Made by a program: the position numbers and the translations under genes. A DNA stretch of 64,000 nt from Bacteroidia bacterium (lineage in GTDB: Bacteria > Bacteroidota > Bacteroidia > NS11-12g > UBA9320), in NCBI GenBank assembly GCA_965216465.1, contig CBDCFW010000005.1, positions 384,001 to 448,000 of the forward strand. The letters are read 5' to 3'. The notes beneath the pieces were generated by a model. It saw nothing but the letters and a program-made list of their open reading frames with translations, did not search any database and was not told the DNA's origin. Position 1 is the stretch's first letter. The number at the start of each line of letters is the position of its first letter. Positions 1-64,000 of this stretch are shown here, in pieces.

Positions 1-25062: not shown

Positions 25063-25928
25063 AGCCAGGCCACTCCTAGAACAAATATCAGAATTAGAAG
25101 TTGAAGCAATCGATGCATGGGTTTGATGTTGCGATCGATTAAAAGCAGTAGTGTAAGTTTTAGGATTAAGATTAATCCAATCACCATAAAGAATTCCTCT
25201 TTGCCATTGATCCAAAGAAAAGCAGCATCCACCAAAATGCTAAATAAAATTATTACTTGAAAAATTCGTTTGCTCGCAACGATTCCAATACTCGTGGTAA
25301 TGCTTTCATAACCATAAACCACGTCTCCTTTTACCCCTTTTATGTCTTTATACAACTCCCGAGCAAATAGAACTAAGAAAAGACTTGACCCAAACAGAAA
25401 GAGGTCTATACTCAACATTTTGTAGTACAACACCAGACTAAAGAAAGCCATTACAGTAAGAAAACTTGCACTCAATTCACGTATCAACACCAGTCTGCTC
25501 AGCTTGTGTGAGTAGAACCAAAGCAAGAAGGCGTATACCAAAAAGAACAAGAAAATATTGAACGAGGCATACAGTGCAATTCCTAAAGCTAGGGTATTTA
25601 GCAAGAAATACAGCCTGAGTTTAAATCCCCTACTCACCAAATTTTGAAACCGTGTGCGGTAGGGTCGATTGACCATATCCTTTTCAATATCGTAGAAATT
25701 ATTGATGATGTATCCTGCTGCAAGCACCAAAGAAGTTGAAAGAATAATCAAGTGTACTTTGACTTCTGCTAGCGATCTCCAAATATCTTCTTTTACATTA
25801 AATGCAAAAAGAAATGCTATGTATTGAGCAACTAAAACCAGCAATACATTCTTCCATCTCACGGAAGACATTAATGCAATAAGTTTTAAAATTACAGAGT
25901 CACGTTTTTGAGATGAAGACGGACTCAA
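25059..25928 (-). CDS. UbiA-family prenyltransferase (DGGGP-synthase-like)
   Basis: GYIINNFYDIEKDMVNRP and RELYKDIKGVKGD motifs; multiple TM helices. Confidence 0.8.
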   Translation of the reverse strand: MSPSSSQKRDSVILKLIALMSSVRWKNVLLVLVAQYIAFLFAFNVKEDIWRSLAEVKVHLIILSTSLVLAAGYIINNFYDIEKDMVNRPYRTRFQNLVSRGFKLRLYFLLNTLALGIALYASFNIFLFFLVYAFLLWFYSHKLSRLVLIRELSASFLTVMAFFSLVLYYKMLSIDLFLFGSSLFLVLFARELYKDIKGVKGDVVYGYESITTSIGIVASKRIFQVIILFSILVDAAFLWINGKEEFFMVIGLILILKLTLLLLIDRNIKPMHRLLQLLILIFVLGVAWL

Positions 25929-25932
25929 AACC

Positions 25933-26862
25933 TTAGATTTTTTGTACGAGTTCCAATTGATAGCCTCTCAACTGGTCTTGAGCTTTATCGAAGTCACGCG
26001 TAAATCCTAAGATGTAACCCCCTCCTCCACTTCCGCAGAGTTTAAGGTAGTAGTCTCCAGACTCTATTCCGGCTTTCCAAACATCTTTAAATGCTTCCGG
26101 AATCATTGGGCTAAAGTTTTTCAATAGTAAAGAAGAGAGTTGTTTCAAATTGCTAAACAATGGCGAGAAGTCTCCTTTCAAGAAGGACTTGATACATTCG
26201 TCGTTGTATCGCTTCAATTCGTGCTTAACCATGTTTCTGAAACCTTGCTCTTTCATGCGTTCCATAAATAACTGAACCATCGGTTGAGTTTCGCCAGGAA
26301 CGTTTGTATTCAGTAAGAAGATTGCTCCCTTACTTTCAGTAGTTTCTTGTGGAATTCCTACGGTATCCAATTCTTCTTTAGACTTGATTACAACAGGAAG
26401 ATTTAGATAGCAAATTAATGGATCAAGACCCGAGCTCTTTCCGTGGAAATGAGATTCCATCTGTCCAAAAATAGACTTTAACTTCTTTAGCTCTTTCTTA
26501 GAAACATTCTCAGGGTCAATTTTGCTAACCGCATACTTATCATAAATCGCGGCAACAAGAGCTCCTGAACTTCCAACTCCAAATCCTTGAGGAATTGTAG
26601 AATCAAATGCCAACCCACTTAGCAGGTCGCTTTTGAAAGTCGCTAAATCAAGTTTTGTATGGGCTACACCAGTTACCTCAAGATATGATAAATAGGTATA
26701 GAAGGTTCTTAGATGCTCATTCGACTCTGAGTACTTGTCTTCTGCAAAGTGAAATTTACCCTTGTAAAAATTGTAAGGAATAGACAAGCCCATGGCATCT
26801 TGAATAATACCGTACTCGCCAAATAATAAAATCTTACTATAGAACAGTGATTCTTTAATCAT
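25933..26862 (-). CDS. mvk: Mevalonate kinase (GHMP family)
   Basis: SKILLFGEY, IPQGFGVGSSGA, HGKSSGLDP and KLCGSGGGG motifs. Confidence 0.88.
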   Translation of the reverse strand: MIKESLFYSKILLFGEYGIIQDAMGLSIPYNFYKGKFHFAEDKYSESNEHLRTFYTYLSYLEVTGVAHTKLDLATFKSDLLSGLAFDSTIPQGFGVGSSGALVAAIYDKYAVSKIDPENVSKKELKKLKSIFGQMESHFHGKSSGLDPLICYLNLPVVIKSKEELDTVGIPQETTESKGAIFLLNTNVPGETQPMVQLFMERMKEQGFRNMVKHELKRYNDECIKSFLKGDFSPLFSNLKQLSSLLLKNFSPMIPEAFKDVWKAGIESGDYYLKLCGSGGGGYILGFTRDFDKAQDQLRGYQLELVQKI

Positions 26863-27892
26863 TTCCTTCAAGTTTTACTGGTCCAAAACCAACTTGGTCG
26901 CAAATATACGCACCATTTTGGCATAATGGCCTTAACTCCTTATCAACAAATTCCATGGCCTTTTGTTCATCCTGCTTAGGATAAAGGAAATGAACATTGG
27001 CTCCGGCGTCAAGTGTAAAACACCATTTCACTCTAGTTTCACGACGTATTTCCCAAATTTTTTCGATGATAGTAAGTGTGTTTGGCTTCATCAAAATAAA
27101 ATAGGGATTGCTACTCATCATCAAAGAATGCAGTGTAAGTGCCTCACTTTCAACTATTTCTATAAATTTATCCAAATCGCCATTTGATAGCACCTCTTTC
27201 AATTTACTCATATTAAGTTGAGCATGTTCAAATCGTGCTGACGCAAATGGATGATCGTTAATTAGATTATGGCCAACGGTGCTACTAACTTCTTTTTGGC
27301 CTTGATGAACCAATAAAATCGTATCGCAGAAATCGTTGAAAACTGGATGAATGTCGCTATATGCAATGGCATAATCATCGCTGCTTCCTTCAAAATCAGG
27401 GTGTATCCCCCACTCTGCTAGTGGACCAAATATCGATCTGCTTGCACTTCCGCTCCCTAACCTAGCCAGTTTTGATGCCAGTTGAAAATTGTCTTCTTGT
27501 AGAACACCAAGCTGTTTTGCAATATCGCAAATGCAAAGGGCTAATGCACTCATACCGCTCGCACTGCTCGCTATACCGCTGCTGTGTGGAAAGCTATTGG
27601 TTGTTTCTACCTTAAACTTTCCGGATTTAACAAATGGAAATTCAGCTGAAATACGATCTAAAAACTGTTCAATCTTAGGAATAAAACTTGGTGTATTCTC
27701 ACCATCTAAATACACTTGTATTTCTCTTGTGGAAGAATCCTCGTAAGTTAAATGTGTTTCTGTCGCACACTTGCTCAAAGTAAAACTGATTGATGAATTT
27801 GCTGGAAGTTGAACTCCATCAATCTTTTTTCCCCAGTACTTCACTAAAGCAATGTTCGATGGACTTTTCCAAGCTGCTGAATACGTGGTCAT
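26855..27892 (-). CDS. mvaD: Diphosphomevalonate decarboxylase
   Basis: SPSNIALVKYWGK, GIASSASG, ARLGSGSASRS and TLDAGANVH motifs. Confidence 0.93.
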   Translation of the reverse strand: MTTYSAAWKSPSNIALVKYWGKKIDGVQLPANSSISFTLSKCATETHLTYEDSSTREIQVYLDGENTPSFIPKIEQFLDRISAEFPFVKSGKFKVETTNSFPHSSGIASSASGMSALALCICDIAKQLGVLQEDNFQLASKLARLGSGSASRSIFGPLAEWGIHPDFEGSSDDYAIAYSDIHPVFNDFCDTILLVHQGQKEVSSTVGHNLINDHPFASARFEHAQLNMSKLKEVLSNGDLDKFIEIVESEALTLHSLMMSSNPYFILMKPNTLTIIEKIWEIRRETRVKWCFTLDAGANVHFLYPKQDEQKAMEFVDKELRPLCQNGAYICDQVGFGPVKLEGND

Positions 27893-27913
27893 TTTAATGC
27901 GGCAAATGTAATG

Positions 27914-28837
27914 CTATTTGATAAGCTGTGAATAGGTTAACACCGTTGAGTAACCTTTGTTTTCAAAATAGGCTGGTGTGTTTTCATCGCCACAAGCCAA
28001 AATAAAGTCACCACCCCAAGCACCTAAAGACTTTATAGCAAATCCATAATCCGAGAAATACAATTCTTTTACGGGTTGAAGCCCAACTACCTCAGAGACA
28101 ATTTTTTCATGCTTGGTTATGAGCTCTTGAAACTCATCGAAATCTTCACAAACTGAAATCAGGTCTGTGATATTTGAAATTTCCTGAATAAGTACTGAAT
28201 CAACTTTTAATTCTTTATAGCGCTTAACAGCTTCACTGCTGTCTTTCTTTTGGTTGAGATGAACAAAATACAATTGGTCTTTAAAGGCCGGATTAAAAAC
28301 ATAACCTTCCCATAATTCAGCACTTCTAAATAGTACATCGGTACCGGTCATGCCTACTGCAATATCATAACCGCTACCGCCAAAAGTAGCAGCAGAAATC
28401 TCAAAAGCATCTACTTCGGCCCACTTGGCAATGTTGCAAATGAGGGTTGAACTGCTGCCCAAACCCCAATCGTTTGGAAAATCGAGATGTGACTGCACCT
28501 CGTAAATCCCCTCTTGTAAAAAGCTTGGATTCATACGCAATGCTTCATTTAACAATTTGGTAAGTCTTTCAGTAGTAAGATCGATAACACAATCAACTTC
28601 GCACACTGCTTCAACCTTGGCATCGTTTCCTGTGGTGAAACTAAATTCTTGTGTGTACCATAACTCACCATTAGTATCAAACGCCTGCCAATATATGGTA
28701 TTAGTATCTTGATTTGCGTGATGATGTACACCTAACGATTGTCCCAGTTTAGTGGGTATAGCGAGAGCCAAAGCCTCATCTAAAACGAGGTATTCTCCTG
28801 AGATTAACAGCTTACCGGGTGAAAAATACGTTTGCAC
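27914..28837 (-). CDS. GYDIA-family GHMP kinase (probable phosphomevalonate kinase)
   Basis: GKLLISGEYLVL, WGLGSSSTLI, GGSGYDIA and KSLGAWGGDF motifs; located in the mevalonate cluster. Confidence 0.88.
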   Translation of the reverse strand: MQTYFSPGKLLISGEYLVLDEALALAIPTKLGQSLGVHHHANQDTNTIYWQAFDTNGELWYTQEFSFTTGNDAKVEAVCEVDCVIDLTTERLTKLLNEALRMNPSFLQEGIYEVQSHLDFPNDWGLGSSSTLICNIAKWAEVDAFEISAATFGGSGYDIAVGMTGTDVLFRSAELWEGYVFNPAFKDQLYFVHLNQKKDSSEAVKRYKELKVDSVLIQEISNITDLISVCEDFDEFQELITKHEKIVSEVVGLQPVKELYFSDYGFAIKSLGAWGGDFILACGDENTPAYFENKGYSTVLTYSQLIK

Positions 28838-28913
28838 GAAGACAAAGTTAATCTGAAAAATTGGTTAGAGGGTGGGTATTTCAGAAAACACACTTTACTT
28901 TAACAAGATGGGT

Positions 28914-29651
28914 TCACTCGCAAGAATATTTAAACCAAGTGGTATCAGCATTGACTTCGCCTATTACCTTACCATCAGTATCATATATGTATTGATATTC
29001 ACCAAATCCACCGTTTGGCCAGGTTGCATTTAGTCTATTATTCCTATCAACAAACGGATGGCTCAAAGAAGGAATTCCACAATAAACATATTGGGCCTCG
29101 TCATGTTTATATTCTCTTATTGACAGATAATCTTCTTCATTAATCGCACCATCGTAATTCCGATCAATTCTAACCTCCCTTTTTACTATATTTCCATTTT
29201 CATATGTAATAACTTCAATCCAATTTGGCATTGTTTCCTTTGCCCTATAATGCCATATGGTGTCTTTGCCTTCGCGATGAATACTCATTATCCACGTGTT
29301 CAACAAGGTATCCTTGTAAGACTTAACAATTCTATAGCCCACAGAATCTAGGTCTATTTCATAATTTGAACCATCTCGCCAGGTTACTCTTTGCAGGATA
29401 TCATTATTCCAATAGTAAGTCTGTTCTGGAACTAGAATAGTATCGTACATTGTATAAGATTGTTTAACTCGTCCTAATGAATCGTAGTCCCAAAGAACTT
29501 TAAATGTTCGAAATACTGCAGTGTCTAAACGGCAACCACAATCTGCTAAATCGGAATAAGACGCTTTTTTATGGTCTGGGGTATCTTCTTTTTCAGCACA
29601 TGCTGAAAGAAGTGCAAAAGCAATAATGAGGTAGGCGATATTCTTTGTCAT
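28914..29651 (-). CDS. Hypothetical lipoprotein with YD-like repeats
   Basis: Lipobox LSAC; YDSLGR and YDTDGK repeats; ends FKYSCE. Confidence 0.65.
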   Translation of the reverse strand: MTKNIAYLIIAFALLSACAEKEDTPDHKKASYSDLADCGCRLDTAVFRTFKVLWDYDSLGRVKQSYTMYDTILVPEQTYYWNNDILQRVTWRDGSNYEIDLDSVGYRIVKSYKDTLLNTWIMSIHREGKDTIWHYRAKETMPNWIEVITYENGNIVKREVRIDRNYDGAINEEDYLSIREYKHDEAQYVYCGIPSLSHPFVDRNNRLNATWPNGGFGEYQYIYDTDGKVIGEVNADTTWFKYSCE

Positions 29652-29705
29652 TTAGATAGTCAGTTTGATGAATAGACCACTTTCTTTAAATAACTGTTGC
29701 AAGAA

Positions 29706-30656
29706 CTAAAGCTCAACAACAAAATACTTGTAATGCCATGTCAGATAGTTTTTATCCAATCGGTGACCTTTGGAATACAACATTCGCTCGGTCAACACTT
29801 CATTCTTCCATGTAAAAAATTCATCAAAATTTCCAACTCTTGCTCTTGTTATTACTGTGTCTAAGAATCCAAGATCTGAATAGGAATATGTTCGATGATA
29901 ACCATCAGAATTTATAGGGTCGTATTCAACAGACCGTAGTTTACCATCATCTGTATAGGTATAATTAAAGATCATTACAGTATCACCAAATCTCCCTAAA
30001 ACTAATTGTTGTTTACATTTAGGATGAAATTGATCAAAGCTAGTTGCACACCAAAAGTTGATGTGGTGCTGATGTCCTCCATTTATTTCGTTGTAGGAAT
30101 AAACAGACCTTACTACCTGTTTGCCATTACCATACACGAGCTTCTCCATAGGGAGATTGTCTTTCATAATGTACCGAAAAAACGAACTACTCTTTAGTTC
30201 CCAATCCTTGTTTTTCCTATCATACCTTGTCGTCCTGCGATGTTCACCATTCGTTATTTGAAGTTCGTTTTTTGTCATTTGCCCTGATACTGAGTAATGA
30301 TAAATATGAGCGTTTGATGCATTGTAGAACTTAATAAATTCTTCCTCCAATTCTCTGATTTTCTGTGGAATTGTAAGTGAATCAATCGTAAGGTAAATAA
30401 AATTATTGTGCCGATATGACCCAACCATTATTTTTAACTTCTTATGGAAAATGTAGATTCCTTCAAGAGTTGAATCTGAAAGAGAAACGTGAAATGTCAA
30501 CGAATCTGAAGGTATACTGTCATAAACATTCGAAGTATTATAAGAATAACACTTCAGCACCACGAGATCCTTCATATCATATTCTCTCTCAATCTGTGCG
30601 AAGGATGATAGACTGCAGACAAGAAAAAATATAGTTAAGAGTTGCTTCAGTGTCAT
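29706..30656 (-). CDS. Hypothetical secreted protein with YD/RHS-like beta repeats
   Basis: Signal peptide (SSFAQ); YTYTDDGKL and YSYSDLGFL repeats; own TAACTTTG promoter. Confidence 0.65.
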   Translation of the reverse strand: MTLKQLLTIFFLVCSLSSFAQIEREYDMKDLVVLKCYSYNTSNVYDSIPSDSLTFHVSLSDSTLEGIYIFHKKLKIMVGSYRHNNFIYLTIDSLTIPQKIRELEEEFIKFYNASNAHIYHYSVSGQMTKNELQITNGEHRRTTRYDRKNKDWELKSSSFFRYIMKDNLPMEKLVYGNGKQVVRSVYSYNEINGGHQHHINFWCATSFDQFHPKCKQQLVLGRFGDTVMIFNYTYTDDGKLRSVEYDPINSDGYHRTYSYSDLGFLDTVITRARVGNFDEFFTWKNEVLTERMLYSKGHRLDKNYLTWHYKYFVVEL

Positions 30657-30700
30657 TTTTCAAAGTTAGGAAAAATAAAATCACCTAAATTTGAATTCTA

Positions 30701-31171
30701 ATGAAAACCTCAGCTCTCTTTACTCTTTTCGTTTTATGGTCTATTGCAGCATTCAGCCAAATTAACTATGACAGTCTTTTAAGTTTAAAGGATAACAATA
30801 TTGAAGAAAGTTTAGTGATTAAAGCCGGATTGGATTCGGATACATTTAACTTTAACTTACTTTCATACACAACATCAAATAATACCACCCAAGAGGTTCA
30901 ATACAACACAAACTATCAGTTTCAAAGAAATACCGTTTCTGTTACAGTTGATACCGTAAGCTTTGATTGCTCTGCTCAACACCTTAGAAACGCACAGAAC
31001 GAAATAAGTTCGTATAGAATTCAAGTAACATGCGACTTACGGGACCTTTGGGAGCTTCATAGGATTGATGGGGAGTTCGATACTTTCAAATTTTACTCTT
31101 CACAAAGCAAAAAAGGAAGACCCTTAAAAAAGCCAAGGTATTATCGGTCATTCATTGGGACAATTCAATAG
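30701..31171 (+). CDS. Hypothetical secreted protein
   Basis: Signal peptide (AFSQ); TAAATTTG element 7 nt upstream of the ATG. Confidence 0.6.
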   Translation: MKTSALFTLFVLWSIAAFSQINYDSLLSLKDNNIEESLVIKAGLDSDTFNFNLLSYTTSNNTTQEVQYNTNYQFQRNTVSVTVDTVSFDCSAQHLRNAQNEISSYRIQVTCDLRDLWELHRIDGEFDTFKFYSSQSKKGRPLKKPRYYRSFIGTIQ

Positions 31172-31187
31172 AATCTATTTAGGCTTT

Positions 31188-31595
31188 ATGCAGTTCCCAA
31201 TAGTCAACATATTCGAAAAGTGGAAGAATGAAGATGTTCTGGAATACATTCTGTTTGACCCGTACATATACACAAGAAGCGAAAAACTTTTTGACAAATA
31301 TTTTCGAAATAAAAAGTTCTGTGACTGCAAGGGTGATCTTTACCAAGTGGTAGGCAAGAATAGAAACGTCCCGGTTTGGCGACGTATTTTCTTTTTCCTA
31401 CCCAATGTTTATAGAGAACTTCTATTGTTCAAAAAACTTGAGCAAAGCATATCACTTAATGAAGCAAAACAATTATTGAAACAACACTCTTGCTCTCTAA
31501 ATTCAGTAGAGCTTGAAAATCAATTTAAAAATGCCAAAAGCTTTAAAGAGTTGTTTGATGGTTCGAAATCTTTACTGTTAATTAACTTTCTGTGA
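31188..31595 (+). CDS. Hypothetical protein
   Basis: Open frame filling the gap between neighbours; start set at internal Met (MQFPIV). Confidence 0.55.
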   Translation: MQFPIVNIFEKWKNEDVLEYILFDPYIYTRSEKLFDKYFRNKKFCDCKGDLYQVVGKNRNVPVWRRIFFFLPNVYRELLLFKKLEQSISLNEAKQLLKQHSCSLNSVELENQFKNAKSFKELFDGSKSLLLINFL

Positions 31596-31622
31596 GTCAG
31601 AAGCTGTTAACTTTGGAAGTCT

Positions 31623-32060
31623 ATGAGAATCCTTCAATTCGTAATCTTTATTCTATGCATAGGATCTTTAATCGGTTGTGATTTCAGTTGCCCCGCAGAC
31701 GAAACAGGACCAAATCCTTACACCTTTGAAGTTTTAGACAGTACTACTTTACGCAACATAATTAATGATTCGGCCTACTCTGAAGCCGATATATCCATTA
31801 CTCACTTGGAGACATCAGGAAAAGTAGACTTTGAGCTATATAACGGCTTTATTTCAATCCCCGAGCTTGAGGAAACAGGAACTTTATATCTTCAAATAAA
31901 ATTGGGCAAACGCAAACCGTTTAAGTTCTACATTGAAGAAGAGTACTTTCGAATAGACAAGTGCCAAGATGGAATGGAGTTAATTGAAAGTCGTATAGAA
32001 GATGCTGGACATGGTACAAGCATAATTGGGGATCACTATTTTGTAGTTTATCTGAACTAA
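31623..32060 (+). CDS. Hypothetical lipoprotein
   Basis: Lipobox LIGC; TAACTTTG promoter element immediately upstream. Confidence 0.6.
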   Translation: MRILQFVIFILCIGSLIGCDFSCPADETGPNPYTFEVLDSTTLRNIINDSAYSEADISITHLETSGKVDFELYNGFISIPELEETGTLYLQIKLGKRKPFKFYIEEEYFRIDKCQDGMELIESRIEDAGHGTSIIGDHYFVVYLN

Positions 32061-32112
32061 AACACACGATTACAGCTTAATTTCCGTTTCTGTTAAAGCA
32101 CCTTACTTTGAC

Positions 32113-32823
32113 ATGAAAGCTGTTTTACTTGTATTGACCTTTCTTCTATTGAATTATGCAAGCTCATTTGCTCAATTGGAAGTTGAATATTCTGGCACCT
32201 TTGGAAAAACATTTATCAAATTTGAGCCCAGCCATCCAGAAGCCACACGAGTGGAAGAAGGCTCAGGCTATACTTACGGAATTGGTGTTGATCTAAACAA
32301 ACCAATCTCCAAGAAATTTTTTATTTCCTCAGGAATTAAGTTGAACTACGTTAGCTCACGATTCTCGTATCCTGATTGGGACCAGCCATTTGTTGCCGAC
32401 TCTTTACGCTATGATATAAATTGGCGTAAATTGTCAAGAGGTACACAAATGCAAGTGCCGGTTAAACTAGGATTAAGGCTCCAAAATATTGATATTGAAG
32501 GCGGCTTGGTATACAGTTACACGTTTATTCGAAACTGCTATAGATTAGTCGATGCCGTTCAGCACGGAAGAATTCAAACCTCATCTTCAAACAACTCCAC
32601 TCCATGCATCAATGAATCTCAACTACTTTATACTGCTTCAATCAACTATAAAGTTGGAGATTTCTGGCGGATAGGAGTCGAATACAACCAAGGGATTACT
32701 GAATTTTATTCTTTGGGTGGAGGTTGTATCTTGCCTATCCCAAATATTAAACCTTCAGCAAACTATAAAACCCCTATTTATTGCTTGATGGTGCAAGCGT
32801 CTTACCAGATTAATGCAGAATAG
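32113..32823 (+). CDS. Outer-membrane beta-barrel protein (PorT/OmpA-barrel-like)
   Basis: Signal peptide, amphipathic beta strands, QVPVKLG and VEYNQGIT motifs, terminal QASYQI strand. Confidence 0.65.
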   Translation: MKAVLLVLTFLLLNYASSFAQLEVEYSGTFGKTFIKFEPSHPEATRVEEGSGYTYGIGVDLNKPISKKFFISSGIKLNYVSSRFSYPDWDQPFVADSLRYDINWRKLSRGTQMQVPVKLGLRLQNIDIEGGLVYSYTFIRNCYRLVDAVQHGRIQTSSSNNSTPCINESQLLYTASINYKVGDFWRIGVEYNQGITEFYSLGGGCILPIPNIKPSANYKTPIYCLMVQASYQINAE

Positions 32824-32852
32824 GCACAGATTAGGTATATTTCACAAGACTT

Positions 32853-33545
32853 TTGAGAAACCTCATTTACATATCTCTTCTATTTCTTGGATTTAATAAC
32901 TCTTACGCTCAAAAATCAGATTCGAGTTTTTTTGATGCCTACTCAATAAGTGCAGGTGTCAATTATAGTGACTTTAGCACTTATGGATGGGCTAATTTCA
33001 ATCGCATTTCTAGCTACCATTGGATCGTGCCTAGAAGCACCCCAATTGTCGGTCTCAGCGGCATCAAAGAAAACATCAACACAAAAAGCTGTTGCAATTA
33101 TTTTAGGGCTGAGCTATCAGTTTCATACAATCATTCTGAATTTAGTAACTATAACATCTTCGACACCATTTTCAAAGAATCAACTGGAAGTGCTCAACTT
33201 TTCTACACCTACCTATCTGGGCAGTACGGTTGGAAACTTGGAGATCGATGGCGACTTGGCCCAGTTTTTACAATTGGCGTGAGAATTGGTAGCTTGGTCG
33301 ATGACCAAAGCAAACCAGCTCTTTCCGATTTTGGATTTTTTAATCTCGAAAATGATAAATTCAACAAGAATTTAAACCGTTTTGATGCTTCCTTGGGTGC
33401 ATCAATCATTTTTAAACTCAACAATGTGTTTTTCATTGAAGGTGATTTAAACTATGGATTTCTCAAGCAAATTGAAATGGAAAATTTGCCAAACATTCAT
33501 GCAGCCAATGCCTCGCTGTCTTTAGGATATGTTATATTGAAGTAG
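32853..33545 (+). CDS. Outer-membrane beta-barrel protein (PorT-like)
   Basis: Signal peptide; AGVNYS and FDASLG motifs; terminal SLSLGYVIL strand. Confidence 0.65.
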   Translation: MRNLIYISLLFLGFNNSYAQKSDSSFFDAYSISAGVNYSDFSTYGWANFNRISSYHWIVPRSTPIVGLSGIKENINTKSCCNYFRAELSVSYNHSEFSNYNIFDTIFKESTGSAQLFYTYLSGQYGWKLGDRWRLGPVFTIGVRIGSLVDDQSKPALSDFGFFNLENDKFNKNLNRFDASLGASIIFKLNNVFFIEGDLNYGFLKQIEMENLPNIHAANASLSLGYVILK

Positions 33546-33595
33546 AACTACTTCAACACCTCTCCCCCTCTTAGTCGCATGAATGCATACTCCAC
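33545..33595 (-). pseudogene. Displaced duplicate of the last 16 codons of the HMG-CoA reductase gene
   Basis: 33545-33573 is identical to 35129-35157 (29 bp) and similarity extends to 33595. It reads VEYAFMRLRGGEVLK* against VVDAFKRLRGGEVLK* in the live gene. Confidence 0.9.
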
Positions 33596-33649
33596 GCGTG
33601 AATCAGAGAATTTTTTGAAGCCAATTTTGAAGACTACCAGGCCGTTATC

Positions 33650-34339
33650 CTAAAACTGCCAGCCATAACCTGCCCTTAATTGCACTGCGGAAGAACGGCG
33701 AACAACAGTCTCCTCGCAATCGATTCCTGAACAAAGGTTATACTTTGCAGAATGAAGTCCCGCTGAAAAAAATAGTTTCCCACTTTTATTGCGTTCTTTT
33801 CTTAAAAGCAAAGCATATTCAGCATTCACATCAAAACCTCCGGTTGTCCAATACACAAAGTCTTTTAACGTTCCTGCAGTAAGCGATACTGTACTTACAT
33901 ATCTGTTTTCAGGATTAAATTGAAAGGTTCCAATTGCACCTACATTATACTCTAGAAAATCTCCAATACTAATCGATCCTCTCAGACCTGCTGAAAAATG
34001 ATTGTCAATTCTTTTTTGAACCGATAAGCAATAAAACCCGCCACTGCCAGCATAATTATTTCTATATAGCCCCCCGATATCGTGAGAAATGACAATTGGA
34101 TTGAGCTCTTTAGTTAATGGATATGCCCTGTGATATGGTTTATAAATACCATAACTGATAAACGACAAAGAGTCAAAACATAAAATATGTTTGTTTTTGG
34201 TTTCAAGACAAACCTGATTTAATTCTTCCATATAGAGTTTACCAATATAGCGGTTACCAGAAGTATCTTTTAATTCAACAAGTTGAGCAAGTCCAACATG
34301 CGACGCTATCAACATAACAACAATTGCCAGATACCGCAT
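33650..34339 (-). CDS. Hypothetical outer-membrane beta-barrel protein with a small N-terminal domain
   Basis: Signal peptide; terminal LRAGYGWQF beta signal. Confidence 0.65.
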   Translation of the reverse strand: MRYLAIVVMLIASHVGLAQLVELKDTSGNRYIGKLYMEELNQVCLETKNKHILCFDSLSFISYGIYKPYHRAYPLTKELNPIVISHDIGGLYRNNYAGSGGFYCLSVQKRIDNHFSAGLRGSISIGDFLEYNVGAIGTFQFNPENRYVSTVSLTAGTLKDFVYWTTGGFDVNAEYALLLRKERNKSGKLFFSAGLHSAKYNLCSGIDCEETVVRRSSAVQLRAGYGWQF

Positions 34340-34341
34340 AA

Positions 34342-35082
34342 CTATAATTGCCAACCCAATTTTAAGACCATTTTGTACTCTGGATTCCAGCCTAAGGATG
34401 TATAATTAAATACGCGATAAACAGGATCGTAGCGCCGTTCAAAGTCTTCACCAACGCGCCGCAACACTGCCATTGAAAGATTAAACGACCTCCCTTTCCT
34501 CGGCTTGTAAAAACGATAGCCCAACTCTAAAGAATGACCGAATTTCTTATATCGATCATCACGCAAACCACTGTTAAGCATCAATAAATAAGCTGGCTCA
34601 TACGACAAGAAGGGTGTTGATCCAGCAGGTCTCAAATTAACCCTAGTTTGCAGAGCAATATGTGCTGTCAGTGGTTCATAGTTATACCAACCAATATCTT
34701 GCTTAAAACCGATTCCGATGCCATTCTGAAAGTGCTTGTTGTGGCGAATTCCATAAAACGTTTCAACACCAACACCCAATTGATCAGTTGCATCAAAATC
34801 CACTAACAAATTGGTTGTTGAATACCACTTCTTTTGACCTTCAGTGGCTAGGATATACTTCATAGAAGCCTTGCTTTCGTCTTCTACTTTCAATACTTGG
34901 TCTTTCGTAAATAACAACAGATGGTCTTCCGATGTGAGCAATTGCAAGGTATCATTCGAATTACGAACCACAATGCCTTTATACTCTGAGCCATTCTTTA
35001 ATATGATTCGTTTGTGATTTCCTAGCTGAGCAAAACACGTGAATGTACCAAGCAGTAACAATATGAAATTTAGTATCTTCAT
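34342..35082 (-). CDS. Hypothetical outer-membrane beta-barrel protein, similar architecture to 33650..34339
   Basis: Signal peptide, IILKNGSEYKG N-domain, terminal VLKLGWQL. Confidence 0.65.
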   Translation of the reverse strand: MKILNFILLLLGTFTCFAQLGNHKRIILKNGSEYKGIVVRNSNDTLQLLTSEDHLLLFTKDQVLKVEDESKASMKYILATEGQKKWYSTTNLLVDFDATDQLGVGVETFYGIRHNKHFQNGIGIGFKQDIGWYNYEPLTAHIALQTRVNLRPAGSTPFLSYEPAYLLMLNSGLRDDRYKKFGHSLELGYRFYKPRKGRSFNLSMAVLRRVGEDFERRYDPVYRVFNYTSLGWNPEYKMVLKLGWQL

Positions 35083-35131
35083 TTAGGTCTTCTTTCTTCT
35101 CGACCGTGAAAATACAAAAAATTACACTGAA

Positions 35132-36457
35132 CTACTTCAACACCTCTCCCCCTCTTAATCGCTTAAATGCATCTACCACTTCGGCGTGGTGCGGGGTGTT
35201 TTTAATGAAGTATTTAACAATGATTTGCTTTTCTTCTTCCGTTGCTTCAAGCTGATTGAGAATATTGAGCAAATGCATTTTCATATGACCTTGCTGAATT
35301 CCAGTAGTTGTAAGGCTTCTCAATGCAGAAAAGTTTTGTGCTAAACCAACTGTCGCGGTAATCTTCATCAAGTCTTCAGCACTTGGGTTCCCCAACATCT
35401 GGTGGGCAAATTTCACCATCGGGTGCAGTTTAGTTATTCCTCCAACCGTACCTAAGGCCAAAGGCACTTCAATATAAAATCTAAACTCACCATCACTCAA
35501 ATCAACATGGGTCAAACTTCCATAATGACCATCTTTCGTTGCATAAGCATGTGCACTGGCTTCAATAGCTCTGAAATCATTTCCTGTTGCCAAAATCACA
35601 GAGTCAATTCCATTCATCACCCCTTTGTTATGCGTTACAGCTCGATAAGGCTGAGTCTCGGCTATCTGCACCGCAGTCCTAAACCGTTTTGCAAACGCAT
35701 CCGGTTCAATATCGGTACCTTCGACCATCGCTGCAATTGGAGAGACCACCTCACTTCTTACTAAGCATTTAGGTGTGTAATTGCTCAAAATACACATCAC
35801 CACTTCAATTGCATTAGGATTTAAACTAGATTCTTGAACTTCTCGCCTCAACACATCAGCAAACTTCTCTAAACAAGTATTTATAAAATTTGCACCCATA
35901 CTATCACAGGTTTCAAACTCCGCTTCAAGTTGATAGTAGTTCTGAATATCGTTTGTTTTATCAACCAATGAAATCGATTCAATTCCACCTCCACGCTTAC
36001 GCATATTAGCTGTAATGCCTTCCGTTTCAGTATGAAATTTAGTCTCAATTTGTTTGAACAATTCAAATAACCCTACTTTATCAGTTCCCTCCCACATGAA
36101 GTGAACATGACCTATCTTGGTGGTACCGACAATAGAAGCTTGAAATCCACCCTTGTGATACCAGAAATTTGCAGCCTTTGCCGCCGCAGCTACAACTGAT
36201 GATTCTTCAATAGCCATCGGAACACAATAGTCTTGGCCATTGATTAAAAAATTAGGTGCAATTCCAAATGGAACATAGAAATTCGTGATGGTGTTCTCAA
36301 TAAACTCATCATGAAGTTTTTGAAGCTTTAAATCTTCATTCCAGTACTTTCTTAATGCTTCGACAGCTTCTGATGAACCGTCAAAATAATTTTGAATGAG
36401 CCACTCAATCTTGGCTTCTTTTGAGAGTTTCGAATACCCTTTAATGAACTTACTCAA
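35132..36457 (-). CDS. mvaA: Hydroxymethylglutaryl-CoA reductase, class II
   Basis: IENTI, PMAIEESSVVAA, DSMGANFIN, RAVTHNKG.MNGI and GIQQGHMKMH motifs. Confidence 0.95.
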   Translation of the reverse strand: MSKFIKGYSKLSKEAKIEWLIQNYFDGSSEAVEALRKYWNEDLKLQKLHDEFIENTITNFYVPFGIAPNFLINGQDYCVPMAIEESSVVAAAAKAANFWYHKGGFQASIVGTTKIGHVHFMWEGTDKVGLFELFKQIETKFHTETEGITANMRKRGGGIESISLVDKTNDIQNYYQLEAEFETCDSMGANFINTCLEKFADVLRREVQESSLNPNAIEVVMCILSNYTPKCLVRSEVVSPIAAMVEGTDIEPDAFAKRFRTAVQIAETQPYRAVTHNKGVMNGIDSVILATGNDFRAIEASAHAYATKDGHYGSLTHVDLSDGEFRFYIEVPLALGTVGGITKLHPMVKFAHQMLGNPSAEDLMKITATVGLAQNFSALRSLTTTGIQQGHMKMHLLNILNQLEATEEEKQIIVKYFIKNTPHHAEVVDAFKRLRGGEVLK

Positions 36458-36459
36458 TT

Positions 36460-37449
36460 TTATCTCAGTTTTAAGTAGGTGTTTGCTAATTTCAGACCTC
36501 TGATTTGAAGATCTACATATTTTCTTAAGTCCTCGTAATTACCCCGTGAATGTTTTAAAAAGGACGAAGCTTGACCATATACCGCATTGGTTTTAATTTT
36601 CTTGATGTGGTAGTAGCCATCCATAAAATCACGAACTCCACCACTCACAATTACTTCACCAGCCTTCCCTCCGTGATCTAGTAATTCGTTATAAAACGAA
36701 ACCATCTCTTCGGCCGTATGGCCCCAATTTGCAATTTTATTGTAGGCTTCGTGCTCCATATCTTCACTGCGGTGCATCTCAAGTTTACTGAAGTTTGTTC
36801 CGCCATGAGCTCCAAAGTCAATGGCAGCTAAAGGTAAGTTCATTAACGCCCTTAGCGACTCAGGACCAAAACCTTGACCAACTTCCTTTACCACAATGGA
36901 TAAATCCATATCTAAAAGCCTTGAAATTGTATCAATTGGAGGCTGCTTAAGGCGATCTCCTTCCGGTTGTAACCATTCTTGAAGTGGATTTATATGGACA
37001 ATCAATCCATCAGTTTCGGTTTTCTTCAATAACTCAGATACATGATTCAATTGGTTTTGTGCTATGAGTTCTTCTACCTGTGCTATTCCCAAATTGGCAT
37101 ATAGGGGATAATCTCCAATTAAACTTCGCAATTGAAAATCAGAAAGGTATTCATCATTGTCTAAAATTATTCTGCAGCTGCCCAATCCCATACCCATGCC
37201 GAATTCTCCGCATGCTCGAGCAAGGTTTTTGTTTATGGTTCCTGCTTCTTTAGTGCCACCGGTCATGCTACTTACCCAAACAGGAACTTTTAGCTGTTTG
37301 CCTAAAAATGGTTTCGACAAGTCAATTTGATCTGGATGCTCAGCAAATAAGGGCTCATAAAAGAACCTTTCGTCTTGCGTATTCACTACCGATTTAAAAG
37401 CTAAATCAATATGATCTTTTTTTCTTTCTGATGTTTTAGTGTGTCCCAA
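36460..37449 (-). CDS. fni: Type 2 isopentenyl-diphosphate delta-isomerase
   Basis: RKKDHI, SSMTGG, HINPLQEWLQPEGD, VKEVGQG and GGTNF motifs. Start set at TTG 37449 (5 nt after TATCTTCG); the ORF track extends to 37473. Confidence 0.92.
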   Translation of the reverse strand: MGHTKTSERKKDHIDLAFKSVVNTQDERFFYEPLFAEHPDQIDLSKPFLGKQLKVPVWVSSMTGGTKEAGTINKNLARACGEFGMGMGLGSCRIILDNDEYLSDFQLRSLIGDYPLYANLGIAQVEELIAQNQLNHVSELLKKTETDGLIVHINPLQEWLQPEGDRLKQPPIDTISRLLDMDLSIVVKEVGQGFGPESLRALMNLPLAAIDFGAHGGTNFSKLEMHRSEDMEHEAYNKIANWGHTAEEMVSFYNELLDHGGKAGEVIVSGGVRDFMDGYYHIKKIKTNAVYGQASSFLKHSRGNYEDLRKYVDLQIRGLKLANTYLKLR

Positions 37450-37485
37450 AGCTGCGAAGATAATGTTAAGCAATAGAATGAATAA

Positions 37486-40338
37486 TTGGAATTAGATTAT
37501 TTAAATTGCAAAGCCATTAAAGCAATAAAACACATAGGGGGGTTAATTGTTTCCTTGCTCATCTTTGCATCGAGTTTTGCACAGCAACCACTTTACACGC
37601 AGTTAGGGAACAACCAAACACTCAACGGAGTCGAAATTTATGGAATGTCGCAAGACCGTTTGAAGAACATTTGGCTCACCACAAGTAATGGTCTATACAA
37701 ATACGACGGTGATGAATTTGAGAATATTAAGAATGAATCATTAATCACAAATGAGTTTTTTCAACCCTTCTTTACACCTTCAAACCGTTTTTACTTCACA
37801 GATATTTCAGGTGATATTTTTACCTTGAAAGACGATAAGATAACACCTTTTCTTCAACTATCAATTCGAGGTTTAGATTTGGATGGAGGCATGTTGGTGT
37901 CGGGCGAATACCTCTATGTAAAATCTAAAGACAGCCTTTTTCAAATAGACTCTAATGGAATCAAAGAGGCAATTTTTGGTTATAAATCGGCCTTTGCTGG
38001 AACACGAATAAAAATTCAAAAAGAGAGGTCAGAAATAACCATTTACACCAAAAATCACGCTGAAGAAATTTACATCAAAGGGAATGAAGTTAAAATTTCT
38101 AAAAACACGAAAAATCCCAATTATACAGCTGCACGACTCGAGCTACATGTAATAACTAATCACCACAACTTTCATGTAGAAAGCGATGCCATCAGATTCT
38201 CGAATCTTAATCATTTAGGGCCTTACATGGTCGATAAGTCCGGAAACCGATGGAAGGCTTTCAGGAATAAAAAAGGAGTGTTTTTAAAACGAAAGAATCA
38301 AGAACAAGAAAACCTCATTTTTGAGGAGTATAACATCAATTATATCTTCGAAGATGTTGACGACAACCTCTGGATTGGAACCCGAAATAATGGTATCTTT
38401 TTAGTCTCTGACCTTGAAGATTTCTCCTTTGCTCGAAGCTCAGAATTCCATGGAATATCGAGTGACGACCATCACGTATATGCCATTTCTCATAACCGAT
38501 TTCACGCCTTCGACAAAAGAACAATAAGCCAGTCGTCGGTCTATACACGAGCAACAAGCTCAAACCTTTATCTATTTAACAGCCCTGGTAAGGAGATGTA
38601 TAACTTTATCCAGACTAATAAGCATTATGTCATTTACAGAGGAACGGAAGAGATTGCACGACATCCTAGTCAAACATCGCTCATCAAAAATCATAAATGG
38701 GTCGATGATAGCACACTTATTGTTGCAACCGTAAGAGGGGCATACTTATTAAATCCGTTTACAAATACCCTATTAAGGCGATTAGGCGAATCGCAATGGC
38801 GTTGCTTGGATGTACAATGGGTATATGCCAAGCAGAAATACTTAATTGCAAGTGCACGAGGTCTAAAACTGCTTACAAAAAATGGAAAATTTGAACGCGA
38901 TATTTTACTTGCGGGAAGCCCTGTTTCAATTGAAAACCTTTTTGAAGTCAATGACAAAATATTTGGGATAGGACCTTCTGGAATTATTTATGATATTGAT
39001 GTTGACCACAGCACCATTTCTGAAATTGATCGCGTAGACATAAGTTTTTTGGTGATGTGTCGTCAGGTCGGAGATAATATTTTCATATTAGATAAGCACA
39101 ATGTTTATACCTACAACGTCTACACATCAACGCTAGGAAAGCTTCCAATTCTTTTACCTAACGATCTTACCCTTAGTGGAATAACAGTTAGCAATGATAA
39201 CATTTGGTTAAGTACAAGTAAGGGATTAGTAAAATTCGACCTCGAAAACTTTTCCAACCAAGTCCATGTTCCAGAGATTATGGTTGACATGTTTGAGGGG
39301 CACTTTTTATCTAAGGTTCAGAATAATTCTCGGTTCAAGTACAATAACAACAACCTATCGTTTAAGGTTAAAGTGCGCGATTATAAGTTTCAACGGTACA
39401 ATAGAATTCAATACCAATTGGTTGGTGCCGAACCGTTATTTACCGAAACAGCGTCAAGCGATTTAATTTCATATCGAGCTCTTTCTCCTGGTCATTACAC
39501 GTTTAGAGCAAAGGCCATTAACCCATTAGGAGCTGAAAGCGAAACCATTGAATACAAGTTTAGCATCAGTCATCCGTGGTGGTTAAAGTGGTGGTTTTAT
39601 GTCGCCCTTGCTGGGGTGATAGCAGCTATTTATGCCGCAGTGTACTATAGCAGTATAAAAAATAGAAGAGAACGTCGACGACTTAAAACGAGACTCCGAG
39701 AATCTCAAATTAACGCCATCATGGCACAAATGAATCCTCACTTCATATTCAATTGTTTAAACTCGATTCAGGATTTAATTTTACAAGAGGATATAAAAAG
39801 CAGCTACACCTATTTAGGGAAGTTTAGTGAGTTGACGCGAACAACCATGCAAGACAGTCAAAAGTCTGTAATTTCAATCAATCGAGAGTTAAACAACATA
39901 GGTTTATATCTTGAGTTAGAAGCACTTAGGTTTAAAGACTTAAATTATGAAATCATTAACACGCTTAGCGAAGAGCAATGTGAATTGTTTCATATACCTC
40001 CCATGCTCATTCAACCTTTTATAGAGAATGCGCTGAAGCATGGTCTCTTACACTCGAAGCAAAAAAAGAGGCTTGAGGTTGAAATTCAATACGACAAATC
40101 AGACTTAATAGTACAGATTAAAGACAATGGAGTTGGACGAGAGGAAGCAACTAAAATTAAAAAACGTCAAAGTAAGTATCGGTCATTCAGCGGAGGTGCC
40201 ATTGCAAAGCGCATTAGCTTGCTGAATTATCAAAAGGAGATGAAGATAAAACTTAAAACTGTTGATCACGTGAATGAAAATAAACTTGGATGGAGCACCA
40301 TTGTAGAGATACGATTTATTAATTTTACCTCCTATTAA
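37486..40338 (+). CDS. LytS-family sensor histidine kinase with periplasmic beta-propeller/Y_Y_Y domains (start uncertain)
   Basis: Propeller repeats (FEDVDDNLWIGT), Y_Y_Y domain (LSPGHYTFRAKA), a TM helix, AQMNPHFIFNCLNSIQ H-box, IPPMLIQPFIENALKHG and DNGVG. Confidence 0.92.
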   Translation: MELDYLNCKAIKAIKHIGGLIVSLLIFASSFAQQPLYTQLGNNQTLNGVEIYGMSQDRLKNIWLTTSNGLYKYDGDEFENIKNESLITNEFFQPFFTPSNRFYFTDISGDIFTLKDDKITPFLQLSIRGLDLDGGMLVSGEYLYVKSKDSLFQIDSNGIKEAIFGYKSAFAGTRIKIQKERSEITIYTKNHAEEIYIKGNEVKISKNTKNPNYTAARLELHVITNHHNFHVESDAIRFSNLNHLGPYMVDKSGNRWKAFRNKKGVFLKRKNQEQENLIFEEYNINYIFEDVDDNLWIGTRNNGIFLVSDLEDFSFARSSEFHGISSDDHHVYAISHNRFHAFDKRTISQSSVYTRATSSNLYLFNSPGKEMYNFIQTNKHYVIYRGTEEIARHPSQTSLIKNHKWVDDSTLIVATVRGAYLLNPFTNTLLRRLGESQWRCLDVQWVYAKQKYLIASARGLKLLTKNGKFERDILLAGSPVSIENLFEVNDKIFGIGPSGIIYDIDVDHSTISEIDRVDISFLVMCRQVGDNIFILDKHNVYTYNVYTSTLGKLPILLPNDLTLSGITVSNDNIWLSTSKGLVKFDLENFSNQVHVPEIMVDMFEGHFLSKVQNNSRFKYNNNNLSFKVKVRDYKFQRYNRIQYQLVGAEPLFTETASSDLISYRALSPGHYTFRAKAINPLGAESETIEYKFSISHPWWLKWWFYVALAGVIAAIYAAVYYSSIKNRRERRRLKTRLRESQINAIMAQMNPHFIFNCLNSIQDLILQEDIKSSYTYLGKFSELTRTTMQDSQKSVISINRELNNIGLYLELEALRFKDLNYEIINTLSEEQCELFHIPPMLIQPFIENALKHGLLHSKQKKRLEVEIQYDKSDLIVQIKDNGVGREEATKIKKRQSKYRSFSGGAIAKRISLLNYQKEMKIKLKTVDHVNENKLGWSTIVEIRFINFTSY

Positions 40339-40342
40339 GAAA

Positions 40343-41101
40343 GTGGAGAACATAAAAGCCATAATTGTTGACGATGAGGAAAGTTCAAGAAATATCTTAA
40401 GCAATATTCTCACAAAGTATGTTGAAGGAATTTATATTTTAGACAAATGTGCTGATGTTCCCAGTGCTGTAGATTCTGTTAAAAGAGAGAAGCCCGATGT
40501 TGTTTTTCTCGATATCGAAATGCCTAATTATAGTGGATTTGAGTTTCTCAACTTCTTCGACAAAATAGATTTTGAAATCATTTTTGTTTCGGCTTATGGC
40601 GAGTACGCTCTTAAGGCCTTTGATGTTTCGGCGGTCGATTATGTTTTAAAACCCATTCAAATCGAAAAAATACAAAACAGTATTGACAAGCTTCGAAACC
40701 GAATTCAATTGACCACAATGCAAGAACGATTTTCGGCACTTCAAGAAAATTTGAAGCAAGACAATGTTCATAAGCTAGCATTACCTATGTCGGATGGTCT
40801 TGTTTTTGTGAATACCAGCGAGATAATATTTCTTATAGCAGATGGCTCTTATACCAACATCTTTCTGCTCGATGGCACTAAATATTTAGTGAGCAAGAAA
40901 CTCAAGTTTTTTGAGCAGGCACTCTCCGACAACCGAAATTTCAAACGAGTACATCGTTCTTCGATGGTTAACCTTTCGCATGTTGTTAAATATCACAAAC
41001 ATGAAGGTGTATTAAGCTTTGGCAACAATGGCAACATTAAGGTTGCGAGAGACCGTAAATCAGGTATCGAGAACATACTGCACCAGTTTAGCGGACAATA
41101 A
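40343..41101 (+). CDS. LytTR-family response regulator
   Basis: IVDDE, FLDIEMP and DYVLKP receiver motifs; ADGSYT and FKRVHRSSMVNL LytTR domain. Confidence 0.95.
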   Translation: MENIKAIIVDDEESSRNILSNILTKYVEGIYILDKCADVPSAVDSVKREKPDVVFLDIEMPNYSGFEFLNFFDKIDFEIIFVSAYGEYALKAFDVSAVDYVLKPIQIEKIQNSIDKLRNRIQLTTMQERFSALQENLKQDNVHKLALPMSDGLVFVNTSEIIFLIADGSYTNIFLLDGTKYLVSKKLKFFEQALSDNRNFKRVHRSSMVNLSHVVKYHKHEGVLSFGNNGNIKVARDRKSGIENILHQFSGQ

Positions 41102-41116
41102 ATCAGAATAAGTTTT

Positions 41117-41186
41117 ACGGTTTATGGACTGAAAACTACCGTTTATGAAACGAGCGGATAACCTCAACAAAGTCTTTCTATCTTTA
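41117..41186 (+). promoter_or_regulatory. LytTR-type direct repeat plus -7 promoter element
   Basis: ACGGTTTAT (41117-25) and ACCGTTTAT (41138-46) separated by 12 bp fit the LytTR consensus [TA][AC][CA]GTTN[AG][TG]. TATCTTTA -7 variant at 41179-86. Confidence 0.7.
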
Positions 41187-41190
41187 CACT

Positions 41191-41337
41191 ATTGATGCGT
41201 ACACGTGAATTATATAACCCCTAATTCACGGCATGTTGACTAACCCCCAACATAAACCCCCACATGTATTGTACGGACCAATGAATTAAAATAATTACCT
41301 CAAATGAAGTTAAATCCCGCTCTGGCGGGATTTTTCA
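41191..41337 (+). ncRNA. Putative structured small RNA with repeated AACCCC loops
   Basis: Lies between a promoter and a terminator with no meaningful ORF. Multibranch fold with two 9-nt loops ending in TAACCCC and a third AAACCCCC tract. Confidence 0.6.
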
Positions 41338-41340
41338 TTT
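41302..41340. terminator. Intrinsic (likely bidirectional) terminator
   Basis: AAATCCCGC-TCTG-GCGGGATTT followed by T-rich sequence; extendable by AAATGAA/TTCATTT pairing. Confidence 0.8.
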
Positions 41341-41350
41341 TCAAGTGCTT

Positions 41351-42187
41351 CTAAATAGATATTGACACGCGATATCCGCTGTGACTTCTTATGTTTATGA
41401 CTCTTCCACCGTCAAAGATTAAGTATTGACCCTTAATTCCTTCCAATCTTCCTTCAATAATTTTTTCTTTATCCAGCTTCATGCTCTTAACCTTATCAGG
41501 AAATTCAATAACAGGATATTTTATAGATACAATCTCATTTGAGTCTGATGCATAGTGACTCAATTCATCAGGAATATGACTCAACATTTTGGCTTTAATA
41601 TTGGTAATGTCATCATCCGTTTCGACTAGACCTTTTAACATACGTTGCCAGGCCGTTTTATCCGAAATATGAGCCTTAAGAGCAACTTCTATTTCTCCGG
41701 CTAGCTGGCGATAAGGTACTTCTGAGAGCACAATTGCCTGTGTAGCTCCTTGGTCAATCCAGCGATGAGGAATATTAGAATCACGGGTAACTCCAACTTT
41801 AAAATTGCTGGTTAAGGATATATACACCACATGCGGTTGAAGATGATGACGAACTTCCCACTCATAATCTCTCAATGCAATGCCTTCATGAATTCTACTG
41901 AGCTCCGGCCTCATAATGCTCGGGCTAGCTTGTGGACTTTCCATAAACTCCTTATACGTCATTCCCTCACCAAAGGCCTTCTTAATTTTTTCACCAGACA
42001 AGATTGAGTTGATATATCCTTCATATTCCAATTTTAATTCTTGGCCTACTAAGGCATTCATCTCAATTTTTTCGTATGGATCAAGCACGTCTCTCAAGTG
42101 CAAAGTATACTGTGCTTCACCGTCGACGAGATCGGTATCCATCTTCCTTAGATTTCCTTCTAATTGCATTGCAGGTACAATATTCAA
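41351..42187 (-). CDS. DUF2797-domain protein
   Basis: LQPHVVY, KVGVTR..IPHRWIDQGA and GRLEGIKGQYLIF...NIRSHSGY motifs. Confidence 0.85.
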   Translation of the reverse strand: MNIVPAMQLEGNLRKMDTDLVDGEAQYTLHLRDVLDPYEKIEMNALVGQELKLEYEGYINSILSGEKIKKAFGEGMTYKEFMESPQASPSIMRPELSRIHEGIALRDYEWEVRHHLQPHVVYISLTSNFKVGVTRDSNIPHRWIDQGATQAIVLSEVPYRQLAGEIEVALKAHISDKTAWQRMLKGLVETDDDITNIKAKMLSHIPDELSHYASDSNEIVSIKYPVIEFPDKVKSMKLDKEKIIEGRLEGIKGQYLIFDGGRVINIRSHSGYRVSISI

Positions 42188-42233
42188 ACATCCATGGTAA
42201 ATAGCAAAAAGAATAGAGTATTACATTTGTTTA

Positions 42234-43970
42234 ATGCAGAAGATCTTAGTCTTAGTTTGTACATTACTCATTATTTCATGTAAACCTGATTCAAAATCAA
42301 GTGATTCGTTTACCACTGTTTTTGAAGCCTCAAATGAAATGGCTTCCGCTACTTATGAAGAAGGTATCTCATGGTGGATGAATTTTGCCGGTAAAAACGA
42401 CTACGCCGAAATTTCAACCTTTGGAATGACGGATGCTGGTAAACCCTTACGCTTGATAATTCTAAGCAAGCAAGAACGAAGCCTAAAAGAAGTTTATGAA
42501 TCATCGAAAGCAACCATTTTAATAAACAATGCAATTCATCCGGGTGAACCTGATGGGGTAGATGCATCAATGATGCTTTTTAGAGATATTTTGGCAGATC
42601 AAAGTCAACTTCTTGACTCTTGCAACTTAGTTTGTATTCCTTTTTACAATGTTGGCGGAAGTTTAAACCGAAACGCCCACAGCCGAGCAAATCAAAACGG
42701 ACCTATTCAATACGGTTTTAGAGGAAATGCCCAAAATTTAGATTTGAATCGAGACTTTGTTAAATGCGATTCACGCAACGCCGAGACCTTTGCCCAGCTG
42801 CTACAACAGCTTGATCCCGACTTCTACATCGAAACGCATGTGAGCAATGGTGCAGATTATCAATATAACATTTCCTATTTGTCTACTCAACCCAGTAAGC
42901 TAGGTTTTGCCATGGGACCCAATCTTGAAAATGAAATTATTCCAAGCTTAGAAAAGCTCATGATTGAAAAAGGAGAGCCCATGGTGCCTTATGTAAATGT
43001 TCATGGCGTTGCCCTCGATAGCAGCTACGAAACATTCTACGATTCTCCTCGATATAGTAGTGGACTTACAACTCTGCATCATATTTACGGTTTTATTACT
43101 GAAACACATATGCTAAAACCATTTAGTGATAGAGTTTGGGCCACTTACAGGTATTTGATGTCTTCTATCGAGTATTGCCATGCAAACAACTCTTCGATTC
43201 AAAAATCACGCAATGATCAACGCAATGCTGTTAAAGCAAGTGAAACTTTTACCCTTGATTGGGAAGTGGATTTCTCAAGCTCAAGATCGTTTGATTTTAA
43301 CGGCTATGCCTATGGATACAAACCGAGTGACATTTCCGGATTGCCTAGACTATACTACGACACCACTAAGCCAATCACCAAATCGATGCAATTCTACAAT
43401 CAAATGAAACCACGTATTCAACGAACAAAACCTAAATCATATATACTGAAAAGAGGATACGTTGATGTTGAAAATCGATTGCTTTGGAATGGTGTTACAA
43501 TGACCGAAATCGAACATGATACTTTGATAAATGTAGTAGCTTATAAGATTTCGAACTACGAAACCGGCAAAACCGCATATGAAAAACATTACAGCCACTA
43601 CAATACTCAGTTTACACGTGATACATTGCAATGGCTATTTCACCAAGGTGATTATGTAATCGAAATGGGGAAAGAACATGATCGGTTTGTTGTTGAAATG
43701 CTAGAACCTGATGGACCAGATAGCTATTTCAACTGGAATTTCTTTGATGCAATCTTGCAACAAAAAGAATGGTATAGTCCTTATGTGTTTGAAGACAAGG
43801 CCAGTCAGCTTTTAGAAGAAAATGCAGAATTGAAAGCCGAATTTAATGAACTCAAACGAACAAATCCAGACTTTGAAGCCAATGGAAGAGCTCAACTTCA
43901 CTGGCTCTATTTGCATTCTGAACACTACGAAAAGGAACATTTAACACTTCCATTCTTTCGGATTGAGTAA
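42234..43970 (+). CDS. M14-family zinc carboxypeptidase (lipoprotein)
   Basis: Lipobox IISC; AIHPGEPDG, DLNRDF and ETHVSNGADYQ motifs. Confidence 0.85.
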   Translation: MQKILVLVCTLLIISCKPDSKSSDSFTTVFEASNEMASATYEEGISWWMNFAGKNDYAEISTFGMTDAGKPLRLIILSKQERSLKEVYESSKATILINNAIHPGEPDGVDASMMLFRDILADQSQLLDSCNLVCIPFYNVGGSLNRNAHSRANQNGPIQYGFRGNAQNLDLNRDFVKCDSRNAETFAQLLQQLDPDFYIETHVSNGADYQYNISYLSTQPSKLGFAMGPNLENEIIPSLEKLMIEKGEPMVPYVNVHGVALDSSYETFYDSPRYSSGLTTLHHIYGFITETHMLKPFSDRVWATYRYLMSSIEYCHANNSSIQKSRNDQRNAVKASETFTLDWEVDFSSSRSFDFNGYAYGYKPSDISGLPRLYYDTTKPITKSMQFYNQMKPRIQRTKPKSYILKRGYVDVENRLLWNGVTMTEIEHDTLINVVAYKISNYETGKTAYEKHYSHYNTQFTRDTLQWLFHQGDYVIEMGKEHDRFVVEMLEPDGPDSYFNWNFFDAILQQKEWYSPYVFEDKASQLLEENAELKAEFNELKRTNPDFEANGRAQLHWLYLHSEHYEKEHLTLPFFRIE

Positions 43971-43983
43971 TCTCAGGCTCAAA

Positions 43984-43999
43984 CGTAACCTGTATCACA
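43984..43999 (+). promoter_or_regulatory. Putative Crp/Fnr-family site upstream of the HMA-rhodanese pair
   Basis: CGTAA-N6-TCACA centred about 41.5 nt before the start site inferred from TAACTTTG at 44021-28. Confidence 0.45.
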
Positions 44000-44037
44000 T
44001 AACATAAGAAACACTGCAATTAACTTTGCAATATCAA

Positions 44038-44313
44038 ATGGTTAGTGAAACTATTCAAATAGCAAATGTTAAGTGCAGTGGATGTGCTCACTCGATTACA
44101 ACAAAGGTTGAGAACATTTCGGGTGTTTCAAATGTGACTGTTGACATTGAAGAAGGTAACATTAGCCTTGATTATGAAACTCAAGACCAAAGAAATCTAG
44201 TAATTAAAAAGTTAGCTACAATGGGTTATCCCGAAGCTACCGAAGAAAATGGTCTTTTAATGCAAGCAAAAAGCTATGCCAATTGTATGATTGGCAAAAT
44301 CAGTAAAAATTAG
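44038..44313 (+). CDS. Heavy-metal-associated (CopZ-like) protein
   Basis: VKCSGC metal-binding motif; C-terminal KSYANCMIGK. Confidence 0.85.
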   Translation: MVSETIQIANVKCSGCAHSITTKVENISGVSNVTVDIEEGNISLDYETQDQRNLVIKKLATMGYPEATEENGLLMQAKSYANCMIGKISKN

Positions 44314-44322
44314 ATTTATATA

Positions 44323-44604
44323 ATGACGTTACAAGAATTAATTAGCCAAGGAGCTAAGATTGTAGATGTAAGAACTACAGGAGAATTTATGGGTGGAAAC
44401 ATCGCTGGATCAGTAAATATTCCGCTTAATGAAGTTCCCGAGCGCGTAAATGAGTTTAAGGAAATGGGAGGACCCATAATTTTATGTTGCCTTAGTGGTG
44501 GCAGAAGCGGTCAAGCTACAGGTTACCTTCAAAGCCAAGGTGTAGAATGCTATAACGGCGGTGGCTGGATGGAGTTAAACTTCGCCGTAAGTCAGAACAG
44601 CTAG
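44323..44604 (+). CDS. Rhodanese-like domain protein
   Basis: IVDVRT..EF, GSVNIPL and CCLSGGRS motifs. Confidence 0.9.
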   Translation: MTLQELISQGAKIVDVRTTGEFMGGNIAGSVNIPLNEVPERVNEFKEMGGPIILCCLSGGRSGQATGYLQSQGVECYNGGGWMELNFAVSQNS

Positions 44605-44625
44605 TTACTAAAATAAATAGAGATT

Positions 44626-44653
44626 AAAGCTCTCCTACTGGTGGGCTTTTTTT
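44626..44653. terminator. Intrinsic terminator between convergent genes
   Basis: AAAGCTCTCC-TACT-GGTGGGCTTT stem with T-tract. Confidence 0.6.
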
Positions 44654-45158
44654 ATTTCTTGGGTGAAAGATTCTTTGCTATTCCACTTAAGATTAAGATG
44701 AAACCTAACGTAGACAAGCCTACAATCAGTAAGACATCCGCATAGGGCCAATGCATTATTTTAAACAACACTCCAACTACAAACATCCCAAGACAAACCC
44801 ACTTTATTGGTCTCAATAATTTAGGTTCTTTAATTTCGGACAAATAGTTCTTGGTGAATAAATGAAAGGCTATATAGGCTACTAATAGTGCTATTGAAAA
44901 TCCCACCTTGCCTATTGATTCAAGTGCATTGATTTGTGCCAGTACCAAACCTACAATCAGAAAGAGAAAAGGATAAACTATGCGCTCATCTTTGTCTTTT
45001 ACCAAGAGTGAGTACGCTAAATACGAAGCTACGTGCAACCAGAATCCACCGAACATCAGTTCTCTCCCATTGGTCCAATGCATCAAATTAAAAAGATATC
45101 CAAATACGGTTATGGCTAGCGAGGAATATATCGTTGTTATTAAGAATTTCTTCATCAA
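44652..45158 (-). CDS. Membrane protein with two GldL-N-like modules
   Basis: GYLFNLMHWTNG and GVLFKIMHWPYA resemble the GldL TM1-TM2 motif (GALFKIxHWPG). Confidence 0.6.
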   Translation of the reverse strand: MMKKFLITTIYSSLAITVFGYLFNLMHWTNGRELMFGGFWLHVASYLAYSLLVKDKDERIVYPFLFLIVGLVLAQINALESIGKVGFSIALLVAYIAFHLFTKNYLSEIKEPKLLRPIKWVCLGMFVVGVLFKIMHWPYADVLLIVGLSTLGFILILSGIAKNLSPKK

Positions 45159-46147
45159 TTCAAGGCTAAAGTTAAGTTCTTAGATTCTGCCTTCGCATTT
45201 TTCATTTCATAAATAACACGGTACACAAACTCAAGAATTGGCATGTGCACACCATATTGATCATTCAGTTTATGTATTGTCTCTGTTGCATAATATCCTT
45301 CAGCAACCATCTCCATCTCCATTAAGGCAGAACGAATTGAGTATCCCTTGCCTAACATCGCTCCCAGGGTTCTATTCCTACTGTACTGAGAATACGCAGT
45401 TACCAAAAGGTCTCCTAGGTAAGCAGAGTCGTCGGCATCTCGATCAATAGGATGCACTGCTGCAATAAATCGCTTTATTTCTCGAATGGCATTACTTACT
45501 AAAACCGCCTGAAAGTTGTCTCCATACCCCAGGCTATGGCACATTCCAGAAGCAATAGCATATACATTTTTAAGCACCGCAGCTATTTCTGTTCCATAGA
45601 TGTCAGCACTTGGAGTTACTTTGATGTATTCGCAACTAAACATCTCTACCATGCGGGAACAGAAGTTTGTATTTGTTGATGCAAATGTGAGGTATGATAA
45701 TTTTTCTTGTGCAACTTCTTCGGCATGACAAGGTCCTGTGATAACACCGAAATCGTCTTCTTCAACTCCTTTAACTTGAAATAGATACTCCCCTAAAATC
45801 TTAAGTGTCGTAGGCTCAACACCTTTAATGGCTGAAATAATTTTCTTTCCTCTAAGTAATTCATTGTCTATAGGAGACAACAAATCTGAAACAAACGCAG
45901 AAGGAGTAACCAAAAGAATTGTTTCATTTTGCTTAATCATCTCCTCGGCATTTACGTTTGCATTTAACCGATTTGCATCCATTTTAGCTGATCGAAGATA
46001 CTTCGGGTTTGAGCCGTGATCATTGATATAGTCAGCCATCTCTTGGCTTCGTACCCACCAATCGATTTCTAAGTCTGAATTCTCAAGCAAGATCTTCACC
46101 AAAGCCGTACCCCAGCTTCCACTGCCCATCACAAGGATCTTATTCAT
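45155..46147 (-). CDS. gpsA: NAD(P)H-dependent glycerol-3-phosphate dehydrogenase
   Basis: GSGSWGTAL, GPCHAEEV, LKNVYAI and GDLLVTAYSQYSRNR motifs. Confidence 0.95.
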   Translation of the reverse strand: MNKILVMGSGSWGTALVKILLENSDLEIDWWVRSQEMADYINDHGSNPKYLRSAKMDANRLNANVNAEEMIKQNETILLVTPSAFVSDLLSPIDNELLRGKKIISAIKGVEPTTLKILGEYLFQVKGVEEDDFGVITGPCHAEEVAQEKLSYLTFASTNTNFCSRMVEMFSCEYIKVTPSADIYGTEIAAVLKNVYAIASGMCHSLGYGDNFQAVLVSNAIREIKRFIAAVHPIDRDADDSAYLGDLLVTAYSQYSRNRTLGAMLGKGYSIRSALMEMEMVAEGYYATETIHKLNDQYGVHMPILEFVYRVIYEMKNAKAESKNLTLALN

Positions 46148-46178
46148 GGTTGTAAATGTATGAATTATATTGGATTGC

Positions 46179-48038
46179 TTATTCTACAATGATTTTTTCA
46201 CTGTAAATGTTCTCATCCTTTTCATTGAAGATTGAAAGGATGTAAAGCCCAGAACTTATTCCGTCGGCGTTAACCAAAAACTTCATTGGTCCTGCATTAA
46301 CTTCCAGATTATCCATTTCCTTTACTACGCTTCCTGCTAAATCTGAAATTTGTATTGTTACAACATCGTCATTTGGAAAAACTGCTCCAACTCGGAACAT
46401 TTCTGTAACTGGATTTGGATAGGTAACGAAGTCTTCAATGACAAAAAGGTCATTTTTGGCCTTCAATTTCGCAACCCATACATTATTGTAATTACGATCA
46501 TCTCCATAGCTGCCACAAACCCAAACTACACCCGGCTCGTTGTACTTTCTTTGCACATCAGTGTAATCTCCCCAACGTTCTATATCATTGTCTAGCCACG
46601 AATCAATAAGTCCAGTTCCTTCCTTAACTACAATCGGTTTAGAATAAAGACCTTCTTTGCCTGATGCTCTGTTTTGATAGATTGCAGAAGTTCCTGGAAA
46701 AGCAGTTTCACCAACGTGAGAGAAGGTTATCATCATCGAATGCTCATCATCACCGTCTATACCAGCAAATGCTATAGACGGATATGCATAATCAAGTGTA
46801 TCTGAAGATATAATTTCAGCATCAACGCTCGGATTCCCAGCAACATCAGATATCACTCCGTGAAATACTCCTGAGCTTAATTGTTCAGGCACCAAGGTCG
46901 ATTGAACATAGTGTATAGTGTTTCGGTGATACACTCCTGATAACACTCTGGTATCATTTGTTTGCAGTTTGTATCCAACCTCAGGTTGAAAAGCACTTGG
47001 TGGTACACCGTATTGTTTATTTGCTTTAAGAACAGATAACTCATGTTCAGCTTGACCAGATTTTGACGTATTGGTAATTTCATGCAAAAACAAGGTATCA
47101 TTGGCCATTGCATCTGGTCGCACAGAAAGAAAATACATGTTATCTTGATCAAAGTCTAAGGCTGGTTGAACCGGGCAAATACTCCATACGGGCTTGCCAC
47201 CATACTCAATATCATAAAATAAGTTTTGGGTTAACTCATCGCCATTGTACCCATCCTCTTTATTGATTTGCCAAATAAAACTCTGAACAAAACCTTCCTG
47301 CCAAGACTCATTGTCGCGAAGCAAGTTAACCGTTATATACAGGTCTTCTTGATTATGGGCTATAATCGGATAATCACTCCAGGTCTCTCCTCCGAGTGGC
47401 TTGCCGTCAATTGCATAAAAATTCCAGTTTCCTGTGGGGTCTGAAGTCTGCGAGAATCCTGTAACGATTCTGGTATCATTGCTGTTACTACCCTCAAGGA
47501 AAACCAAAATAAATCGATCATTGATTGGATCGTAAGTAACTTTTGGGTCGTAATAACGATCTAATAGACCCAGTTGCCCGCGTACAAATGCACCTAGTGT
47601 TCTGAACAATAGCAATTCGCCATCGCTGTCTAAAATGGTTATTGTCGTATTAATCGCGCTAATGATTATTCCATCATTGCTAATTGCCATGGTGTTGTCG
47701 TTTGGAATACCACTGCCACCAATCGGACGAGCGTTGAAACTATCTAACAATTCTGGATATACATCACTTTGTTCTGAGATGTACGATGTTTTGGCCTTGA
47801 ACTGAGCTTTACGTTTTCTTTTCGCATCCAGTTGTTTCTTAACCTCATGCGAACGCATTACGGGTTCTGGTGCAAGTTCTTCACCTTTTAATCGAACAAG
47901 ATCTAGGTCAACACTTTGTTCAGATAAGTTGACTGTCCATTGTTTATAGGTTTTAACGTTGGACATTTTTTTATAATCAACCTGACCAAATGTAAAGGTT
48001 GTAAAAGCAAGTATAGATAGCGTTAACAGTACTTTCAT
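46179..48038 (-). CDS. T9SS type A sorting-domain protein of unknown function
   Basis: Signal peptide; PNDN.MAIS, DPKVTYD and RWGDY motifs; TYPNPV...SGLYIL...EKIIVE CTD. Confidence 0.8.
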   Translation of the reverse strand: MKVLLTLSILAFTTFTFGQVDYKKMSNVKTYKQWTVNLSEQSVDLDLVRLKGEELAPEPVMRSHEVKKQLDAKRKRKAQFKAKTSYISEQSDVYPELLDSFNARPIGGSGIPNDNTMAISNDGIIISAINTTITILDSDGELLLFRTLGAFVRGQLGLLDRYYDPKVTYDPINDRFILVFLEGSNSNDTRIVTGFSQTSDPTGNWNFYAIDGKPLGGETWSDYPIIAHNQEDLYITVNLLRDNESWQEGFVQSFIWQINKEDGYNGDELTQNLFYDIEYGGKPVWSICPVQPALDFDQDNMYFLSVRPDAMANDTLFLHEITNTSKSGQAEHELSVLKANKQYGVPPSAFQPEVGYKLQTNDTRVLSGVYHRNTIHYVQSTLVPEQLSSGVFHGVISDVAGNPSVDAEIISSDTLDYAYPSIAFAGIDGDDEHSMMITFSHVGETAFPGTSAIYQNRASGKEGLYSKPIVVKEGTGLIDSWLDNDIERWGDYTDVQRKYNEPGVVWVCGSYGDDRNYNNVWVAKLKAKNDLFVIEDFVTYPNPVTEMFRVGAVFPNDDVVTIQISDLAGSVVKEMDNLEVNAGPMKFLVNADGISSGLYILSIFNEKDENIYSEKIIVE

Positions 48039-48092
48039 AAAGCATTCAAATATACGACCTATTTTAAAACCAAGCTGTCATTTTTCAATCAG

Positions 48093-48911
48093 CTAACTCT
48101 TATGCTGATTGTACAATTCTATAGCTTTTGGCATGAGTTCATTCAAACGCTCTTGACGCTTAGATGGATCAGGATGAGTACTTAAAAACTCAGGTGGACG
48201 TGTGCCTCCAATTTCGTTCATTCGACTCCAAAATTTTGGTGCTTCTTCAGGGTTGTATCCAGCCATTGCCATGAACATTAAGCCCATTTCATCAGATTCA
48301 CTTTCATGCTTACGGCTAAAAGGAAGCAAGACTCCTACTTGAGAACCAACACCATACGCCAACTGAACTGCTTGTCGTGTCGCCTCAGGCTTCTCAACCA
48401 TAGCTACATCTAACGCCACTCCTAGTCCTTGCAAGGCTAATCCCTGACTAACCCGCTCATTTCCATGCTGAGCAATAGCATGAGCAATTTCGTGGCCCAT
48501 TACAACTGCAACTCCTTCTTCGCCTTCACAAATTGGCATAATTCCGGTGTAAAATGCTACTTTACCCCCACTCATACACCATGCATTTACAGTGTTATCA
48601 TCTATCAAGTTAAACTCCCATTTAAAATCTTGTATTCTGCTTTCGTACTTGGTACCTTTCAGATACTCCTCAACGGCACCAGCAATTCTGTTACCTACCC
48701 GTTTTACCATTTCTGCATCAGGAGTATTATATACCACATTCGCAGTATCAAGTACCTGACGGTAACTGGTTAAACTCATTTCCATTAGGGTTGATTCGGG
48801 CAACAACTTAAATTGTCTTCTACCTGTAATTGGAATTTGAGAACACGACCAAATAAATAAGGTCAGTAATAAAAATGCGACTAGCGACGGTTTGTTCTTT
48901 CTGATGCTCAT
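48093..48911 (-). CDS. M48-family metallopeptidase (lipoprotein)
   Basis: NAWCMSGGK, HEIAH, FSRKHESESD and FLSTHP motifs. Confidence 0.92.
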   Translation of the reverse strand: MSIRKNKPSLVAFLLLTLFIWSCSQIPITGRRQFKLLPESTLMEMSLTSYRQVLDTANVVYNTPDAEMVKRVGNRIAGAVEEYLKGTKYESRIQDFKWEFNLIDDNTVNAWCMSGGKVAFYTGIMPICEGEEGVAVVMGHEIAHAIAQHGNERVSQGLALQGLGVALDVAMVEKPEATRQAVQLAYGVGSQVGVLLPFSRKHESESDEMGLMFMAMAGYNPEEAPKFWSRMNEIGGTRPPEFLSTHPDPSKRQERLNELMPKAIELYNQHKS

Positions 48912-49001
48912 AATAGATTAATAATTAGTTTCACAAATTAATACAAATAGCATACTAAAAACAGTTTAGCATCGTGAAATTATTCCTAATTTCGCTGCAA
49001 T

Positions 49002-50363
49002 ATGACACGAGAAGAATATATCGAACAAAATAAAGATCGATTTTTAGATGAATTATTTGATTTGCTGCGTATACCTAGCATTAGTGCCGACTCAGCATAC
49101 AAAGACGATGTTAGAAAATGTGCTGAATACACCGCTCAAAAATTAATTGATGCTGGAGCCGATAATGTAGTGCTAGAAGAAACAGCTGGCAACCCGATTG
49201 TATATGGCGAAAAAATGGTAGACCCTTCAAAACCGACCATTTTAGTATACGGACATTACGACGTTCAGCCATCAGTACCTGACGATTTATGGAACACTCC
49301 TCCATTTGAACCAACAGTAAAAGACGGGAATATTTACGCCCGGGGAGCTTGCGATGATAAAGGTCAATTTTATATGCACGCCAAAGCATTCGAGACCATG
49401 ATGCAAACAGGAACGCTTCATTGCAATGTTAAGTTTATGATTGAAGGCGAAGAAGAAGTAGGATCGACAAATCTCGGGACTTATGTTAGAGAGAATGCTG
49501 AAAAACTAAAGGCTGATGTTGTTCTAATTTCAGACACCGGCATGATTGCTAACGACGTTCCTTCTATTGATACAGGACTTAGAGGCTTGAGCTATGTTCA
49601 AGTAGAAGTTACGGGTCCTAATATTGACTTACACAGTGGTACCTATGGAGGTGCAGTTGCAAATCCAATCAATGTTTTATGCGATATGATTTCGAGTTTG
49701 CATGATGAAAATAGACATATTACAATTCCTGGTTTTTATGATCAGGTAGAAGTTGTAAGTGCCGAAGATCGAGCAGCAATGGCCGAAACACCATTCGATT
49801 TAGAAGCCTACAAACAAGAGCTCGATGTTGATGACGTAATGGGAGAAGCTGGATATTCTACAATTGAAAGAACCGGAATCCGTCCTACTTTGGATGTTAA
49901 CGGAATCTGGGGTGGCTATATCGGCGAAGGAGCAAAAACAGTTTTGCCGAGCAAGGCCTATGCAAAAATTTCAATGCGTTTAGTTCCCAACCAGAAATCA
50001 GCTGATATTTCGAAAATGTTTAAAGAGCATTTCGAAAGTATTGCACCAAAATCTGTAAAAGTTGAGGTAACGTTACACCATGGAGGTGAAGCGGCTGTAA
50101 CTCCTACAGACAGCAGAGCTTTTAGAGCTGCAAGTAAAGCAATGGAAAAAACCTTTGGTAAAAAGCCAATCCCAACTCGAGGCGGAGGAAGTATTCCAAT
50201 TGTTGCTTTGTTCGAAGAAGCACTAGGTTTAAAAACAGTACTTTTTGGATTCGGATTAGACAGTGATGCCATCCATTCTCCAAACGAAAAATACGGATTA
50301 TTTAATTTCTATAAAGGAATTGAAACCATCCCATATTTCTACGAATATTACGCAGATATGTAA
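49002..50363 (+). CDS. M20-family dipeptidase
   Basis: YGHYDVQP, ARGACDDKGQ, EGEEEVGS, DLHSG, GGSIP and HSPNE motifs. Confidence 0.92.
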   Translation: MTREEYIEQNKDRFLDELFDLLRIPSISADSAYKDDVRKCAEYTAQKLIDAGADNVVLEETAGNPIVYGEKMVDPSKPTILVYGHYDVQPSVPDDLWNTPPFEPTVKDGNIYARGACDDKGQFYMHAKAFETMMQTGTLHCNVKFMIEGEEEVGSTNLGTYVRENAEKLKADVVLISDTGMIANDVPSIDTGLRGLSYVQVEVTGPNIDLHSGTYGGAVANPINVLCDMISSLHDENRHITIPGFYDQVEVVSAEDRAAMAETPFDLEAYKQELDVDDVMGEAGYSTIERTGIRPTLDVNGIWGGYIGEGAKTVLPSKAYAKISMRLVPNQKSADISKMFKEHFESIAPKSVKVEVTLHHGGEAAVTPTDSRAFRAASKAMEKTFGKKPIPTRGGGSIPIVALFEEALGLKTVLFGFGLDSDAIHSPNEKYGLFNFYKGIETIPYFYEYYADM

Positions 50364-50385
50364 GTATTAATGAACTTAATTGAAG

Positions 50386-50415
50386 AGAAGGTCGCAAAAT
50401 ATTTTGCGACCTTCT
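50386..50415. terminator. Perfect 30-bp palindrome, probable terminator
   Basis: AGAAGGTCGCAAAAT-ATTTTGCGACCTTCT directly after the dipeptidase stop codon. Confidence 0.65.
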
Positions 50416-50448
50416 TTCGTTTTGAATTTATCTAAAAGCAACCTTACT

Positions 50449-52029
50449 ATGAAAACTTTATTTGTAACGACTCTATTATTTTCCGCTTTTTGGGTATGCG
50501 GACAAACCATTGAAAAACACACCGTTTATTTTGATGTTGATTCTTATAAAATCAGCAAAACTGAACAAGCCAAACTCAAACAATTTTTAGCCGGACTTGA
50601 TCAAGCACTGGTAAAAAATATCAGTGTAGAAGGTCATACCGACCACGATGCCAGTGATCAATACAATGTTGATTTGTCTAAAAATAGAAATGCAAGTGTG
50701 CTCAAGCAATTGTACGAAGCTGCAGACCGTAAGATATTGATTACCGCTTCTCATTTTGGTGAAAGTCAACCGGCAAAAAGCAATTCTACTGACTCAGGAA
50801 AGCAACAAAACCGACGGGTGGAAATTACTGTCGCACTTGACTCCTACTTCGCACCCGAATCGAGTGATTTTTACTTCAACGAGTGGGATAAAGCTGCTAA
50901 AACATTTCAAATTGACCCTAAACAATCAACCACTATTCGGGGACCAGAAGGAACAATAGTTTACTTCAAACCGAACACATTTTGTGATGCAGACCCCAAC
51001 AACAAGGTAAATATTTCGCTAAAAGAATACTATAAACTTTCTGATATTTTGATGGCTCAATTAACAACTACAAGCGGAAAAGACATGCTCGAAACTGCAG
51101 GAATGGTCGAATTAACTGCGGAACAAAATGGAAAAGAGCTGGAACTATGTAAAACAGCAGTAATTATGTTTCCAAGTCAAGATACAAAAGACTTTAGAGG
51201 TTTTAACGGCACTCATGACACTACACACAACATTATGGATTGGACTGCAAGCTCAGATGGCACCTACGACCCCATTGATGGAGGCCTCTTCGATTCTCAA
51301 GGTGGTTTGTCTGGTATAGTTTTTCCTCGCGATTGCATCAACTTGGAAGGAAGTGTCAAAATTCGTTGTGTATCTGGTTGCCAAAGAGAAGTTTTGAGCT
51401 CAGGTGGAAAAAGATACTACAATGCCGAATTAAAGCAAGATGAGGTAGTAGCTTATTTGAGAAAAAAACATTGGTTTAAAAGAAGAGTTTCAGTTCAATA
51501 CTACAATCGAACTTACAATAGAATTAAAAACCAAATGAGAGACACAACTTCGGCCATGGTATATAGAGCATGCTACAATAAGCAAGATCAGATTGAAAGG
51601 GTTAAAGAAAACTTAGAAAACCTTGAAGATGGTGGAGAAATTAACACAGCACTATTCGACCAAACTATGAACTATGTTATAACTTCCACAGCTAAACTTG
51701 GGTTTATAAATTGTGATCGTTTCACCAATAGACCGAATCGGCAAAATTTCAATTACAAAATTGGCGAGCATGATGGGACAGTTTCATCGAAATTAATTTT
51801 TCATAAAATTAAATCAATCATGCCCGGGCATGAGTATAATGGAAAAATCAGCTTTTCTAGTGTTCCAGCCGGAGAAGCAGTAACATTACTAGTGATTAAA
51901 TATGTAAAGGATAAAATTTTAATTGCGGCACCACAGTTTAGACTGGGGCAATACCCTACATTAGATTTTGAGGAAGTAAAACGCGAAAATTTGCAGGATA
52001 AAATCAAGTCAATTACATCAAAAATCTAA
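50449..52029 (+). CDS. OmpA-C-like peptidoglycan-binding domain protein with a large C-terminal domain
   Basis: VYFDVDS, VEGHTD..ASDQYNVDLSKNR and NRRVEI motifs; C-terminal LETAGM and LGFINCDRF. Start set at MKTLFV. Confidence 0.75.
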   Translation: MKTLFVTTLLFSAFWVCGQTIEKHTVYFDVDSYKISKTEQAKLKQFLAGLDQALVKNISVEGHTDHDASDQYNVDLSKNRNASVLKQLYEAADRKILITASHFGESQPAKSNSTDSGKQQNRRVEITVALDSYFAPESSDFYFNEWDKAAKTFQIDPKQSTTIRGPEGTIVYFKPNTFCDADPNNKVNISLKEYYKLSDILMAQLTTTSGKDMLETAGMVELTAEQNGKELELCKTAVIMFPSQDTKDFRGFNGTHDTTHNIMDWTASSDGTYDPIDGGLFDSQGGLSGIVFPRDCINLEGSVKIRCVSGCQREVLSSGGKRYYNAELKQDEVVAYLRKKHWFKRRVSVQYYNRTYNRIKNQMRDTTSAMVYRACYNKQDQIERVKENLENLEDGGEINTALFDQTMNYVITSTAKLGFINCDRFTNRPNRQNFNYKIGEHDGTVSSKLIFHKIKSIMPGHEYNGKISFSSVPAGEAVTLLVIKYVKDKILIAAPQFRLGQYPTLDFEEVKRENLQDKIKSITSKI

Positions 52030-52240
52030 AAATGTCATATTAATGCAATAATCGAAGTTGATGCTCGTTATAGTAATGAGTTGTAACTCAACTACCCCCT
52101 TCAACATATGTTGATTTTGTTTGTTTAATTGGCTATGAATACTCGAAATTAAACCGAACACTTTTCAGGAAAACTCAAATTACCGACGCTAATCGTATAT
52201 CAAATTTTTTGCCCAAACTAAAAACTAAAACTGAAAAATT

Positions 52241-53830
52241 ATGGCAAAAACTAATTTATCACCGAGGCAGAAAATGATTAACATGATGTATCTTGTTCTG
52301 CTCGCTTTACTCGCTCTGAACGTAGATCGACATGTACTGAAGGCTTTTCACGACATGGAATTGAACCTGATTTCATCTGCTTCCAATTACGATGCAAAAA
52401 ACAAACTACAAATGGCTAGCTTCTTAAAGCTGCTTCAATCTGATGAAGAAAAAGCAAAACCTTACTATGAGTCAGCATTAAAGGCTCAAGAAATTTCAAA
52501 AGAATTCAACACTTACATTGAAGGTCTAAAAACGGAGATTGAAGAACTTTACCGCGGTCGCGAAGAGGCCGAAGAAGATGAGCTAGTCGGGGCACTTAAG
52601 ACTCCAGAACAAATGGAGAAGCATGCAAATCTTTTTGTGGTAAAAGACAAAGGCAAAAGAGCAAAAGAGCTTCAAACTAAAATCAATACCACAAGAGATA
52701 AGTTACTTGAATTATTAAAACCCGACAAAGACTCTTTGTTTCGAGATAATAGACAATACCACCAAGCGAAACGTTCAAACTTGTTAAATGCCAACGATCC
52801 ATCTTCGGCTGGAGTTAACAAAAAAACATGGGCTTCTGAAAACATAGAATACAAACCTGTTGGTGCCTTGATGGCATTGCTAACTCAATACCAAAATAAC
52901 GCCAAAGCTTTAGAAGCGGATGTTATTCGTGGATTAATGACGGGTGTAAACGAAGGTTCATTTATCGTTGATCAAATCGACGCTAAAATTATCCCTCGAT
53001 CAAACTACGTTATGGCAGGAGAAAATTATCGAGCGGAAGTTATGCTCATAGCCACCAACTCAACCGTCCAACCTAAGATCACCATGAACGGAGAGGTTCT
53101 AGAAGATGTTGACATGGGTATTGGAAATATAAGTTTTCCTGTTTCTGGAATTGGTGAACAAACCGTATCGGGAGTGGTTACCGTAAACGACCCCACTACC
53201 AATAAACCCAAAGAATATTCCTACAATGATACATTTCAGGTTTTTAGCCCGGTTGCGACGGTTTCAGCAGACAAAATGAATTTGCTGTATGTCGACTTGA
53301 ACAACCCATTATCCATATCGGTTCCCGGGTTTAGTGCCGCAGATATTCGCGTTAGCGTTTCGAGCGGAGCACGAATCACCGGAAGCAATGGACGCTACAA
53401 CATCAAGGTAGACGGATCTCAGCGAAAGGTAAATGTTACCGTATTTGCAAAAGGAAACAACATGGGTACGACTGAATATCGTGTAAGAAATGTTCCCACA
53501 CCAAGCTTGCAAATTGGAGGAATTACCAATTTCTCAAGAGGCCTTCGTAGAGCTGAGCTTATTCCTCAGAATGCCATGTATGCAAATCTTGGAATGGATT
53601 TCGCCTACGACATGCGCTGGAGAGTGTTAAGCTATAAAGTAATTTACATCCCGCGAAACAGACCTGCAGTTTGGAAACAAGTAACTGGAAGTGCCATTCC
53701 ATCTGATGTAAAGCAATGGTTCAGATCAGCACAACCTGGAGATCGTTTCTCGATAGAATCTGTAAAAGCACAAGACACAGAATACGGTATAAGACGTAAT
53801 CTTAATCCCACTTCGTTTGTAATGAGGTAA
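52241..53830 (+). CDS. gldM: GldM/PorM-family protein (stand-alone paralog)
   Basis: SPRQKMINMMYLVLLALLALNV N-terminal signature and ATVSADKMNLLYVDLNNPLSISVPG; full-length at 529 aa. Confidence 0.88.
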   Translation: MAKTNLSPRQKMINMMYLVLLALLALNVDRHVLKAFHDMELNLISSASNYDAKNKLQMASFLKLLQSDEEKAKPYYESALKAQEISKEFNTYIEGLKTEIEELYRGREEAEEDELVGALKTPEQMEKHANLFVVKDKGKRAKELQTKINTTRDKLLELLKPDKDSLFRDNRQYHQAKRSNLLNANDPSSAGVNKKTWASENIEYKPVGALMALLTQYQNNAKALEADVIRGLMTGVNEGSFIVDQIDAKIIPRSNYVMAGENYRAEVMLIATNSTVQPKITMNGEVLEDVDMGIGNISFPVSGIGEQTVSGVVTVNDPTTNKPKEYSYNDTFQVFSPVATVSADKMNLLYVDLNNPLSISVPGFSAADIRVSVSSGARITGSNGRYNIKVDGSQRKVNVTVFAKGNNMGTTEYRVRNVPTPSLQIGGITNFSRGLRRAELIPQNAMYANLGMDFAYDMRWRVLSYKVIYIPRNRPAVWKQVTGSAIPSDVKQWFRSAQPGDRFSIESVKAQDTEYGIRRNLNPTSFVMR

Positions 53831-53837
53831 CAAGGCC

Positions 53838-53867
53838 GGGGTGTTGAAAATTCGACACCCCTTTTTT
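53838..53867 (+). terminator. Intrinsic terminator after gldM
   Basis: GGGGTGTTGAA-AA-TTCGACACCCC followed by TTTTTT. Confidence 0.85.
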
Positions 53868-53932
53868 ATTGTGACAAATAGCTTAAACAACTTTAATTTT
53901 TGTATGCTAGATTTGCGTTCTATAATTTTCGC

Positions 53933-56900
53933 ATGTACAAAAACACCCAAAGATTCCTCGTACTAGGACTACTCTTATTTTCTTTCTCTTTTGCCCAAGC
54001 TCAAAAACTCACATACAAAATGATGATGTATGACATGAGTTACAACTTTTATGAAGTAGTTGAAGCTGCTGAAGAGTACTTCAAAGACAAACCAAAAGGC
54101 AAAGGAAGCGGATGGAAAGGCTACCAACGCTGGAAAAATGAAAACGAGAGCAAATACTACCCTACTGGGATCAGATCAAACATTGATCACTACCTTCCTC
54201 AACGTACTTATTCTACCTTAAAGGAGGAATACAATCGATACCATTTTAAAACTTCTTTTGATAACGGCTGGGTTGAATTAGGTCCATGGGAAACAGGAAC
54301 AATCACTAGGCACTACAGTTCTGGACTCGGTAGAGTTGAAACTTTTTATGTAGACCCTGCTGATTCAAACAGAATATTTCTAGGCTCTAGAAGTGGTGGA
54401 TTTTGGAAAACTGATGATGGAGGAAGTACATGGACAAATACAACCGATTTCTTAGAAGCTTCAGGTGTAGAAACCATTGCTGTGAACCCAAATAACACTG
54501 ACGAAGTTCTGATTAGTGTTCAACATGGAGGAAACGGATACACCTATGGGATTTACCGATCTACTGATGGTGGAGAAACTTGGTCGAAAACCAATTTTGA
54601 ACCCACCAACTTAAATTGGGGTGGACTAGGTGATAATGAACGCATTTATAAAATGGCCTATCACCCATTAATCGAAAATCGCATATATGTTGGTACCACC
54701 AAAGGATTATTCGTTTCTGACGACAACCTCGATACATGGACCAATACCATGGGAAGCTGGATTCGTGATATTGAATTTCATCCAACTTCAAGCAATGTAG
54801 TGTATGTATATCGCTATACCTCTGGCGATGCCAATCGAGTAAAAATTAGTACAGACACGGGTTATACCTTTGTTAATTCAATATCGTTGACGGATAACAA
54901 CAATGCACGTGCGTTTTTATCAACTACACCAGTTGAACCTGATCATCTGTATTTCGCTTCGACAAACGGAGTTTGGAAGTCAAGAGATCGAGGTACAACT
55001 TTTGAATTCCTAGCTAATCCAGAAGAATCTTGCCAAGCATTTGCAATATCTGACTTAGATACTGCAATTATGATGTACGGCTATGTCGACATGGAATTTA
55101 GTGATAATGGTGGACTAAGTTTTGAGCAAATCACTAACTGGTATGCTCCCGTTCCACATGACCAATATATTCACGCAGATCTAAGAGCAATGGAGTGCCT
55201 TAATGGCGTTTTCTACGCAGGAACGGATGGCTATTTAGTAAAATCATACAACAATGGAGAAACATGGCACCGTTTGAATGAAGGGACTGCAATTCGTGAG
55301 TTTTATGCAGCGGGTTTATCGCAATCAAATCATAAGGTTCATATGGCAGGTTCGCAAGACAATGGTACAAGCATCTTGAACAATGACGGTTGGATTGAGT
55401 GGAATGGTGGAGATGGTATGGAAGCTATAATCCAACCACTTAATGAAGATATAATGTTAGGAAGCTGGCAATATGGTTCACGTAATTTTACGAACGACGG
55501 AGGAATCACGCGTAGAGCTGTAGGCAATCCTTCAAGTGGTCAAGGTAAAGCAGCATGGGAGGCTCCTTTGCTTATGAATCCACTCAAACAGATGGAAGTA
55601 TATCACTTTAGCGACAAAATGTACACGAGTGAAGACTTCGGTCAAACTTGGAGATTGACTGGCAGTCCGCAAATTGGTTTGATTACAGAAGCAGCAATAG
55701 CAGAAAACAATGGTGACATTATAGCCGTATCTCGTGGAGGAAATCTACAACTTACAACTGATGGCGGTGCCAATTGGACTAACAGATCTGGTCTACTTCC
55801 AGGCAATACAATTACCGACATTGCATTTGATCCCAACGATGACAATACGATGTATGTAACCTATAACTTCTATGGAGACGACGGTAAAAAAATATACGTA
55901 ACATATAACCAAGGTCAAACTTGGGAAAACATCACTTACAATTTAGGTAATATGCCGCTCAGAACGGTTGTTGTTGACCACAGCGATTCGTCTTATATCT
56001 ACGTTGGTGGTGAGGTAGGTGTGTACTACAAAAGTAAAAATGGCAAAACTTGGACGCTTTACGACGAAAACATGCCTACAGTTACCGTGAAAGATTTAGA
56101 AATTCATTACGGAAGCAACTCCATTAAAGCGGTTACTTGGGGTCGTGGGCTATGGGAGTACACCTTAGTAGGAAGAAATGATTATCCTTCGATAAACACA
56201 ACAAACATTACACACCCAGTTGACGAAGAAAATCCGAAGTATAGCACTTCTCAGTTTGTAACTGCTTCCATCATTTACGATGACAACCTAACTAATGTTT
56301 ATACAATCTGGTCGTTGAATAATACAAACTTAAGCGACACCATTCCAATGAATTATATTGGTTCAGATGAATGGATTACACGAAGTGCGTTCCCTAATCT
56401 TCAAGAAGGTGACAATGTTTATTTTAAGGTTATTGCTGAAGGAACTGGCAACGAAGTTTCTGAGTCTTATCGATTCCAATTTGAGGTTAAAGAATTTGAG
56501 TACTGTTTTGCCCTAGGATCAACGAATACAACTTCTGACTACATCACAAGAGTTCAGTTGGAGGACATCGATAACGAATCAAATCAAGACTTTTACGCCA
56601 GCAACATACTTCAAGAAACCGATTTAGTATCAGGAGAAGAATACGAGCTTACAATTACAATGAACTATTCATTTACTGAAGACACAGTAGCTGCTTGGAT
56701 CGACTTTAACAATGATGCCAATTTCAGTACCGATGAGCATATTATTATGTCAGCTATTGATGAACAGCATGTTAGTACCGGAAAATTCACTGTACCGTTA
56801 GATGCTGTTTCTAACACTAAACTAAGAATGAGAACACGCTCGCAATACAACTCACTACCTAATCCCTGTGATGAATTTGCAGGAGAAGTAGAAGACTATA

Positions 56901-57181
56901 CCGTTATTGTTCGTGAAAGTGGTAACACACACGAACTTAATAAGGAAATTAAGTTTGATCTTTCGCCCAATCCAAGTTCAGGAAGTTTTGAAATAGCTCT
57001 ATTTGAAGATTACGATGAAGTTTCAATCAACGTATATGACCTTCAAGGCAAGCTGGTTCATCAATCAGCATACAATCACCAATTAAAAATTGGATTGGAC
57101 CTTAATTTATCATCAGGAACTTACATCGTTGACATTAAGGCTGATCATGCTCAGGGGCAAAAGAAACTGATTGTTAACTAA
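53933..57181 (+). CDS. VPS10/BNR (Asp-box) beta-propeller protein with GEVED domain and T9SS CTD
   Basis: Repeated SxDGGxTW Asp boxes, HAD and GSQDNG motifs, AWIDFNND...GEVEDY, and LSPNPS...GTYIV CTD. Confidence 0.85.
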   Translation: MYKNTQRFLVLGLLLFSFSFAQAQKLTYKMMMYDMSYNFYEVVEAAEEYFKDKPKGKGSGWKGYQRWKNENESKYYPTGIRSNIDHYLPQRTYSTLKEEYNRYHFKTSFDNGWVELGPWETGTITRHYSSGLGRVETFYVDPADSNRIFLGSRSGGFWKTDDGGSTWTNTTDFLEASGVETIAVNPNNTDEVLISVQHGGNGYTYGIYRSTDGGETWSKTNFEPTNLNWGGLGDNERIYKMAYHPLIENRIYVGTTKGLFVSDDNLDTWTNTMGSWIRDIEFHPTSSNVVYVYRYTSGDANRVKISTDTGYTFVNSISLTDNNNARAFLSTTPVEPDHLYFASTNGVWKSRDRGTTFEFLANPEESCQAFAISDLDTAIMMYGYVDMEFSDNGGLSFEQITNWYAPVPHDQYIHADLRAMECLNGVFYAGTDGYLVKSYNNGETWHRLNEGTAIREFYAAGLSQSNHKVHMAGSQDNGTSILNNDGWIEWNGGDGMEAIIQPLNEDIMLGSWQYGSRNFTNDGGITRRAVGNPSSGQGKAAWEAPLLMNPLKQMEVYHFSDKMYTSEDFGQTWRLTGSPQIGLITEAAIAENNGDIIAVSRGGNLQLTTDGGANWTNRSGLLPGNTITDIAFDPNDDNTMYVTYNFYGDDGKKIYVTYNQGQTWENITYNLGNMPLRTVVVDHSDSSYIYVGGEVGVYYKSKNGKTWTLYDENMPTVTVKDLEIHYGSNSIKAVTWGRGLWEYTLVGRNDYPSINTTNITHPVDEENPKYSTSQFVTASIIYDDNLTNVYTIWSLNNTNLSDTIPMNYIGSDEWITRSAFPNLQEGDNVYFKVIAEGTGNEVSESYRFQFEVKEFEYCFALGSTNTTSDYITRVQLEDIDNESNQDFYASNILQETDLVSGEEYELTITMNYSFTEDTVAAWIDFNNDANFSTDEHIIMSAIDEQHVSTGKFTVPLDAVSNTKLRMRTRSQYNSLPNPCDEFAGEVEDYTVIVRESGNTHELNKEIKFDLSPNPSSGSFEIALFEDYDEVSINVYDLQGKLVHQSAYNHQLKIGLDLNLSSGTYIVDIKADHAQGQKKLIVN

Positions 57182-57905
57182 TTCTTTTTAGAACAACATC
57201 ATAAAATCCAGTAGGATGTAAACAAAGGTGAGTCATTTGAAATTTGCCTTGTTCTAATAGCTCAAATACCGCACGAGGTACTCCGTACGACACTAAATTA
57301 TGGGCATCGAAATGGGTAAAATCGTTACACTGAATAATACCACCAACCTTCACCTTTTGTGAAGCAGTACTCAGGTCTTTTTTTACGCTAGAATACTTGT
57401 GATCGGCATCGATGTATATGTAGTCTAAAAAATCATCTGAAACTTGGGCTAGGCATTCCCACGAATTTCCCGTCATGATCTCCAAATGTGTTTGGCCTAA
57501 ATTTGATGCTACTTGTTTTTCAAAGTATTCTTTGTGGCTAAGCTTTGTTTTAGTCAGCGGCTCTCCCCATTTTCCATTTGGTGAAACGTTAAACAAATCA
57601 ATCGCGACAAAACTTTCTGGCTCAAGCATTTTCAAGATTTCATTTGAAAAGTCTCCAAACCCCACTCCTACTTCAGCTACTTTAGATCGCTTGCCAACTT
57701 CTTTTAGTACTGCTGATCGGTCAGCGAATAGTTTGACACCATCGAGCCACTTTTGCTGAATTTGAGGAGTAGCTGTTTCGTTAAATTTAGATTCGAAGCT
57801 TTCTGTATGAATCAATCGGTAGCCTCTTTCCAACATCCAAGATTTTATTTTCTTCTTTATACTCAAACTAAATGGTCTAGATTCTGTACACTTGATTGAG
57901 GCCAA
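57174..57905 (-). CDS. Class I SAM-dependent methyltransferase (Methyltransf_24-like); true start probably downstream of 57905
   Basis: AEVGVGFGDFS, DYIYIDADH.Y and VKVGGII..ND motifs. Confidence 0.8.
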   Translation of the reverse strand: MASIKCTESRPFSLSIKKKIKSWMLERGYRLIHTESFESKFNETATPQIQQKWLDGVKLFADRSAVLKEVGKRSKVAEVGVGFGDFSNEILKMLEPESFVAIDLFNVSPNGKWGEPLTKTKLSHKEYFEKQVASNLGQTHLEIMTGNSWECLAQVSDDFLDYIYIDADHKYSSVKKDLSTASQKVKVGGIIQCNDFTHFDAHNLVSYGVPRAVFELLEQGKFQMTHLCLHPTGFYDVVLKRIS

Positions 57906-57950
57906 AGTTAAGCTTCTGAGTAATTTATCTGATATTTGCTCATTGATTTT

Positions 57951-58823
57951 ATGGGCTTTAGAAAAATTCTAGTTGTAGCAAATTCTTATGCATGTGGAGG
58001 GAAGGCCACTGAAGTTCTCAATAAATACATAAGCTTTTTAAAGGCAAATGACATTTCGTATTACTCCTACTTAACAACTCCTAAGAATAATGTTCAGAAC
58101 ATTCAAAAATTGATAGAAGTTGAGAAGTGTGATCTTGTGAGCATTCTTGGAGGAGACGGTACAATCAACATTGCCATAAACTGCTTGCCCAATTTAGACA
58201 TGAAGGTGCACATTATTCCTGCAGGAACTGGAAATGATCTTGCCAAAATGGTGTACCCTAATGGATTTGAACTTAGTGATGTATTCAATCTGGTTTTAAA
58301 TGACAACCCAAAGTTTACGCAAGCCGATGTTTGGATGTGCAATAAACGAAGATTCGCCAATGGTTTTGGGGCTGGCTTCGATGGAGAAGTTGCCCATCGA
58401 ACAATAAATAAGAAATACATCATCTCCAACAGGCTTAAGTATTGGTTTGAAATCTTCAGGTTGATTTTCACATATCGAAATCGAGACATTAAAATTAACG
58501 GCGAAAAACTATCCTGTTTTATGATTGCCGCAGCTAACGGAAACGTGTATGGTGGCAACTTCAAAATTGCTCCTAAAGCACAAATTAACGATCAGCTTTT
58601 AGACCTGATTAATATCTCCCGTGCTTCTGTCTTTAAGCGGTTGAGGTATCTTCCTCAAGTTCAAAAAGGCAAACACCTTAACCTACCAGTAATTAACTAT
58701 AGCCAGCAAGACCACCTGGTAATTTCCTGTAATTCAAAATTAGCTGCTCATGTTGATGGTGAGCCTATTTTAGATTCTATTTACCACATCAATTTCGATG
58801 GTAAACTAAACGTTTTGGTTTAG
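57951..58823 (+). CDS. Diacylglycerol/lipid kinase family protein (YegS/DgkB-like)
   Basis: GGDGT, IPAGTGNDLA, GAGFDG, YGGNFKIAP and HVDGE motifs. Confidence 0.88.
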   Translation: MGFRKILVVANSYACGGKATEVLNKYISFLKANDISYYSYLTTPKNNVQNIQKLIEVEKCDLVSILGGDGTINIAINCLPNLDMKVHIIPAGTGNDLAKMVYPNGFELSDVFNLVLNDNPKFTQADVWMCNKRRFANGFGAGFDGEVAHRTINKKYIISNRLKYWFEIFRLIFTYRNRDIKINGEKLSCFMIAAANGNVYGGNFKIAPKAQINDQLLDLINISRASVFKRLRYLPQVQKGKHLNLPVINYSQQDHLVISCNSKLAAHVDGEPILDSIYHINFDGKLNVLV

Positions 58824-59620
58824 CTCTTCAGTTTTCTCCAGCGCATCCAGAAAAACGAACAAGCTGCAATAATCAGCAGCGCAATGAATTGTGAATGTGA
58901 AAGCGCTCCTCCAAATAAGAATCCTCGTGCTTCATCACCTCTGTAAATTTCGACAATGCTCCTACCCACACCATACATTATGAGGTAGATTAAAAATAAT
59001 TGTCCAGCAAACTGTTGTTTCTTTCTTACAAGAAGCACAGTAATTAAGATGATCATGTTAACCAAAATGTCGAACAGTTGCGTTGGGTACAACGGAGTAT
59101 TTAGCGGTTCAGCCAGGCTGTCGGGATGTGTAAATGTAACGCCTAGCCATGAGTCACAAGCCTTGCCATGGCAACAACCTGCCATAAAACAACCTATCCT
59201 ACCAAAGGAGTGAATTATCGGTCCTACAATAGCCAAAACATCAAAAAAAGGCCGAATTGGAACCTTTTCTTTTTTAAGCCAAAAGTATATCGTAGGGATG
59301 GCAAAAATCAAAGAACCATAAAAGACAAATCCACCTCCAACAACCTTCCCCATTAAACTAGGATCATTAATGTATCGATCCGTATCCTCTAAGTAAAAGA
59401 ACAACTTGCCTCCAACAAAAGCAGCAACAATAACCCAAAGAAATAAACTCGAAAGTTTATCCGCGGTCATTCCAAACTTCTTGGTTAACCTCAAAGCCAC
59501 AATAAATGAAACTATTATACCTATGGCAATAAGTAGACCATAACTATATAGCGAAATTTCGGCGGGTAAAAACCCTTGCATGCCTTGCGGAATTTTGATG
59601 GTGATGAGCTTTGGAAACAT
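58820..59620 (-). CDS. lgt: Prolipoprotein diacylglyceryl transferase (Cys-containing subtype)
   Basis: YSYGLL, GGFVFYG, GRIGCFMAGCCHG, PTQL and RSIVEIYRGD motifs. Confidence 0.85.
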   Translation of the reverse strand: MFPKLITIKIPQGMQGFLPAEISLYSYGLLIAIGIIVSFIVALRLTKKFGMTADKLSSLFLWVIVAAFVGGKLFFYLEDTDRYINDPSLMGKVVGGGFVFYGSLIFAIPTIYFWLKKEKVPIRPFFDVLAIVGPIIHSFGRIGCFMAGCCHGKACDSWLGVTFTHPDSLAEPLNTPLYPTQLFDILVNMIILITVLLVRKKQQFAGQLFLIYLIMYGVGRSIVEIYRGDEARGFLFGGALSHSQFIALLIIAACSFFWMRWRKLKS

Positions 59621-59649
59621 ATCGGACCAAAAATAGCAATTAAATTAGG

Positions 59650-60777
59650 TTAAGCATCCTCTAAATAAGCCTTGTTATAGGTCCTCCCCTTCCATACACT
59701 TTTAACAGGCAAAAAGTAGAAAATACCTGTAAATAAGGTGTTTAATATCACATAAACCTCATAAAACATTAAATTCAAAAAGCTAAATGGACGTCGATTG
59801 ACCTTCAAACACAAGAAAAAAATGAATATACTTTGACTTAGCATTTTTAGGAGCCACGTGTACATTGCCAACTCTGGATCAACTAAAAACAAGGCTATCA
59901 GTACTGGGATAAAAAGCCCATAAAGAATAATCATTGATTTCCAGTTAAGTGGAAGTTCGCGAGCTCCAATTAGCCATCGCTTGCGTTGATGAAGCATCTC
60001 TTTAATACTGGGAATATACCAAGCCAAGCCTAAGCTATCTTCACTCATACCTGTTCTCCAATCCCAGCCTCGAGAAGTAACTTCCTTAAAAAGTTTATAA
60101 TCCTCTGTGATAGAGAAGTCAATGTTCTCATAGCCCCCCGTTTCCCAATAGGCATCGGCCTTAACCGCCATATTATTGCCCACACTCGTACATCCAATTC
60201 GAACATTAGCAAAGGCTTTGATATACCCCATAAAGTGCAACCAATCTATTGCCTGCAAGGTGGCAAAGAATGATCCTCTTTCACATTTCGTTGTTCCTGA
60301 AACTATTCCCACTCCATCCTCAAAGTTTTGAAGATGAGCATGAATCCAATTTTCGGGTAGTTTCACATCAACATCGGTAATATAAAAATATGCTCCAGTG
60401 GCTTGATGTGCTAAGTGTGCTAGAACGTTGGCCTTCCCTCTGCCCTTTCCGAGGTTAGATGTAATTTGAACAAGCTCAAACTCTGGCTTGTCTTTGATAA
60501 ATTCTTGAACAATATCAGCAGTTCTATCGGTGCTAGCATCATTACCAATCAAAACCTGAATTTTATCTTTGGGGTAATTGAGCTCGTCAATAGATCGCAT
60601 CGACCGTTCAATTAATTTCTCTTCGTTACGTGCTGCTAGCAATATTGAAACCTTTGGAAGGTCTTCACCGATTTTCAATACGTCATTCTTATGTTGAACG
60701 ATTGACCAAATCGAAAAAATTTGAATGCCATAAAACACCAAACAAACAATGGCTATTAATACCGCAACAACTATCAC
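59650..60777 (-). CDS. Family 2 glycosyltransferase, membrane-bound
   Basis: ARNEE, NDASTD, TDVD, TED and QRKRW motifs (D,D,D,QxxRW pattern). Confidence 0.88.
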   Translation of the reverse strand: MIVVAVLIAIVCLVFYGIQIFSIWSIVQHKNDVLKIGEDLPKVSILLAARNEEKLIERSMRSIDELNYPKDKIQVLIGNDASTDRTADIVQEFIKDKPEFELVQITSNLGKGRGKANVLAHLAHQATGAYFYITDVDVKLPENWIHAHLQNFEDGVGIVSGTTKCERGSFFATLQAIDWLHFMGYIKAFANVRIGCTSVGNNMAVKADAYWETGGYENIDFSITEDYKLFKEVTSRGWDWRTGMSEDSLGLAWYIPSIKEMLHQRKRWLIGARELPLNWKSMIILYGLFIPVLIALFLVDPELAMYTWLLKMLSQSIFIFFLCLKVNRRPFSFLNLMFYEVYVILNTLFTGIFYFLPVKSVWKGRTYNKAYLEDA

Positions 60778-61385
60778 AATGCTTTCATTTCAAATCCTTG
60801 ATCCCTAACAAACCGCAGGTAGTTAGGCAACATCATCTTTAAATTCTTTTCCGCTTTTTCAGAGTCATGAAAAACAACAATCGTACCTTCATTGGTCTTT
60901 CGTTTCATGCGATTTAGTGATTTGTTTGTGTCTAGTCTTGGTTTATAATCCAACGATAGAAGATCCCACATTACAATGTCGTATTGCGTTAAATCTGAGA
61001 TAGCATTGAAGTTTATTCTTCCATAAGGAGGCCGAAATAGGCGTTCTTCTTTTATCTCTTCTTTACAAGCTTCAATCTCTTTCAAGTACTCCTCCTTTGC
61101 CATGCCCCATCCTTTAGCGTGGTGCTGGGTATGATTACCAATGGAATGCCCCCTTTCCTTGATTTCTTGAATTACATCTGGATATTTTCTCACATTGTCT
61201 CCAACCACAAAAAAGGTCGCTTTGGCATTTACTTTATCTAACTCATTTAGAACCCAAGGAGTTATTAATGGATGAGGTCCATCGTCGAACGTGACATATA
61301 TGCTCCGTTCTTCCCTAGACTTGTTCCAAACCAGTTGAGGCAACATCAGTTTATTAATGGAATTCCAAAATTTCAAGACATGCAA
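60774..61385 (-). CDS. Polysaccharide deacetylase (NodB/CE4)
   Basis: TFDDGP, GNHTQHH, FRPPYG and IVVFHD motifs. Confidence 0.9.
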   Translation of the reverse strand: MHVLKFWNSINKLMLPQLVWNKSREERSIYVTFDDGPHPLITPWVLNELDKVNAKATFFVVGDNVRKYPDVIQEIKERGHSIGNHTQHHAKGWGMAKEEYLKEIEACKEEIKEERLFRPPYGRINFNAISDLTQYDIVMWDLLSLDYKPRLDTNKSLNRMKRKTNEGTIVVFHDSEKAEKNLKMMLPNYLRFVRDQGFEMKAL

Positions 61386-61479
61386 ATCTACTCAATCAAT
61401 AATAATAGCAGATTAATCGATGGATGAATTTAAGTTCTTGAGCTGATGTTAATTTTGAGAACTATTCTTTATCGAATTT

Positions 61480-62892
61480 ATGCGCACATTTCTTTTAATC
61501 TTCTCAGCTCTGCTTCTTTCTTGGACTCAAGCCCAAACAACAGAAAAATGGTCTTTGCAAAAGTGCATTGAATATGCTCACCAAAACAATACGGTCATTG
61601 CTCAAAGCCAAATTCAAGGAGAGATCATTAATAACAACCTCACCCAGGCTAAATTAAGTCGCTTACCAAACTTAAACGGCAGTGGCAATCACAATTACAA
61701 TACAGGACGTACAATCGATCCTTTCACTAATACGTTTAACAGCACTACAATTCAGTCGAACAGCTTCTCGCTTTCGAGTGGGGTGTTAATCTACGGTGGA
61801 AATCAGATTAACAACACCATCAAGCAAACGCGAGTAGCTCAACAAGCAAATTATCAAGGAATTGAAGTTGCTCAAAATCAAATTGCTCTGCAGGTTGCTT
61901 CAACCTACCTTCAAATAATTCAAGCGGAAGAAAATTTAAAAGTAGCGGAATCTCAGGTTGAGTTAACACAAAGTCAACTTGAACAAGCAGAAAAGAGATA
62001 CGAGAGTGGAGCTTCAAATCAAGGAATGGTTTTGAATATGAGAGCGCAATTGGCTAACGACAAGGTTCAAGTGGTCAATATGCAAAACCAAATACAAATG
62101 GCGTACAATGCCATGCTAAACTTATTGCAGATTCAAAATGACACTCCTTTTGAAATTGAGTTGATTCAGCTAGCTGAACTTCCAACAATGCCAATAGAAA
62201 GCGTTTCGGATTTATATACGATGGCTTTAAGTAATCTTCCTGAAATTCGGCAAGCTGAACTTGGCATCGAGCAAAGTAAACTTGGAGAAAAAATTGCTTC
62301 GGCAAGTTTACAACCAACCCTATCTGCCTATGGTAATGTTAATTCTGTTTACTCAGAAAGTGGTTTCGAACAACGCTTGGTTGGAACAGATATAGTGCCA
62401 ATAGGAATAACAGAAACCTCGAACGAAGTTGTTTTAGGACAATTTCCTAAATATGAGCTAGAGACTAAGTCTTTTGGAACACAACTTTCAGACAACCTTG
62501 GTCAGTCTGTAGGGTTATCGGTTCAAGTTCCAATTTTTAATGGATACCGTAATAAAACATCAGTTGAAAACGCAAAGCTCAATACACAAATTAGCGAGCT
62601 AAACTTACAAAACAGTAAAAATCAGTTGCGTAACGACATCACCACGGCATATACCAATCTTAAAGCTGCTAAAAGTCGATATGATGCTTCACTACTTAAT
62701 GCTGAAGCTCAGCTCACTAATTACGAATACAACCAAAAACGATTTGAAGCAGGTTTAGTAAACAGCTACGATCTTTTAAATGCCAAGAATCTCTGGTTCC
62801 AGGCCGAGGTTCAAAAAACAAATGCCAAATACGAATACATATTTAGAAATCTCATAATTGAATTTTATAAAGGAAACGAACTAAAACTATAA
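61480..62892 (+). CDS. TolC-family outer-membrane efflux protein
   Basis: WSLQKCIEYA..NN start, two OEP helical repeats, VPIFNG. Confidence 0.9.
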   Translation: MRTFLLIFSALLLSWTQAQTTEKWSLQKCIEYAHQNNTVIAQSQIQGEIINNNLTQAKLSRLPNLNGSGNHNYNTGRTIDPFTNTFNSTTIQSNSFSLSSGVLIYGGNQINNTIKQTRVAQQANYQGIEVAQNQIALQVASTYLQIIQAEENLKVAESQVELTQSQLEQAEKRYESGASNQGMVLNMRAQLANDKVQVVNMQNQIQMAYNAMLNLLQIQNDTPFEIELIQLAELPTMPIESVSDLYTMALSNLPEIRQAELGIEQSKLGEKIASASLQPTLSAYGNVNSVYSESGFEQRLVGTDIVPIGITETSNEVVLGQFPKYELETKSFGTQLSDNLGQSVGLSVQVPIFNGYRNKTSVENAKLNTQISELNLQNSKNQLRNDITTAYTNLKAAKSRYDASLLNAEAQLTNYEYNQKRFEAGLVNSYDLLNAKNLWFQAEVQKTNAKYEYIFRNLIIEFYKGNELKL

Positions 62893-62899
62893 GCTAGCG

Positions 62900-64000
62900 A
62901 TGAATAAAAAAACGATAATATGGGCTGCAGTTATTCTTGTCGTAATAGTTGGAGCAATCATGATAGGTAAGTCGAAAGATAGAGGCGTTATTCAAGTCTC
63001 TATAGATCAAATGACGAACCGCACCATAGTTTCAACAGTAACGGCAAATGGTAAAATCAGACCTGAAGCCGAAGTAAAAATAAGTGCCGATGTCTCAGGA
63101 GAAATTATTGAACTGAATGTTCAAGAAGGAGATACAGTTCAAGAGGGGCAACTGTTACTGAAAATTAACCCAGATTTGTACATCACTGCACGTGATAGAG
63201 CATTGGCGGGATTAAGCAGTTCGCAATCATCCTATAAATCAACCCAAGCCGTACTTACCCAGGCCGAAGCTAGATTTAGTGAACAAGAAGCGGCTTTTAA
63301 ACGCTCTAAGCAGTTGAAAGAAGACAACGTAATTAGTCAAGCTGAATTTGATGCCGCTAAGGCAGCGTACTTAGTAGCACAAAGCGAAGTAAAGGCAGCA
63401 AATGAACGTTTAGCTTCAGCAAAGTATGGGATTGACAATTCGTTGGCAACGCTCAATGAAGCAAACAAAAATCTTGGCCGAACTAGCATATACTCACCTA
63501 CAGACGGTGTAGTTTCTGCGTTGAATAATGAAAAAGGTGAACGCGTTGTGGGTACCGCTCAAATGGCTGGGACTGAAATCATGACCATCTCTAATTTCAA
63601 CAATATGGAAGTTATTGTTGATGTAAATGAGAACGACATCCTCGAAATAGAAGATAGCGATACGGTAGAGATTGAAATCGATGCGTATAACGATAGAGTG
63701 TTCACTGGAATCGTAACCGAAAGAGCAACTTCAGCAAACAACATATCTGGTATTGCAGCAAGCACTGACCAAGTAACGAATTTTGAGGTAAAAATTAGAA
63801 TCCTAAAAAGTAGTTACGGAGACCTATTAGCTAAAATGGAAACGCCATTTCTTCCTGGAATGAGTGCAAGTGTTGAAATTAGAACAGAAGTTAAAGAAAA
63901 CATCAATTGCCTGCCTATTGAAGCTGTTGGAACAAGAATAAGAGAACAAGACTCTACATCATCTGATGAAAAATTAGATGAAGTTGTATTTAGTATTGAT
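62900..64000 (+). CDS. Efflux periplasmic adaptor subunit (HlyD/MacA-like), runs off the window
   Basis: Manual translation gives MNKKTIIWAAVILVVIVG...VTANGKIRPEAEVKISADVSGEIIELNVQEGDTV...IYSPTDGVV...GERVVGTAQMAGTEIM. Confidence 0.9.
   Translation, partial: MNKKTIIWAAVILVVIVGAIMIGKSKDRGVIQVSIDQMTNRTIVSTVTANGKIRPEAEVKISADVSGEIIELNVQEGDTVQEGQLLLKINPDLYITARDRALAGLSSSQSSYKSTQAVLTQAEARFSEQEAAFKRSKQLKEDNVISQAEFDAAKAAYLVAQSEVKAANERLASAKYGIDNSLATLNEANKNLGRTSIYSPTDGVVSALNNEKGERVVGTAQMAGTEIMTISNFNNMEVIVDVNENDILEIEDSDTVEIEIDAYNDRVFTGIVTERATSANNISGIAASTDQVTNFEVKIRILKSSYGDLLAKMETPFLPGMSASVEIRTEVKENINCLPIEAVGTRIREQDSTSSDEKLDEVVFSID

What the first reader, a model, noticed from the sequence alone, without database searches (positions are those of the whole stretch)
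41102..41340. Candidate LytTR-controlled regulatory sRNA with repeated AACCCC loops, directly behind a LytS/LytTR pair
Seen in sequence: right after the response regulator stop are two 9-mers, ACGGTTTAT (41117) and ACCGTTTAT (41138), 12 bp apart. A non-consensus -7 box (TATCTTTA, 41179-86) follows, then ~147 nt with no real ORF, then a strong terminator. The RNA folds as a multibranch structure. P1 pairs ATTG..CGTACA (41191-203) with TGTACG..CAAT (41270-82). P2 is CGTGAATTA/TAATTCACG with loop TATAACCCC. P3 is ATGTTG/CAACAT with loop ACTAACCCC, and a third AAACCCCC tract follows at 41254-61. Established: LytTR regulators bind [TA][AC][CA]GTTN[AG][TG] repeats with a 12-bp spacer, and AgrA and VirR act through RNAs (RNAIII with C-rich loops, VR-RNA). 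Inference: the output of this two-component system is an sRNA. Bacteroidota largely ignore Shine-Dalgarno pairing, so the equal-sized C-rich loops may titrate an RNA-binding protein (CsrB-like sponge) or seed-pair with G-rich mRNA sites. I know of no described system like this in this phylum.
Basis: partly seen in the sequence, partly recalled or inferred. Interest (0 to 1): 0.85.

Follow-up and report, generated by a model that had tools for sequence, protein, structure and literature searches.

The report
LytTR-controlled small RNA candidate, Bacteroidota
Right behind a sensor-kinase/LytTR-regulator gene pair sits that regulator's only recognisable DNA target in the genome, which appears to drive a short structured non-coding RNA with three exposed C-rich tracts where related bacteria have a secreted-protein gene, but no expression data exist.

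Summary
Two ACNGTTYAT boxes (21-bp period) lie 16 nt after the LytTR regulator's stop. A -7-type box follows 32 nt after box 2. Nothing in Rfam matches.

New evidence:
- The exact box pair occurs once in the 3.2-Mb genome.
- The same boxes and promoter spacing are kept in both syntenic orthologous loci. They also occur beside regulators of the same clade in other Bacteroidota, where they precede T9SS-type secreted-protein genes.
- So the boxes are very probably genuine, and in this genus a short RNA replaces the protein target.

- The stems and AACCCC loops are not conserved. The two relatives carry a different ~95-nt unit with looser unpaired C-rich motifs.
- No covariation test is possible with three sequences.
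- CsrA is absent.

Unexpectedly, the only other intergenic AACCCC cluster in the genome also lies directly behind a second, unrelated LytTR pair.

The best mechanism is RsaE-like pairing of C tracts with G-rich leaders. One candidate target was found, but the pairing is not conserved in relatives. Expression is untested (no RNA runs). Confidence about 0.5.

The parts
37486..40338 (+). Sensor histidine kinase (950 aa; Reg_prop, Y_Y_Y, His_kinase PF06580, HATPase_c)
   Evidence: Pfam. The ortholog in G008 is 39% identical and in the same synteny.
40343..41101 (+). Response regulator, Response_reg + LytTR DNA-binding domain (252 aa)
   Evidence: Pfam; NCBIfam best hits are BtsR/LytR-type, below the equivalog cut-offs. 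Orthologs are 57% and 56% identical in G008 and G024.
41117..41125 (+). LytTR box 1, ACGGTTTAT
   Evidence: Conserved as ACGGTTCAT and ACAGTTCAT in G008 and G024.
41138..41146 (+). LytTR box 2, ACCGTTTAT, 12-bp spacer after box 1
   Evidence: The exact pair is unique in the genome. The same pair lies next to RRs of the same clade in L053, L058, L066 and L073.
41179..41186 (+). -7-type promoter box TATCTTTA (5 of 6 specified positions of TAnnTTTG; the consensus is recalled)
   Evidence: Its offset is 33 in that script's count, which is 32 nt between the end of box 2 and the box. The best -7-like box has offset 32-34 in W, G008, G024, L058, L066 and L073, with 4-5 of 6 matches.
41191..41282 (+). 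Structured body of the putative RNA (P1 enclosing hairpins P2 and P3). The 5' end is inferred, not measured.
   Evidence: z -3.64 for 41189-41290, 0 of 200 shuffles.
41216..41221 (+). C tract 1 (AACCCC) in the P2 loop
   Evidence: Unpaired probability 1.00 against a mean of 0.43 for the RNA.
41242..41248 (+). C tract 2 (AACCCCC) in the P3 loop and 3' arm
   Evidence: Unpaired probability 0.93. Part of the 12-nt perfect complement to the leader of the gene at G000:C5:726683-727648.
41254..41261 (+). C tract 3 (AAACCCCC) in the junction between P3 and P1
   Evidence: Unpaired probability 0.92. Forms the second, 7-bp block of the predicted duplex.
41283..41311 (+). A/U-rich single-stranded linker containing UUACCUCAAAU
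   Evidence: Unpaired in the MFE fold. It is the only part that the G008/G024 covariance model aligns, together with the terminator, and only weakly (12.2 bits, E 0.12).
41312..41343 (+). Intrinsic terminator (9-bp stem, 5 G-C pairs, loop of 4, U-rich tail). It also serves as the end of the convergent DUF2797 gene.
   Evidence: flagged on both strands.
41351..42187 (-). Convergent DUF2797 gene (context and synteny anchor)
   Evidence: Pfam. It is 66-67% identical and in the same position in G008 and G024.

Best explanation
The interval is the cis-regulatory region and gene of a small non-coding RNA. That RNA is the adjacent, and apparently sole direct, output of the propeller-sensor kinase/LytTR regulator pair.

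Inferred mechanism:
1. The phosphorylated regulator binds the two ACNGTTYAT boxes (41117-41146).
2. It activates a weak Bacteroidota-type promoter (-7 box at 41179-86, no -33 element).
3. An RNA of about 145-150 nt is made, from about 41192 to the terminator at 41333-41343.
4. Read-through from the kinase-regulator operon would carry the same sequence as a 3' UTR.

The RNA displays three unpaired (A)AACCCC(C) tracts on a P1/P2/P3 scaffold. I think it most likely acts in trans, pairing these C tracts with G-rich mRNA leaders as the AgrA-dependent RsaE does in staphylococci. The best candidate target is the 5' UTR of a secreted, T9SS-tail-like protein gene at G000:C5:726683-727648.

Shown here: the sequence features, their uniqueness, box and promoter conservation, and the replacement of a protein target by a short unit.
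Inferred: transcription, regulator binding, trans action and the target.
For: 1. The boxes are real and specific.
- There is one exact pair in 3.23 Mb.
- All 12 sites with 1-2 mismatches lie inside ORFs.

2. Orthologous loci keep the boxes and the promoter.
- G008 has the order HMGR, 337-aa gene, HK, RR, unit, DUF2797. G024's shorter contig shows HK (C-terminal part), RR, unit, DUF2797.
- Both keep the boxes, a -7-like box at offset 32-34 and a terminator.
- The regulators are only 56-57% identical to the window's.

3. The same boxes recur across Bacteroidota (34 loci in total).
- Seven loci are single-site Bacteroidota hits, and two of those are G008 and G024.
- Of the other five, 4 of 5 have an RR 44-49% identical inside the locus. 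The fifth locus is cut 100 nt from the site.
- In 5 of 5 the boxes precede a gene with a signal-peptide-like N-terminus.
- 3 of 3 complete ORFs carry Por_Secre_tail.

4. The constraint is at RNA level rather than protein level.
- G008 and G024 are 77% identical over 2.2 kb. The RNA core is the top 40-nt window at 95%, and the whole unit is 91% identical.
- The single change in the 13-codon ORF is V to D, and the stop codon is not conserved.

5. Fold statistics favour the + strand. The C tracts have unpaired probability 0.92-1.00.

6. No Rfam family matches. There is no blastx similarity to the protein targets (best E 0.53).

7. A candidate target exists.
- The duplex has 12 + 7 bp.
- For the 26-nt C-tract segment the energy is -35.9 kcal/mol against -20.4 for the runner-up among the 2682 leaders.
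- 0 of 20 C-run-preserving shuffles reach it.
- It is tied for best non-self blastn hit genome-wide (30.8 bits, E 0.17; the reversed-query control reaches 28.9).

8. There is precedent.
- FasA activates the sRNA FasX (passages, PMC3673130).
- RsaE is agrA-dependent and uses unpaired, duplicated C-rich motifs on G-rich sites (abstracts, PMC2790875 and PMC6158497).
Against: - There is no expression evidence of any kind.
- The RNA body does not align between the window and G008/G024. The G008/G024 covariance model finds only the linker and terminator, at 12.2 bits and E 0.12. So stems P1-P3 have no comparative support, and no covariation could be measured.
- Only 3 genomes carry the arrangement. 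3 of 65 other family genomes have an RR at E <= 1e-62, and one of them (G014) has a protein gene downstream instead.
- The target pairing is not conserved. The ortholog leader ranks 1820 of 2682 for G008 and 149 of 2682 for G024 against a background.
- With the full 62-nt query, 2 of 8 shuffles score about as well as the real RNA.
- The blastn E of 0.17 is not significant on its own.
- The target's T9SS tail is below threshold (18.9 bits against a cut-off of 23).
- GGGGT in leaders is not clearly enriched among T9SS cargo: 5 of 42 against a 5% baseline.
- The -7 box is imperfect.
- An 18-aa ORF exists.
Confidence: 0.5

Rival explanations
1. The unit is a non-functional remnant. An ancestral T9SS-cargo target gene was lost, leaving boxes, promoter, a leader and a terminator. 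Alternatively the stretch is simply the structured 3' UTR and terminator of the kinase-regulator operon.
For: - Everywhere else the same boxes drive secreted-protein genes.
- The RNA body differs completely between the window and G008/G024.
- The second LytTR locus of this genome ends in an 87-aa ORF that is a T9SS sorting domain only, which looks like a decayed target.
- No terminator separates the RR stop from the unit.
Against: - Kinase and regulator are intact. The boxes are perfectly kept across regulators only 56% identical, and this is the only box site in the genome. A system kept without any output is unlikely.
- The G008/G024 core is more conserved (95% in the top window, 91% overall) than the flanking genes (77%).
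- There is no residual coding similarity.
- The fold z-score is -3.6 to -4.8.
Confidence: 0.2
2. The RNA works as a protein sponge or decoy. The three exposed C-rich tracts titrate an RNA-binding protein that also binds other UAACCCC-bearing leaders. An RRM-type protein is the obvious candidate, since two are encoded.
For: - The motifs are multiple, similar and unpaired.
- A second LytTR-driven leader carries about six UAACCCC-like units.
- Two small RRM_1 proteins are present.
- RbpB binds sRNAs in Bacteroides (passages, PMC11697453).
Against: - There is no CsrA and no Hfq.
- No protein is known to me that reads this motif.
- The motif is not kept exactly in G008/G024.
- TAACCCC is not over-represented genome-wide: 248 observed against about 250 expected from base composition (the expectation is my own estimate).
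Confidence: 0.1
3. The transcript is an mRNA for a very small protein (18 aa, 41233-41289, MLTNPQHKPPHVLYGPMN), such as a signalling or membrane peptide of the kind many LytTR systems control.
For: - An ATG-initiated 18-aa ORF lies in the unit.
- LytTR systems of Firmicutes often drive peptide genes (recalled).
- G008 has a 13-aa ORF at a similar place.
Against: - The peptides are unrelated between the window and G008/G024.
- Between G008 and G024 the one substitution is V to D and the stop is lost, so the G024 frame runs through the terminator.
- Conservation covers all codon positions.
- The start codon is buried in the P3 stem.
Confidence: 0.07
4. The C tracts are copies of a lineage-specific short DNA repeat (TTAACCCC-like, microsatellite-type expansion) that happens to sit here and has no RNA-level function.
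For: - This genome has 7 pattern hits for three AACCCC within a short span, against 0 for the reversed control. 52 of 65 family genomes have none.
- Other clusters are tandem 8-, 9- or 12-nt repeats, three of them inside ORFs.
Against: - In the unit the three tracts are not tandem copies. They sit in different, specific structural contexts (loop, loop, junction).
- Both intergenic clusters lie directly behind LytTR genes. That is 2 of 2 with 8 LytTR genes among about 2700 genes, roughly 1e-5 by chance on a post hoc estimate.
Confidence: 0.08

Closest known systems
fasBCAX of Streptococcus pyogenes (AgrA-like FasA activating the sRNA FasX)
   Same: A regulator homologous to AgrA, with its kinase genes, promotes transcription of a small regulatory RNA that acts on mRNA 5' UTRs (passages of PMC3673130). 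That fasX lies just downstream of fasA is my recollection. If so, the gene order matches this locus.
   Different: The phylum is different (Firmicutes). The kinases are membrane kinases related to AgrC, not a periplasmic Reg_prop/Y_Y_Y sensor. There is no sequence or structure similarity, and Rfam gave no hit. FasX is experimentally shown, whereas this RNA is not.
RsaE and the staphylococcal C-rich-motif sRNAs
   Same: RsaE expression is agrA-dependent (AgrA is a LytTR regulator). Its unpaired, duplicated C-rich motifs pair with G-rich sites in targets (abstracts of PMC2790875 and PMC6158497). Here three unpaired C tracts follow LytTR boxes.
   Different: The RsaE motif is UCCC and targets SD-like sequences. 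Here the motif is (A)AACCCC(C), in a phylum that, as I recall, makes little use of SD pairing. The Rfam scans returned no RsaE match, so this is not a homolog. The target here is only predicted and is not conserved.
agr P3/RNAIII (S. aureus) and VirR/VR-RNA (C. perfringens)
   Same: LytTR regulators bind paired direct repeats and act through a regulatory RNA (AgrA P2/P3 and RNAIII: passages of PMC3673130; VR-RNA is named there).
   Different: RNAIII is about 0.5 kb, encodes hld (recalled) and is divergent from agr. This unit is about 145 nt, lies downstream, and its largest ORF of 18 aa is not conserved.
Bacteroides sRNAs GibS and FopS
   Same: Intergenic Bacteroidota sRNAs with a single-stranded seed followed by a terminator hairpin, pairing near start codons of outer-membrane or secretome mRNAs (passages of PMC11697453). 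The G008/G024 unit has that layout.
   Different: No Rfam hit, although that paper states FopS was deposited in Rfam. FopS uses canonical promoters and its regulator is unknown. Here a dedicated two-component system sits next door, and the window's RNA is a three-helix structure.
CsrB/RsmY-type protein sponges
   Same: Several similar short motifs are displayed in loops.
   Different: CsrA is not found in this genome. The motif is C-rich, not GGA. The RsmY cmscan hit covers the terminator only (12.5 bits against a gathering score of 57).

Membership tests
LytTR-regulated promoter (AgrA/ComE-type paired direct repeats) | An adjacent regulator carries a LytTR DNA-binding domain. | tested here: met
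   PF04397, 54.8 bits against a cut-off of 22.6, plus Response_reg.
   Box 2 matches 9 of 9 positions and box 1 matches 8 of 9 (G at position 3). The spacer is 12 bp. The pair is unique in the genome.
LytTR-regulated promoter (AgrA/ComE-type paired direct repeats) | The site is conserved with the regulator across species. | tested here: met
   Present in G008 and G024. Also beside RRs 44-49% identical in 4 of 5 further Bacteroidota loci; the fifth locus is cut.
LytTR-regulated promoter (AgrA/ComE-type paired direct repeats) | The regulator binds the site and activates transcription. | not testable with these tools
   Needs EMSA or footprinting and a reporter.
Bacterial trans-acting sRNA gene | A discrete, stable transcript with defined ends. 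| not testable with these tools
   No RNA run was available. The promoter-like box and terminator are sequence predictions only.
Bacterial trans-acting sRNA gene | Non-coding: no conserved ORF. | tested here: met
   The longest ORF is 18 aa. The peptides are unrelated between the window and G008/G024, and the G008/G024 changes are not of coding type.
Bacterial trans-acting sRNA gene | Conserved sequence or structure, with covariation, in relatives. | tested here: inconclusive
   The G008/G024 core is 95% identical against a 77% background, but its stems do not vary. The window's body is not alignable with theirs.
Any Rfam 15 family (including GibS, FopS, RsaE, RsmY, STnc180) | Score at or above the family's gathering threshold. 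| tested here: not met
   Nothing at gathering thresholds in this region. The best hit at E <= 10 is STnc180, 17.5 bits against 50, carried mainly by the terminator.
CsrB-like sponge | A cognate CsrA/RsmA protein is present and GGA motifs sit in the loops. | tested here: not met
   No PF02599 match in a genome that is 100% complete. The loops are C-rich.
Same RNA family as the G008/G024 unit | A significant match to a covariance model built from those two sequences. | tested here: inconclusive
   12.2 bits, E 0.12 within 3 kb, covering only the linker and terminator. The model has just 2 sequences. The position is orthologous.

The most novel reading that the evidence does not exclude
In this bacterium two unrelated LytTR two-component systems each emit an RNA studded with UAACCCC units. 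One is the free-standing sRNA studied here. The other is the leader of a sorting-domain-only ORF. Together with G-rich complementary sites (GGGGGUUA in a secreted-protein leader; GGGGUUAAU tandem repeats inside two ORFs), they would form a C-rich/G-rich RNA interaction network. Such a network would put part of the T9SS secretome under post-transcriptional control. This would be a layer of T9SS cargo regulation not described in Bacteroidota, and it would have arisen by replacing protein targets of LytTR systems with RNAs.
Probability: 0.12. Interest if true: 0.8.

Novelty: new variant of a known kind. Interest (0 to 1): 0.55.

Why it matters
LytTR systems acting through a small RNA are a Firmicute paradigm (agr/RNAIII, fas/FasX, RsaE). 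My searches found nothing comparable for Bacteroidota. The terms 'LytTR' + 'small RNA' + 'Bacteroidetes' gave 1 paper, and 'LytTR' + 'type IX secretion' gave 4. All were genome or transcriptome descriptions judging by title and abstract start, and I did not read them.

If the RNA is real, three things follow:
- Bacteroidota would have a two-component system whose only direct output is an sRNA.
- It would show an evolutionary swap of a secreted-protein target for an RNA.
- It would offer a compact, testable module of sensor, regulator, boxes, RNA and one candidate leader.

Independently of the RNA, the comparison defines a conserved cis-element (ACNGTTYAT-N12-ACNGTTYAT, then about 32 nt, then a -7 box). 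This element links a clade of propeller-sensor/LytTR systems to adjacent T9SS cargo genes across Bacteroidota.

Tried and rejected
- Rfam at gathering and at E <= 10 gave nothing usable.
- BLASTN of the unit in 60 relatives gave only terminator-size hits.
- An RR search in the whole family (66 genomes) found only 3 other genomes at E <= 1e-62. One of them, G014, has a protein gene downstream and no boxes visible by eye.
- A covariance model from G008+G024 was searched in the window and in 66 family genomes.
  - Strong hits were the two training loci only.
  - I inspected 7 of the 11 weaker hits (32-37 bits). They read as the ends of coding-looking sequence followed by a terminator, judged by eye without an ORF call, and they gave no match to the six query proteins. 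I treat them as false positives.
- Remnant test: blastx of 41102-41350 against six target proteins and the 321-aa protein gave a best E of 0.53. The seventh subject in that script, the 87-aa ORF, was mis-sliced and is void.
- Duplex scan of a 62-nt query against 2682 heuristic leaders: the top hit was -43.0, but 2 of 8 mononucleotide shuffles reached -40 or lower. I rejected this as a statistic and replaced it with the 26-nt scan.
- Conservation of the candidate target failed (G008) or was weak (G024).
- GGGGT-in-leader enrichment among T9SS cargo was 5 of 42 against a 5% baseline, which is not convincing.
- RR2 orthologs in G031 and G056 have no C-rich leader.
- The AACCCC-cluster pattern across the family is mostly coding linkers, so it is not a family-wide element.
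- No RNA holder was listed for the window stretch. Two runs of one study hold it as contigs.
- Supplementary files were not consulted. Those of PMC11697453 (RbpB motifs) might bear on the sponge rival.
- My gene calls are a crude first-ATG, >= 90-aa, greedy ORF set. All leader statistics inherit that.
Full report
WHAT IS THERE

The window is G000:C5:384001-448000 of a 3.23-Mb genome with 38% G+C. The public record titles of the two closest loci call them Bacteroidia.

- The regulator's stop codon is at 41099-41101.
- ACGGTTTAT lies at 41117-25 and ACCGTTTAT at 41138-46, with a 12-bp spacer.
- TATCTTTA lies at 41179-86.
- Helices P1, P2 and P3 and three C tracts (41216-21, 41242-48, 41254-61) follow.
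- The terminator stem is at 41312-33 with a U-rich tail.

The upstream genes encode a 950-aa Reg_prop/Y_Y_Y/His_kinase sensor and a Response_reg+LytTR regulator. The next gene, DUF2797, is convergent.

- It scores z -4.79 with the terminator.
- The body alone scores z -3.64, with 0 of 200 shuffles as good.
- The opposite strand is less exceptional, at z -2.49 and -2.02.
- The three C tracts have unpaired probabilities of 0.92-1.00, against a mean of 0.43.
- The longest ORF in the unit is 18 aa.

Rfam gives nothing at gathering thresholds. At E <= 10 it gives only terminator-driven noise, the best being STnc180 at 17.5 bits against 50.

ARE THE BOXES REAL?

The exact pair ACNGTTYAT-N12-ACNGTTYAT occurs once in the genome. 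The 12 sites with one or two mismatches are all inside ORFs. So this is the only recognisable site for the regulator.

The regulator has few close relatives.
- In 60 relatives the best hits are G008 (57%), G024 (56%), G014 (50%) and G049 (46%).
- In all 66 genomes of the family only 3 others pass E 1e-62.

G008 shows the full synteny: HMG-CoA reductase, a 337-aa gene, kinase, regulator, unit, DUF2797. G024's shorter contig shows the C-terminal part of the kinase, the regulator, the unit and DUF2797. The flanking genes are about 66-72% identical where present, the regulator 56% and the kinase 39%.

Both loci keep the following:
- the two boxes just after the regulator's stop;
- a -7-like box at offset 32-34;
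- a short ORF-poor stretch;
- a terminator.

A scan of one genome per species (correct spacing) gave 34 loci. Among Bacteroidota these were G008, G024, three tandem-repeat arrays and five single sites (L053, L058, L061, L066, L073).
- In 4 of these 5 a regulator 44-49% identical lies in the locus. L061 is cut 100 nt from the site.
- That identity is higher than the 38% of the closest paralog in the window's own genome.
- In 5 of 5 the boxes precede, by 65-149 nt, a gene with a signal-peptide-like start.
- The 3 complete ORFs all carry the T9SS sorting domain, with Laminin_G_3, SBBP or BNR domains.
- G049's ortholog has different boxes but also drives a Por_Secre_tail protein.

I conclude with high confidence that the boxes are this regulator clade's operator. 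Its usual target is an adjacent T9SS cargo gene. In the window's genus that target has been replaced by a short unit.

IS THE SHORT UNIT A FUNCTIONAL RNA?

For:
- G008 and G024 are 77% identical over 2.2 kb. The best 40-nt window of the whole alignment (95%) is the unit's core, although two coding windows reach 93%.
- The unit as a whole is 91% identical, with 51 of 53 core positions unchanged.
- The only change inside the possible 13-codon ORF is V to D, and the stop is not kept. Conservation at all codon positions points to RNA-level rather than protein-level constraint.
- Kinase, regulator and boxes are intact, and there is no other site in the genome. A retained system needs an output.

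Against:
- The window's unit and the G008/G024 unit do not align.
- A covariance model of the latter finds only the window's linker and terminator, at 12.2 bits and E 0.12.
- The model finds no further members in 66 family genomes. The 7 weaker hits I inspected, of 11, look by eye like gene 3' ends followed by terminators.
- The G008/G024 unit is a single-stranded 5' part with AACCCU and GACCCC (unpaired probability 0.76-0.99), one hairpin and a terminator.
- So P1-P3 have no comparative support and no covariation can be measured. What recurs is only the class of feature, namely exposed C-rich motifs.
- Expression could not be examined.

AN UNEXPECTED PARALLEL

Three AACCCC within 80 nt occur at five loci in the genome. 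Three of them are tandem repeats inside ORFs. The two intergenic ones are this unit and C5:714748-714791.

The second intergenic cluster also lies directly behind a kinase/LytTR pair. That pair is of a different type, TPR + HisKA_2. The cluster is about six UAACCCC-like units immediately before an 87-aa ORF that is only a T9SS sorting domain (TIGR04183, 26.1 bits).

The genome has 8 LytTR genes. Two of two intergenic clusters falling behind them is about 1e-5 by chance. This is a rough, post hoc estimate.

Orthologs of this second regulator in G031 and G056 precede ordinary secreted-protein genes without C tracts. The motif clusters are largely a peculiarity of this genome: 7 hits against 0 for the control, while 52 of 65 family genomes have none.

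This parallel can be read two ways. It may be a lineage-specific RNA signal attached to LytTR outputs. Or it may be a lineage-specific repeat that marks decayed targets.

MECHANISM

CsrA and Hfq are absent. Two RRM proteins are present.

The layout resembles RsaE, which is AgrA-dependent and uses duplicated unpaired C-rich motifs on G-rich sites (abstracts). The gene arrangement resembles FasA activating FasX (passages).

One candidate target stands out. It is the leader of a 321-aa secreted protein gene at C5:726683-727648.
- The protein has a signal-peptide-like start and a sub-threshold T9SS tail.
- Its leader contains GGGGGU-N-UGUUGGGGGUUA, which is complementary to 41238-41263 in two blocks of 7 and 12 bp.
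- It is the best of the 2682 leaders by 15.5 kcal/mol for the 26-nt query. It beats 20 of 20 C-run-preserving shuffles (best -33.1) and the reversed-leader control (-29.7).
- It is tied for best non-self blastn hit in the genome (E 0.17).
- A perfect TAnnTTTG box lies upstream of the leader.

Set against this, the pairing is not conserved for the G008 and G024 orthologs. The longer-query scan is no better than shuffles. I therefore treat the target as a lead and not as a finding.

VERDICT

- The regulatory reading (LytTR boxes driving an adjacent short RNA) is well supported by comparative evidence.
- I put about 0.5 on a functional, regulator-dependent non-coding RNA. Within that, base pairing through the C tracts is the most likely mode.
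- It is a new variant of a known kind (LytTR system acting through an sRNA) in a phylum where my two literature searches found no such case.

LIMITS

- Two of my pattern searches were mis-specified, which cost the only metagenome scan.
- Only three genomes carry the arrangement.
- Gene calls for the leader statistics are heuristic.
- The Bacteroidota promoter consensus and several literature facts are recalled, as marked.

Noticed in passing
G000:C5:711956-715069 (outside the window; L077 1451-4569): A second kinase (TPR + HisKA_2) and LytTR regulator pair. It is followed by box-like repeats, a -7-like box, a hairpin, about six UAACCCC-like units (TTAACCCCC TAACCCCC TAACCCCC TAACCTCC ... TAACCCC ... 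GACCCCC) and then an 87-aa ORF consisting only of a T9SS sorting domain. Each unit contains TAA, so the repeat tract is closed in all frames.
   Followed up: partly
G000:C6:441573-441614, C6:617245-617277, C6:426575-426604, and upstream of C3:350777: In-frame tandem repeats of the same motif family inside ORFs: GGGGTTAAT x4-5 (Gly-Val-Asn repeats) in two genes, and CATCATTAACCC x3 in a third. AGGGTTAAG x3 lies upstream of a kdsB-like gene. This genome has 7 AACCCC-cluster hits against 0 for the reversed control, and most relatives have none.
   Followed up: partly
L045, L052, L059 (Bacteroidota MAG contigs), L072 (Spirochaetales), L042 (metagenome): Long tandem arrays whose 21-nt unit contains an ACNGTTYATGAA LytTR-box-like core (for example ACGGTTTATGAATAAAGGGGT repeated). 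Their function is unknown; decoy or operator arrays are conceivable.
   Followed up: no
L053, L058, L061, L066, L073, L014: A conserved module across Bacteroidota. A LytTR regulator of this clade is found in 5 of these 6 loci (L061 is cut near the site). Box pairs, a -7-like box at offset about 32-34 (seen in L058, L066, L073) and a T9SS-secreted protein gene follow. The domains are Laminin_G_3, SBBP or BNR, with Por_Secre_tail in the four complete ORFs. The boxes sit after the regulator's stop, after the kinase, or divergently upstream.
   Followed up: partly
window 6164-11185 (-): A complete rRNA operon (16S, two tRNAs, 23S, 5S).
   Followed up: no
window 35132-36457 (-) and 36460-37473 (-): HMG-CoA reductase and a 337-aa gene with no Pfam match lie just upstream of the kinase. 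Only 12 nt separate the 337-aa gene's start from the kinase's annotated TTG start, so the kinase promoter must lie inside or beyond that gene.
   Followed up: no
G000 whole genome: There are 135 Por_Secre_tail matches (about 5% of genes), 8 LytTR-domain genes, no CsrA, no Hfq and two small RRM_1 proteins.
   Followed up: no
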